DNA of 59,574 nucleotides, taken from positions 1 through 59,574 of the forward strand of contig JBGTGT010000099.1 in the NCBI GenBank assembly GCA_041746575.1, given 5' to 3'. The DNA is from Microcystaceae cyanobacterium (GTDB taxonomy: Bacteria > Cyanobacteriota > Cyanobacteriia > Cyanobacteriales > Microcystaceae). A program made the position numbers and the translations under genes. Positions 1 through 59,574 of this stretch are shown piece after piece. The notes beneath the pieces were generated by a model. That model was not told the DNA's origin. It saw only the letters and a list, made by a program, of their open reading frames with translations, and did no database searches. Numbering within the stretch: position 1 is the first letter of the stretch; each line of letters begins with the position of its first letter.

Positions 1-141
1 AACAAATTCTTGATTGGGGGACTAGCCCCCCAAACCCCCCAACGGGGGACGGAGTGCCTCCCCCGCACCCCCTGCACAAAATAAATGAAAAAAAATTAAA
101 TGAAGAAGTTTCGTAGCTTTTCTGATGGTCGAACTCACGTT
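1..141. mobile_element. MITE-like element, right part (left end outside window)
   Basis: Closely similar to 33381-33477; ends in GTCGAACTCACGTT (128-141), the reverse complement of AACGTGAGTTCGAC; contains G/C-run hairpins. Confidence 0.75.
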
Positions 142-218
142 AATCAACAGAAAGTTTAAGCACTTATTGATTTTTTTGATTAACCCAACCTTTATAATTA
201 AGAGATTCTTGAGAAGTG

Positions 219-1403
219 TTAGTAATATTCAGATTGCCAATAACGATAGGCCATATAAGCTAACGTCACAACCCCTGTCACAATCGCTGACTCATCCGCT
301 TGGAAAAAAGGACTGTGCAAAGGCGCATTTAATAACCCCGAATGTCCCACCCCTAGACGAAACATCGTTCCCGGTGCATACTGCAGGTAAACCGAGAAAT
401 CTTCCGCTCCTAACGACGGTTCTGATAGTAATTGTAGGCGGTCATTGCCCCATGCTTCCCGACACACCGATTCGAGTAATTGCGTCAATTGGAGGTCATT
501 TTGTACGGCAGGAACACCGCGACGGTAATGTATTACATATTTTGCCCCGTACATTCGACAAACATTGCCCACCATTCCCTCTATCCATTGGGGTAAATTG
601 GCATGGGTTTCAGGATGAAGCGATCGCACCGTCCCCACCATTTGTACCTCATCGGCGATAATATTAGGGGCTTTTCCCCCTTGAATTTGACCAATCGTTA
701 AGACAATGGGGCGCAAAGGATTCTGTGTACGACTAATCGCTTGTTGTAGGACAGTAATCACCTGAGACGCTATCCAAATGGCATCTACCGCTTCATGGGG
801 TCTTGCACCGTGGCCAGACTCTCCCTTAATCACGATTTCAAGATCATCCGCCGCCGCCGTCAGCGAACCGTAACGAATCCCCACCGAACGCGCTGGAATC
901 GAGGGAAAGACGTGAAGTCCTAAAATTGCGCTAACCCCTTCCATTACCCCGTCTTTGACCATCCAATTTGCCCCTTGGGCAATTTCTTCAGCCGGTTGAA
1001 AGAGGAATCTTAACGTTCCAGGTAAAGGGATGCCTAATTGCCCTAAAACCATTGCCACCCCTAAACCGACGGTGCTATGGATATCGTGACCGCAAGCGTG
1101 CATAATACCGGGGTTAAACGAAGCAAATTCGAGTTCGGTGTGTTCAGTAATAGGTAACGCATCCATATCCGTCCGAATCGCTAAAATCCTTGAATCTTCG
1201 TTTTTGCCGATCAATTCTCCTACTACTCCCGTTTGACCGACCCCTTCTTGGACGCGTAAGCCACAGGACGATAAAACCCCAGCAATGTAGGCAGAGGTGT
1301 GATGTTCTTGTCCACTTAATTCGGGATTGGCGTGAAAATGACGACGAATTTCAATTAATCGAGGGGAAAGTTTTTCGGCGATCGCTTTGATTTCCGATAA
1401 CAT
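219..1403 (-). CDS. M20D family amidohydrolase (N-acyl-L-amino acid amidohydrolase-like)
   Basis: RTDMDALP, MHACGHD, FQPAEE, GGKAPNII and GAEDF motifs. Confidence 0.92.
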   Translation of the reverse strand: MLSEIKAIAEKLSPRLIEIRRHFHANPELSGQEHHTSAYIAGVLSSCGLRVQEGVGQTGVVGELIGKNEDSRILAIRTDMDALPITEHTELEFASFNPGIMHACGHDIHSTVGLGVAMVLGQLGIPLPGTLRFLFQPAEEIAQGANWMVKDGVMEGVSAILGLHVFPSIPARSVGIRYGSLTAAADDLEIVIKGESGHGARPHEAVDAIWIASQVITVLQQAISRTQNPLRPIVLTIGQIQGGKAPNIIADEVQMVGTVRSLHPETHANLPQWIEGMVGNVCRMYGAKYVIHYRRGVPAVQNDLQLTQLLESVCREAWGNDRLQLLSEPSLGAEDFSVYLQYAPGTMFRLGVGHSGLLNAPLHSPFFQADESAIVTGVVTLAYMAYRYWQSEYY

Positions 1404-1490
1404 GGTGATGGGGAATGAGTAATCAGCTATGACTTAGTTTAATCCTTTTCACTTAAACTATTCATTGTTAACCGATTTGACGAATTTTCC

Positions 1491-1973
1491 ATGACTTATA
1501 AACTTCTTTTTGTCTGTCTGGGTAATATTTGCCGTTCCCCTTCAGCAGAAAATATTATGCGTTATTTGAGCGAACAAGAAGGCTTAAGTGAGCAAATTAT
1601 CTGCGATTCTGCAGGAACATCCAGTTACCACATTGGTTCATCTCCAGACGCTCGGATGCAATCAGCAGCTGCTAAACGGGGAATTCAATTAATGGGGGAA
1701 GCGAGACAGTTTGAAAAGTCTGATTTTGAAGCATTTGACTTAATTTTAGCGATGGATCGAGAGAATTACCGAAATATTCTCCGTCTTGATCCCCAAGGAC
1801 GCTATCAGCATAAAGTGAAGATGATGTGCGATTATGCGACTCACCATCAAGAAAAGGACGTTCCTGACCCTTATTATGGAGGAGTAGAAGGCTTTGAGCA
1901 GGTGATAGACTTATTATTAGATGCCTGTGAAGGGTTATTAACAGAAATCAAAACCCATCAATCAATTAAATGA
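1491..1973 (+). CDS. Low molecular weight protein-tyrosine phosphatase
   Basis: VCLGNICRSP P-loop and DPYY motif. Confidence 0.95.
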   Translation: MTYKLLFVCLGNICRSPSAENIMRYLSEQEGLSEQIICDSAGTSSYHIGSSPDARMQSAAAKRGIQLMGEARQFEKSDFEAFDLILAMDRENYRNILRLDPQGRYQHKVKMMCDYATHHQEKDVPDPYYGGVEGFEQVIDLLLDACEGLLTEIKTHQSIK

Positions 1974-2590
1974 TTTTCTAAGGTAAAACGAACTAACTCA
2001 GCCCGATTACTGGTATTGCTTTTTCTCAATAGACTACTCACATATTTTTCAATGGTTCGAGGACTGAGATGAAGTTGATGGCCAATTTCCCCATTAGATA
2101 AGCCCTTCGTCAGGAGATTCAGAACCTGAATTTCCCGTTCTGTTAGGGTTGCCTCAAGAGGGGAAGGAGTCGCATTTTGACCTTTTTGCTCAGAAAATCG
2201 CCATTCCGATTGCATCATCTGCGATCGCTCTAATAAATTACGAATGACCGCCTGTAGTTCGTCCATTTCAAAGGGTTTCGGTAGATAAACATCACACCCG
2301 ACTTGATACCCTTGAATCCGTTCAGAGGTACTACTTCTTTCGGTTAAGAAAATGACCGGCAGTAGGCGAAATTCGGGACGTTGGCGGAGATGGCGCACCA
2401 AAGCATAACCATCCTTTTTCGGCATTTTAATATCAGAAACCAGTAAATGGGGATGATAACTATCCAGTAAAGATAATGCTTCTTCACCATTTTGAGCAGT
2501 TACCACGGAATAGCCCGCCAATTCTAAATAATCTTTGACAGCAAGCCGAATCCCTGCATCATCATCTGCAACTAAAATGAGTAATGCCAT
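1958..2590 (-). CDS. NarL/LuxR family response regulator
   Basis: REC domain (ADDD, SDIKMP, KPF) plus LuxR HTH (LTEREIQVL...GLSNGEIG...LSPRTIEKY); overlaps the phosphatase 3' end by 16 bp. Confidence 0.93.
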   Translation of the reverse strand: MALLILVADDDAGIRLAVKDYLELAGYSVVTAQNGEEALSLLDSYHPHLLVSDIKMPKKDGYALVRHLRQRPEFRLLPVIFLTERSSTSERIQGYQVGCDVYLPKPFEMDELQAVIRNLLERSQMMQSEWRFSEQKGQNATPSPLEATLTEREIQVLNLLTKGLSNGEIGHQLHLSPRTIEKYVSSLLRKSNTSNRAELVRFTLENHLID

Positions 2591-2875
2591 AGCTTATCGA
2601 AACGATTGAAATCTTACGAGACAAATCTGTCTTTGACCCTTGACCCATCGAAAAAATCGGTATAGTGTTGTTAGCTTTAAACCCATTTTGTTAAGATGGC
2701 AGACGAACGGTGGATGGGGAACTTCATCATCTCAGCCTCAGTCTAAAACTGAAGCAAAGCGTGACCGAGTGGGGGAGACAATCCTTCTTCATCCTCAATT
2801 ATATCCCTAATTCCTTAATTCCACGGCTAGATAAAACCGATCCAAAACATTAAAGAAAAATTAGAGGTTAATTTA

Positions 2876-3625
2876 ATGAAAATGACATCTTTACTCCGTC
2901 GCACTGCAACTTTGGGATTAGTCGGTAGTGTGGTACTTACTACATGGCTCGGTTTTACCCTCAAAGCATTCGGTCTTCCTGAAGAACAGATTAGCAAAAT
3001 TTTAAGCCCAATTCCTGTTTTTACCATCGCTGACGAACAAGGGGCGCCTTTAGTAGCCATTCAAGAGGAAACCAAGGAAAAATATACAGGTGTCTTTGTC
3101 AGTAAACAAGACGCTCAAGAATTTTTCAACCAATTACAAAAAGATAAACCCGATATTGCCAAACAAGTTAAAGTCCAACCCGTCTCCTTGGCTGAAGTCT
3201 ATAAGCTCGCCCTTGCTAATGCCAATAAACCGGATGGCTTAAAATTTCAATATGTCCCCACCTCCGAGGAAGTCCAATCAGCGCAAGCTCTTCTAAAACC
3301 GGAAGGGCAGGAGTATCGGGGCGGTGTTCCTTTATTTGTCGCTAAAGGCGGACCAGAAGATGGATATTTGACAATTCAGGCTAGCGATAACGAAACGGTC
3401 ATTCCTTTTTTCTTTGAAAAATCGCAAATCCAAGCGATGGTTGAGCGTTTCAAAAAAGAAAAGCCTGATATGGCCGGTAGCATTAAAATTGAGGTGGTTC
3501 TTTTAGAAAACATCATGGCGACGCTCAAAAAAAGCGATGATGAAACCTTAACCAAGATTCGCTTTGTTCCTTCCGAGGAAACTCAAGTTTTTATCCGCCA
3601 AGCCATTGAAAGTCAAAAAAAATAA
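2876..3625 (+). CDS. tic22: Tic22 family periplasmic chaperone
   Basis: Signal peptide; IPVFTIADEQGAPL, VSLAEVY, GVPLF and IPFFFEK motifs. Confidence 0.88.
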   Translation: MKMTSLLRRTATLGLVGSVVLTTWLGFTLKAFGLPEEQISKILSPIPVFTIADEQGAPLVAIQEETKEKYTGVFVSKQDAQEFFNQLQKDKPDIAKQVKVQPVSLAEVYKLALANANKPDGLKFQYVPTSEEVQSAQALLKPEGQEYRGGVPLFVAKGGPEDGYLTIQASDNETVIPFFFEKSQIQAMVERFKKEKPDMAGSIKIEVVLLENIMATLKKSDDETLTKIRFVPSEETQVFIRQAIESQKK

Positions 3626-3640
3626 GGAAAAAGGAGTCAC

Positions 3641-4537
3641 TTGCACCTAGTATCCGGACAAGATTTAGCCCAATGGCGAAAGACGGCGATTCAATCAGCA
3701 ATCTCCGCTAATATCTCTCCAGAGGAGGTCGATTGGCTTCTCTTGGAGATTTCCCTTTTAGATCGCTTAAGTTTACACCTAAAATCTTACCTATCTTGTC
3801 CAGCCATTCCCGTAAAATACTCTCTTGCCCAATTATCTGACCTTTGGCAACGGCGATTACAAGATAAAATCCCTTTGCAATATTTGGTCGGCGTTACCCC
3901 TTGGCGCGATTTTTCCCTCAAGGTTTCTCCCTCAGTGTTAATTCCTCGACCAGAAACAGAAGAAATTATTGATATTGCGGCTCAAGCCGTAGAAAACTGC
4001 TCAAAAAGTCCTTTGAAATTGGGAATATGGGTAGATTTAGGCACAGGAAGCGGAGCGATCGCTTTAGGGTTAGCACAGGTTTTTCCTCAATCTCAGATTT
4101 ATGCCGTCGATTGCAGTCAGAAAGCACTAGAGATTGCTCAAGAAAATGCAATTAAAGCAGGATTAGAGAAAAAAATTCAATTTTATTGCGGAAATTGGTG
4201 GATTCCTCTTCAATTTCTCCAAGGAAACATCAGTGGCATGGTGTCTAACCCCCCCTATATTCCCAGTGGGTTAATTGAAACGTTACAACCAGAAGTTGCC
4301 AAATATGAGCCAAAAATCGCTTTAGATGGGGGAAAAGATGGATTGACGGCTATTCGTCATTTAGTTGACACTGCCCCTTTGTATTTAAAATCAGGCGGAA
4401 TTTGGTTAATTGAAATGATGAATGATCAAGCAGAAAAGGTCGTTAATTTATTAAAAAAGAATGGCAATTATGACCTTATTAAAGTCGTTAAAGATATCTC
4501 CGGTCAGTCTCGCTTTATTTTAGCTTATCGGCGATAA
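3641..4537 (+). CDS. prmC: Release factor glutamine N5-methyltransferase (HemK/PrmC)
   Basis: VLIPRPETE, DLGTGSGAIA, SNPPY and ALDGG motifs; TTG start. Confidence 0.93.
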   Translation: MHLVSGQDLAQWRKTAIQSAISANISPEEVDWLLLEISLLDRLSLHLKSYLSCPAIPVKYSLAQLSDLWQRRLQDKIPLQYLVGVTPWRDFSLKVSPSVLIPRPETEEIIDIAAQAVENCSKSPLKLGIWVDLGTGSGAIALGLAQVFPQSQIYAVDCSQKALEIAQENAIKAGLEKKIQFYCGNWWIPLQFLQGNISGMVSNPPYIPSGLIETLQPEVAKYEPKIALDGGKDGLTAIRHLVDTAPLYLKSGGIWLIEMMNDQAEKVVNLLKKNGNYDLIKVVKDISGQSRFILAYRR

Positions 4538-5694
4538 TGATAATAAATAAAAACCTGATTTACAAAATGGTATTCAATCAATATTTTGCAACCGTTGCCC
4601 AAGGCATTGAAGATATGGCCGCTCAAGAATTAGAAAATTTAGGCGCAAAAGAAATTGTCAAAGGATTTACTGTCATTCATTTCCAAGGCGATCAAAGCCT
4701 ACTTTATAAGGTAAATTTATGGTCTCGTCTTCTGTATCGAATTTTTGTTCCTATTGCAGAAATTAAGAGCCATGACGCCGATCAATTGTTTAAGAATATT
4801 CAGAGTATTGATTGGCAAAACTATCTTGATCCGCATCAAACCTTTGCAGTTAAATGCACCGGAAAAAATTACCAACTAAACCATTCTCATTTTACCGCTT
4901 TAACCATTAAAAATGCGATTGTTGAACAACAGCAACAACACTTTAATCAACGCTCTGATATCGATCCGCAAAATCCTGATATTTGGCTCAATGCCCACAT
5001 CGAAGAAGATTATTGTACCGTCAGTTTAGATAGTTCGGGTTCAAGTTTGCACCGTCGCGGTTATCGTCCGGCCGTGGGCGTTGCCCCTTTAAAAGAAACT
5101 TTAGCGTCAGCTATAATTGATCTAACAGAATGGACAGCAGAACTGACCTTTTATGATCCCTTATGTGGTTCAGGAACATTACCCATTGAAGCTACCATTA
5201 AAGCCTTAAAAATTGCCCCCGGCTTATATCGGGAACACTTTAGTTTTGAACAATGGCCAGATTTTAATTCTTCCCTTTGGCAATCGCTAAAAGAAGAGGC
5301 AAAACAACAATCAACACCCCTTTCTCCGTTAATTTTGGGCAGTGATGGGGATTTAGACATTATTCAACAAGCAAAAAGTAATGCTCGCGCTTGGCACTTG
5401 GACGAGAAAATCAGCTTTTTTCAAGCCCAATTACAAGAGCTAGAACCTCCCAGTTCTCAAGGGGTTATTGTGTGTAATCCTCCCTATGGAAAACGAATCG
5501 GTGATGAACAAGAATTAGGAGAAATGTATCGCTTATTAGGAGATATCTTGAAACAACGTTTCAAAGGCTGGGAAGCTTATATTTTAACTGGAAATAAAGC
5601 CTTGGCAAAGCAAATTGGACTAAGAACGGCTCGCCGTATTCCTCTTTATAATGGTTCAATTCCTTGTACTCTATTAAAATATGAATTGTATTAA
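4537..5694 (+). CDS. THUMP-domain RNA methyltransferase (RlmL-like)
   Basis: LHRRGYR, APLKETLA, DPLCGSGT and NPPYG motifs; TAATG overlap with the prmC stop. Confidence 0.88.
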   Translation: MIINKNLIYKMVFNQYFATVAQGIEDMAAQELENLGAKEIVKGFTVIHFQGDQSLLYKVNLWSRLLYRIFVPIAEIKSHDADQLFKNIQSIDWQNYLDPHQTFAVKCTGKNYQLNHSHFTALTIKNAIVEQQQQHFNQRSDIDPQNPDIWLNAHIEEDYCTVSLDSSGSSLHRRGYRPAVGVAPLKETLASAIIDLTEWTAELTFYDPLCGSGTLPIEATIKALKIAPGLYREHFSFEQWPDFNSSLWQSLKEEAKQQSTPLSPLILGSDGDLDIIQQAKSNARAWHLDEKISFFQAQLQELEPPSSQGVIVCNPPYGKRIGDEQELGEMYRLLGDILKQRFKGWEAYILTGNKALAKQIGLRTARRIPLYNGSIPCTLLKYELY

Positions 5695-5931
5695 TGGTAA
5701 TTCAGTAAATTATCCCTTCTACATTTTTTTTTATTGCCCCAATCTGTGAATTCTGCCATGAGTCTAATCATCAGAAATCTGTCTAAATGCGTAGCGCAAT
5801 CCTTTTGCCTTCTGCCTAACCTGATTTCTCATCTGTTATTCTAAAGATCATGATATTAACTGGCGGCTTACGATGTGACGGATTTTCCGTTATAATTTTG
5901 TTACAAAACTACACGGATTCCGAATCGCCTT

Positions 5932-6234
5932 ATGAATGAACCCAATTCTGTCTTGCACGCCTTTTTTCTCGGTCGCGCTTTTGCCGAAGTGCTAGGCGAA
6001 AAAATGGAGGATACCTTGACGAACCTTCTAAGTGATTTAGGTAAATTCGATGCCGAACAACGGGAAAATCTGCATCAATTTATAGAAGAAGTTCAAGCAA
6101 GAGCCTCTCAACAGGTTAATCAATCAGAACCAGCAAGCCAAAGCGGTGATTCTGAAGACTTACAAGAGATGATTGACGAATTGCGCGCTGAAATCGCCCA
6201 TCTCAAAACCGAGTTAAAGAATTATCGTCACTAG
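5932..6234 (+). CDS. Conserved cyanobacterial coiled-coil protein (sll1769-like) upstream of ABC1 kinase
   Basis: [11 protein letters not shown] start and [14 protein letters not shown] end; position before ABC1 kinase and pphA. Confidence 0.75.
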
Positions 6235-6333
6235 CCTTTTCCCGATTAGCAACAATTATTGAGCCTCAAAAACCGATTTTAGCGAAATTTTTGTTTTCTC
6301 TCTCTTATTAATCTTAAAATCTTACAAAATCGA

Positions 6334-8091
6334 GTGTCTTCTCTGTCTTCTCAATCGCAAAAAGCTTATTCCTACTCCCCTTCCACCCCATCCCTTAACG
6401 GTCAAGGCCACCGTTTGGAGATGGGAAAATCCGCTTATCGCTGGAATCGAGAGAATTATTCAGCAACACGTCGTCGTATAGATATTTGGCGTTTTGTTTT
6501 GCTCCTTCTTCTCAAATTAAATTTGAATGGTAAAAAGTGGAGTTACCGAGGAGGATATACAGAAGAAAAACTGGCCGCCCGACGGAAACAACAGGCGGTT
6601 TGGATTCGACAAAGTTTGCTAGAGTTGGGGCCGACGTTTATTAAAGTGGGTCAGTTATTTTCTACCCGCGCAGACCTGTTTCCCAGTCAATATGTCGAAG
6701 AACTGGTCAAATTGCAGGATCAAGTGCCAGCTTTTAGCTACGAACAAGTCAACCAAATCATTACAACGGATCTCGGTAAAACCGTTAATGAGCTTTTTCA
6801 ACACTTTTATCCCGTTCCCCTTGCGGCCGCTAGTTTGGGGCAAGTTCATAAGGCTCAACTTTATACGGGGGAAGAGGTGGTGGTTAAGATCCAACGCCCC
6901 GGCCTCAATAAACTGTTTACCATTGATTTAGCGATTCTCAAACGGATCTCTCAATATTTTCAAAATCATCCCAACTGGGGAAAAAATAGAGACTGGATGG
7001 GAATTTATGAAGAATGTTGTCGTATTTTATGGTTAGAAGCGGATTATATCAATGAAGGTCGTAATGCTGATACCTTTCGTCGTAATTTTCGGGGCGAAAA
7101 TTGGGTCAAAGTGCCGAGAGTTCACTGGCGATATACCTCCCGTCGTGTCGTCACCTTAGAATACTTACCCGGCATTAAAATTAGCCACTATGAAGCCTTA
7201 GAAGCGGCCGGTTTAGACCGCAAAACCCTCGCTCAATTAGGAGCAAAAGCCTATTTGCATCAACTTCTCAATAATGGCTTTTTCCACGCCGATCCCCATC
7301 CGGGTAATATTGCGGTCGATAGCGATGGTGCTTTAATCTTTTACGATTTTGGCATGATGGGGCAGATTAAAAGTAATGTTCGGGAAGGGTTAATGGATAC
7401 CCTCTTTGGTATTGCTGAGAAAAATGGCGATCGCGTTGTCAATTCTCTTATTAAACTGGGCGCATTAGCTCCCATTGGCGATATCGGGCCAGTCAGGCGA
7501 TCAGTGCAGTATATGCTCGATCACTTTATGGATAAACCCTTTGAAGAACAATCCGTCAACGCCATCAACGAAGATTTATACGAAATTGCCTACGATCAAC
7601 CTTTTCGATTTCCGGCGACCTTTACTTTTGTGATGCGGGCGTTTTCAACGTTAGAAGGTGTGGGAAAAGGTCTTGACCCTGACTTTAACTTTATGGAGGT
7701 GGCACAACCCTTTGCCATGCAACTTATGAATAGCAGTCGTAACGGTAACAATACAATTTTAGACGAACTCGGCAGACAGGCCGCACAAGTCGGCAGTACA
7801 GCCCTCAGTTTGCCCCGACGCATCGAAGACGGATTAGAAAAGCTAGAGCGGGGGGATTTGCGAATGCGAGTGCGTTCCCTTGAAGCTGAACGGATTTTGC
7901 GGCGCATGACGGGAATGCAAACTGCCACTAATTACACGATGGTTCTTTGTTCGTTGCTGATTGCCGCTACCATTCTTTATGTTAATCAAGCAATGATTTT
8001 AGCGGGGATTACGGTATTTACTGCCTTGTTGCCCGGTTGGTCATTGTTTCGTGTATTAAGAAGATTGGATCGCGCTGATCGAATGTTTTAA
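6334..8091 (+). CDS. ABC1/AarF/UbiB family atypical kinase (sll1770-like)
   Basis: LGPTFIKVGQ, AAASLGQVH, VKIQRP, FFHADPHPGN and DFGM motifs; two C-terminal TM segments. Confidence 0.93.
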   Translation: MSSLSSQSQKAYSYSPSTPSLNGQGHRLEMGKSAYRWNRENYSATRRRIDIWRFVLLLLLKLNLNGKKWSYRGGYTEEKLAARRKQQAVWIRQSLLELGPTFIKVGQLFSTRADLFPSQYVEELVKLQDQVPAFSYEQVNQIITTDLGKTVNELFQHFYPVPLAAASLGQVHKAQLYTGEEVVVKIQRPGLNKLFTIDLAILKRISQYFQNHPNWGKNRDWMGIYEECCRILWLEADYINEGRNADTFRRNFRGENWVKVPRVHWRYTSRRVVTLEYLPGIKISHYEALEAAGLDRKTLAQLGAKAYLHQLLNNGFFHADPHPGNIAVDSDGALIFYDFGMMGQIKSNVREGLMDTLFGIAEKNGDRVVNSLIKLGALAPIGDIGPVRRSVQYMLDHFMDKPFEEQSVNAINEDLYEIAYDQPFRFPATFTFVMRAFSTLEGVGKGLDPDFNFMEVAQPFAMQLMNSSRNGNNTILDELGRQAAQVGSTALSLPRRIEDGLEKLERGDLRMRVRSLEAERILRRMTGMQTATNYTMVLCSLLIAATILYVNQAMILAGITVFTALLPGWSLFRVLRRLDRADRMF

Positions 8092-8213
8092 AAGCTATAC
8101 AATAAAAATAGGGCAAAATCAAATCAGGATGAATCGTCTTGATTCTCAAGGTTTTTCCCGTTAATGTTACTCTATTTAAATCCTCGTTTATGATCGTGGA
8201 AAATAAATCACTA

Positions 8214-8939
8214 ATGACAAAACGCCAGTTTACGGGTTTATCTGATCCCGGTCTCGTGCGAAATGTTAATCAAGATCATTTTTATTTTGACCCAGAAGGG
8301 CAGTTTTTCATTGTTGCCGATGGCATGGGCGGCCATGCAGGGGGAGAAGAAGCCAGCAATATTGCCGTAAAAGCGATGCAAGCCTATCTGACAGAACATT
8401 GGGATTCCGATGCCGCCTCTTCCTTGTTAATTGAAGAATCCTTTAAGGAAGCGAATAAAAATATTTTAGCAGACCAAGAAGAACACCCCGAACGAGGGGA
8501 CATGGGAACAACGGCAGTGGTTGTCATTTTCCGTCATGGTGAAGCATGGCGCGGACACATTGGCGATTCTCGGCTTTATCGGCTCAGGGAAGCGAGTTTA
8601 GAACAAATCACTGAAGATCATACTTGGATCACGAATGCGGTAAAAATGGGTGATATTACCAAAGAACAGGCAAAAACTCACCCTTGGCGACACGTTTTAT
8701 GTAAATGTCTCGGTCGCAAAGATTACTATCAAGCCGAAGTCGCTCGTTTAGAGATAGAATCAGGCGATAAACTGCTCTTGTGTAGCGATGGGTTGACCGA
8801 AGAAGTTCCTGACGAATTAATTAGCTTCACCTTGCAATCGTATCCCTCTTGTGAAGAGATGGCTAAGCAACTCATTGAAGAAGCGAAAAATGGCGGTGGT
8901 TCAGATAATATTACGGTGATTATCGTGGCAGAAGCATAA
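8214..8939 (+). CDS. pphA: PP2C-type Ser/Thr phosphatase (PphA-like)
   Basis: VADGMGGHAGG, DMGTT, HIGDSRLY, LCSDGL and GGSDNIT motifs; synteny with ABC1 kinase. ATG 8214 preferred over TTG 8139. Confidence 0.85.
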   Translation: MTKRQFTGLSDPGLVRNVNQDHFYFDPEGQFFIVADGMGGHAGGEEASNIAVKAMQAYLTEHWDSDAASSLLIEESFKEANKNILADQEEHPERGDMGTTAVVVIFRHGEAWRGHIGDSRLYRLREASLEQITEDHTWITNAVKMGDITKEQAKTHPWRHVLCKCLGRKDYYQAEVARLEIESGDKLLLCSDGLTEEVPDELISFTLQSYPSCEEMAKQLIEEAKNGGGSDNITVIIVAEA

Positions 8940-8948
8940 ATAACAAAA

Positions 8949-9770
8949 GTGAGAAACCTTGTATTACTAATCACCCTTGTCACCACGCAGGTACTAGGGG
9001 ATATTTGGCTGAGTAAAGGCATGAAAGTTTTTGGGGCAATTACCCGATTTACTTTTCAAGAAATTAATCAATTATTAAGTTATTTAATAACCAGTCCTTG
9101 GATTGGCTTAGGGGTGGTTACCCTCACCTTTTCAATGATGATTTATTGGGTAGCCATTGCCGATATGGATGTCAGTTATGTCTTACCGATTCACGCCGCC
9201 AGTTATGTCCTCAATGGGTTGATGGCATGGCTAATTTTAAGAGAACATATCTCTTTAACTCGCTGGTTAGCCACCTTCATTATTGCTCTTGGCGTTTTTA
9301 TGGTGGGTTGGAGTCAATATCACACTCAGCATCGTCCTCCCCCCCCTCAATCGCCTAACGCTTCGATGTTGATCACTTTGCCTTTTTTGGGGATTATTCC
9401 TAAAATTTGGCTAGGGGCATTCATGTTAGCTTTAACGGATGCGATAGGAGATATCTTAACAGCTAAGGGAATTAGAATGATCGGGTCTTTTCCAGAATTT
9501 ACGTTTGAGGAGATGTTAAAGTGGTTGAAAAAAGTGATTGCTAATCCCTTTATTGTTGCTGGAATCAGTTTTCAAGCTCTTTCTTTTTTAATTTTTCTTT
9601 CCCTCTTAAGTTGGGCTGATATTAGCTTCGTTCGTCCAGCAACGGCTATCGGTTATGTGATCAGTTTATTAGGCGCAAAATTGATTTTACACGAACGGAT
9701 TACTCAAGGAAGATTGATTGGCATTACCGTTATTGGTTTAGGCATCGCTGTGATTTCTTTAACTCAATAA
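8949..9770 (+). CDS. EamA/DMT family transporter (two repeated halves)
   Basis: Two homologous hydrophobic halves (D[VI]S[YF]V.P ... L.E.I...R) joined by a Pro-rich linker. Confidence 0.8.
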   Translation: MRNLVLLITLVTTQVLGDIWLSKGMKVFGAITRFTFQEINQLLSYLITSPWIGLGVVTLTFSMMIYWVAIADMDVSYVLPIHAASYVLNGLMAWLILREHISLTRWLATFIIALGVFMVGWSQYHTQHRPPPPQSPNASMLITLPFLGIIPKIWLGAFMLALTDAIGDILTAKGIRMIGSFPEFTFEEMLKWLKKVIANPFIVAGISFQALSFLIFLSLLSWADISFVRPATAIGYVISLLGAKLILHERITQGRLIGITVIGLGIAVISLTQ

Positions 9771-9897
9771 GGTATGATGTCGGTTGACTTACCTAAGTAA
9801 GCTTCTGCGTTAAGATGGTAGGGAGTTGCCTTAAGATATTGACCCTTAAGCAATTTTATGGTCTTATATTAAGAATTGTTATCTGGAGTTAAGCGAA

Positions 9898-10353
9898 ATG
9901 GAACTATTAACCCTTGCTGGTATCGGGACAATTATTTTAACCGGTGTGTTAACTCGTATGGGAGAAATGGCATTAGATAAAAGTGTTGATCAATTAAACA
10001 AGTTAGTTAAACGTAAGTCTCCTAAGACATTTCAACAATTGGAAGCAGCAGCAAAAACACCAGAATTGTTACTTAAAGCAGTGGAAATGATGGCAATCTT
10101 AATAGAAGAAGATGAGGAGATTAAACAAGTTGCGAAACAAGTTGCAGAGGAGAATAAAGATAATCCTGATGTGATGAATCAATTAGCGATAATTAAACAA
10201 ACAGGTTTAAGAAATTTTGAAGCGGAGGAATTAGAAGGAGAAATTACACAAAAAGTGAAAGGGAATGTTAAAACAAATATAGAACAAATTGGGATAGAGG
10301 AGACAAAGATTCAGGGAAAAGCAACCCTTAAAATCAATCAAGATATTGAATAA
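9898..10353 (+). CDS. Small helical protein with C-terminal pseudo-repeats; candidate Bell-like amyloid-activated effector
   Basis: Hydrophobic N-terminal helix, about 95 aa helical domain, then two related repeats (aa 99-120, 128-150) matching the N-terminus of the downstream NLR; GGAG RBS. Confidence 0.65.
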   Translation: MELLTLAGIGTIILTGVLTRMGEMALDKSVDQLNKLVKRKSPKTFQQLEAAAKTPELLLKAVEMMAILIEEDEEIKQVAKQVAEENKDNPDVMNQLAIIKQTGLRNFEAEELEGEITQKVKGNVKTNIEQIGIEETKIQGKATLKINQDIE

Positions 10354-10368
10354 AGGAGAGTAATAAGA

Positions 10369-12270
10369 ATGGGATCTAAACAAACGGGAATTAAAGATTC
10401 AACCTTTGGTGATCATGCTAATATTGAGATTCATCAAATCACTCTTAGTAATTTACCTGTAAAAAGTACCAATATTCCTAGTGATGTTAAGCAGGGTTCA
10501 TCGTATTTTGTGGGAAGAATAAGAGATTTAGAGAATTTACATCGAGAGTTACAAAATCAAGAAAAGTCGAATATTGTTTCAATTTATGCGGTGCAAGGAA
10601 TGGGAGGGATAGGTAAAACGGAGTTAGCGATTCAATATGCGTTATCTCCTAAATACATTCAAAGTTATACGGCTTGTTATTGGTTTTCTTTGAGGGAAGG
10701 GGATTTAGCAACTTTAGTTTTAACAAAAACCTCTGCTTATTTAGCAATGCCAGAGATAATGAGGAAACAGGATACAATTGATCAACAAGTCAGATGGTGT
10801 TGGCAAAATTGGCATCCGCAAACAGATAATATTTTAATTGTAATTGATGATGTCAATCATTTAGAGGATATTCCCGAAAAATGGTTACCGATTGATTCTC
10901 GATTTAAGGTGATTATAACCACAAGACAACAAAATTTGAGTCCTCGTTTTACTGGGTTACCGTTAGGAGTGTTATCAGAAACGGAAGCGATATGCTTGTT
11001 AAAGAAGATTGTCGATAAAAAAGGAACAAACCGCATTGAGAATGAAGGGGAAACCGCAAAGAAAATTTGTCAGCGTTTGGGTTATTTACCGTTGGGGCTG
11101 GAGTTAGCGGCGACTTACATTGTCGATGATGAAATGTTAAGTTTAGAGGAATATTTACAACAATTAAATATACAAGATGAGTCGTTATCGGATGAGATGG
11201 TAAGGGGAATCACCGCAGAGAGAGGAGTGATTGCGGCGTTTGAATTAAGTTGGCAAAAATTAACGGGATTTTCAACTTATTTAGCGATGCTATTGAGTCG
11301 GTTTACCTCAGCAGATATTCCGTGGTTAGAATTAATTGAACCCACTATTAATCAGTTAGGATGGGATATAAAAGCGATAAAAGTAGCACGAAAACAATTA
11401 GCAAATTTAAACCTAATTGAGATTATTGAACAAAAAAATATAAGAATTCATACCCTCTTAAGAGAATATTATCGCTATCACAGCAAAAAAGCAGGAAGTC
11501 ATTTTATTCAGCAAGTACAAAAGTCTATTGCAATGAGTTGTCTTGCGGTGGCGAAAACGATTCCTCAAACGCCTGTTATTAAGGATATTGAAAGGGTGAC
11601 ACCATCAATTCCCCATTTGCAATATCTCAGTCAAACAATGTTAGATGATATTCCTAATCCAGATGATAATTTAATATGGGCATTTGTAGGAGTCGCATGG
11701 TTTTACGCAGGACAAGGACAGTATGACATTGCAGAACCTTTTTATCAACGTTGTCTCGATGAAATTACTTCTCGTTTAGGAGAAAATCATCCCTCTACTG
11801 CTACCAGTCTCAATAATTTAGCAGGATTATACGGTTCTCAAGGACGTTACAGTGAAGCAGAACCCTTGTATTTGCGTGCGCTTTCTATCATTGAACAGCA
11901 GTTAGGAGAAAATCATCCCGATACTGCTACCAGTCTCAATAATTTAGCAGGATTCTATGAAACGCAAGGTAAATATCAAAAAGCAGAAACCCTTGCACAA
12001 CGAGCATTAACGATTTATCTCAATACCGTCGGAGAACAGCATCCTCATACCTTGAATTCATTACTAATGGTAAAATTATTACAAGTGATGAAGTTATTGT
12101 CATGTAATAAGCAAACTCTAATTGAGATTTTACAAGCTTTAGCAGAGCAAGCGAACGTTCCCAAACTTAATCCAGAATCAGCGTTAACTTTGCTAGATGT
12201 AATGTTATCTAATCCCGAATTATTGCAGAATCTACGAGAAGCAATACAAACAGATACAGAAGAATTGTAA
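10369..12270 (+). CDS. NB-ARC (STAND) NTPase with C-terminal TPR repeats (bacterial NLR)
   Basis: YFVGR, Walker A GMGGIGKT, Walker B LIVIDDV, IITTR, GYLPLGL, IHTLL (MHD-like); HPxTATSLNNLA TPRs; AAGGAG RBS. Confidence 0.92.
   Translation: MGSKQTGIKDSTFGDHANIEIHQITLSNLPVKSTNIPSDVKQGSSYFVGRIRDLENLHRELQNQEKSNIVSIYAVQGMGGIGKTELAIQYALSPKYIQSYTACYWFSLREGDLATLVLTKTSAYLAMPEIMRKQDTIDQQVRWCWQNWHPQTDNILIVIDDVNHLEDIPEKWLPIDSRFKVIITTRQQNLSPRFTGLPLGVLSETEAICLLKKIVDKKGTNRIENEGETAKKICQRLGYLPLGLELAATYIVDDEMLSLEEYLQQLNIQDESLSDEMVRGITAERGVIAAFELSWQKLTGFSTYLAMLLSRFTSADIPWLELIEPTINQLGWDIKAIKVARKQLANLNLIEIIEQKNIRIHTLLREYYRYHSKKAGSHFIQQVQKSIAMSCLAVAKTIPQTPVIKDIERVTPSIPHLQYLSQTMLDDIPNPDDNLIWAFVGVAWFYAGQGQYDIAEPFYQRCLDEITSRLGENHPSTATSLNNLAGLYGSQGRYSEAEPLYLRALSIIEQQLGENHPDTATSLNNLAGFYETQGKYQKAETLAQRALTIYLNTVGEQHPHTLNSLLMVKLLQVMKLLSCNKQTLIEILQALAEQANVPKLNPESALTLLDVMLSNPELLQNLREAIQTDTEEL
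11776..11954 (+). repeat. Near-identical TPR-coding repeats with 126-bp period
   Basis: ttaggagaaaatcatccc..tactgctaccagtctcaataatttagcaggatt at 11776 and 11902. Confidence 0.85.
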
Positions 12271-12472
12271 AGCAATGCGTTAAGTTGTTAATCCTCTGCA
12301 TTAAGGCAGACTTGATACCAAATCCGACTTTTAAAACCCAGTTACGGATGGTTTCTCCCTACTGTCCTAAAAGTGGAGGTTGAGAAGATTATTGCGTTCC
12401 GTTGCACTTTCGTTTAACCCCGTTCAAACTTATGAGATCATAGGGAATGATTGACTGTTAACCTCTCTATAA

Positions 12473-13450
<978 letters not shown>

Positions 13451-13730
13451 AATGCGGCAGGGGGCAGAAGCGTCATTAAATCAATTTTTCCTACTTTTGC
13501 CTTCTGCCTATTCTCAATCATCCCCAATACTAAAGAATGAAAATATCTTCCGATTTAATGCTACTATGCTTGCTCAGTCTCCCCTCCCCTGCTTTTCCGC
13601 CTTATCCTTAGCACGTTTATAATTATTTTGGGCGTTTTATTAGGCTATCAAGATAAAGTGATGGGGTTTTCATCTGCTTTCATGGGATTATCCATCATTA
13701 CTCAAGCCTACACCTGTCAAGACAAAAAGG

Positions 13731-14516
13731 TTAATGCCTAATCTCTAGCCGTTTCAGCATCGCTTGACGTGCTTGATTAGCTAAAGCATCATCCAAAGGC
13801 GATAACGTGATTTCTGTACCATATTTTTGCTGTAAAGCGGTTTTAATCAACCAATCCGCCACAAAAGGGTTTTTAGGTAATAAAGGGCCATGGGAATAAG
13901 TAGCGATCGCATTGCGATAAAATGCCCCTTCATAACCATCTTCTCCATTATTACCATATCCCTTGATCACTTTCCCTAACGGGGCAACATCCCTCAAATA
14001 CGTGCGGCCACCGTGATTTTCAAAGCCAATAATGATCGGAGCTTCGCCCATCATCATTCTTAAATCCTCTGCAAGGGGAGAAGCCGTTACTTCAAAAATT
14101 ACATTGCCAATACAGCGTTTTGCTTCGATTCCGGGGTGTTTACTCACAAAATCTAGTAATCCTAGCCCCTCAATACGTTTTCCTAACGCAGGTTCATAAT
14201 AATGCCCTAATAGTTGCGGTGATCCACAGGTAAATACCCCCGGTATTCCGGTATCAAGTTGTTCCCGTAATATTTCAGCTTTTGCCCCTTGAAGATCCCG
14301 CATCACGATTTCCTGTTGGCGATCTTGTGCGCCCCCTCCGACAATGACATCGACCTGTTTGATCACAGAAGCGTCTGCTTGCCTATCTAGAGGAATAAGG
14401 GTAACCGAAATTCCCCGCCATTGACAACGCCGTTGCAGACAAATCACGTTGCCGCGATCGCCGTAGGTACTCATGAGGGTAGGATATAGCCAACCTAACC
14501 TTAATTCCATCGTCAT
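13731..14516 (-). CDS. gatD: CobQ/GatD-like type 1 glutamine amidotransferase
   Basis: LYPTLMSTYGDRGN, CGSPQLLG, GFENHGG and SHGPLLPKN motifs. Confidence 0.8.
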   Translation of the reverse strand: MTMELRLGWLYPTLMSTYGDRGNVICLQRRCQWRGISVTLIPLDRQADASVIKQVDVIVGGGAQDRQQEIVMRDLQGAKAEILREQLDTGIPGVFTCGSPQLLGHYYEPALGKRIEGLGLLDFVSKHPGIEAKRCIGNVIFEVTASPLAEDLRMMMGEAPIIIGFENHGGRTYLRDVAPLGKVIKGYGNNGEDGYEGAFYRNAIATYSHGPLLPKNPFVADWLIKTALQQKYGTEITLSPLDDALANQARQAMLKRLEIRH

Positions 14517-14845
14517 TGATTAAAATTAATTAAATCTATCATAGGCTTTTTTGACTAGGGGCGATCGCTTTTTGTTTCCCTTTTTCTCTTGTCCGCTTCA
14601 TTTGGCGCTCAGTAGTTGTTTGTATATTCGGAAATAATACAAGGTTCTCAAGAGACAATTTGCAAACTTTCTTAACAATACTAATATTAATTTTTCTGAG
14701 GTTTGCGGGAATCTTAGGAATGGATTTTGGATCAAGCTCAAGCTTTCGGAGATTAAGATCCGTCCAATTTTCAGGCCTCGTTTTTTCCTTTTTTTAGGAA
14801 TCGATGAGGGACAGTCTAAACCATTTTACACTTATTGGCGGAGTC

Positions 14846-15703
14846 ATGGCTAACTTCACAAATGAAAGGGGATTTTCCCTCAAAATCACCCCAAAAGTCT
14901 ATCTCGTTTGCTCATTTACCTTGCTCTTACTGGGAGCCATTGATCTTCCGCAAACCCTTGCCGCTACGAGAAGTGGAGGACGATATAAAGTAGAAGTTGA
15001 GACGTCTCCGGGCAATGATCATTTTACCCGTCTAGGGGCAGTTTACAGTTTTGTCACTGATGATTCCCTAGAGGGCTTTTACGATTATCGTAATTATAAA
15101 TATAACGGCATTCCCCTCAACTTCCAACCGGATCAAGCGCATATTTTTCTAGTTCATTCTCGTACTACTAATGAATTGGGTTTATTTTCGATTAACGGCA
15201 GTCCTCTGGAAACCAGTACCGCTTATATTCAACTGGAATATAAAATTAATAATGGTCTTTTTACCCGACTGGCTGTCACTGATGAACCTGATGAAATTCC
15301 GCTTCCGCAAGGGCCGATTCCCGCTCCTTTCGAGCGCATAGAAAGTCTTTATGGTTGGTGTAATCAGTTCAATGATGGGGCAGTGCTTTCTTATGTCGGT
15401 AATACTCCAGAATCACGCTTTAGTTTAGAAGTCAAAGTGGTGAGTTTGTGGTCTCACTTTAATGGTCAAATGGTATCAGATTGTTCCGCACCTGTTAAAA
15501 CCATTGATTCGATGGTCTTTTTATCTGCTAAAGATGATGGAGAGGTCGGAATTGGACCTGATTTCATGTTTCAACAAAACCTTCAAGATGGCTTAACTTT
15601 TAGAATTACACCCGCAAATGTGCCTGAACCTTCATTTTTTAATGGATTATTGATGATGGGTTTTCTGGGATTGGGTTTAATGAGTTTAAAACGGAATAAA
15701 TAA
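14846..15703 (+). CDS. PEP-CTERM sorting-domain surface protein, function unknown
   Basis: Signal peptide; C-terminal VPEPS + hydrophobic helix + KRNK. ATG 14846 with GGAG preferred over 14804. Confidence 0.85.
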   Translation: MANFTNERGFSLKITPKVYLVCSFTLLLLGAIDLPQTLAATRSGGRYKVEVETSPGNDHFTRLGAVYSFVTDDSLEGFYDYRNYKYNGIPLNFQPDQAHIFLVHSRTTNELGLFSINGSPLETSTAYIQLEYKINNGLFTRLAVTDEPDEIPLPQGPIPAPFERIESLYGWCNQFNDGAVLSYVGNTPESRFSLEVKVVSLWSHFNGQMVSDCSAPVKTIDSMVFLSAKDDGEVGIGPDFMFQQNLQDGLTFRITPANVPEPSFFNGLLMMGFLGLGLMSLKRNK

Positions 15704-15765
15704 TTAAACGTCGAAATTTCTCAAGATGATTCTGCGATAGATTGCCCCCAACAGCTATCATTTTT

Positions 15766-17907
15766 TTAGAAAGGTATATTTTCTTCATCTATATCTAAGG
15801 TTGGTGGTCGTCCTTTAATCATTGGTTTATCTAATGAAGTGTTAACAGTTTGAACGGACTGATTCGGAAGCTCGTGAGCGATTTCTTTGAGCGTTGTAGT
15901 AGAGCATTCTTGTTCGGTTTTGAGGTTTATTTTGACTTCAGTCTCATCCCCGCCATTGTTCATATCAATAACATCTCCCTCAAACATTTTCGCAAAACGT
16001 TCTGCGGCTTGCTCTATTTCTTTCTCTGTGAAATCACTTTCCTCTAAATCTGCCTCAGTAACAGGAGGATGATCAAACGCAACAGAAGAAGCCATCGCAG
16101 AATTACAATCAATTTTATGGCTTAATACTTGACTCTTGACTTCCTCGTAGGAAGGGGGTACGGTTTTGTCTTCTAATAATTGAATGTTAACGTTCTCTAT
16201 AGGAGCGGAAGCCGTGTTAATCGGGGATGTTTGATCGTTGATTGCCTCACGGGAAGAAGGTTCAACAGGGTGGCTCAATGCTTCAGTTTTGACTGTCTTA
16301 GTAGAAAAAGAAACAGAGTTAGAAGAGTCGGTTTTTGCCGGAATGGGGGCTTCCTCGCTGGTTGGAGAAGGAAGAGAAAAAACGTGAACGTGAACTTTGA
16401 TTTTTCGCCGACAAACCTTTTCGAGTGCGGTTTCAAGCTCACCGATTTTATCTTTAGCAAGTTTAAGAAAAGATTCATTTTGAATCCCAAGACGGGCAAC
16501 TGTCTTCTGTACTTCAATCAAATGACCTTGTCGTTGCATCAATCCGGCGGTAAAGGGGGGAAGATGACTCAGTAAAGCTTGCCAAATTTGTGCTAAATCC
16601 TCACTATAGTCGACAGGTTCAGGAATAGGTTTAGTCGCTTCAGGAAGGGGAATAGCAGAAGGGTTTTTGCCGTTATGAGAGGGAGGGGAAGAGGTGGCAA
16701 TAGATGAAACCGTTGTAGCAGGCTGAGGGGAAGGCGGCGCAGAAGAAACAACAGATACCGTAGATTCCGGCGATTTGGTTGAGATTTGGGTAGATTGGAC
16801 AGATGTAACGGTTAACGCAGAGGGCAAAAGGCTCAGAAGGGTTACTTCTAACCATAAACGGGGTTGAGTCGTGTTTTTAAGCTGTAATTCACTGTCTTTA
16901 AGGTATTTTTGTCCTCTCAGAATCGTTTCCAATGTCCACTGTTGGGCTTCTTGACAAAGGACTTCCCACGTCGGCGCAGTGACGGCTACCATCTCAGGGC
17001 AATGAGGAGCAGACTTGGCAATGAGCAAATTTAGATAAAATCCGGCTAAATTTTGCAAAACCACTAGGGGTTCTCGTCCTCGGTTCATCAAGTGACGACA
17101 ATGGGCTAATACTTCTGTTGCTTGATTAGACTGAATCGCTTGCAATAATTTTAATAAATCTTGTTCGGGTACTGCCCCGACTAAATCCCACACCTTTTCA
17201 GGGGTGATGGTGTCTGAGCCTAAACTAAGTTGATCGAGTAAGCTTTCTGCATCCCTTAAGCCGCCGTTAGCTATTTGCGCCACCAAATTCAGGGCTTCTG
17301 GGGTAATGTCAATGGTTTCTTTCTGGGCAATATAGTGAAGATGATTCACCATTTCCGTCAATGGAATCCGACGATAATCGAAGCGTTGACAACGGGAAAT
17401 AATAGTAGGTAAGACACGCTGAGGATCGGTTGTTGCTAAGACGAAAATAACTCGATCTGGCGGTTCTTCAATGGTTTTTAACAACGCATTAAAGGCCGCT
17501 ACACTGAGCATATGGCATTCATCGATCACATAGACTTTATACCGACACTGTACAGGCGCAAATTGCGATCGCTCAATAATCTCTCGGATATTATCTACTC
17601 CTGTATTGCTGGCAGCGTCAATTTCAATTACATCTAAGGCTGAACCTAGTGTAATCGCACGACACACGTCGCATTTCCCGCAAGGCATAGGGGTTGGCAC
17701 AGGAGACCCTAAACAATTGAGGGATTTCGCTAAAATTCGGGCTGAGGAGGTTTTTCCTGTCCCCCTTGGCCCCGTAAAGAGGTAAGCTGGGGCAATGCGC
17801 TGACGCTTAATGGCATGGGTAAGAGTATCAGCGATCGCACTTTGTCCTACTAAATCGGCAAAGGTTTGCGGACGGTACTTATGATGTAGGGGTTCGTAAG
17901 TGGCCAC
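15766..17907 (-). CDS. dnaX: DNA polymerase III subunit gamma/tau
   Basis: KYRPQTF, GPRGTGKT, Cys cluster, EIDAAS, DECH and SRC motifs; C-terminal IPF. Confidence 0.97.
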   Translation of the reverse strand: MATYEPLHHKYRPQTFADLVGQSAIADTLTHAIKRQRIAPAYLFTGPRGTGKTSSARILAKSLNCLGSPVPTPMPCGKCDVCRAITLGSALDVIEIDAASNTGVDNIREIIERSQFAPVQCRYKVYVIDECHMLSVAAFNALLKTIEEPPDRVIFVLATTDPQRVLPTIISRCQRFDYRRIPLTEMVNHLHYIAQKETIDITPEALNLVAQIANGGLRDAESLLDQLSLGSDTITPEKVWDLVGAVPEQDLLKLLQAIQSNQATEVLAHCRHLMNRGREPLVVLQNLAGFYLNLLIAKSAPHCPEMVAVTAPTWEVLCQEAQQWTLETILRGQKYLKDSELQLKNTTQPRLWLEVTLLSLLPSALTVTSVQSTQISTKSPESTVSVVSSAPPSPQPATTVSSIATSSPPSHNGKNPSAIPLPEATKPIPEPVDYSEDLAQIWQALLSHLPPFTAGLMQRQGHLIEVQKTVARLGIQNESFLKLAKDKIGELETALEKVCRRKIKVHVHVFSLPSPTSEEAPIPAKTDSSNSVSFSTKTVKTEALSHPVEPSSREAINDQTSPINTASAPIENVNIQLLEDKTVPPSYEEVKSQVLSHKIDCNSAMASSVAFDHPPVTEADLEESDFTEKEIEQAAERFAKMFEGDVIDMNNGGDETEVKINLKTEQECSTTTLKEIAHELPNQSVQTVNTSLDKPMIKGRPPTLDIDEENIPF

Positions 17908-18347
17908 AGGTTTAATGAGAAATAGTTAATAAATCAATAATTAACAACGATCTATCCTTAGCAGGACAATTTTTAAGCAAAATATATTAAGAATCAATGG
18001 CTGAATCTTAATGATTCATATTTTAGAACAAGAGTATTTAGTTTAGCGGTAAGGAATCTTCTCGTCAAGGAACGATTTCCCCCAGATGTTAACTTAAAAA
18101 GACGAAAGGACTTAAAAACAAGGATTACTCAGAGAAAATTTATGTTTACTTAGATTTTAACCTTTTTTTGTATTTTTTAGGCTTAATTTTTCTTAATTTA
18201 TTCGATGTCATCCCAGAAAGACTGTCCAAATCTTGACTTTTTATCTTAAAATAATGTAAATGATTGTAAAGATCCTTCAATCTTTATTAAAATAAGTATC
18301 AGTACTTTTTTTCTCAACCTCGTTTATTAAACAAAAATAGTAACATT

Positions 18348-19163
18348 ATGAAGCATCGTGGTGTAAAGCGACTCATTTTAGGACTTATCATCGGGCTTGT
18401 TCCCTTAATGGTTTGGTTTTCTCAGCCAGAGAGTGCCTTAGCTGTCAATAACCCTGAACTTTTGCCTTTAGAAACGACTCCTGTCGTGGATTTAGCCGAT
18501 TTTATTCCTCCCTACGAAGAAACAAGCTTAATCCAACAAATTGAAAATTTTGAGCAAGAAACAGGCTGGAAGTTGCGGATTTTGACCCAATACGACCGCA
18601 GTCCAGGGCGTGCTGTGATCAAATTTTGGGGACTCGATGATCAAAGCATTTTAATGGTCGCAGATGCCAGAGGGGGTAACTTGTTAGCCTTTAGTGTAGG
18701 GGATGCCGTTTACAACTTACTGCCTCGGACGTTTTGGATTGAATTACAAACCCGTTTCGGCAACCTGTATTATATTCGAGAACATGGCGAAAATAATGCG
18801 ATCGTTGAGGCCTTAAGCGCCGTCAAAGGCTGTTTACTGCAAGGGGGCTGTTCGGTGGTGCCTGGGTTACCAAAAGAGCAGTGGATTCTCACCCTAGTGA
18901 CTTCAGTCGTGGGGGGTATTATCTTCGGACTGGCGGGCATTCCCCGTAAAGGTAATCAAATCTTTGCTTGGCAATGGGCGTTGATTATGTCACCTCTATG
19001 GGGCATTTTATTCCTCGCCTTTGGTATTGGTCCAGTTGTGACTCGAACAACAGATCTTCTGCCTTTATTCCGTAACTTTATGGGATTTGCGTTAGGTGCG
19101 TTAGTGGCTTTTCTCTCACCGACGTTCAATCAACCCACGCCTTCGGAAAACCAGTCTCGATAA
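18348..19163 (+). CDS. TPM-domain membrane protein (conserved cyanobacterial)
   Basis: Signal peptide; NNPELLP, TGWKLRILTQ, FWIELQTRFGN and CxxVPG motifs; C-terminal TM helices. Confidence 0.8.
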   Translation: MKHRGVKRLILGLIIGLVPLMVWFSQPESALAVNNPELLPLETTPVVDLADFIPPYEETSLIQQIENFEQETGWKLRILTQYDRSPGRAVIKFWGLDDQSILMVADARGGNLLAFSVGDAVYNLLPRTFWIELQTRFGNLYYIREHGENNAIVEALSAVKGCLLQGGCSVVPGLPKEQWILTLVTSVVGGIIFGLAGIPRKGNQIFAWQWALIMSPLWGILFLAFGIGPVVTRTTDLLPLFRNFMGFALGALVAFLSPTFNQPTPSENQSR

Positions 19164-19280
19164 TTCTAATTTTTTGAGCAAATAACTGGTATCTTTAGGG
19201 AACATTTGCCAAAGATTTTTCGCCACTAAACTCTAGTGCTAAAATTTTTGATTAATCTACTTAATGGCAAGTGAATCTAG

Positions 19281-20066
19281 ATGTTTCAGCGATCATCTCT
19301 TTCAATAATAAGGGTGCGTAACCTAACCTTTTCCGTACTAAGTCTAACTGTTTTCGTGTCGGGTGTGAATTCTATGCCGCTTCATGCCCAAACGATGACA
19401 AAGTCAGAACAAATGCCGATTGCTCAAGTCACTGACGAAGCCAAAAATGCTCAGTTGCAACGTAAAACCTTTATGTTGCTTGACACCCTAAAAGCCGGCA
19501 AATACGAAGAAGCTCAGAAAATGGCGGCTCCCGACTTAGCCAAACAGCTTACACCTGAAACGATCGCTAAGTTGTGGGAAAATGTCATCAAAACAACAGG
19601 AGACGTTCAAAAATACGGGGATACAAGCGTTGTCAATACCATTAACGGTGATGTGGTTATTGTTGAAACAATGTTTAGTAAAACCACTCAAGACCTTGTG
19701 GTAACTTATAATCAAGCAGGAGAAATTGTTGGCGTCAATGTACCGGGTTTGCAGTCCGTCGAACAAATCTCTCAAGATTTAATCATGGCTTTGAGTGAAA
19801 AAAATTATACGGTGGCTCGTCAAAATCTGCATCCTTTTCTGAAAGGAGAGCTATTTTCTGAACAAATTCAAGAAAAATGGGAGAATGTCATCGCACAAAA
19901 TGGGGCATTTAAAAGCATCAAAGATGTGACTATTATTAATGGATTTGGCCGTCAGAATGGTCAATTGGTCACGGTTACGGTGGAATTTGAAAAGACAACC
20001 GATGATATTTTAATTATCTTTGATGGAAGTCGACTCATTACTGGGGTAAATATGGCTGTTGAATAA
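19281..20066 (+). CDS. Secreted protein with two DUF3887-like domains
   Basis: Signal peptide; internal duplication (W..VI...G ... F.KTT.D ... I.GVN). Confidence 0.65.
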   Translation: MFQRSSLSIIRVRNLTFSVLSLTVFVSGVNSMPLHAQTMTKSEQMPIAQVTDEAKNAQLQRKTFMLLDTLKAGKYEEAQKMAAPDLAKQLTPETIAKLWENVIKTTGDVQKYGDTSVVNTINGDVVIVETMFSKTTQDLVVTYNQAGEIVGVNVPGLQSVEQISQDLIMALSEKNYTVARQNLHPFLKGELFSEQIQEKWENVIAQNGAFKSIKDVTIINGFGRQNGQLVTVTVEFEKTTDDILIIFDGSRLITGVNMAVE

Positions 20067-20087
20067 ACATTAAATTCAGTTAATATC

Positions 20088-20125
20088 AAAAAAAAGGGTG
20101 AGGGTTTAATAGTCCCCACCTTTTT
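20088..20125. terminator. Probable bidirectional rho-independent terminator
   Basis: A-tract, GGGTGAGG...CCCCACC stem, T-tract between convergent genes. Confidence 0.65.
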
Positions 20126-20163
20126 AAGTTCAACCATGAAAAATTGAAGACAGCAGAAATCTA

Positions 20164-21711
20164 TCAGATAATTTGCTGAGTTTCCGTCTCAAAAACGGGT
20201 TCTTGATGATCTTCTTCTCCTTCATGGTGGTCAGCAAACGATCCTTTAGGTTCTTTTAAGATAAACCAACACAGAAAAGCAACAATTAAAGCAGCAATTC
20301 CCATAATTTGGAAGAACATCATATTTGATTGAGCAATAATAGCAGGAGAAGGATCTTTGCCACCGCCTAACCATTCGGGCAGTAAGCTGAAGATGGTTAA
20401 GTAGGCTACTGCCCCGACGTTACCATAAGCCCCTACATTTCCGGCAATTTGCCCCGTAACACGACGCTTAATCAGGGGAACAATTGCAAAAGTTGAACCT
20501 TCTCCCGCTTGGACGAAGAACGAACAAGCCATAGTTAACAGAATCGCCGCCGGTAAATACCAGCTACTATTGACAGTTCCTAATAATAAGTAGCCGATTC
20601 CCATGCAGAGAGTTAAGATAGCCATTGTATTTTTGCGACTGCCTAACTTATCCGAGATTAAGCCCCCCCCCGGACGAGCCATTAAATTCATGAAAGCATA
20701 GGTTGAAGCAATCATCCCTGCCGCCGCTTTAGAGAGCGTGAACGTTCCTTCAAAAAAAGCGGGAAGCATGGAAACAACGGCTAACTCTGAACCAAAATTG
20801 ACAACGTAGGTGAGTTCTAAGATGGCAACCTGAGAGAAATTATAACGGTCTTCGGCGGGATAACGTTTGCGTCCTAACATCAAGTCTTTATTCACCACCC
20901 AGCAATTCCACGCTTGGAAGAGATATAAGCCAACTAAACCAGCCCAGACTAAATACATGACGTTTATGTCGTATAATCCCACTTTGGTGAGTCGCCATGC
21001 CAATACCATCAAAATTCCGGTCAAAGGGACATTCATCAACATCAAGAACCAGAAATCCCGTTTTGTGGTCACTTCAATCCCTCTGGCACTGCGAGGACGT
21101 TGATAAACTTTACCGGGAGGGGTGTCTTGAACATTAAAGTAGTAGAGTATGCCGTAAAGAGCGGCAACAATTCCTGTACCAGCAATACAAGCACGCCAGT
21201 TTAAACCGCCGCCGCCAAAGGCTAAAAACGCGCCAATGGTGGGTAAAGTAAAAGCTGCTGCGGCTGAACCAAAGTTTCCCCAACCGCCATAAATTCCTTC
21301 AGCTAACCCAATTTCTTTGGGGGGAAACCATTCTGCAACCATACGGATACCAATCACAAATCCTGCACCCACAATACTCAGTAAAAGGCGAGAAATCACC
21401 AATTGACTGAAATTTTGGGCAGAAGCAAAAATAAGACAGGGAATCGCCGCATAGACTAACAGTAAAGTGTAGGTAATACGGGGACCGAAACGGTCTAAGA
21501 CCATACCAATGATAATTCGAGCAGGGACGGTTAGAGCGACGTTACAGATAGCGAGGGTTCTAATTTGACTGACTTCTAAGCCAAAATCTTCTTGCACCTG
21601 TGTTGCTAAAGGAGCAAGGTTAAACCAAACAACAAATGATAAAAAGAACGCAAACCAAGTCATGTGTAGGATCTTATAACGACCCCTAAATTGCCACATT
21701 TCTCCAAGCAT
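20164..21711 (-). CDS. nrtP: NarK/NrtP MFS nitrate/nitrite transporter
   Basis: LHMTWFAFF, nitrate signature GGWGNFG, ARPGGG and GAYGNVG motifs. Confidence 0.92.
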   Translation of the reverse strand: MLGEMWQFRGRYKILHMTWFAFFLSFVVWFNLAPLATQVQEDFGLEVSQIRTLAICNVALTVPARIIIGMVLDRFGPRITYTLLLVYAAIPCLIFASAQNFSQLVISRLLLSIVGAGFVIGIRMVAEWFPPKEIGLAEGIYGGWGNFGSAAAAFTLPTIGAFLAFGGGGLNWRACIAGTGIVAALYGILYYFNVQDTPPGKVYQRPRSARGIEVTTKRDFWFLMLMNVPLTGILMVLAWRLTKVGLYDINVMYLVWAGLVGLYLFQAWNCWVVNKDLMLGRKRYPAEDRYNFSQVAILELTYVVNFGSELAVVSMLPAFFEGTFTLSKAAAGMIASTYAFMNLMARPGGGLISDKLGSRKNTMAILTLCMGIGYLLLGTVNSSWYLPAAILLTMACSFFVQAGEGSTFAIVPLIKRRVTGQIAGNVGAYGNVGAVAYLTIFSLLPEWLGGGKDPSPAIIAQSNMMFFQIMGIAALIVAFLCWFILKEPKGSFADHHEGEEDHQEPVFETETQQII

Positions 21712-22053
21712 TATTGACCTTCCTTATAAGGTAGAAAACAAAAATTAATGACAAGAATTCTAGTAATAGATTCTGCATTGTCAAGTTAACTCATGAATGA
21801 AATCATTGTAGAATTAAAGACTACTTGGCTTTTTCTAAACAAAGTATTTATCTTTTTTCATTCACAAGTAAAGGTGAGAAATAGATGAAAATGAATTCAT
21901 TGACAATAATTTAATTATTATTGTTGTCTTCATCTCACTAAAGAATATTCGTCCTCTAGAACGTTACGTCACTTAGGCATAGATAGTAATTTTAAGAAAT
22001 AAGTATTAGTGAACAGTTCTAGTTAACAATCCCATTCTTTTTTTGAATATTTC

Positions 22054-22067
22054 GTATCTTTCGTTAC
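22054..22067 (-). promoter_or_regulatory. NtcA box upstream of nrtP
   Basis: Perfect GTA-N8-TAC (GTATCTTTCGTTAC) with AT-rich flanks. Confidence 0.8.
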
Positions 22068-22171
22068 AAAAATTAAAATTTTATGCACTTAAAACATAAT
22101 AATAATTCTTTTCTTGCATCAATATTAGCGATCACCACTTTCCTTAAATTCTGTCAGAAAAAAAATTTAAA

Positions 22172-22190
22172 GGCGCAACGCTTGCGCCCC
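22172..22190. repeat. REP-like palindrome GGCGCAA-N3-TTGCGCC, possibly the nrtABCD terminator
   Basis: Hairpin just after the nrtD stop, followed by a T-tract on the minus strand; related copy at 58137-58155. Confidence 0.5.
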
Positions 22191-22206
22191 GACAAGAATT
22201 AATAGA

Positions 22207-23211
22207 TTACTGTCCTTGTAATTGCCGTTCCGTATTTTGAGGCGAATGGGGCAATTTTTGCGTAAAATTTTGGACTAAGGCAAAACCAGCGATCGCAATG
22301 GCGGCCACAACTCCTAGAGCAATTCCCCATTTTAAGCCTAAATTGGGCTTAGATTCGTTCATTTCTGCTCCTTCAGTCGGCTCTTCTGAATGCGCATAAC
22401 GATGAAATAAGAAATCTAAAGCGTAGTTCCGCAATTCATAATATTTGGGATCTTCAATGATTCGAGCGCGATTACGGGGACGAGAAAAAGGAATATCGAG
22501 AATTTCGCCAATTTTAGCCCTTGGACCATTGGTCATCATCACCAATCTATCCGCTAAAAATAACGCCTCATCAATGTCGTGGGTAATCATCATAATCGTT
22601 AAGCGATGTTCGCGCCAAATCGTCAATAATTCCTCTTGTAATTCCTCTTTCGTAATCGCATCTAATGCCCCAAACGGTTCATCTAAAATTAACACTTGAG
22701 GACGAATCGCTAAAGCGCGGGCAATAGCCACTCTTTGCTTCATTCCTCCTGATAATTGAGCCGGTTTTTTTTGGGCGGCTTCTGTTAAGCCAACCATGGC
22801 TAAATGTTCGTTAACAATTGTTGTTTTTTCTTCTTTTGATTTATTAGGGTAAACGGAATTAACGGCAATATAAACGTTGTCAAAGGCGGTTTTCCAAGGT
22901 AATAAGCAATAGTTTTGGAAAACCATCATGCGATCAGGTCCGGGTTCGGTAATTTCTTGATCTTGTAATTTTACTTGTCCACTGCTGGGTGTATTAAACC
23001 CTGATACCATATTCAAAAGGGTGGATTTGCCACAACCAGAGTGACCAATAACACAGACAAATTCCCCTTCATGAACGGTTAAATCTACACCATCTAAAAC
23101 AGTATAATCTCCATTCGGAGTGGCATAAATCTTAGAAACATCTTTAATCGTTAAAAAAGGAGTTTTTTGTTCTAAGGTAGAAGATTGTTCGCTGGAGTTC
23201 ATTACTTGCAT
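22207..23211 (-). CDS. nrtD: Nitrate ABC transporter ATP-binding protein NrtD
   Basis: [15 protein letters not shown] and LDEPFGALD motifs; operon position; hydrophobic C-terminal tail. Confidence 0.92.
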   Translation of the reverse strand: MQVMNSSEQSSTLEQKTPFLTIKDVSKIYATPNGDYTVLDGVDLTVHEGEFVCVIGHSGCGKSTLLNMVSGFNTPSSGQVKLQDQEITEPGPDRMMVFQNYCLLPWKTAFDNVYIAVNSVYPNKSKEEKTTIVNEHLAMVGLTEAAQKKPAQLSGGMKQRVAIARALAIRPQVLILDEPFGALDAITKEELQEELLTIWREHRLTIMMITHDIDEALFLADRLVMMTNGPRAKIGEILDIPFSRPRNRARIIEDPKYYELRNYALDFLFHRYAHSEEPTEGAEMNESKPNLGLKWGIALGVVAAIAIAGFALVQNFTQKLPHSPQNTERQLQGQ

Positions 23212-23367
23212 AGATTTTAGGGATAAGGTTTTAGAGATGAAGTTTTATCATTCTTATCGCAATACATTCGAGGGCTGATAGCCTGAGGTTTATTAAAACG
23301 GATGGGAAATCAAGCTTTAATCTTAGTCATCTTTAGATAACTTTGGCTGTTAGCCTTGAACTTAAGT

Positions 23368-25359
23368 TCAGATTTTTTGATCAATGAGAATTTCTGACAC
23401 TTTAAAATCACGACAAATCGAAAGACGCTTGAGATAGCCGACTGGATCATCGGGATTAAAGATCATTTTGTCAAATAATTGGAAATTCTGACGATCAGGT
23501 TCAATATCTGGCCAACCTAAAGATCGACAGGCTTCTCCATATAAATCGGGACGACGAACCCGTTCCAGAATTTCTACCCAGTTACGGGGAAACGGTGTAT
23601 AACCCCAGCGCGCTAACTGAGTTAAAATCCATAAACCCTCGACCCGTCCCGGACAGTTACTTTGATCGACATGGAATTGGTTAAAAGAGGGTAAATATTG
23701 CGGTTCTCCGGTTCCCTTATTATAGGGATCAAGGAAGCCTGGCCGAGTATATTCAGGAAGTGAACCCACGTACTCAGGACGGCAAAGCATTCCTAGAATT
23801 TCTTCCCGATTTCGACGATCATCGCAGTATTCACAGGCTTTTAACAAAGCTTTCACCAAGGCAATATGAGTTTGGGGATACTTTTCAACCCAATCTTCCC
23901 GAACGCCTAAGACTTTTTCGGGATGGCTTGGCCAAATATCTAGATCTGTGGCAATAACATAGCCTAAGTCTTCATAAACAGCACGAGAATTCCAAGGCTC
24001 TCCCACACAATAGCCGTCAATATTCCCTGCTTTTAGATTCGCTACCATTTGCGGAGGAGGAATCACCGTTAATGCCACATCTTGATCCGGATCAATTGCC
24101 CCTGATGCTAACCAGTAACGTAGGAGTAAATTGTGCATAGAAGCAGGATGTACCATGCCGAAGGTGTGTACCTTATCTGGTGTTGCAGAAAGAGCTAATT
24201 TTAAGTCTTTGAGAGTTTCAACCCCCATTTCTTGAAATTTATTGCTGAGAGTAATGGCGTTACCATTGCGACTCAATACAAGGGCAGTAATCACAGGAAT
24301 CGGCATTTTGCCTCCTGCGCCAATCGTCATGCTTAAGGGCATTCCTGCCACCATTTGCGCCCCATCTAAGCGACCATCCGCCACCCCTCTGGCAATTTCT
24401 TTCCAAGACGGTTCTCTGCTTAGGGTGATATTTTCCAATCCTTCTTCGGCAAAAAAGCCTTTTTCTTTAGCCACAATTAAAGGCGCACAGTCGGTTAAAG
24501 GAATAAAACCAAGATTGAGGTTTATTTTCTCCAGCCCATGACGCGAAATAATCACTTCTGGCACATTGCCCACTCTTTTTGACCGTTTTTGCTGATTGAG
24601 AAAATAGACCATCTCATTGCGGAGAACGTAGTAACTAGGATGGTTTACTACCTCCAAACGGTGACGGGGACGAGGAATCGGAACGTCTAACACTTGACCG
24701 ATATGGGCTTCTGGTCCTGTGGTCAACATCACCACTCGATCTGAGAGTAAGAGGGCTTCGTCAACATCATGCGTAACCATGATACAGGTGACATGGTTTT
24801 CCTGCACAATATCCATTAATTTCTCTTGTAAATTGCCTCTGGTGAGGGCATCTAATGCGCCGAAGGGTTCATCTAAGAGTAAGACTTTGGGACGAATCGA
24901 AAGAGCGCGGGCGATCGCTACTCGTTGCTTCATGCCTCCAGAAAGTTGACCGGGGTATTTATAGGCGGCGTGTTTTAAACCGACTAAATTGATATGATGG
25001 TTGACAATTTCTTGGCGTTCTTTTTTAGGAAGATGACGCAGGACACGGTTAACGGCTAAGGCAATATTTTGGCGAACGGTTAGCCAAGGAAGCAGGGAAT
25101 AATTTTGGAAAACGACCATGCGATCTGGCCCCGGTTCGGTGACTTCTTTTCCTTCGAGAACAACCCCTCCGTGAGTGGCTTGGGTTAACCCTGCAACAAT
25201 ATTTAATAGAGTAGATTTTCCACAACCGGAATGGCCAATTAACGAAATGAATTCTCCTTGATTAATTTTAATTTCAATATTTTTTAGAGCAATATAGCGA
25301 TCGCCATTAAGAAGGGGAAATATTTTATCAACGTGATCAATTTCAATGAATGAAGACAT
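23368..25359 (-). CDS. nrtC: Nitrate ABC transporter ATP-binding protein NrtC with C-terminal NrtA-like regulatory domain
   Basis: ABC domain fused to a [11 protein letters not shown]...HPEK substrate-binding-like domain. Confidence 0.93.
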
Positions 25360-25456
25360 AGGTTTAGTTAGTAGTTAATAGTTAATAAAGAATGGGAAGG
25401 TAATAGCAAGCTGCGTAAAAACTGATCCCTAAAACTTTGTACCTCACACCTAACTT

Positions 25457-26287
25457 TTATTTTTGTTCAGCAGGAACAACAAGGCTACCGAGAAAAGCCA
25501 CTAATCTATCTAATAGCAAACCAACGACGCCAACATAGATTAATGCTATGATAATTTCACTGAGTCTAGAACTGTTGTAAGAGTCCCAAATAAAGAAGCC
25601 GATGCCTACCCCTCCTACTAACATTTCTGCCGCAACAATAGCAAGCCAAGATAACCCAATACCGATTCTTAAACCCGTGAAGATGTAAGGCACTGCCGAG
25701 GGAAAAAGAATATTAAAGAAATACTCAAATTTTGATAGTTTCAAAACACGAGAAACGTTACGATAATCTTGAGGAATTTGTTGTACTCCTACCGTTGTAT
25801 TAATAATAATCGGCCAAATTGCGGTGATAAAAATGACGAAAATAGCTGAGGGCTCACTTTCTCTTAAAGCGGCCAAAGAAAGGGGAAGCCAAGCTAAAGG
25901 CGGAATTGTTCTTAAAACCTGAAAAATGGGGTCTAATGCGCTATACATTACCCGATTAACACCAATTAATATTCCTAAAGCAATGCCTACAATTGCCGAT
26001 AAAGAAAATCCAATGGCTACGCGACCTAAGCTCGCCAAAATTTGTAATCCTAGTCCTTTGTCTGTTCCTCCGTTATCAAAAAAAGGATCAATGATTAAAG
26101 GATCCCAAGTTTCTTTAAGCACTGCTAAAGGACTGGGTAAATTCGGATTTTCTCCAGAACAGAGAATTTGCCAAATGGTTAATAAAACGATTAAGGCAAT
26201 GATGGGAGGAACAAGTTTGGTGACGACTTGGGTTTTTAGAATATTATTGCGACGTTTTTTGTGAGAGGGGATAACATCAGTAGCCAT
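25457..26287 (-). CDS. nrtB: Nitrate ABC transporter permease NrtB
   Basis: DPFFDNGGTDKGLG, PPLAWLP and IVAAEM motifs. Confidence 0.93.
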   Translation of the reverse strand: MATDVIPSHKKRRNNILKTQVVTKLVPPIIALIVLLTIWQILCSGENPNLPSPLAVLKETWDPLIIDPFFDNGGTDKGLGLQILASLGRVAIGFSLSAIVGIALGILIGVNRVMYSALDPIFQVLRTIPPLAWLPLSLAALRESEPSAIFVIFITAIWPIIINTTVGVQQIPQDYRNVSRVLKLSKFEYFFNILFPSAVPYIFTGLRIGIGLSWLAIVAAEMLVGGVGIGFFIWDSYNSSRLSEIIIALIYVGVVGLLLDRLVAFLGSLVVPAEQK

Positions 26288-26344
26288 AATAAATTCCTGT
26301 CAAAAATAAAAGGGTTTACGATTAAATCAGAAATATCAAGAATT

Positions 26345-26387
26345 GACAATAATTCTACATCTTGTAAAAAAATTGAGAATTATTGTC
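26345..26387. other. Intercistronic inverted repeat between nrtA and nrtB
   Basis: Perfect 12-bp arms GACAATAATTCT (26345) and AGAATTATTGTC (26376). Confidence 0.6.
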
Positions 26388-26401
26388 TGTCTATTCATCA
26401 A

Positions 26402-27733
26402 TTAGGCTTTAATAGACTTAATTTTCAAACTATCTAAATAAGCTTGGGGGTTTTCCGGATCAAATTGGACTCCATCAAAGAACGTTTCAACGCCACGAGA
26501 GGTGCTAGCGGGAATTTGTTCTGCGGGTACACCTAACGATTGAGCGGCTTCTCTCCATAAATCTTCGCGATTGACTTGATCGACTAAAGCCTTGGCATCG
26601 GTACTACTGGGTAAATAGCCCCAGCGAATATCTTCAGTAATAAACCATAAATCATGGCTCTTATAAGGATAGGACGCATAATCAGCCCAATATTTTAAAA
26701 TCTCAGGACTATTTTCAACCACACGCCCATCACCATAATCAAACTTTCCTTTTGCTCGATCAACCACATCGGCTGGATCAACTTTAATCCATTCCCGTTT
26801 AGAAATAATCTGAGCCATTTCTTCTTTATTTTCTGGCTTACTACACCATTGTTGAGCTTCTAAAACCGCCATTAATAGGGCTTTAGCGGCTTTGGGATTT
26901 TGATCAACCCAATCAGCCCGCAAGGCAAATGCTTTTTCTGGATGATTGTGCCAAAGTTCTCCGGTTGTTAAGCCTGTATAACCAATCCCTTGACTAATTA
27001 ATTGTTTATTCCAGGGTTCACACACGCAAAATGCTTCCATGTTACCCACTTTCATGTTGGCAACCATCTGGGCTGGCGGCACAACAATTAAGGAAATATC
27101 TTTATCTGGATTAATGCCTCCGGCGGCTAACCAATAGCGAATCCATAAATCATGAGTTCCGCCTGGAAAAGTCATCGCAAATTTTAAATCTTTGCTATCT
27201 TTTCCTTTTTGGGCAAACCCTTGTTTGAGGGGACTACTATCTAGGGCAACTTTAAAGTCTTTATAGTCATTGGCAACAGAAATACATTGTCCATTCGTAT
27301 TCAATCTTGCCAAAATATACATAGGAACTTTATTGCCTTGGGTCACCGCCCCTGTCGTAATGAGATAGGGCATCGGGGTAAGAATATGTCCTCCGTCGAT
27401 ACCTCCTCCTTCAGAACCCAGAACAATATTATCGCGGGTTGTTCCCCAAGAAGCTTGTTTGAGAACTTCTACCCCTGTCATGCCATATTTATCAAAGAGG
27501 CCTTTTTCTTTGGCAATAAATAAAGGCGCAGCGTCAGTTAGGGCGATAAACCCAAGTTTAGCCGTTGTCACCTCAGGTGTATCCCCTGCGGTGGTAGTTG
27601 GTGAGGTGGCTACATTAGGAGACGGCGTCGTTGTGGCTTGTTCATTGCTTCCACCACATCCATGAAGAATAAGCGTACCGGCGGCAGTGGATCCAACAGT
27701 TAATATAAATTTACGTCTTGATAGTTTTGCCAT
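26402..27733 (-). CDS. nrtA: Nitrate/nitrite ABC transporter substrate-binding lipoprotein NrtA
   Basis: SRRKF signal, LHGC lipobox, GGTHDLW and HPEK (Lys as in NrtA, not HPEE as in CmpA). Confidence 0.92.
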   Translation of the reverse strand: MAKLSRRKFILTVGSTAAGTLILHGCGGSNEQATTTPSPNVATSPTTTAGDTPEVTTAKLGFIALTDAAPLFIAKEKGLFDKYGMTGVEVLKQASWGTTRDNIVLGSEGGGIDGGHILTPMPYLITTGAVTQGNKVPMYILARLNTNGQCISVANDYKDFKVALDSSPLKQGFAQKGKDSKDLKFAMTFPGGTHDLWIRYWLAAGGINPDKDISLIVVPPAQMVANMKVGNMEAFCVCEPWNKQLISQGIGYTGLTTGELWHNHPEKAFALRADWVDQNPKAAKALLMAVLEAQQWCSKPENKEEMAQIISKREWIKVDPADVVDRAKGKFDYGDGRVVENSPEILKYWADYASYPYKSHDLWFITEDIRWGYLPSSTDAKALVDQVNREDLWREAAQSLGVPAEQIPASTSRGVETFFDGVQFDPENPQAYLDSLKIKSIKA

Positions 27734-27869
27734 ACGTTTAAAGTGACAGATTTTTGAGTGAAAGGGTTAAAGTTGCCACCTTGAGCCTGAAAGGTTTCGG
27801 GAATGGCGTTAATTTCTGTGATTTTTATAGGTGATGATTATTTATACGAGTTTTAATCGGTTTAAATTT

Positions 27870-27883
27870 GTAGCTTACGTAAC
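27870..27883 (-). promoter_or_regulatory. NtcA box upstream of nrtA
   Basis: GTAGCTTACGTAAC (one mismatch to GTA-N8-TAC); TATAAA lies 23 nt downstream on the minus strand. Confidence 0.7.
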
Positions 27884-28051
27884 AAAACTTTAATTTTTTT
27901 TGCAGAAATATTAATCTATTGATGCCATAATTGCATCTTGGCTCACTGCTCATCTGGGTAGAGCCTTTCGTCTAGCGATTGTAAAGGATCATCGGTTAAA
28001 TTGCTAAACTGGTTACTAATGATTAATGAATTACGGGTTACTAAATTACTT

Positions 28052-29953
28052 ATGCCTAAAATTGCCTCTTATGGTTGTTGGAAATCGCCTATGACTTCAG
28101 ATTTAATTGTTGCTGAAACCATTGGAATTAGTAGTATTGTCGTTGACAATAACGCGATTTATTGGTTGGAAGGAAGACCCCAAGAAAAAGGCAGAAATGT
28201 TTTGGTTCAATGGACTTCAGATGGACAAACTATGGATATTACTCCTCAACCTTTTAATGTGCGGACTCGTGTGCATGAGTATGGAGGAGGCGCGTATTTA
28301 ATTGCCCATGAAACAGTCTATTTTGTTAATTTCGGTGACCAACGAGTTTATCAACAAAAACGAAACTCTTACCCTGAACCTTTAACGCCAGAAAATCAAT
28401 ATTATTATGCTGATTTTATTTTAGACTCTCAAAATAATCGCTTAATTTGTGTTGCTGAAGATCATGGTTTGTCTGATCATGAACCTGAAAACAAAATCGT
28501 TAGTGTTAATTTAGCCACTGGCGAAGTGAATACTCTTGTTTCGGGTCATGATTTTTATAGTTTTCCCCGTTTAAATCCAGATGGCACGATTTTAGCATGG
28601 ATCGCATGGAATCATCCGAATATGCCTTGGGACGAAACAGAACTGTACCAAGCACCCCTTAATTCTGAGGGTTTATTAGGAGAAAAACAATTTGTTGCAG
28701 GGAAAAAAAATGAGTCTATTGCCGAAATTAAGTGGTCGCCAAACGGTGTTTTAACTTTCTCTAGCGATCGCAATAACTGGTGGAATCTCTATCAACATAA
28801 AGATGGAGTTCAATTATTATTAGAAAAAGAAGCAGAGTTTGCCTATCCTCATTGGATTTTTGGCTTATCAACCTTTGCTTTTGCTGATGAAAATACCCTC
28901 GTTTGTACGTATACTCAACACGGAAGATGGTATTTAGGCAGTCTGGATATTCCCACCGGTCAACTCACCCCCTTTAATCTGCCTTATACTAACATTTCAT
29001 CGCTAAAAGTAAGAGAAAATCAAGCTTTTTTCTTAGGCAGTTCACCTACAGAAGCCAATGCTATTATTCAGTTTGATTTAGCAACGCAAGAAACGACGAT
29101 TCTTAAACAAGCTACGTCCCTAAAAATGGACGAGGGTTATCTTTCTATTCCCGAATTTATCGAATTTCCGACAGAAAACGGATTAACCGCTTATGCGTGG
29201 TATTATCCTCCCAAAAATAAAGATTATATTGCCCCAGAAAACGAATTACCTCCTCTATTAGTAAAAAGTCATGGAGGACCGACTGCCGCTACCTATCCCA
29301 GTTTTAGCTTAAGTGTACAATACTGGACAAGTCGAGGCTTTGGTTATTTAACGGTAAATTATGGTGGAAGTACAGGGTTTGGTCGAAATTATCGGCAAAG
29401 ACTCCAAAAAAATTGGGGAATTGTCGATGTAGCTGACTGTATTAACGGGGCAAAATATCTCGTTCAACAACAAAAAGTTGACGGCAAAAAATTAGCCATT
29501 TCAGGCGGAAGTGCAGGCGGTTATACGACCTTAGCGGCTTTAACGTTTTATGATACTTTTAAAGCGGGAGCCAGTTATTATGGCGTAAGTGATTTAGAAG
29601 CTTTAGCCACCGATACTCATAAATTTGAAGCTCGTTATTTAGACGGATTAATTGGTAAATATCCCGAAGAAAAAGAGATTTATTATCAGCGATCGCCTAT
29701 TCATTTTACTGATCAATTATCTTGCCCAATTATCTTTTTTCAAGGGTTAGAAGATAAAGTTGTTCCCCCTAATCAAACAGAAAAAATGGTAGAAGCAATG
29801 AAACAAAAAGGCATTCCTGTTGAATATGTGCCTTTTGAAAAAGAACAACATGGTTTTCGTCAAGCGAACAATATCAAGCAAGCTTTAGAGCGAGAATTTA
29901 GCTTTTATGCTCGTATTTTTGGCTTTGATACGGTCGATCAATCCGTTTCTTAA
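28052..29953 (+). CDS. S9 family (prolyl oligopeptidase/acylaminoacyl) peptidase
   Basis: YGCWKSP start; HGGPT, GGSAGG nucleophile, EDKVV and EQHGF triad motifs. Confidence 0.92.
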   Translation: MPKIASYGCWKSPMTSDLIVAETIGISSIVVDNNAIYWLEGRPQEKGRNVLVQWTSDGQTMDITPQPFNVRTRVHEYGGGAYLIAHETVYFVNFGDQRVYQQKRNSYPEPLTPENQYYYADFILDSQNNRLICVAEDHGLSDHEPENKIVSVNLATGEVNTLVSGHDFYSFPRLNPDGTILAWIAWNHPNMPWDETELYQAPLNSEGLLGEKQFVAGKKNESIAEIKWSPNGVLTFSSDRNNWWNLYQHKDGVQLLLEKEAEFAYPHWIFGLSTFAFADENTLVCTYTQHGRWYLGSLDIPTGQLTPFNLPYTNISSLKVRENQAFFLGSSPTEANAIIQFDLATQETTILKQATSLKMDEGYLSIPEFIEFPTENGLTAYAWYYPPKNKDYIAPENELPPLLVKSHGGPTAATYPSFSLSVQYWTSRGFGYLTVNYGGSTGFGRNYRQRLQKNWGIVDVADCINGAKYLVQQQKVDGKKLAISGGSAGGYTTLAALTFYDTFKAGASYYGVSDLEALATDTHKFEARYLDGLIGKYPEEKEIYYQRSPIHFTDQLSCPIIFFQGLEDKVVPPNQTEKMVEAMKQKGIPVEYVPFEKEQHGFRQANNIKQALEREFSFYARIFGFDTVDQSVS

Positions 29954-30057
29954 GTGGCAAAAATAACAAAACGTGAATTCTTTGCGTTTTTAACTCAAAA
30001 TAGCCATTGCGCACGCTAAACTAATCATTGAAGTTGTCATCAAAGGTAATTTTACCC

Positions 30058-31839
30058 ATGAAGTCGGTAGCTCATCGGAAATTTTATCCCGTTATAGGAA
30101 TAACAGCATTCTGCGGCCTGTTTTTTCCTTTCAATGCCGTTCATGCCCTAAATTTTCGCTCAATTGACGGATTTGGTAATAATTTAGCTAACCCAACTTG
30201 GGGACAAGCGCAGACGTCCCTATTACGCAAAACTTCACCCGCCTATCAAGATGGCTATAGCACACCAAGATCCTTAGCCAGCGATGGTGTAACTGCTCTA
30301 CCTAACCCCCGTGATATTAGTAACAAAATAGTACGACAAGATGGTCAATCTATGCCCAGTTCCCTTCATTTTAGCGATTGGCTGTTTCAGTGGGGACAAT
30401 TTATAGATCATGACTTGGATTTAAATGAATCTGCCTCTGGTACGTTTTCTAGCAATATTCCGATGAATCCCATTGATATTGCTACTGGCGAGCCTGATCC
30501 TCTATACTCTGCTCTGGGAATTCCTTTTACTCGCAATGAAGTCGTTCCCGGCACAGGAATTCCGGGTATCCCTGCTCAACACGCCAATAAACTAACCGCC
30601 TATCTGGATGGTTCGATGGTTTATGGTTCATCTCAGAGTGTTGCAGATACATTACGCACCTTTAGCGGTGGAAAATTAAAAACTCAAGTGATAAATGGGG
30701 AAGAATTGCTTCCTTATAAGACAGAAGCTAATGTGCCGACTGCTAACCCCTTAATGCTACCTGACGCGATACTTTTTAGTGCCGGAGACACCCGCGTCAA
30801 TGAACAAATTGGTCTAACCGCCATCCATACTCTCATGGTGCGAGAACATAATCGCATTGCGACGAATCTTCAAAAAAGATTAGATCAGGGGGAGACCGAT
30901 TTGAGCAATGCCTTTTTAGCCTCAGGATTGACGACAGAAGACGAATTTTTGTATCAAGCCAGTCGCAAAGTAATTGGGGCGCAGATTCAGGTGATTACCT
31001 ACAACGAATTTTTACCTTTATTGCTAGGGGATGGATTGACCCCTTACACAGGTTACAATTCGACAGTAAACGCCCAAATTTCCGAAGAATTTGCTAATGC
31101 CGCTTTCCGCTTTGGTCATACCACCCTTTCTCTCGCCCTGATTCAAGCTGACAATCACCATCGCATCCTTAACCAAATTTCATTGGCTGATGCGTTTTTT
31201 AATCCCCAAGAAATTAGCGAAAATGGAATTGATTCGCTATTAATGGGACTGGCTTCGCAAAAATCTCAAGAATTTGACCCCTTTCTCGTTGATAGCGTGC
31301 GTAATTTTCTCTTTTCAGCCGCCAGTGGCGGAAATGACCTTGCTTCTGTTAATATCGCTAGAGGGAGAGAGGTGGGACTAGGAAGCTTAAATAGGGTTCG
31401 TCTCAGTCTCGGTTTGATCCCCTATACCCATTTTGCTGAAATTAATGCAGATCCTCTGATAATTAATCGTTTGAGTGCTATTTACGCTTCAGTGGATGAT
31501 ATTGACCTCTGGGTCGGTGGATTAGCTGAAATTTCGTTTCAAACGGATGCCTTATTAGGAGAAACCTTCCGAGTTATTTTACTTGATCAATTTATGCGTT
31601 TACGAGACGGCGATCGCTTTTTTTATAGGAACGATTTGCCTGATTTAACCCTTCTTGAGCCGCAGATTCAAGCAACGACCCTTTCCCAACTCATTGCTCG
31701 CAATTCTAACGCACAGGGCATCCAAAATAATGCTTTTATTTATACGGGGATTCCTGAATCTTCTTTCCTTTTCTCTATATTGATGCTAGGGGGGTTGGGG
31801 TTAGCCAAGTTAATCGCTCATCGGGTTAATTCTCTTTAA
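30058..31839 (+). CDS. Animal-type heme peroxidase (peroxidase-cyclooxygenase superfamily) with PEP-CTERM-like anchor
   Basis: WGQFIDHD, LTAYLDGSMVYG, GDTRVNE, AFRFGH, NIARGRE and LRDGDRF motifs; signal peptide; C-terminal IPES + TM + basic residues. Confidence 0.9.
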   Translation: MKSVAHRKFYPVIGITAFCGLFFPFNAVHALNFRSIDGFGNNLANPTWGQAQTSLLRKTSPAYQDGYSTPRSLASDGVTALPNPRDISNKIVRQDGQSMPSSLHFSDWLFQWGQFIDHDLDLNESASGTFSSNIPMNPIDIATGEPDPLYSALGIPFTRNEVVPGTGIPGIPAQHANKLTAYLDGSMVYGSSQSVADTLRTFSGGKLKTQVINGEELLPYKTEANVPTANPLMLPDAILFSAGDTRVNEQIGLTAIHTLMVREHNRIATNLQKRLDQGETDLSNAFLASGLTTEDEFLYQASRKVIGAQIQVITYNEFLPLLLGDGLTPYTGYNSTVNAQISEEFANAAFRFGHTTLSLALIQADNHHRILNQISLADAFFNPQEISENGIDSLLMGLASQKSQEFDPFLVDSVRNFLFSAASGGNDLASVNIARGREVGLGSLNRVRLSLGLIPYTHFAEINADPLIINRLSAIYASVDDIDLWVGGLAEISFQTDALLGETFRVILLDQFMRLRDGDRFFYRNDLPDLTLLEPQIQATTLSQLIARNSNAQGIQNNAFIYTGIPESSFLFSILMLGGLGLAKLIAHRVNSL

Positions 31840-31896
31840 GGCTTGAATATAAGTGCTTGTTTTCTTTCTTAATCTCTAAAATCAAATTAATCTTGC

Positions 31897-32793
31897 TCAA
31901 TTATAATTTTTACTTTCAGCCAGTAAATAATCCAGAAAAGCTTGCGCAATCACCGATAGTTTTTTACCCGATAGATGAGCCACATACCAGCGACGTTTAA
32001 TCGGGAAATGTTCTACGTCTAGGACGGTTAATTCTCCTTGTAACCCTGTGAAAATTAAGGTATGACGAGATAATACGGATAATCCCATGCCCCCAGCGAT
32101 CGCTTGCTTAATGGCTTCATTACTGCCTAATTCGAGGCGAACCTGCACAGAAATGTTATATTCTGTAAAGAGTTTTTCTACGGCTTTACGCGTTCCTGAC
32201 CCTTCCTCTCGCATAATGAAGGGTTCGCCGTTTAATTTATCAATAGGAATTGTCTGCAAGTCAGCTAAGGGATGATTGTAAGGAGCAACCACCACAAGGG
32301 GATTGTCCAAAAAAGATTGAGAATTTAAGTCTAATTCGGCCGGTGGATTACTTAGGATATACAGATCATCGTCATTGCTGAGCATTCGCTCTTGCATCTG
32401 CTGATGATTGGTTACCTGTAAAGAGACATCGATACCGGGATATTTTTGACAAAAAGAGCCTAAAATGCGGGGAATAAAATATTTTGCTGTAGTAATTACC
32501 GCCAATCTAAGGGTTCCCTGCTTTGTTCCTTTTAAATCGGCCACTTTCATTTCAAAATTATCGAGTCGCTGAAAAATATCCTGACAAGTGACTAATAATT
32601 CTTGACCTGCCTCGGTTAAGTAGAGGCGTTTACCAATCTGCTCAAACAAGGGTAAGCCGATGGATTTGCTTAATTGCTTGATTTGGCTGGAAACAGTCGG
32701 TTGTGTAATGTACAGTTCTTCTGCCGCCCTCGTAAAACTGCCATGACGAGCAGTTGCTTCAAAAACTCGTAATTGATGTAAGGTAGAGTGCAT
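31897..32793 (-). CDS. ndhR: LysR regulator NdhR/CcmR
   Basis: TLHQLRVFEATARHGSFTRAAEELYITQPTVSSQIKQL and ELGSNEAIKQAIAGG closely recall Synechocystis NdhR; CmpR is the alternative. Confidence 0.8.
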   Translation of the reverse strand: MHSTLHQLRVFEATARHGSFTRAAEELYITQPTVSSQIKQLSKSIGLPLFEQIGKRLYLTEAGQELLVTCQDIFQRLDNFEMKVADLKGTKQGTLRLAVITTAKYFIPRILGSFCQKYPGIDVSLQVTNHQQMQERMLSNDDDLYILSNPPAELDLNSQSFLDNPLVVVAPYNHPLADLQTIPIDKLNGEPFIMREEGSGTRKAVEKLFTEYNISVQVRLELGSNEAIKQAIAGGMGLSVLSRHTLIFTGLQGELTVLDVEHFPIKRRWYVAHLSGKKLSVIAQAFLDYLLAESKNYN

Positions 32794-32857
32794 CAATAAT
32801 CTTAAACCCCTAACAGAACGCAACAATAAGTCAAAATACTGGGTGATGTTTTTTATC

Positions 32858-32894
32858 ATAGACTTAAATCAATTATTTTTCAATTATAAATTGA
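32858..32894. promoter_or_regulatory. Putative NdhR/LysR autoregulatory operator
   Basis: ATAG-N8-CAAT (32858-32873) and near-palindrome TCAATTATAAATTGA (32880-32894) upstream of the LysR gene. Confidence 0.5.
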
Positions 32895-33002
32895 TAATTT
32901 TTATAAAAAAAGGACTTAACTTCCTCCGTCTGGTAACATCTGACACCTCAACAACCGCCAGAAATCGTTAACCTATAACTAAAATTAACTTTGTGAGTAT
33001 AA

Positions 33003-33215
33003 ATGCTTATGGCTAATACTTGTACTGAAACCTGCCCCATCTGTGGTATTCAAATCGAAAATGGAGAGAAAGTCATCTTTTCTGCTGGTCCGGTGGGAAC
33101 GCGTGCCCGACTGTGGGCAAGAGTATGCAATTACGTCAAAAAAGATGATTGCATTAACCGAGATCCAAATCAAGTAGGTGAAGTGACCTATAATGATTAT
33201 TATCGCCCCCTTTAA
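33003..33215 (+). CDS. Small Cys-containing hypothetical protein
   Basis: CPIC...FSAGPVGTRARLWARVC...CIN; resembles a small cyanobacterial family. Confidence 0.65.
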   Translation: MLMANTCTETCPICGIQIENGEKVIFSAGPVGTRARLWARVCNYVKKDDCINRDPNQVGEVTYNDYYRPL

Positions 33216-33312
33216 AGCATTTTCGTGATAAAAGCGAGGTTGAGGACGAACTTTTTCCCTCAACCCCTTTTGAAATTAATGATTTTTAGCAGATTAACTA
33301 ATAAGATTGATC

Positions 33313-33477
33313 AACGTGAGTTCAACGAGGGCAATTATCTCAATCCTTTTGTCCATTCTCATTGGGATTAGGAAAAGAAAAACAAATTCTTGATTGGGGG
33401 ACTAGCCCCCCAAACCCCCTGCACAAAAAAATTAAATAAAGAAGACTCATAGATTTTCAGATGGTCGAACTCACGTT
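33313..33477. mobile_element. Complete 165-bp MITE
   Basis: 14-bp terminal inverted repeats AACGTGAGTTCAAC / GTCGAACTCACGTT (1 mismatch); GATC on both flanks; interior shared with 1-141. Confidence 0.8.
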
Positions 33478-33513
33478 GATCATCGAATAATAATTAAAAA
33501 ACCATGATTTCAG

Positions 33514-33771
33514 TTACGCTAAATTGACAGACTTTGAGGGCGAAGTCGGAGCAATTAATTCAATATATTGACTTTCCATCAAAAACACCCCATTTTGAAA
33601 GCGAATTCCCCAATAACCGCCAGGACGACGATCCATCACGATTCCCTCATCGCCGATCTCCAAGAGGTCGGCCGGACGTAACATCGGCATAGGTTCAGCC
33701 GTTTTTAGATAAGACGGCCGAGCAATTAAACGAATTTTTGAACCAACGGTCATTTCTTGAGATTGAGTCAT
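33514..33771 (-). CDS. sipA: NblS-interacting protein SipA
   Basis: YLKTAEPMPMLRP...DRRPGGYWGIRF signature. Confidence 0.88.
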   Translation of the reverse strand: MTQSQEMTVGSKIRLIARPSYLKTAEPMPMLRPADLLEIGDEGIVMDRRPGGYWGIRFQNGVFLMESQYIELIAPTSPSKSVNLA

Positions 33772-33967
33772 CCTTTCTTTACCGAGAAAAAACTAAAATC
33801 TATTAATCTTACGATCTTACTAGGCGCATTCTACAAACCCTTAGAATTTGTTTACTAATTCTTATAAAAACCGGTAATTTCACCGATCTTGTCTTGATGA
33901 TTGAACGCCTATACTGAGGGTGAATTAGCTTATCCCTCCGTTTAATAATAGCATTGAGGACTGAAAC

Positions 33968-34801
33968 ATGAGTCATGTTAGTTTGAGTAAGCACTTTTTA
34001 ACATATTTTGAGCCGGTTGTTGCCACAACCCAAACTTTAAAAGAAGAAGCGTTCAAAATTCGCTATAGAGTCTATTGCGAAGATTTGGGCTATGAACCTG
34101 CCGAAAAATTTCCTGATTATCAAGAGAAAGATGAATACGATGACTATTCTATTCATTATCTACTTAGGCATATTCCAAGTGGTCTTTTTGCGGGATGTGT
34201 ACGAGTGATTCAACCCCAAGGAAAAAGCACCTATCATGTTTTTCCCTTTGAAAAACTTGTCCGACACGATCTAAATTTATCCCCTGGTAATCGCCACCAA
34301 TTTTGTGAGATTTCTCGATTAGCTGTTTTACCCGAATTCCGCAAAAGAAAAGGAGAAAAAACCTTACCTGAAGGACTCATTTTTTCCGGCAATGATGCAG
34401 AAAGTATTGCCCACGAGCGACGGCAATTTAGCGTGATTGCGCTAAGTTTATATTGGATTTCTATTATTGCCTCATACAATCTTCATCGGGATATTTTGGC
34501 TCTGATGGAGTTTCGCCTTGTCCGCCATCTCAATCGTTGTAGCATTTTTTCCGAGCAAATTGGTGATTTTGCTGAATATCATGGCAAAAGAGCACCTTTT
34601 TGGATTAAAACCACCCATTTGATGCAACGAATGAACAGTGATGAAGAGACCAATGAAAATTTGAAAGAATTCGTTACCTTATTACAGACTTTTTTGACGT
34701 CCTGCCCTCTATTTATTGACAAGGTTGAGGTAAATCACCCGATTGTTCGCTCAAATGCTAAGGTAGATGAAAAGTCTTTTGCCACCCCTTTGTATCGTTA
34801 A
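33968..34801 (+). CDS. PEP-CTERM/exosortase-associated N-acyl amino acid synthase (FeeM/LuxI-like GNAT fold)
   Basis: FKIRYRVYCEDLGYE, EKDEYD, GCVRVI, FPFE, CEISRLAVLPEFRKRKGE, AMME-like ALME and YHGKRAPF motifs. Confidence 0.82.
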   Translation: MSHVSLSKHFLTYFEPVVATTQTLKEEAFKIRYRVYCEDLGYEPAEKFPDYQEKDEYDDYSIHYLLRHIPSGLFAGCVRVIQPQGKSTYHVFPFEKLVRHDLNLSPGNRHQFCEISRLAVLPEFRKRKGEKTLPEGLIFSGNDAESIAHERRQFSVIALSLYWISIIASYNLHRDILALMEFRLVRHLNRCSIFSEQIGDFAEYHGKRAPFWIKTTHLMQRMNSDEETNENLKEFVTLLQTFLTSCPLFIDKVEVNHPIVRSNAKVDEKSFATPLYR

Positions 34802-34813
34802 TTTTAACTACTT

Positions 34814-36406
34814 ATGGATATTGTTAAAGGGTTAGAAGCTTGGTCTCGTCTTCTTGGACAAGATTCGATAATAGTAGATAGTCAAGTTTTGCAAACATAC
34901 CAAACAGCTACCTACACCACTTCTGCCCAAATTTTAGCGATTCTCAAGCCGAGTAATCGTCAACAGATCTCTCCTTTGGTCAAAATTGCCAATGAATACA
35001 GTATTCCCTTATATCCCATCAGTGGGGGACGGAATTGGGGGTACGGTTCACGTGTTCCCGTAAAAGATGGCTGTATTATCCTCGATTTAGGAAATTTAAC
35101 CGAAATTACTGACTATAACGAAGAATTGGCTTACGTGACGTTAGAACCAGGGGTTACCCAAGGTCAATTGTATCAATTTTTGCAAGAACGTCATTCCCCG
35201 TTGTGGATGGATGCTACGGGGGCAGGTCTAGGTAGCAGTCTGATTGGTAATGTGATGGAACGGGGATTTGGTCATACCCCTTATGGCGATCGCTTTTCTC
35301 AAGTTTGTGGGTTAGAAGTGGTGTTGCCGACGGGAGAATGTATCCATACGGGTTTTGGTCGTTTTCCCAATGCTCAAGCTGCCTCAGTCTATCGTTGGGG
35401 GGTGGGGGCTTACTTGGACGGACTCTTCACCCAATCAAATTTAGGCATCGTAACCCAAATGACCTTTTGGTTAATGCCCGCTCCCGAATGTTTTGGGGCT
35501 TTTTCCTTTAGTATCGACAAAGATGAAGAACTGCCTGCTTTATTAGATGCCTTACGTCCACTTCGTTTAGATGACACCCTTAGAAGTGCGATTCATGTGG
35601 GCAATCATTATAAAGTCCTTTCATCGGTTCGTCTTTATCCTTGGGCGGAAATGGAGGGAAAAACGCCTCTTTCTTTAGCTGTTATTGAACAGTTATCTAA
35701 ATCATGGGATTATAAAGCGTGGAATGGGTTTGGCGGACTTTACGGGAGTCGGGAACAGGTTGCGGCGGCTCGTCGTCTCCTTAAAAAAGCGTTAGCCGGC
35801 AAGGTCGCTCGTCTGACTTTTTTGGATGACCGTAAACTTCAATGGGGTGAACGATTAGCACCGCTTTATCAAAAAATAACGGGGATTCGTTTGCCCGAAA
35901 TGCTTAAGATCATGCGACCGGTTTATGATTTGATGAAAGGGATTCCTTCTTCTCGGTTTTTAGAAAGTACTTATTGGCGCAAAAAAACGCCGATTCCTGA
36001 GGAAATGGAACCTAATCGGGATGGCTGTGGTCTAATTTGGTGTGCGCCCGTTGTTCCTCTAGACGGAAAGCACGCGGCAGTGATTAATCGCATGGCGACC
36101 GAAACAATTTTGTCTCATGGCTTTGAACCGATGCTTTCGTTAACCCTTTTAACAGGGCGTTGTCTGGGTTGTATTATTAGTATTTCCTATGATCGGGCGG
36201 TTGAAGGGGAAGATGAGAGAGCCATGGCATGTTACAAAGAATTATCCGCAAAATTAACAGGTGAAGGTTATTATCCGTACCGATTGGGCATTCAATCCAT
36301 GGATCTGTTGGCTAAAGCGGAAGACAGTTATCAACATCTGATGGATCAGCTTAAACAGACCTTAGATCCCAAGGGGATTCTAGCGCCGGGTCGCTATCAA
36401 CCTTAA
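34814..36406 (+). CDS. VAO/PCMH family FAD-dependent oxidoreductase (FeeG/CndG-like)
   Basis: SGGRNWGYG, EPGVT, GNVMERGFGHTPYG, CGLEVVLPTG, QSNLGIVT, YPYR and LDPKGILAPG motifs. Confidence 0.85.
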   Translation: MDIVKGLEAWSRLLGQDSIIVDSQVLQTYQTATYTTSAQILAILKPSNRQQISPLVKIANEYSIPLYPISGGRNWGYGSRVPVKDGCIILDLGNLTEITDYNEELAYVTLEPGVTQGQLYQFLQERHSPLWMDATGAGLGSSLIGNVMERGFGHTPYGDRFSQVCGLEVVLPTGECIHTGFGRFPNAQAASVYRWGVGAYLDGLFTQSNLGIVTQMTFWLMPAPECFGAFSFSIDKDEELPALLDALRPLRLDDTLRSAIHVGNHYKVLSSVRLYPWAEMEGKTPLSLAVIEQLSKSWDYKAWNGFGGLYGSREQVAAARRLLKKALAGKVARLTFLDDRKLQWGERLAPLYQKITGIRLPEMLKIMRPVYDLMKGIPSSRFLESTYWRKKTPIPEEMEPNRDGCGLIWCAPVVPLDGKHAAVINRMATETILSHGFEPMLSLTLLTGRCLGCIISISYDRAVEGEDERAMACYKELSAKLTGEGYYPYRLGIQSMDLLAKAEDSYQHLMDQLKQTLDPKGILAPGRYQP

Positions 36407-36614
36407 ATTTGATATTATCTTTAGGCATTCATTTTTTAATCGAGTTTTTTACTTTTCTCTAACCGATTTTTTCACTTTTGCTTCTTATACTGTTGCTCAT
36501 TGAATCAACAGTCAGTCGGATCTACCGATGACTACTACTATTAAACCCGTCATTTCGGAAATTTGTCATCTAACATTTGGCTGATTGAACACAGCAAGAG
36601 GAGTGAAAACGACC

Positions 36615-37424
36615 ATGAAAATGATGCCTAGTGAGCTTCAAGAGAAACAGTTAATCGCCCCGATTCATCCTTTAGATTTAGAAACACATTCTAACCTAGA
36701 AACAGCATTTTTACTGACTCAAGCAACATTTTCCGTTCACTTAGTTAAAAAGGGAGATATTTACTATCAAAAAGGTCGTGATCTTGCCCAAGATGTCTAT
36801 CGTCAAGTTTGGAAAACAGAACGTTTGGTAGATAGCAATGACTATGGCATCGTTATTGAATATGGCGACCAAATTTTGGGTAACATGAATATTCAGCTTA
36901 GACAGGAAGATAATCTCCTGAAAAGCGAAGTTTTTTTTAAACCTGAACACTGGAAAGGTTATTTTGATGCCTCTCCGATGGAAACTGTTGAAATCTCTGG
37001 TATTGCGATCGCCCAAGATACCCCCTCTGAGATTAGACAATTGGTGATGATGTTACTTCTTCACGGGGGTTGGACAATTACTCGGTCTTTGGGAATTCGC
37101 TTTTGGTCAACCATACAGCATAGAATGCTTTATTTAATGTTAACCCGTAGATTGGGTCTTTCTTTTCTTCCCAATGAGGGAGTGACTTGCCCTTCGGCGC
37201 AAATTCCCAGTGACGATTATTGGCAAGGAGCAGAACCCCCCAGAATTTACTATTTAGACCTTGAAAATTTTCAGACGCTCCAAACTTTTAATTTATTTTT
37301 CTGTTATCTAATGGTAGAGAATAACATTCAATTTCTTCCCCGATTTCAATCTCATTCTTTGGCTTTTAAAGGCTTCTGTAAAATGGTTAAGGAAAACAAG
37401 TGCAGTGAAAAGATTGCTGTCTAA
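36615..37424 (+). CDS. Divergent GNAT-fold protein (thermostable-hemolysin/FeeM-like)
   Basis: Pattern VYRQVW ... SEVFF ... VEISGIAI ... RRLGLSF ... DDYW...P; GAGGAG RBS before ATG 36615. Confidence 0.5.
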   Translation: MKMMPSELQEKQLIAPIHPLDLETHSNLETAFLLTQATFSVHLVKKGDIYYQKGRDLAQDVYRQVWKTERLVDSNDYGIVIEYGDQILGNMNIQLRQEDNLLKSEVFFKPEHWKGYFDASPMETVEISGIAIAQDTPSEIRQLVMMLLLHGGWTITRSLGIRFWSTIQHRMLYLMLTRRLGLSFLPNEGVTCPSAQIPSDDYWQGAEPPRIYYLDLENFQTLQTFNLFFCYLMVENNIQFLPRFQSHSLAFKGFCKMVKENKCSEKIAV

Positions 37425-37435
37425 TAGCCGAAAAT

Positions 37436-38521
37436 TTAGGCTTTGCCTTTAATTTTTCGCCGAACTTCCCCACTCAATAATCCTAAACCCAGCACCGCAA
37501 TCCCTGAAAGATTTGACGGTTCAGGAATGCCGAGAGCTTGTGCTGCCGAACGAGCAATAAATCGGTGAGCTTGGGTAGAAGGATGCTGACTATCCCAGAA
37601 AAGATGTTGTTCTGGCGTCCCTAATCCTACACAGGTAACAGGTGTATTCGGGAAAATAGAAGGAACAACAACGCCGATCCCTAAATCTGTTAAACTACAA
37701 CCTGAACTGGTATTTATCAAACCATAGCGAATAGGATTATTAAAGAAATCCTCAAAAAGGGCGTGGATATCCCAAAGAATAAACTGGGTAGTAGGATAAA
37801 GTTGGCTAAGATCTGCGACTTTTTGGGCTAATAACGTATTGTGTTGACTCGTAAAGTTATTCAGTCCATTGACTGTACTAACACCTTGAAGAGTCGCAAA
37901 GGGTATATCACCTAGGTTGGGTAGATTCCCCACTAAAATCGTCTGTGCGCCGCCTTGGGCAAGATTGACTAGGCTAGTTCCTATGTTATCTACTACGTCA
38001 GAGGCAATCGGAAGAGTCGGAAGGGCTTGAGGGGTGAAATAATATCCTAAGTAATCATTGGCACCGATCCAAACCATGTAGAGGGCATTAGAGTCTACGG
38101 TATTCGTATTATTGCCATTGGATTTCAAGGCAGAAAATAACCCTAATTCAGATTGTAAACCTGTAAAGGAGGGTAAGCCTGCGATGTTTCCCTTAGTTGT
38201 TGCTCCCCCAACTGCAAAATTGAGTCCATCAGAAGGAATCACTCCTGTACTGGCATTTAGCGAAAAGCCGATACTTGGGTTCAATCCTAATTGGCTACTT
38301 AGATAATCTGACCAAATTAAGTTGTTAGCAAAGCGATTGGGGAAATAAAAAGGATAACCGGGAAAAGGCTGGCCGGTAATGGCTGGTAAATTGCCTATGT
38401 CCGAGAGACTATCACCAAAAATAAAAACCTGATCGTAAGCTGGAGTGCTAATCGAAAATCCCAAGGTCAGACAACAGGTCAAAGTCGCAAAACTAATTGG
38501 GTGAGAATGAGGGCAATTCAT
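37436..38521 (-). CDS. SGNH/GDSL esterase-lipase with PEP-CTERM anchor
   Basis: FGDSLSDIGN, NFAVGGA, IGANDY and FWDSQHP motifs; signal peptide; IPEPS + TM + RRK. Confidence 0.92.
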   Translation of the reverse strand: MNCPHSHPISFATLTCCLTLGFSISTPAYDQVFIFGDSLSDIGNLPAITGQPFPGYPFYFPNRFANNLIWSDYLSSQLGLNPSIGFSLNASTGVIPSDGLNFAVGGATTKGNIAGLPSFTGLQSELGLFSALKSNGNNTNTVDSNALYMVWIGANDYLGYYFTPQALPTLPIASDVVDNIGTSLVNLAQGGAQTILVGNLPNLGDIPFATLQGVSTVNGLNNFTSQHNTLLAQKVADLSQLYPTTQFILWDIHALFEDFFNNPIRYGLINTSSGCSLTDLGIGVVVPSIFPNTPVTCVGLGTPEQHLFWDSQHPSTQAHRFIARSAAQALGIPEPSNLSGIAVLGLGLLSGEVRRKIKGKA

Positions 38522-38603
38522 AGAGCAGAGTTCTTTACTTAATAGAGTTCAGTGGCAAAACGCTAGATGTTAACTTTTTTTTGGGGCAGGATTAAGGATT
38601 GTA

Positions 38604-39866
38604 TCAGGAATTTTGGGCGAGTTCCTGCTCGATAATATCGGCTGCTTGATTGACTCCCTTTTCTTTCTGAAGATGTTGCTGTATGTGCTGAGCATTTTCT
38701 CGATAAATCGGAGAATCTAAAACTTTGTCAATAGTCATTCGCAAATGGTTTGTACTCAATTGCTTAGCAGGGATGACTTCTCCTACTTGTGTCCACTGAA
38801 TACGAGCGGCGATGGTGGGTTGTTCAAATCCTTGCGGGAGAGCAACGAGGGGAACACCACAAGCTAAGGAGTCTAACACGGTATTTAACCCAGCATGGGT
38901 AATGGTCAGCGAGGCTCTTTGTAAAAGCTCTAATTGAGGGGCATAGGAAACGACTAAAGAATGAGCGGCTAGATGCGCCACTTCTTCATCCGTCAAACCA
39001 CCGCCGTGAGAAATAACGAGCTGAACATCTAAGTTTCGACAAGCCGCCGCTATAAGAGAAAAAACATCGAATTTGGTATTTTGTAAGGTTCCCAAAGAAG
39101 CGTAGATAAGGGGTTGACCGGTCAAACGTTCGTAGGGAAAAACAACATCAGAAGGCGTTTGATCTCGAAAAGGACCACAATAATAAAAATTATGAGGCAA
39201 TTTCTTTCTGGGAAAATCAAATTCAGGAGGTTGTTGACTCAAATAAGCAAGGGGAGAATTGGCAAATAGCAAATCACTACCTGATAGGCGGGGTAAATCC
39301 CATTTTTGGCGATACTGAGAGACTAATTTTTTATAGGAACTGACTAATGAATCTCCTATATAATAAGCGATTCGATTGCGTAATTGTCCCCACCCCGTTA
39401 ATTGATAACCCCAAGGTGTAAAAACGGGCGGAATACCGGGTTCTCGGTTGAGGGCTAGAGCATTACAAACTGTTATAAATGGAATATTGAGATATTCAGC
39501 GATCGCTTGTCCAGCCGGTTCAACTTGATCTACCAAGAGCAAATCCACAGGATTTTGCTTGATCAATGCGGGAATATCTCGAAACACCACTTTGGTCATT
39601 TTTTCTTGTTCTGCATACCAGTAGCGAATGATTTCGATTCCTTGAAGACGACCTAATGCTTGAACAAACGATTTGAGAAACCCTTCAGGATATTCGACTT
39701 GACCAATCGGGAAAAAGGTCAATCCTTGTTGGGTAATTTTCGGGGCTAATTCAGGAATTTGATAAAAAATTATAGTATGAGCTCGGAGGTTAAGCTCTTT
39801 TGCCAAAGATAACATGGGATTAAGATGACCCCAAAGAGACGGACAGATGACGCCAATGGTTGCCAT
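38604..39866 (-). CDS. GT1 UDP-glycosyltransferase (MGT/CrtX-like)
   Basis: GHLNPM catalytic His, ASLGT, and PSPG-like APQLELL...THAGLNT...GVP...EQ. Confidence 0.9.
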   Translation of the reverse strand: MATIGVICPSLWGHLNPMLSLAKELNLRAHTIIFYQIPELAPKITQQGLTFFPIGQVEYPEGFLKSFVQALGRLQGIEIIRYWYAEQEKMTKVVFRDIPALIKQNPVDLLLVDQVEPAGQAIAEYLNIPFITVCNALALNREPGIPPVFTPWGYQLTGWGQLRNRIAYYIGDSLVSSYKKLVSQYRQKWDLPRLSGSDLLFANSPLAYLSQQPPEFDFPRKKLPHNFYYCGPFRDQTPSDVVFPYERLTGQPLIYASLGTLQNTKFDVFSLIAAACRNLDVQLVISHGGGLTDEEVAHLAAHSLVVSYAPQLELLQRASLTITHAGLNTVLDSLACGVPLVALPQGFEQPTIAARIQWTQVGEVIPAKQLSTNHLRMTIDKVLDSPIYRENAQHIQQHLQKEKGVNQAADIIEQELAQNS

Positions 39867-39958
39867 AAACCCAAATAACACCCAATTGTTAAGGATAAGA
39901 ATCTAGTTTATTATAAGATATTGGCGTTACTCTTTAAAAGAGAAGACTCTCCCTCATT

Positions 39959-40984
39959 TTGCACCAAAACATGAAGCCATTCGCCATGAATATATCGGAA
40001 CAACCCAAAAGCCATTTTGCCATTCATCTTTTAAGTTTCCCTATCAATCTTGTTTTAGAGATATTTATTCATCTAACGTCCCTCATTCTTCCTATCACTC
40101 TTGTGATGAAGGGGTGGGAAACTCATAATATTTTTCTGACCAGTTTAGCGGTTCTCTTGGCACTATATCTATATCCCTTGGCTATCCTACTGTTGAGTGC
40201 TATTATCATGCGCTTTTTGCCTAAACCGCCCAGAGGCTATATTGATACCTTAGAAAATCGTTTTAAATATGAAATTTTGATTGCTCTAAGTACACTGGTC
40301 AGGCGATCGCCGGCTCGGGGATTATTAATGCTACCTTTTAGTAACTTTTATTATCAACTTGCAGGCACTAAGATTGATAGTAGTGCAATTATCTGCGATC
40401 CTGACTGTATTCATGATTTATATCTGGTATCTGTGGGAAAAAATAGTGTTTTGGGCTGGGGATCTCTTGTTCTGGGTCATTGTTTACCTGAACCTTCCCA
40501 AGCGTTGTTAGGCGCAGTTGAAATTGGGGATGACGTTTTAGTGGGTGCTCGCTCTCTTATTTGGCCAAATGTTAAGGTAGGGGATCGTTCTATCATTCAA
40601 AATGGTTCTGTCGTTCGTCCAGGAACGATTATTCCTCCTGATGAAATTTGGGGAGGCATTCCGGCTAGCAAAATCAGAGACCGTCAGCAAAATACGAAGC
40701 TATCGTTTTCTTCTCTTAATACCCAAGATAAGATAATTAGCGATTTACAAGCTTACCTTAAACAAAATCATCACCTAGAAAATAGCGTAATAGACACGCC
40801 CTTATCCAGCTTAGGACTAAAACCTGAAGATATTTCCCGATTCTTAGTTTATTGCGAAAAGAATTATCAGACTTTTGTGGATCGAACTCAAGTGAATTTA
40901 GCAAATTATTCCCTTGAAAATCTAGTTGACTCAATCTTGCCCGCTGAGCCGGAATCTACCTTAAAATCGTCTAGGGATTCTTAA
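39959..40984 (+). CDS. Membrane-bound hexapeptide-repeat acyltransferase with C-terminal ACP-like domain
   Basis: Two N-terminal TMs, left-handed beta-helix repeats, WGGIPA; tail resembles an ACP but has LGLKPED in place of LGxDS. Start could be ATG 39971 or 39986. Confidence 0.75.
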   Translation: MHQNMKPFAMNISEQPKSHFAIHLLSFPINLVLEIFIHLTSLILPITLVMKGWETHNIFLTSLAVLLALYLYPLAILLLSAIIMRFLPKPPRGYIDTLENRFKYEILIALSTLVRRSPARGLLMLPFSNFYYQLAGTKIDSSAIICDPDCIHDLYLVSVGKNSVLGWGSLVLGHCLPEPSQALLGAVEIGDDVLVGARSLIWPNVKVGDRSIIQNGSVVRPGTIIPPDEIWGGIPASKIRDRQQNTKLSFSSLNTQDKIISDLQAYLKQNHHLENSVIDTPLSSLGLKPEDISRFLVYCEKNYQTFVDRTQVNLANYSLENLVDSILPAEPESTLKSSRDS

Positions 40985-41021
40985 GTCAATCTATCTATTT
41001 AGCTAACCCCGCGCAAACCTT

Positions 41022-42254
41022 ATGAAAATCTTAGCCTTTCCCTACGGTTACTCCGTCGCCCATACCAGTCGTCTTTTGGAAATTGCAAAAGTTCTCCGAG
41101 AAAAGGGACACGAAATTATTTTTGCAGGTAGTGGGAATTGCCTTAAATTAGCCAGTGATATAGGGTTTGAAGTCAGAGAATTAGCGGATGTTCCCATTGA
41201 AAGAGTAGTAGAAGCCCTGAGAACAACCAATTTTTCTCTACTTTACGGGAATGCTAAAGAAATGGAGCATTATATTAATGAAGAATTGAGACTTTACCAA
41301 GCGATTAAACCGGATGTTATTTTAGTAGATGATCGCCGTACATCTGCGGCATCAGCAGAAATCGCTGGCTTACCTCATGTTTCAGTCGTTAATGCCCACG
41401 TGACGAATTATAGTGCTTTTCCGCTTTTATTGCCCTTTTATCAAAAGCGAGTAGAAGAAAATTATCCCAATTCTTTTGTTCAATTGTTACATAACCTTCA
41501 GCTTAAAGTTGAACAGACTTTTTATAACTCTACTTTAAAAGGTATTCATCAAGCCAGAGAAAAATTAGGACTGCGTCGCCTTTTTTCCTATCAGATTACA
41601 GAAGGCAGAAATTTAACGCTGATCCCTGATATTCCTCAATTTACCCCTCTGAAAAATCCCCCAGATAACTTCTATTATGTCGGTCCGATTACATGGCAAA
41701 GCAATTTGCCTCCCACTCAATTTCTAGAAAAATTTAAAAGTTTTCCTAAAAAAGTTTATTTTACGTTAGGAAGTGGTGGCTTTCAAGAATTTGTCAATCA
41801 GTTAAAAGTATTTGAAAAGTCTCCCTATGGAATTTTGGTGACCGCCGGAGAGTTAATGGACCAACTATCGGATTGTACCTTACCTGAAAATATTTTTGTC
41901 GAAAGATACGTCAATGCAGATCTTCTCCTTCCCCATTGTGATGTTGTCGTCTGTCATGGTGGAAATGGCACCCTCTATCAAGCTTTGAAATATGGGGTTC
42001 CTGTTGTTTCTGTTCCTTCTCATAATGAGCAAGATTATGGCGCAAGGCGTACCTCTCAATTAGGAATGGGGATCAGACTTTCTCCTAAGGAAGTGATGCA
42101 AGATTTCTCTTTAATTCTGACAGCGATAGAAACCGTTTTAGACAATCCTTCTTATAAGGAGAGGGCAATTCAATTTTCTCATCAATTAAAAGAATGGGAT
42201 GGGGCGATCCAATCTGCTCACTTAATTGAGAAACATTTTGGCGATGTAATCTAA
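41022..42254 (+). CDS. GT1-type glycosyltransferase
   Basis: AHTSR, YVGP, FTLGS and CHGGNGT...GVP...EQ motifs. Confidence 0.88.
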   Translation: MKILAFPYGYSVAHTSRLLEIAKVLREKGHEIIFAGSGNCLKLASDIGFEVRELADVPIERVVEALRTTNFSLLYGNAKEMEHYINEELRLYQAIKPDVILVDDRRTSAASAEIAGLPHVSVVNAHVTNYSAFPLLLPFYQKRVEENYPNSFVQLLHNLQLKVEQTFYNSTLKGIHQAREKLGLRRLFSYQITEGRNLTLIPDIPQFTPLKNPPDNFYYVGPITWQSNLPPTQFLEKFKSFPKKVYFTLGSGGFQEFVNQLKVFEKSPYGILVTAGELMDQLSDCTLPENIFVERYVNADLLLPHCDVVVCHGGNGTLYQALKYGVPVVSVPSHNEQDYGARRTSQLGMGIRLSPKEVMQDFSLILTAIETVLDNPSYKERAIQFSHQLKEWDGAIQSAHLIEKHFGDVI

Positions 42255-42291
42255 ACTTTTATGATAAGAGCGTAACGGATAAAGACGATTT

Positions 42292-42966
42292 TTAGGTATT
42301 ATCGAGCAAAGTTTTAATTTTTTTGGCAGGAACGCCTCCCCAAACCTCTCGTTTGCCGATTTTTGTTCCTTTGGTAACGACTGCACCGGCGGCCACTATT
42401 GCATCGTCTTCAATAATGACGCCTGACATGATCACCGAATTGGCTCCAACTGTGACGTTATCTCCAATATTAATCAGGGCGTGGGAAAGGTTTCGACCTT
42501 CAATGGCATGGGAATAGATCACGCAGTCTTGCCCCAACAAAGTATTGTTACCAACAACAATTAAGGGAGGGTCTAAAATCGTACCCGAACAGAAGGTATT
42601 CTCGCCGAAGGTTGCCCCTAGCCATAAATAGATTTGGCGCATGAGGGGAACAGGAATCACTTTACTGCGCGTGAGGCTATAAAAGAGCAGTAGATAAAAA
42701 AGTAAATAAACATGGTAGCCAAATTCTTCCCTTGTTCCTTCTTCGATGACACCCTCTTTAAGCGGAAAAAAATTCAGGAAAGTTCGATAAAATAATAAGG
42801 TGATCGCATATAAAGCGATCATAAACAATAAACTATAAATTACCCCATTAAAAGCTCCCAAATCGAGTAGCGAAAAACCGAGCCAAGTGACTGAAGTGGC
42901 TAGAACGATGATGAAAAGCAACAGCGTGAAAAAGGTTGAAATAGCCTGTATGCTAATGGGTCGCAT
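42292..42966 (-). CDS. Membrane-bound hexapeptide-repeat acyltransferase
   Basis: N-terminal TMs, WLGATFG, hexapeptide repeats (IGDNVTVGANSVI) and WGGVPAK. Confidence 0.82.
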   Translation of the reverse strand: MRPISIQAISTFFTLLLFIIVLATSVTWLGFSLLDLGAFNGVIYSLLFMIALYAITLLFYRTFLNFFPLKEGVIEEGTREEFGYHVYLLFYLLLFYSLTRSKVIPVPLMRQIYLWLGATFGENTFCSGTILDPPLIVVGNNTLLGQDCVIYSHAIEGRNLSHALINIGDNVTVGANSVIMSGVIIEDDAIVAAGAVVTKGTKIGKREVWGGVPAKKIKTLLDNT

Positions 42967-43058
42967 GGATAGATTATTAGAATTTTAGAGGAATTTGAAC
43001 GATAATTTCTCAGGCTTTGAGCTTATTATAAAGCATTTTGTCGGGAAAAACGCCTAAC

Positions 43059-43087
43059 AAAAAAGGTTCATTTCACAATGAACCCCC
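43059..43087 (-). terminator. Rho-independent terminator of the PEP-CTERM gene
   Basis: Minus strand GGTTCATT-GTGA-AATGAACC followed by TTTTTT. Confidence 0.75.
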
Positions 43088-43123
43088 ATCATCTACTCAC
43101 GCCTGATCAAGTCAGACAAATGC

Positions 43124-43972
43124 TTAGCTTTCTTTGTTAGATTTGAGAGCTTTAGCTGCTACTCCGCCTAAACCGAGCATCATTAAACCCAGAACACTAG
43201 CGGGTTCAGGAACATCTTCTTTAACCACAATAAATTGCGCTGAAAAAGGACGAACAACACCACTCATCTCCCCTGGAGAATTGAATAAAGCTTGAACGTT
43301 GGCAATCGCATTAGGGCCAGTAAAGCCCACAAAGTCAGCACTTAACGTCCCAATTCCCGAGGAGGATGGATCTCCTGTGATCATTCCATTTGTATCTAGC
43401 TTGAAGACGGTGATCGAAGTTGGGATAACAACGGTAGTACCTGTTAAGCCTACTGTGTATTCCGGTCCTGCCAGGAAGTCTAGATTGGCAATGAATCCTC
43501 CTAATCCACCACTGGAGGGACTACCCGGTGACCCTTGGTTAGTATCAATCCGAATCCATTGAGGAACGGGAGATCCGGGGAACAGCGCCGTGTTGGTTTC
43601 ATTGAATACACAGACTGCGCAAGCCGCACTGGGAACGGCTAGATCAAGGATTGTTCCTGTCCAACTTTGGAATTGGGCAAAGTCGTCTGTTCCATTGACC
43701 TCGATGATCGCGCCGCTACCTGGCACACTGGGATTACCAGGACCAGAGGGAGGTAGGAAATCAATGTTAGTAACGGGGACTTGTTGTCCTGCCGTTTGTC
43801 CACCGTTACTGGGAACGGTTAGCCCTGTTCCTTCTAGTAAAACACCACCTACTTGACCCCCCTGTACGAAAGGGTTGATGGAGAATATACCTTCCAAAGA
43901 AGCACTTGCAGGGAGAGAGACAGCCAATAAGCTGGCAGAGGCAATAGCCGCTGAAAAACCGATAACCTTCAT
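43124..43972 (-). CDS. PEP-CTERM sorting-domain surface protein (Gly/Pro/Ser-rich)
   Basis: Signal peptide ending ASA; C-terminal VPEPASVLGLMMLGLGG + basic tail. Confidence 0.9.
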   Translation of the reverse strand: MKVIGFSAAIASASLLAVSLPASASLEGIFSINPFVQGGQVGGVLLEGTGLTVPSNGGQTAGQQVPVTNIDFLPPSGPGNPSVPGSGAIIEVNGTDDFAQFQSWTGTILDLAVPSAACAVCVFNETNTALFPGSPVPQWIRIDTNQGSPGSPSSGGLGGFIANLDFLAGPEYTVGLTGTTVVIPTSITVFKLDTNGMITGDPSSSGIGTLSADFVGFTGPNAIANVQALFNSPGEMSGVVRPFSAQFIVVKEDVPEPASVLGLMMLGLGGVAAKALKSNKES

Positions 43973-44389
43973 TATGTTCTAAACTCCGTACTTAAAATAT
44001 GAGTTATGTGAATCAGTCCTCAAAGAAATTGTTGAATTATTAAATATTCCAAGGGACTGCATATAAAGGATAAGGGACTTTTTAAAAATCGTCAAGATAC
44101 ATTGCGTAGATATCTTGTAGGTTAAGATCTACTTAATCAAGTTAACACTTCTTTAAAATTTGCCCTATATCTTAGCTGAAACGGGTCAAATTTTCAGTGA
44201 TTGATCTTGGATAAATTTGCTCCGATTGGCTATTGCGTCGTAAGTTAAGAAGTTTTACAAGCGTCGAAAGTACGATGTGACGGGTGACCACCTTTAGAAG
44301 GTACAAGGCGAAGAACACTTTAAGTTGACTAAGATTGGGTTATCTTTAGGTTTAAAAAAAAAGTAGATGCGTAAAAAATCTAAAAAATT

Positions 44390-45487
44390 GTGATGAAGAA
44401 ACTTAGTTTAGGCACCCGACTCTTTCTTTCCCACGTTTTGGTGGTAGTCGTTGCCCTGGGGAGCTTTGTGATTACCGCTAAAATCTCATCTCCTAGGCTG
44501 TTTATTACTCGTTTAGACCAGCTAGAACAACGAGGCTTATTGACAATTACTCTTGCGCGCACTTACTTGCTTAAAGGCTTTGAAACAGCATGGAATGGCA
44601 GTGCTTTGTGGGCGTTATTTTTTGGGGTGATGACGGCGGGACTTTTAAGTTATCTTTTTTCAAAAAGAATTATTAAGCCTGTTAAGAAAATGAAGCAAAT
44701 TACCCAAAGTTTTGCCTCAGGCAATTTACAAGAGCGAATGCCCGAAAGTGAAATTCCTGAACTGAATCAATTGGGAAAAAGTTTTAACCAGATGGCGATG
44801 AGTTTAGAAAACGTAGAAAGTAAACGACGGGAATTAATTGGCGATTTAACCCATGAGTTGAGAACGCCTTTGACGGTGGTAAGAGGATACTTAGAAGAGT
44901 TAGCTGATGGAGATATTGAACCCTCTCCTGAATTGTATCGGCGGTTAATCAGAGAAACTCGACGATTAGAACGATTAATTTACGACTTACAAGAACTTTC
45001 TAAAGCGGAAGCGGGATATTTATCTATTAATTTAGCGGCGGTTAATCTTTATTCTCTTGTTAGTAACTTAGTCGAAAAATTTAGCGATCAATTGTTAGAA
45101 GAAGGTCCGACTTTAACGTTAGAATATCCTAGTCATTTGCCCCTCGTTTGGGCAGACTTAGATCGCACCGAACAAATTTTAGTTAATTTACTGGGAAATG
45201 CCATTCGTTATACCGAAGAAGGTGCGATTATTTTAAGGATATATCAAGTAAAAAAGTGGGTTTGGTTAGAAGTTGAAGATACAGGCATTGGTATTGAGAG
45301 CAAGGATTTACCTTATATTTTTGAGCGATTTTGGCGGGCAGATAAATCCCGAACTCGTTATACGGGAGGTACAGGTATTGGGTTAGCAATTACCTATCGT
45401 TTAGTAGAGTTACAAGGGGGAAAAATTGAAGTGAAAAGTGAAGTGGGTAAAGGAAGTACTTTTCGGTTTTCTCTGCCGATTGCATAA
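44390..45487 (+). CDS. HAMP-domain sensor histidine kinase
   Basis: Two TMs, HAMP, HELRTP H-box, NAIRY N-box, DTGIGI and GTGIGL; no adjacent response regulator. Confidence 0.93.
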   Translation: MMKKLSLGTRLFLSHVLVVVVALGSFVITAKISSPRLFITRLDQLEQRGLLTITLARTYLLKGFETAWNGSALWALFFGVMTAGLLSYLFSKRIIKPVKKMKQITQSFASGNLQERMPESEIPELNQLGKSFNQMAMSLENVESKRRELIGDLTHELRTPLTVVRGYLEELADGDIEPSPELYRRLIRETRRLERLIYDLQELSKAEAGYLSINLAAVNLYSLVSNLVEKFSDQLLEEGPTLTLEYPSHLPLVWADLDRTEQILVNLLGNAIRYTEEGAIILRIYQVKKWVWLEVEDTGIGIESKDLPYIFERFWRADKSRTRYTGGTGIGLAITYRLVELQGGKIEVKSEVGKGSTFRFSLPIA

Positions 45488-45489
45488 TC

Positions 45490-46935
45490 CTAAAAAATGT
45501 CGTTTAAGATATTTCCCTGCATATATGAGGGGATGTTAAGATTAAAGTTATTGAGTATACTAGGACAAATATCTAGGGTAGATATCTTAGGTCGATTCTG
45601 AGATTTGACTTGCTTAATTAAAGGATCGTATATTAGAAGCGATCCAGTAGGAATATGATATCCGGATCGTGAAGAGCGGTCATCAATTTTAACATTTTCC
45701 ATGCCGAATTCATTTATTTCACCTACTTTACCTCTAAATTTAATACAGCGATCAGACATATTTGCTTGACCTAGGCACATAGAAAACATCCCATTATCAT
45801 GTTCTCTAAAGTCAACATTTTCTCCATCTATTAATAAGTTTTCTAATGCCAGTCGAAATTTATCTCTTGACGTTTCGTAAACGATTACATTAAACATGGG
45901 GATCATTGCAGGTAGCACGCGCCAAGTATCCCCCTCCAAGCCAAGAGCCTCCATAAAACGAGACCAGTTCGTAATATAAAGTTCTGTATTAAAGTACTCT
46001 GAGGCTCTAGCTGCCTGTCCGATGCCACTCATGATGATGAGTTTATAATCGGGATGTTGCTCGACAAACTGAATTAACCTTGCAAAGCAATTATCAAAGG
46101 TTTTCACCGAGTAGTCGATTTCGCTACAGTATCTAGCAATCCATTCTTGGTCAACATTACAGATATCAAAGTCTTCAGGAAACGTAGCCGCCCAGTAGCG
46201 ATGCATTGCAGAAGCAATATTATTTGCAAAGAAAACGCCATAATCCGGTTTGTTTTTTGCCAACTGATGGATGAATACATCGAAGGCTAAATTCACCTGA
46301 TGATTTCTTCTTCTCGTCTGAACCCAAGGATGAACCTTTTCATGGGCTAGTTGACCAATAATCTGCCAAATCGTAAAAGGTTTAATGCCAAGCTCTAAAC
46401 TATTTCTCAATACTTCGAGAGCATCTTTCCATCTTACGTTTGGTGAAACATTGCGGGCAGAAGCTCTAGTCATCGCTAGGGTATAAGCCTGAAATTGGCA
46501 AAGGTATTGCGGGTAAGCCTTTGCATCTGGTGAAAAAACATCTGGAACATAAAAAGCGTATGGATCTCGTTTTTCATAAGATGTTGGAAAGCTTCCATAA
46601 GAGTGGAAAACACCAAAAATCCCGATACTTATGCCGTTGTTCACAAGAATTTTCCAAATTGGAGGATATTGCTGATCAAGTTCAGTCAAATCCTGATTAA
46701 AGTGGTAGATGCCATGTACAGATTCATCGACTCCGCGATGTACCGAAGGCCATGAGAACGTGGGTTGGGGTGTTCTACCTCTTTCAATGGAAGCGTCGTA
46801 GGTTATCAATTGAGAGCAATACTGAAGATAATTGGCAACTGTTGATCGAGGATATCGCTCGATAAAGCGATCAATCACCCTAAAAGGTATTTCATTTGCC
46901 TCAAAAATCAAAAATTTTCTATTTTGTACCATCAT
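45490..46935 (-). CDS. Alkaline phosphatase/sulfatase superfamily-like protein
   Basis: FEANEIP start, SWPSVHRG nucleophile-like segment, AMHRYW and GYH motifs; AAGGAG RBS before ATG 46935. Confidence 0.55.
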   Translation of the reverse strand: MMVQNRKFLIFEANEIPFRVIDRFIERYPRSTVANYLQYCSQLITYDASIERGRTPQPTFSWPSVHRGVDESVHGIYHFNQDLTELDQQYPPIWKILVNNGISIGIFGVFHSYGSFPTSYEKRDPYAFYVPDVFSPDAKAYPQYLCQFQAYTLAMTRASARNVSPNVRWKDALEVLRNSLELGIKPFTIWQIIGQLAHEKVHPWVQTRRRNHQVNLAFDVFIHQLAKNKPDYGVFFANNIASAMHRYWAATFPEDFDICNVDQEWIARYCSEIDYSVKTFDNCFARLIQFVEQHPDYKLIIMSGIGQAARASEYFNTELYITNWSRFMEALGLEGDTWRVLPAMIPMFNVIVYETSRDKFRLALENLLIDGENVDFREHDNGMFSMCLGQANMSDRCIKFRGKVGEINEFGMENVKIDDRSSRSGYHIPTGSLLIYDPLIKQVKSQNRPKISTLDICPSILNNFNLNIPSYMQGNILNDIF

Positions 46936-47052
46936 AAGCTCCTTAACATAACTCACTGGATGACAATACAACTATAAATTGATATTCGTTCTACTAAGAT
47001 GTTACAATGACACCCTTTTGTTAACTTCACGTCAATATAAAAATTTAATTTG

Positions 47053-49287
47053 TCAAAAATCTCTAACATTTCTTTCTTGATAGGTGACAAATCTGTGGCG
47101 AGGTGTCCATTGTATTATTCCATCAGTTTCTAAGGAATACAAATCGAGCTTATGTTTTTTGAAAAAAGCGCGACGATTGTCGGAAACGGGATATGATAAA
47201 GCGATCGCTATTTGAGACGTAAGCTGTTTTAAGTCAGATAAATCTAATTTTTCTCCTGACCATAAGAGAACATTGGAAGAGGAAGATAGATTAAAAGATA
47301 CATTATTAGGAAGATGATTCTCAAGTAACCAAATCCATGTTTGATTATAAAGTTTAATCTGTAGAATTAGGGGAGATTGATGAATTAATTGCAGTTGAAG
47401 GGAACCTATCCTGATCCTTTTATTCAAAGGCAGTGGCACTAAATTTGTTGTAACTTGATTGGAATTTTTTATAAAATTCTTAATAGAAATTGTCTCGTTT
47501 GATTTTAAACAACTAGGATAATAATAAGGAAATTTATCTATTCTCATTACGCAATCTATCTGATTAATGCCTTGTTGCAGAATGAAGGGAAGAAGGGTAT
47601 ATTTTTGGGTTTTGCGATCGCCATAATTCAGTAAAATTACTTTTCCTCTATCTTGAATGACTACCATTGGTTCTGAGGAACTAGGTAAAAGAGTAATTTG
47701 CACTAAAAATAAACGATTATAAAGCGGAATTATTAACATTAAAACCAAGATGAAGAGTCCTCCTAAAAACCACTTCTTACGCCACCAAGGATTTAATCCG
47801 ATTAAAATCATTACGCCATAAATGATGATCATAAATGATAAAGGAAGTTGACCAATGGCATAGTGACTAAGGGGTAAATTCGCTGTCCAAGTAACGAGGA
47901 TAATTAACCAATGGGTGGGATAGTAGAGAAGCCACGCGATCGCACTGCCGATTGGGGGTATAATTAATCCGAGTCCTGCACTAATCATGCCTCCTAAACT
48001 AATAACATAAACTAAAGGCGCAGTGATAATATTAGTAGGAATACTATAAACGATGAAAACACTAAAAACGTGTATTAATAAGGGCAGTGTCCAAACGGAA
48101 ACAGCTACCGGAATAGCAACAATATCGGCGATTTTTGGCGGTAAAAAATCAAAGTATTTTTGCAGAGATGGAGCAGTTACAATTAAGCTGAATGTTGCTA
48201 AAAAACTTAACTGAAAGCCAAGATCGAGAATCCAAAGAGGATTCCATAATAATAATAAGGTTGCCGTCAGAAGTAGTACGCTTAAAGAATTTGTTTTACG
48301 GTCGACGGTTTTGCCAATTAATACAGCAATTCCCATTAAAGCCGCTCGTAAAATACTAGGTTGTCCTCCCGTTAAACCAATGTACATAATTAAAATTAGG
48401 GTGCCAACAATGAATTGTTTTTGGGATGAATCATGGCGAGTGATTTGTAAAATAATTCCCAATAGTAAAGCAACATGAAACCCTGATGCCGCTAAGATAT
48501 GTGCCATGCCAACACCAATGAAAAGCTCTCGCAAATCAGACGGTAAATCTACGGCTTTTCTCCCTAACACTATTGAACTCATTAAAGAGGCTTCTCTCTC
48601 ATTAATCCATCTTTTTTGGGCGTTAACAATTCTTTGCCGCATCATCCACCAACCCCTATCTGGCTCCCCTTTACACTCGCTCTTTTCTCCTTTTAAACCG
48701 GCAAATACACCTTGATATTCTAAATATTGTTTAAAATCAAAGGAGGATAAATGACGAGGTGAAGAAGGTTTATATAATATTCCTCGGATGGTGATCTTTT
48801 GGTTGGGGCGAATTTTTTGAGCGCAAGATTGTGAAAGCGTAACATACAGCTTTCCTGTGACTTCTTTCTTAACTTTTAGCTCAGCGTTTTCAACCTCTTT
48901 TAGTTTTAACCAAAACTGTATTTTCTGATTCGCTGTTTCTCGTTCTGGGCTTAAGGTTTTTCCGGTAACGATAACGGTTTGAATTGACTGCTTGTCAGTT
49001 AAAATTCGACTAATATCGCTAGAGCTAGGACGGGGAAGACGAACTTGTAAATAAATGACTGAGAATAAAGCAACAAGCCCCATGATTAACCAGAATTTTT
49101 CCCTTGGCAGACGATAAAAAAAGCGAGGAAGAATTAGGGATAAACCGACCGTTAGAATGGTAAGAGTTAGACTTAATCTTAACCATTGTTGCCATGAGAC
49201 TTGAGAGGTTGGAAAACCAAATAAGGTGGCTAATAATAATCCACTAATATAACTGAAACAGACAATAATCCAACCTTGTCTTGTCAT
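47053..49287 (-). CDS. comEC: ComEC/Rec2 DNA uptake channel
   Basis: HILAASGFHV, PSILRA and GFQLSFLAT motifs; degenerate C-terminal MBL-like domain. Confidence 0.92.
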   Translation of the reverse strand: MTRQGWIIVCFSYISGLLLATLFGFPTSQVSWQQWLRLSLTLTILTVGLSLILPRFFYRLPREKFWLIMGLVALFSVIYLQVRLPRPSSSDISRILTDKQSIQTVIVTGKTLSPERETANQKIQFWLKLKEVENAELKVKKEVTGKLYVTLSQSCAQKIRPNQKITIRGILYKPSSPRHLSSFDFKQYLEYQGVFAGLKGEKSECKGEPDRGWWMMRQRIVNAQKRWINEREASLMSSIVLGRKAVDLPSDLRELFIGVGMAHILAASGFHVALLLGIILQITRHDSSQKQFIVGTLILIMYIGLTGGQPSILRAALMGIAVLIGKTVDRKTNSLSVLLLTATLLLLWNPLWILDLGFQLSFLATFSLIVTAPSLQKYFDFLPPKIADIVAIPVAVSVWTLPLLIHVFSVFIVYSIPTNIITAPLVYVISLGGMISAGLGLIIPPIGSAIAWLLYYPTHWLIILVTWTANLPLSHYAIGQLPLSFMIIIYGVMILIGLNPWWRKKWFLGGLFILVLMLIIPLYNRLFLVQITLLPSSSEPMVVIQDRGKVILLNYGDRKTQKYTLLPFILQQGINQIDCVMRIDKFPYYYPSCLKSNETISIKNFIKNSNQVTTNLVPLPLNKRIRIGSLQLQLIHQSPLILQIKLYNQTWIWLLENHLPNNVSFNLSSSSNVLLWSGEKLDLSDLKQLTSQIAIALSYPVSDNRRAFFKKHKLDLYSLETDGIIQWTPRHRFVTYQERNVRDF

Positions 49288-49447
49288 GAATGCCGATTAA
49301 TTTTTGTAAAAAAAAGGTGGAATTATCGCACCAAACCAGAAAATATTTAACGCCTTAAATTATGAATTTCTTACTGACCGTAAGGTTTTCCTTTTTTCTT
49401 CCCTGTTTAGCAATAACCCACCCTTATTTCATTATAGGGTCTTGTAT

Positions 49448-49897
49448 TTATTCATATAACCACGATGTCATGGTCGGTTGCCAACTGGCTAATTCTGCTT
49501 CAGTAAACCATAATTTAATCTCCTGCTGGGCGGTTTCTGCACCATCTGAACCGTGAATTAGATTCCGTCCGACGTTTACACCAAAATCTCCCCGAATTGT
49601 ACCGGGTTCTGCCTCTAATGGTTTAGTTGCTCCGATAATCTTCCGTGCAGAAGCAATCACGCCTTCTCCTTCCCATACCATTGCAACGACGGGAGATGAA
49701 CAAATAAACTCAACTAAACCCGCAAAAAAGGGTCTTTCTTTGTGAACAGCATAATGCTCTTCTGCTAAGGATTTAGGGACGTTAAGTAGTTTTAATCCCA
49801 CTAATTTAAACCCTTTTGTTTCAAAACGGCGAATAATTTCACCGACTAATCCCCGTTGAACTCCATCGGGTTTGACCATAATAAAAGTGCGTTCCAC
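49448..49897 (-). CDS. ndk: Nucleoside diphosphate kinase
   Basis: [16 protein letters not shown] and NLIHGSD motifs. Confidence 0.98.
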
Positions 49898-49991
49898 AGT
49901 AATTCAGTCTCCTTAACGGTGTAATGACCTATCAAACAGATTACCGTATCTTGGCTTAAGCTGACACGCTTTTAAACTACGTTTGAGAAGA

Positions 49992-50019
49992 GGCAGAAGA
50001 CAGAGGGCAGAAGACAGAA
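49992..50019. repeat. Short heptamer tandem repeat (STRR-like)
   Basis: GGCAGAA-GACAGAG-GGCAGAA-GACAGAA; related heptamers near 5807 and 13455-13510. Confidence 0.55.
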
Positions 50020-50162
50020 GGAAATGACCAACAATGACGAATAGAGAGCAAAAATGAATGACAATTGTAACGGTTTTAATTTTATTTACATTCATTTACA
50101 TTCACGGACTTAGCAATAATGATAAGCTAAAACTTGGCTTAATAATACAACGATTGGGAACT

Positions 50163-51218
50163 ATGACAGATCAGCCTTATCTACTACGCGCTGCTAAAGG
50201 TGAAATTTTAGACCGTCCTCCGGTATGGATGATGCGGCAAGCAGGACGTTATATGCAAGTTTATCGAGATTTACGGGATAAATACCCTAATTTTCGGGAA
50301 AGATCAGAAAATGCAGACCTAGCAATTGAAATTTCTCTGCAACCTTGGCGCGCTTTTCAACCGGATGGGGTGATCATGTTCTCGGATATCTTAACGCCAT
50401 TGCCGGGTATTGGCATCCCCTTTGATATTATTGAAAGTAAAGGTCCTATCATTGATCCTCCGATTCGTACGCTCAAGCAAATCGAAAATCTGCATCCTTT
50501 CGACCCAGAAGCGACCTTACCCTTTATTAAAACGATTTTATCCACTTTGCGCCAAGAAGTCGGCAATCAATCTACTGTTCTCGGTTTTGTAGGCGCACCT
50601 TGGACTTTAGCGGCTTATGCAGTTGAGGGAAAAAGCTCGAAGACGTATTCTGTTATTAAAGGCATGGCTTTTTCTGAACCTGCAATTTTACACCAATTTT
50701 TGAGTAAATTGGCGGATATGGTAGCGATTTACGTGCGTTATCAGATTGATTGTGGGGCGCAAGTCGTACAAATGTTTGATTCTTGGGCAGGTGAATTGAG
50801 TCCCCAAGATTATGACACTTTTGCTTTACCTTATCAACAGCAGGTGGTTCGTCAAGTGAAGCAAACTCACCCTGATACGCCTTTAATTCTCTATATTAGC
50901 GGCAGTGCGGGTATTTTGGAACGTATGGGGCAATCGGGTGTCGATATCGTTAGCGTTGATTGGACAGTGGATATGAAGGATGCCAGACAACGCTTAGGTA
51001 AAGGCATGAAGGTTCAAGGTAATTTGGATCCCGGTGTTCTCTTTGGGACTCATGATATCATCCGCGATCGCATTTTAGACACCATTCGCAAGGCAGGTCA
51101 TGGTGGCCATATTCTAAACTTAGGTCATGGGGTGTTAGTCGGTACACCGGAAGATAATGTCCGATTTTTCTTTGAAACGGCGAAACAAGCAGATAAATTG
51201 CTTCAAGCCATTGTTTAA
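50163..51218 (+). CDS. hemE: Uroporphyrinogen decarboxylase
   Basis: [29 protein letters not shown] and NLGHG motifs. Confidence 0.97.
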
Positions 51219-51236
51219 TTCTTATCTGGCCTAATT

Positions 51237-51270
51237 ATCCCTCTTTTACCAGTTAGAAGGGGGATTTTTT
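51237..51270 (+). terminator. Rho-independent terminator after hemE
   Basis: ATCCCTCTTTTA...TAGAAGGGGGAT followed by a T-tract. Confidence 0.6.
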
Positions 51271-51433
51271 AAGGTGAAAATGAGATCGTCGTTGGCGATA
51301 GTTGAAATGGCGAACTTTAATAGGCACTTTTCATAAACCTTCTTCAGTCTCTCCTTTCCCATTGACAATTCTTAAAGAAATTCGCTATCTTATACATAGT
51401 CATTATGAGTTCAACTTAAGAGGCCTTATCACA

Positions 51434-51976
51434 ATGGTTAAGATTGTTGGTATCAATGGCAGTTTACGTCCCCAATCCTATAGCGCACAAGCGTTAGAAT
51501 TAGCAATGACGAGAGTAAAAGCATTAGGGGCAGAAACTGAAATTTTAGACTTAAGAACGCTTAATTTGCCTTTTTGCGATGGAGGAGATGATTATTCCGA
51601 TTATCCTGATGTAGAAGTGCTACAAACGACGGTTAAAAATGCCAATGGACTCATTTTAGCAACGCCTGAATATCACGGTAGTGCAAGTGGTGTCATCAAG
51701 AATGCGCTGGATTTAATGAGTTTTGAGCATTTAGCCGGAAAAGTTGTGGGCTTAATTAGTGTTTTGGGGGGACAACCCAATAGTAACGCCCTAAATAATC
51801 TTAGAATTATTATACGGTGGGTACACGGTTGGGTAATTCCCGAACAAATTGCCGTAGGACAAGCTTGGAAATCGTTCAACGATGAAGGAAAGTTATTAGA
51901 TGAAAAACTCTCTCAACGCTTTGATCAATTTGCTCAAAGTTTAGTCGAAAATACAGAGAAGTTAAACGGTCATTGA
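51434..51976 (+). CDS. NADPH-dependent FMN reductase
   Basis: GSLRPQSYS and TPEYHGS...KNALD motifs. Confidence 0.92.
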   Translation: MVKIVGINGSLRPQSYSAQALELAMTRVKALGAETEILDLRTLNLPFCDGGDDYSDYPDVEVLQTTVKNANGLILATPEYHGSASGVIKNALDLMSFEHLAGKVVGLISVLGGQPNSNALNNLRIIIRWVHGWVIPEQIAVGQAWKSFNDEGKLLDEKLSQRFDQFAQSLVENTEKLNGH

Positions 51977-52138
51977 TGTCAGTATAAAATCAAGGAATAG
52001 TCAATGGTAAAAAGGCATCAGGTGCGAGGCTGGAGTACGGCGTTTGAATAAATTTAATCTCCTTAATACTTAAATACCTAAAGCTGAAAACGCCTAGAAC
52101 CTAACCTCTTTCCTTTCGTAACTGAACCTTCTAAGAAA

Positions 52139-53362
52139 TTAAGTTGCCAACTTATTTTTGACCATAGTTTGAACTTTTTTACCATCGACTTTTCCTTTCA
52201 ACTCTTTCATAGCCTGTCCCATCACTTTACCCATATCTTTAGCACTTGTTGCTCCCATTTCGACGACGATTTTATCTAAAATGGTGTCAATTTCATTGTC
52301 AGATAATTGTTTAGGGAGATAAGTTTCAATAATAGCTAATTCCTGTGTTTCTTTGTCTGCTAAGTCTTCTCTTTTACCCTTTTGATATTGTTCAATAGAA
52401 TCTCGACGCTGTTTTGCTTGTTGAGAGAGCAAGTCAATTTCTTGTTCTGGAGTTAGGATATCTTGTCCATTAGGACGAAGAGAAATTTCTTTTTCTAAGA
52501 TCGCTTTTTTGATAGAACGAACTGTTTCAAGTCGAATTTTATCCCTTGCTTTCATCGCCGTTTTAATGTCTTCATTGATACGCTCTTTGAGAGATTGAGG
52601 AATAGTGTCTTCTGATGATATTTGACTAGATGGATCTTCTTCTTCAATTTCTGCTACTGTTTCAGCAACCGATACATCCTCTTCTTCTTCAATTTCTGCT
52701 ACTGTTTCAGCAACCGATACATCCTCTTCTTCTTCAATTTCTGCTACTGTTTCAGCAACCGATACATCCTCTTCTTCTTCAATTTCTGCTACTGTTTCAG
52801 CAACTGATTCACCCTCTTCTTCTTCAATTTCTGCTACTGTTTCAGCAACCGACACATCCTCTTCTTCTTCTTCAATTTCTGTCACCATTTCAGCAACTGA
52901 TTCACCCTCTTCTTCTTCTTCTAATTCTGTCACCATTTCAGCAACAGGTTTAGTAACTTTTCCGGTTTTTCGCATTGGAGATTGTTCAGGAGTCTTTGTT
53001 TTTTCTACACTACGTGAAGTTGATTCATGCTTTTCCAAAACAGAGGAGGTTTTACTTTCTTTTTTTGCAATTAAGGGTGTTTCTAAAACCTCAATTTCTT
53101 GAAACTGAAGAGATACTTGATGAATAATTCCTCTATCCAATTGTTTTTTTTCTTGTTGTTGGGATAAATTTGCAATCGCTGTGCCAATTTGTTCGCCATA
53201 AGCAATTACAGTTTCAGGTGTCTTGAAGGGATGTTTTGCCAGTCTTCGGATGAGTAAACTTAATTCTTTGTTGCCTCTACGGGTTGATTGAGTTACCCCT
53301 TTCTCAAAAACCGTCTTTTTAATGGTTTTACTCAGTTGCTGTTCAATTTGTTTACCATTCAT
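52139..53362 (-). CDS. YqeY/GatB-domain protein with unknown N-terminal domain and acidic repeat linker
   Basis: C-terminal SLKERINEDIKTAMKARDK...YLPKQLS...DMGKVMG YqeY domain; GAGGA RBS before ATG 53362. Confidence 0.85.
   Translation of the reverse strand: MNGKQIEQQLSKTIKKTVFEKGVTQSTRRGNKELSLLIRRLAKHPFKTPETVIAYGEQIGTAIANLSQQQEKKQLDRGIIHQVSLQFQEIEVLETPLIAKKESKTSSVLEKHESTSRSVEKTKTPEQSPMRKTGKVTKPVAEMVTELEEEEEGESVAEMVTEIEEEEEDVSVAETVAEIEEEEGESVAETVAEIEEEEDVSVAETVAEIEEEEDVSVAETVAEIEEEEDVSVAETVAEIEEEDPSSQISSEDTIPQSLKERINEDIKTAMKARDKIRLETVRSIKKAILEKEISLRPNGQDILTPEQEIDLLSQQAKQRRDSIEQYQKGKREDLADKETQELAIIETYLPKQLSDNEIDTILDKIVVEMGATSAKDMGKVMGQAMKELKGKVDGKKVQTMVKNKLAT
52636..52945. repeat. Coding tandem repeat, about 7 x 45-48 bp
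   Basis: Three identical 45-bp units (52636-52770) plus diverged units encoding DVSVAETVAEIEEEE. Confidence 0.95.
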
Positions 53363-53703
53363 GACATTAATTCCTCGTCCAAGCATTACGTTATTTTATA
53401 AGTATTAACAATGTAAAAGATTTCTTTTATAAATTCAATGTTGAAAGTATGCCATTATACCATTCTGGGTAAAAAATCCCGATTTTATCGGTTTAAGCAC
53501 AGAAAAAGTAGAGCATTTTAATCTAAAGTGGATAGAAATAAGCTGTCGTGCCTTCAAGCGGGCGATTTAGTTTTCAATTTTTCCACTGTATCAACAATAA
53601 ATAAAGCAAAGCGATAGTTATCATTCCCTAAAAAGGGTACTGATATTCGTAGCAAATGGGTGAAAGTTTTTTCAAGAAAGACAAGCCCTCAAGTCTTCGT
53701 GGT

Positions 53704-54204
53704 TTAACAACAATTTACCCATGTACTTTCGATGCTCTCTTGACCTTGTTCGTCATAACTCACAAAAAATTCCTTCTTCCAAATGGGAGCATTATGCTTT
53801 AACGTATCAATCGCATAACAACACGCTTCAAACGCTTCCGTCCGATGGGGACATCCCACTGCTACCAAAACACTAATTTCGCCGATTTGTAATGTTCCCA
53901 CTCGGTGATGAATAATCACTCGATTAGTATCTGTCCACTTTTGTCGAATTTGATGAGCAATTTGCTGAAAAACGGTTAACGCCATCGCGTCGTAACTTTG
54001 ATACTCCAAATATTTAACTGCCTTACCATCGGTTTGCTGTCGCACTGTACCGCTCATGACAATAATCGCCCCGTTGGCTGGATCATCCGCTAACTGATAT
54101 ACTTCCTCTAGCGATAAAGGGGCAAATTGAATCGCAAAATGGTCTTGGGGATAAGTTTCAACCCTTTTTGGTAAAGCGGTGACATCAAAGTTAAGCATAA
54201 TCAA
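53704..54204 (-). CDS. moaE: Molybdopterin synthase catalytic subunit
   Basis: GAIIVMSGTVR, HRVGTL, HRTEAF and APIWKKE motifs. Confidence 0.93.
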   Translation of the reverse strand: MIMLNFDVTALPKRVETYPQDHFAIQFAPLSLEEVYQLADDPANGAIIVMSGTVRQQTDGKAVKYLEYQSYDAMALTVFQQIAHQIRQKWTDTNRVIIHHRVGTLQIGEISVLVAVGCPHRTEAFEACCYAIDTLKHNAPIWKKEFFVSYDEQGQESIESTWVNCC

Positions 54205-54212
54205 TCATTTTC

Positions 54213-54872
54213 TCACTTTCGTCGAGAAGTAGCGATCGCCGCCACCCCTAACCATTGTAAATGATGCTGTCGCAAAACCTTGACCCCTTCTTTGACCGTT
54301 GTCCCCGTGGTATAGATATCATCTATTAAAAGAATGGGTGAGTGAGTTCGATTTTTTAGCAAATCTTGACCCAATCTGAAAGTATCAGCCATATTTTTCT
54401 GTCTTTCTTCTGGACTCAACTCAAATAACTTCACTGTATCTCGAATGCGCCTTAATCCCTGTGGCAATAAAGGATAACGGGTAACGCGACAAAAACCCCG
54501 TGCTATCACTTCTGCTTGATTAAATCCTCGTTCTTGTAATCTTTTCGGATGTAAAGGAATCGGAATAACGGTATAGTTATCTTCTGAGGAAACAACTTTC
54601 GATTTTAACCAAGTTTCTCCTAACCAAATTCCTAATTCTTCTCCTAGTTGAGGATGATTTTCGTATTTTAAAGTGGTTATGGCTTGTTTAAGTTGTCCTT
54701 CGTAGTTTCCCCAAACCAATAAAGGAATTTCCCCTGACCAAAATTGCCTTGAATTTGACCTTTTATGCTGATTTAATTGATGTTGACAATCCTCACATAA
54801 AATTCTTGGAGAATTGCGATCGCATAAGGGACAATGAGATTGTAAAAAAATTCCTAAAATCTCTTTTAACAT
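54213..54872 (-). CDS. comF: ComF family phosphoribosyltransferase-like competence protein
   Basis: CPLC...C zinc finger, IPIPLH, RGFNQA and IDDIYTTGTT motifs. Confidence 0.9.
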   Translation of the reverse strand: MLKEILGIFLQSHCPLCDRNSPRILCEDCQHQLNQHKRSNSRQFWSGEIPLLVWGNYEGQLKQAITTLKYENHPQLGEELGIWLGETWLKSKVVSSEDNYTVIPIPLHPKRLQERGFNQAEVIARGFCRVTRYPLLPQGLRRIRDTVKLFELSPEERQKNMADTFRLGQDLLKNRTHSPILLIDDIYTTGTTVKEGVKVLRQHHLQWLGVAAIATSRRK

Positions 54873-54888
54873 AAGTCATTCTTTCATG

Positions 54889-54910
54889 AAAAAACCCGGA
54901 TAAACCGGGC
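54889..54910 (-). terminator. Rho-independent terminator
   Basis: Minus strand CCCGG-TTTAT-CCGGG followed by TTTTTT. Confidence 0.65.
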
Positions 54911-54941
54911 TGCACAAATTGAAACAGATCTTGTTATATAA

Positions 54942-55316
54942 TTAACGAGTTAAATTACAGGTTAAAGGACAAGCCGCATAAATGGAAGTCGAAGGCGGTG
55001 TTCCTTCCCCGTGCAGCCAACGTAACCAATGAACATCTTGGGGATGAATCCCTTTTAACGCTAAAATCGCCGCACCCACGATAATCATTAATAAATTAAG
55101 CCCTAATATACTGCCTGCTACTAAGAGAACTGCACTCATCGGTAAAACGGATTGTAAAATAATCGCGGCTAATGCCCCGACGGTTGCCATAATCACCACA
55201 ATAGGGAAGCCGACTACTAATAAACAGACAGTTAATGTAAAACTCCAGACTAAAAAACTCTTAACAACAGTTAACGAATAAAATTTTCCTATCTCTGAGC
55301 GATGTGCTAATTCCAT
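54942..55316 (-). CDS. Small cyanobacterial membrane protein
   Basis: Long hydrophobic core, C-terminal YAACPLTC, AGGAG RBS and its own terminator. Confidence 0.75.
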   Translation of the reverse strand: MELAHRSEIGKFYSLTVVKSFLVWSFTLTVCLLVVGFPIVVIMATVGALAAIILQSVLPMSAVLLVAGSILGLNLLMIIVGAAILALKGIHPQDVHWLRWLHGEGTPPSTSIYAACPLTCNLTR

Positions 55317-55591
55317 TTTTAAATTCTCCTAAAGCAAACCAGTAATGTTCTCACAACCGAATCAGTTGTGTTTATACAGTATAGAGAAATCCCTTATAAA
55401 AATGAGTAAATTGATAAGAAACTTTACATTTATTCAGCATCAATTATGTTAAGTTATTTGAACTTTAAGATTTTAACTCGTTGGGCTGATTAAGCCACTC
55501 TCTTCATAAGAATAACGAATGCGGCCAAATCTTCATCGTCTAAGCTGATCCCTCCCAAGATAGAGATCCATTATCTGTGACATTCGGTTTC

Positions 55592-55605
55592 GTAGTTTTA
55601 ACTAC
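55592..55605. promoter_or_regulatory. NtcA-like box in divergent intergenic region
   Basis: GTAGTTTTAACTAC, perfect GTA-N8-TAC and near-palindromic. Confidence 0.55.
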
Positions 55606-55807
55606 CGTTTGTTTCCCTTTACAGTTTGTTACAAAGTTCTCTCATTTTTTCAGAAATGAAAGCTACATCAAGAAAACCTAAGAGAAACGTTGCCATCCCG
55701 AAATCCGTCTTAATCGCTTTCTGAATGGATCATCTTGAACATCGGTGCTGAATTTTTGGGAAGACTAACACTAAACCGAGTCCGCTCAATTGCATTACAG
55801 AAACATC

Positions 55808-57127
55808 ATGACTGATTCCTCTAGACCCTCTCGTCCCGACTTTGAAATTCCCGACATTGAAGATCCCCAAACCAACTTCAGTTTCACTGCCCCTCCGCTA
55901 ACCCAACCTAAAACAGGTGGAGGCGCATCAGAAACGCTGGCTTTGTCATCTTCTCCCACCACAACACGACAAGAAAGACCCCTATCGCAAACCTTTGCCC
56001 GTCCTGCCCCTCCTCCTCCCCCCATGCCTACATCTCCTCCGCCTCGTCGTATGGGACGGTCTCCTGGGCATCCTAGCTTAGAGGAACTCATTAAAATTGC
56101 TTTTGATGAAGGATTTTCGGATGTTCATGTGGGTATCGGGGAAGTGCCTCGCATGAGAGATCGAGGAGAAATGCTCATCTTAGATTATCCTGAAACAGAT
56201 GAGAATACTTTTATGAGTTGGTTGAGAGAAATTCTCAAAGAAGACGAAATTCAACGATTTAAAAAAGAATTAGAATTTGATGGGGCAACCCAATATGATT
56301 TTGCCCGCGTCAGAATTAATGTATTTGACACCTTACGGGGTCATGCCATGGTTTTGCGACTCATTCCCCTCAAAATTCTAACCATGGAGCAGTTACGCTT
56401 ACCGATGATTTTCCGCGATATCTCCGATTCCCATAAAGGGTTAATCCTCGTCACCGGACCAACAGGTTCAGGAAAATCCACCACGATGGCCGCCATGGTC
56501 GATTACATCAATAAAGAACACGCTAAACATATTATTACTATTGAAGATCCTGTGGAATTTGTGCATCAAAGTCGACGCTCGCTGATTAAACAACGGGAAG
56601 TCGGAATGCACACCTACAAATTTGATAACGCCCTCAAAGCCTCCCTAAGGGAAGATCCAGACATCATTCTGGTAGGGGAAATGCGGGATAAAGAAACCGT
56701 TAATACTGCTCTCAAAGCTGCCCAAACAGGTCACTTGGTAATGGGAACGCTTCATACGAATAGTGCGGTCAAAACCCTAGAACGGATCCTCAGCCTATAT
56801 AATGCCGAGGAACGGGAAGCAATGCGGGTGGCGATCGCTGAATCTCTTGTGTCGGTTATTTCTCAAGGATTGTGTCGTACAACCGACGGTAAACGAGCGG
56901 CCTATCACGACATCCTTGTCAATACAGAAACTGTCAAAGATTACATTATTCAAGGTAAAAACGACGAAATCTTGGAAATGATGAAGGACGGAGAATACGA
57001 TGGCATGATTACCACCAATCAATCCCTGTTTAGTCTCTACCAAGAAGGGCGGATTACCGAAGAAACGGCGATGGAATGTTCTCCGACGCCCAATGAATTA
57101 GCCATGATGTTACGAGGCAAAATTTAG
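55808..57127 (+). CDS. pilT: Type IV pilus retraction ATPase, PilT2-type with Pro-rich N-terminus
   Basis: GPTGSGKST, ITIEDPVE, LREDPDIILVGEMRD and GTLHT motifs. Confidence 0.92.
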   Translation: MTDSSRPSRPDFEIPDIEDPQTNFSFTAPPLTQPKTGGGASETLALSSSPTTTRQERPLSQTFARPAPPPPPMPTSPPPRRMGRSPGHPSLEELIKIAFDEGFSDVHVGIGEVPRMRDRGEMLILDYPETDENTFMSWLREILKEDEIQRFKKELEFDGATQYDFARVRINVFDTLRGHAMVLRLIPLKILTMEQLRLPMIFRDISDSHKGLILVTGPTGSGKSTTMAAMVDYINKEHAKHIITIEDPVEFVHQSRRSLIKQREVGMHTYKFDNALKASLREDPDIILVGEMRDKETVNTALKAAQTGHLVMGTLHTNSAVKTLERILSLYNAEEREAMRVAIAESLVSVISQGLCRTTDGKRAAYHDILVNTETVKDYIIQGKNDEILEMMKDGEYDGMITTNQSLFSLYQEGRITEETAMECSPTPNELAMMLRGKI

Positions 57128-57305
57128 TTCGGATTTGGCTTTTCTTTCTACGATATCTTGGCTTCTGATCAAGTCAATAAACTATCAGAACCGTTCAAAT
57201 GTGCCTCCTGACGGCCGAATTCTCTAGGTAATACCCTTTTTTAAACATTCTCAAGAAATTAGAAAAGGGTAGGGGATTTGGTATAATGCGGCTTATCAAT
57301 TCAGG

Positions 57306-57929
57306 ATGAGCATGATGGACCCTTCTTCTCTTTCCGGCGATCAATATCGTCAAAAAATGCAACGACGCAAAGATGTACAAGAACAACGGGTTACGGCGGC
57401 AAATCAAGAGAAAGGCTTAATTATTGTTCATACAGGCAACGGTAAAGGAAAAACGACTGCCGCCCTCGGAATGGTCATCCGTTCTTTAGGACACGGTTAC
57501 AAAGTGGCGATTATTCAGTTTATCAAAGGGGCGTGGGAGCCTGCGGAAAAGGCGATTTTCGGGCAATGGCCAGAGCAATTAGTCTTTTTAGCGATGGGAG
57601 AAGGTTTTACTTGGGAAACACAAGATAGAGACAGAGATATTGAAAAAGCTCAAGAAGCATGGCAAAAAGCCCTCGAATATCTTAAAAATTCAGATTTCAA
57701 ACTTATTTTACTCGATGAGATTAATGTCGCCTTAAAACTTGGTTATTTAGATATTCAGTCCGTTTTACAAGGATTAGACCAAAAACCGGTGGACTCCCAT
57801 GTGATTTTAACGGGACGAGGTGCGCCAGCCGAATTAATTGAAAAAGCGGATCTAGTAACGGAAATGACCCTTGTTAAGCACCCTTTTCGGGAACAAGGCG
57901 TTAAAGCTCAAGCAGGAATTGAATTTTAA
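57306..57929 (+). CDS. cobO: Cob(I)yrinic acid a,c-diamide adenosyltransferase
   Basis: GNGKGKTTAA, QFIKG, LDE, LTGR and KHPF motifs. Confidence 0.94.
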   Translation: MSMMDPSSLSGDQYRQKMQRRKDVQEQRVTAANQEKGLIIVHTGNGKGKTTAALGMVIRSLGHGYKVAIIQFIKGAWEPAEKAIFGQWPEQLVFLAMGEGFTWETQDRDRDIEKAQEAWQKALEYLKNSDFKLILLDEINVALKLGYLDIQSVLQGLDQKPVDSHVILTGRGAPAELIEKADLVTEMTLVKHPFREQGVKAQAGIEF

Positions 57930-58342
57930 ATGGAAATCACGACCAAGAAGCAAAAATTCTCTGATTGATTAGGGTCTAAAGGGATGATGACATTCCCCAG
58001 TCGTTAACCGTAAAAATGAAGGAAAATGGGTATTTGGATAAAAGTAGCAACTAATCGTCGTTTTCCCCTATCTGTTTTCTCGGTAATGTAAATATACAGC
58101 GTTTTGCGACTTGATGAGGTACACGATTGATGATTGGGGTGCAAGGTTTGCGCCCGAAAGTGTATGATATTCACTCACTATTTGTTGTATTTTTTGTCTT
58201 CTGAAATTTCCAGCCAGACGTTTTGTATTCTACAGACCTTGAAAACTTTTTGAATTTAGGATAGCTTTTTTTAGATACTCTCTAGCCAGCGAGTATTTTT
58301 TCACCCTGAAAACTAATCGGTAAAGGATAAAGATTCTACATT

Positions 58343-58900
58343 ATGAATAACAGATACTCGTTTGTTGGGGGTCAACAGGGCAAATGGCGGGTGATAGACA
58401 TTCGGAGTGTTTCGGGAGCTAGTTTAGAGCCCGTTGAAAGAGTGAATGTGGTAAATGATGTGGTTACAGAATTGCCATTGTATAGTTCGTGGGTTCTGCA
58501 AAGCTTTATTAGTAATATTCGCTATTCCAAGCGAGATGAAGTCACTGCTCTTCGAGCAGTACAGCCTGAACTTGATCGTTCGGAAGCCGTTTCTGCTGTG
58601 CTAATTCCGATTAAAAAATCTGCTCAGTGGTGGGAAATGGCACAAGACGAGCGGCGAGCAATTTTCGAAGCAGAATCTCATCATACGGCGGTTGGTTTGG
58701 AGTATCTTCCGGGGGTGGCACGTCGGTTACATCACTGCCGCGATCTCGGAGAACCGTTTGATTTTCTGACTTGGTTTGAATTTGCGCCGGAACACATCAA
58801 AGCTTTTGATGAATTACTGTTGCGAATGCGCGCCAGCAAAGAATGGGAGTATGTAGAGCGCGAAGTTGAGGTTTACCTAGAGCGAGATGATATATCGTAA
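58343..58900 (+). CDS. cld: Chlorite dismutase, short dimeric clade 2 type
   Basis: IPIKKSAQWW, proximal His in SHHT, distal Arg in VARRL, FDFLTWFEF and KEWEYVERE; closely recalls the Cyanothece PCC 7425 Cld. Confidence 0.88.
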   Translation: MNNRYSFVGGQQGKWRVIDIRSVSGASLEPVERVNVVNDVVTELPLYSSWVLQSFISNIRYSKRDEVTALRAVQPELDRSEAVSAVLIPIKKSAQWWEMAQDERRAIFEAESHHTAVGLEYLPGVARRLHHCRDLGEPFDFLTWFEFAPEHIKAFDELLLRMRASKEWEYVEREVEVYLERDDIS

Positions 58901-59025
58901 AAAGGGTCTAACGAGAACGTATTTTTAGAGACAAAGGTTGAGTCTGCCCGACGCTTTGTTGCTTAGTGTATTCTGAGTATTGCCATGATTTCCCATTGTA
59001 TCGTTTTAATATCCTCATCAATAAT

Positions 59026-59253
59026 ATGAAGACTCGTTCCCCTAAAAATTTTAACTACGAAACAACAATCAACGAAATTGAAGCCATTATCCAACAAATG
59101 GAAAGCGGAACGTTACCCCTCAAAGACGTATTCCAACAATTTGCGATCGCTACAGAAAAACTGAAAGCCTGTGAACAATTTCTCAACTTAGGTCAAGAAA
59201 AAATGAAATTGCTCATTGAAACCTTCGAAAGTCCCGAAGAAATTGAATTTTAA
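59026..59253 (+). CDS. xseB: Exodeoxyribonuclease VII small subunit
   Basis: YETTINEIEAIIQQMESGTLPL...F...CEQFL pattern. Confidence 0.85.
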   Translation: MKTRSPKNFNYETTINEIEAIIQQMESGTLPLKDVFQQFAIATEKLKACEQFLNLGQEKMKLLIETFESPEEIEF

Positions 59254-59298
59254 CGTTGCTGATTCGCTCTGTTAACCATAAAACGTATTATCTAATAG

Positions 59299-59433
59299 TG
59301 GGACTTAAACAAAAATCAAGCCCAAATAAAACCTAAACTGGCTTGGTAAGCCGCAAACACCTCCTGATTGTAAGTCAGCCAATCAAAGAAACGGAAAGAC
59401 ATCGCTGTCCGAAAAGCCTCCAACGCCTTAGTA
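59299..59433 (-). pseudogene. IS701-like transposase 3' remnant
   Basis: FTKALEAFRTAMSFRFFDWL...FAAYQASLGFIWA-stop resembles the C-terminus of cyanobacterial IS701 transposases; similarity stops at the MITE end at 59434. Confidence 0.65.
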
Positions 59434-59574
59434 AACGTGAGTTCGACAGAGGAAAAAAACCACTTCTGTTCTGCCAAAATAAAATCAAGCCATGAGGATT
59501 TTAAGCGATCGCTCTTCAAGGGCGATCGCTTAAAATAAAAAGATATTTCTCATTAAAAAATAGCAGGAGGAAAA
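59434..59574. mobile_element. Left end of an element with AACGTGAGTTCGAC terminus (runs off window)
   Basis: Same 14-bp terminus as the MITEs at 128-141 and 33313/33477; different interior containing a HIP1 hairpin. Confidence 0.65.

Follow-up and report, generated by a model that had tools for sequence, protein, structure and literature searches.

A Bell-BASS/NLR-type gene pair in a Microcystaceae cyanobacterium, probably coupled by a shortened relative of the BASS4 motif

The window, by which we mean the whole 59,574-nucleotide stretch of Microcystaceae DNA analysed here, contains two collinear genes on the same strand, a small effector gene and a gene for an NLR-type receptor, which are separated by 15 bp as judged from their ORF coordinates (Table 1). 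A preliminary description of this DNA had reported these two reading frames, their spacing, and three related repeats, R1 and R2 at the end of the effector and R0 at the start of the NLR; all of these are exactly as claimed. The ATG of the NLR lies in frame with the effector ORF, five codons past the effector stop. We considered readthrough in the window pair and set it aside: the frame is the same, yet a TAA stop, a ribosome-binding site, an ATG, and an R0 of the NLR's own are all present. Scans of the locus for promoters and terminators gave results at chance level. Housekeeping genes in the window mark it as cyanobacterial. The sequencing runs that contain this stretch are hot-spring metagenomes by their listing, and there are no RNA runs among those listed. 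In the 4.2-Mb, 99.78% complete genome, the effector is the sole gene of its kind found, and the NB-ARC region of the NLR has no second relative at E <= 1e-3.

Table 1. Coordinates of the features of the effector-NLR locus within the window.
Feature	Position	Strand	Basis
Effector gene, 151 aa: Bell-type helical domain + double repeat	9898..10353	+	ORF
Hydrophobic N-terminal helix (MELLT..., acidic residue at position 2), putative membrane-inserting	9898..9963	+	hydropathy, model
Bell-type domain (aa 1-96), helix 1 + four further long helices	9898..10185	+	model, HMM homology
Repeat R1 core, Q101-Q118 (18 aa)	10198..10251	+	family conservation
Repeat R2 core, Q130-Q148 (19 aa)	10285..10341	+	family conservation
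AGGAG ribosome-binding site, immediately 3' of effector TAA	10354..10358	+	sequence
NLR-type receptor gene, 633 aa: R0 - NB-ARC - TPR	10369..12270	+	ORF, Pfam
Repeat R0 core, Q5-Q23 (19 aa)	10381..10437	+	family conservation
NB-ARC domain (aa 54-269; Walker A aa 77-84, Walker B aa 155-161)	10528..11175	+	Pfam, E 9e-14
Three 42-aa TPR_10-type repeats, putative sensor	11659..12042	+	Pfam (TPR_10/TPR_12 stretches)

In the NLR, the Walker A, Walker B, sensor, GxP, and MHD-like motifs are all intact, and the TPR array is short compared to most relatives. Pfam detects no folded N-terminal effector domain ahead of NB-ARC, where there are only R0 and a linker, as had been proposed.

Residues 1-19 of the effector have a mean Kyte-Doolittle hydropathy of 1.73 and include an acidic residue, E2; the consensus N-terminus of the effector family is MEPxTL. 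The Bell N-terminus is described with an acidic residue at position 2-3 and a 'MEPIS' region, and the window effector fits this description. An AlphaFold2 model of the full effector (mean pLDDT 72) has helices at residues 6-96 and strands at residues 98-150, which are ordered in the monomer with a pLDDT of about 80. Modelled alone, the N-terminal domain forms a five-helix bundle (pLDDT 70, pTM 0.61) in which helix 1 (residues 3-22) has a low pLDDT, 51-64.

The effector matches no family above cut-off in Pfam, NCBIfam, or PADLOC; one of 22 relatives matches the Pfam HeLo family at E 0.014, below cut-off. Neither the full model nor residues 1-96 gave a clear match in Foldseek (best E 1.5) or in VIA-align (best Z 4.9 and 5.6), and a PDB sequence search with the effector found no relative below E 0.02. 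Scattered CARD matches at Z 3.5-4.8 were taken as common helical arrangements. The ESM Atlas returned unnamed cyanobacterial clusters (0.93-0.96) and one cluster (0.92) with HetE-N on 18% of its members, which is a lead only. An HMM of the N-terminal domain alone recovers effectors whose tails match published Bell-side BASS3, 4, 5, and 7 entries, with identical or nearly identical tails in L013 and C07_s041, L057 and C06_s072/s077, and L036 and C03_s023; it also recovers P0108-P0140, which carry BASS9-type tails. Because this HMM, which is our own and not the original authors' Bell profile, recovers effectors with published Bell-side tails, we assign the helical domain to the Bell domains by transitive homology.

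Positions in the repeats alternate between polar and hydrophobic, with fixed Gln and Gly and no Pro. Conservation is high across the family: Q1, G3, L4, A9, and Q18 of R1 are kept in 92-99% of 86 proteins, Q1, G3, G11, A13, and Q19 of R2 in 94-100% of 83 proteins, and Q1, G3, I4, G11, A13, and Q19 of R0 in 96-100% of 67 copies, whose median start is residue 7. The linker between R1 and R2 is 8-13 residues long in the family, and the repeat spacing is 26-30 residues. R1 of the window is strongly acidic (EAEELEGE) and less typical than the Q/N/G-rich motifs tested in other systems. The G-hydrophobic-Q-hydrophobic-G core of BASS3/RHIM/PP is absent from R0, R1, and R2, and neither window protein matches Pfam RHIM, HET-s, or HeLo, in agreement with the earlier impression that this is not a RHIM.

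Within the window pair alone, the likeness among R0, R1, and R2 is modest. The ungapped alignment of R0 and R2 has 6 identities in 23 residues, and the shared DNA word aaacaaacNgg, also reported previously, occurs in the 59.6-kb window only at 10195 and 10378. Compared to shuffled sequences, the best ungapped 19-mer of the pair has a p of 0.005, R2 against the NLR N-terminus 0.010, local alignment of the whole effector tail with the NLR N-terminus 0.046, and R1 against R2 0.056. The firm support is comparative.

Of 401 genomes from the class, 21 match the effector, as do 13 of 61 near relatives, mostly via its N-terminal domain. With the tail alone as a profile, matches were found in 15 of 301 genomes from the order, 7 of them strong (E below 1e-12), and in 26 sequences among 1.84 billion representatives. 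Twenty-four of the 26 are small Bell-like proteins or fragments, with no other effector domain bearing the motif found among them, and two are long repetitive proteins. The full-length effector profile gave 588 matches, the best 120 of which were considered, and both repeats are present in 86 of the 138 collected proteins under 260 residues. On the receptor side, R0 begins 67 of 71 proteins found by an NLR N-terminal profile, and 69 of the 71 have a P-loop; the profile includes linker residues and therefore favours NLRs. Source names of motif carriers are Microcystis, Pseudanabaena, Crocosphaera, Woronichinia, and Snowella. A search for the window effector in the named genome collection and the P0038 search of viral contigs found no locus.

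Among 21 distinct effector loci, R0 lies downstream in 12, at 10 NLR starts, one locus edge, and one broken remnant; the R0 of L073 was missed by the pattern scan and read from the locus itself. R0 was not seen in the remaining 9: several of these end on short contigs, but L058, L062, and L095 have a further Bell gene, bearing a different motif, in between or in its place. The two genes are directly adjacent in 2 of 10 complete pairs, the window and L040, the others being interrupted by small toxin-antitoxin-like genes.

We compared tail class with head class in 36 pairs from six motif classes, picked by hand, in which both ends are readable. Cognate tails and heads score a mean of 47.8, compared to 29.5 +/- 1.9 when permuted (p 5e-5, which overstates the case because the loci and genomes are related and not independent). 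For the family tails, the score is 36.9 with the NLR heads of the family itself, 25.8 with BASS4 heads, and 20.7 with BASS3- and BASS7-type heads; it reaches 35.6 with BASS5-class NLRs because four of those six NLRs carry an extra R0. Within the family, in contrast, no covariation was found among 10 pairs (cognate 34.5, permuted 36.7, p 0.89). The expected covariation of effector and NLR motifs therefore holds between motif classes and fails within the family. In a tree of 54 Bell N-terminal domains (99 columns, many forks unsettled), the motif is found on three separate well-supported clades, mixed with carriers of BASS3, 4, and 5, and at least four changes are forced. Because of this distribution, the R1R2 tail and the R0 head appear to behave as an exchangeable module moved between Bell lineages. 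These comparisons uphold the initial reading of the layout as two repeats on the effector and one on the receptor: effector and NLR both retain the motif, its class switches jointly, and the small protein is, by homology, a Bell protein.

The motif had not been recognised as a named BASS or RHIM family and had been suggested as possibly new. We compared it with the BASS1-10 sequences of PMC8086366 (supplement 1), with the mapping of clusters to families inferred from family sizes. In the searchable part of these sets, 17 of 18 diagnostic motif words are absent; a word search can miss diverged members, and the comparison took in a portion of the 127 BASS4 sequences. The one relevant match, to KQTG, is the NLR OYQ63523.1, which is classed as BASS5 and whose unassigned first motif is R0. 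A relation to BASS4 is nevertheless measurable, and it raises the possibility that the motif is plain BASS4, diverged but still within reach of the published BASS4 profiles, and with the same seeding specificity. Cyanobacterial BASS4 agrees with the window family in its double layout, in the 26-30-residue repeat spacing, and in register over 15 positions; hhalign aligns the family tails to BASS4-type tails with an E of 3e-4 and a probability of 39%. With BASS4-type loci as a surrogate for the published BASS4 profile HMMs, a 15-column profile scores the family tails at 17.1 (n = 10 loci; window tail p 0.02), above BASS3/5/7 tails (4-8) and BASS9 tails (2.5), and it gives 12.9 for 59 family proteins compared to 5.1 when shuffled. 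Hybrid tails, with a 19-residue R1 and a 20-residue BASS4 R2, are found on the same Bell clade, and the hybrid effector of L079 precedes an NLR whose 19-residue R0 is of the window family type.

Several observations count against this identity. BASS4-type tails, which helped to build the 15-column profile, score 27-33 on it, and an HMM from BASS4-type loci gives the family only 1-18.6 bits. By our own reading of cyanobacterial sequences of cluster C06 and loci L042-L057, a BASS4 repeat has 20 residues and ends in G-[DN]-[ILV]-x-Q, whereas the window repeats have 18 or 19 residues and lack the G-[DN] turn; BASS4-type loci L055 and L056 also have 19-residue repeats, with the turn retained. The eight effectors of pure BASS4 type are coupled to BASS4 heads, against which they score 39.8, compared to 23.4 against window-family heads. 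Together with the missing diagnostic words, these data make simple identity with BASS4 rather unlikely. Among the families compared, BASS1-10, the motif looks instead like a BASS4-related variant or a sister family. Since the BASS4 question concerns naming and specificity, it leaves the reading of the mechanism unaffected.

A separate observation concerns relatives of the window pair. In 14 related loci, effector and NLR lie in one frame across a TGA that is followed by a conserved hairpin; these loci, which include the nearest relatives of the window Bell domain, have neither R0 nor a start codon. This arrangement suggests programmed UGA readthrough in the 14 loci. The window pair itself is without the UGA-hairpin feature. 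Selenocysteine at the UGA was rejected: all five genomes tested have no SelB over cut-off. A literature search on readthrough in Bell-NLR-type systems found nothing relevant among the works listed. Should the conserved UGA and hairpin drive readthrough, effector and receptor would come from a single gene in a fixed proportion, and this by-product of our analysis, a form of recoding that we did not find described for these systems, may matter more than the window pair.

A broader reading, possible though we lean against it, would combine an orthogonal amyloid code with swappable connectors and with receptors made by readthrough in relatives. The motif would then be a BASS family in its own right, the twelfth, which arose from BASS4 when one beta-turn was lost, and the same Bell domains would carry BASS3, 4, 5, 7, 9, or the window motif. 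Some NLRs, those with tandem heads (R0 and BASS5), could set off two effectors. In close relatives of the window effector, the receptor would come from the effector gene itself by programmed, hairpin-stimulated UGA readthrough, in place of a separate gene bearing R0.

For the window itself, we consider it very probable that the locus is a two-gene Bell-BASS/NLR signalling module, coupled by a shortened relative of BASS4, that works by 2+1 amyloid signalling. A ligand, probably derived from phage, would bind the TPRs of the NLR; the NB-ARC domains would then oligomerise, and the clustered R0 peptides would nucleate a beta-solenoid amyloid that templates R1 and R2 of the effector, each repeat forming one rung. 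As the tail refolds, the hydrophobic helix 1 would be freed from the Bell bundle, and the freed helix would damage the membrane so that the infected cell dies. Amyloid formation, toxicity, and phage defence are proposed here by analogy with HET-S/NWD2 and Bab/Agp. Complex prediction with two tails and R0 gave a score of 0.50 compared to 0.05 for the best control, with runs that agree in at least 95% of contacts and a partner pLDDT of at least 66. The score mark is reached by 116 of 157 solved pairs and 2 of 215 mismatched pairs; at 0.60 or under, it is reached by 18 of the solved pairs and by both mismatches. The score may owe to resemblance to the HET-s solenoid, whose structure is solved; the model lends weak support to contact between R0 and the tail.

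Two other explanations of the repeats have to be weighed. They could form a soluble, stoichiometric docking surface in which R0 completes a beta-helix, with no self-propagating amyloid. The monomer model already folds the tail into strands, the numerous charged residues could limit fibril growth, and a closed complex and a fibril segment look the same in complex prediction. Against this, every BASS motif tested in the accessible literature (BASS1, 3, and 11) gave fibrils and transmissible aggregates, and the 2+1 layout agrees with the HET-s solenoid as presented in PMC7889193; we regard docking without amyloid as improbable. It is more improbable still that the similarity is chance or the relic of a local duplication, in genes that no longer act together. 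The low single-pair scores and the numerous broken or split homologous loci (L009, L037/L062, L061, L092, and L093) fit such decay, but both genes are intact in the window, the fixed positions are retained throughout the R0, R1, and R2 copies, and motif class has been swapped on both genes together across Bell lineages. The window pair is most likely real and functional.

This type of system has already been published and tested in another member; the gain from the window pair is modest, a further coupling motif. The accessible BASS literature yielded no demonstrated function for cyanobacterial Bell-NLR pairs, and carriers of the motif include bloom-forming Microcystis and Pseudanabaena. BASS4, the hybrids, and the window variant form a natural series, one beta-turn apart, in which the rules of amyloid seeding specificity are testable.

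The window pair resembles the Bell/NLR BASS pairs described in 10.1101/2020.01.06.895854, where BASS1 and BASS3 motifs form prions and cross-seed: a small Bell protein is collinear with an NB-ARC/TPR gene, in cyanobacteria, and the motif stands at the C-terminus of the Bell effector, where it is doubled, and at the N-terminus of the NLR. The closest family is BASS4 (cluster C06 of PMC8086366 by family size), for which that source reports a double repeat on the Bell side. The two share a Q..hydrophobic-x-hydrophobic-x-G-x-A/L-x-I register over 15 positions and differ in several respects: the window repeats have 18 (R1) or 19 (R2 and R0) residues instead of 20, their third position is Gly, they lack the G-[DN] turn ahead of the final Gln, and R0 is distinct and near-invariant. 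Bab/Agp of E. coli (BASS11), which kills upon T5 infection (10.1101/2024.11.07.622273), likewise has a small helical effector with a hydrophobic, 'MEPIS'-type helix 1, and the motif at the effector's C-terminus recurs at the N-terminus of the adjacent receptor. Its receptor is TPR-GreA/B-C-PIN as described, in contrast to NB-ARC/TPR in the window, and the window effector has two repeats and a domain of about 96 residues instead of about 80. In fungal HET-S/NWD2 (HRAM; PMC7889193), R1 and R2 on the effector and R0 on the adjacent NLR give the same arrangement, with one repeat per rung predicted for the window pair; the window has Bell in place of HeLo, NB-ARC/TPR in place of NACHT/WD, and repeats of 18-19 residues in place of 21. 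Since its helical domain is assigned to Bell, the pair is by homology a Bell-BASS/NLR pair and, as such, a putative bacterial counterpart of HET-S/NWD2.

In related loci, the reading frame of the NLR does not always begin anew after the effector. When we compared 64 Bell ORFs, we found that an NB-ARC frame continues in frame past the effector stop in 14. In these 14 loci the post-stop frame contains no Met within its first 20 codons (GTG or TTG occurs there in 3), carries no R0 head in any case, and reaches the P-loop 49-52 codons past the stop. The stop is TGA in all 14, compared to 10 of the 50 remaining Bell ORFs, and lies in the context TGA-CTA/CTG-nAG-yCG. A 6-bp hairpin follows 11 nt later, with 89% paired cells as compared to 20-42% in slid controls, for 14 loci that are kin and from which the structure itself was derived; four of its six base pairs show two-sided changes. 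We did not find SelB in the 5 genomes tested. The junction of TGA and hairpin suggests programmed readthrough, yielding the effector plus a fusion of the Bell domain, motif and NLR.

Several effectors carry hybrid tails, in which a 19-aa R1 without the BASS4 turn is followed by a 20-aa BASS4 R2. Judged by sequence, these tails are intermediate between BASS4 and the motif of the window pair. The head of the NLR at one such locus, L077, is 18 aa long and R1-like.

Small genes similar to toxin-antitoxin modules repeatedly separate effector from NLR; their putative types are a nucleotidyltransferase with a DUF86-like partner, HicAB-like, RelE-like and DUF29-like. The window pair has no such insertion. 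Its GC content is 0.34-0.36, compared to 0.40 for the genome, and it is flanked by two genes whose products we take to be an EamA-like transporter on one side and a protochlorophyllide reductase-like protein on the other. The homologous effector has different neighbors in two congeneric genomes, showing that the cassette is positionally variable. An element of ~30 bp 3' of the NLR has many dispersed matching sites in these two genomes and only one other site in the source genome. The NLR itself closes, after only three TPRs, with ~75 Leu-rich residues for which there was no Pfam match.

Features of the window, and homologous effector/NLR loci in other genomes (L; position after colon) or related proteins (P)
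Feature	Location
Low-GC window pair with flanks	window 8949-13450
Leu-rich NLR end	window 12043-12267
~30-bp element	window 12310-12344
In-frame Bell/NB-ARC (effector stop and next 30 nt)	L013, L014, L016, L017, L018, L023, L024, L026, L029, L030, L032, L033, L035, L036
Hybrid tails	L064, L066, L076, L077, L079, L081, L083
Inserted small genes	L002, L004, L005, L008, L022, L028, L073, L076-L083, L087, L089
Tandem-head NLRs	L073:4971, L079:5432, L080:4742, L082:6196, L087:4907, L089:2781; P0210, P0211

Some NLRs bear two N-terminal heads in tandem, an R0 of the window-pair motif and then a BASS5-type motif; the adjoining effector bears the window-pair motif, BASS5 or a BASS4 hybrid. OYQ63523.1 is such a tandem-head NLR, with both R0 and the BASS5-type motif; the published BASS1-10 set (PMC8086366 supplement) files it as BASS5 only.
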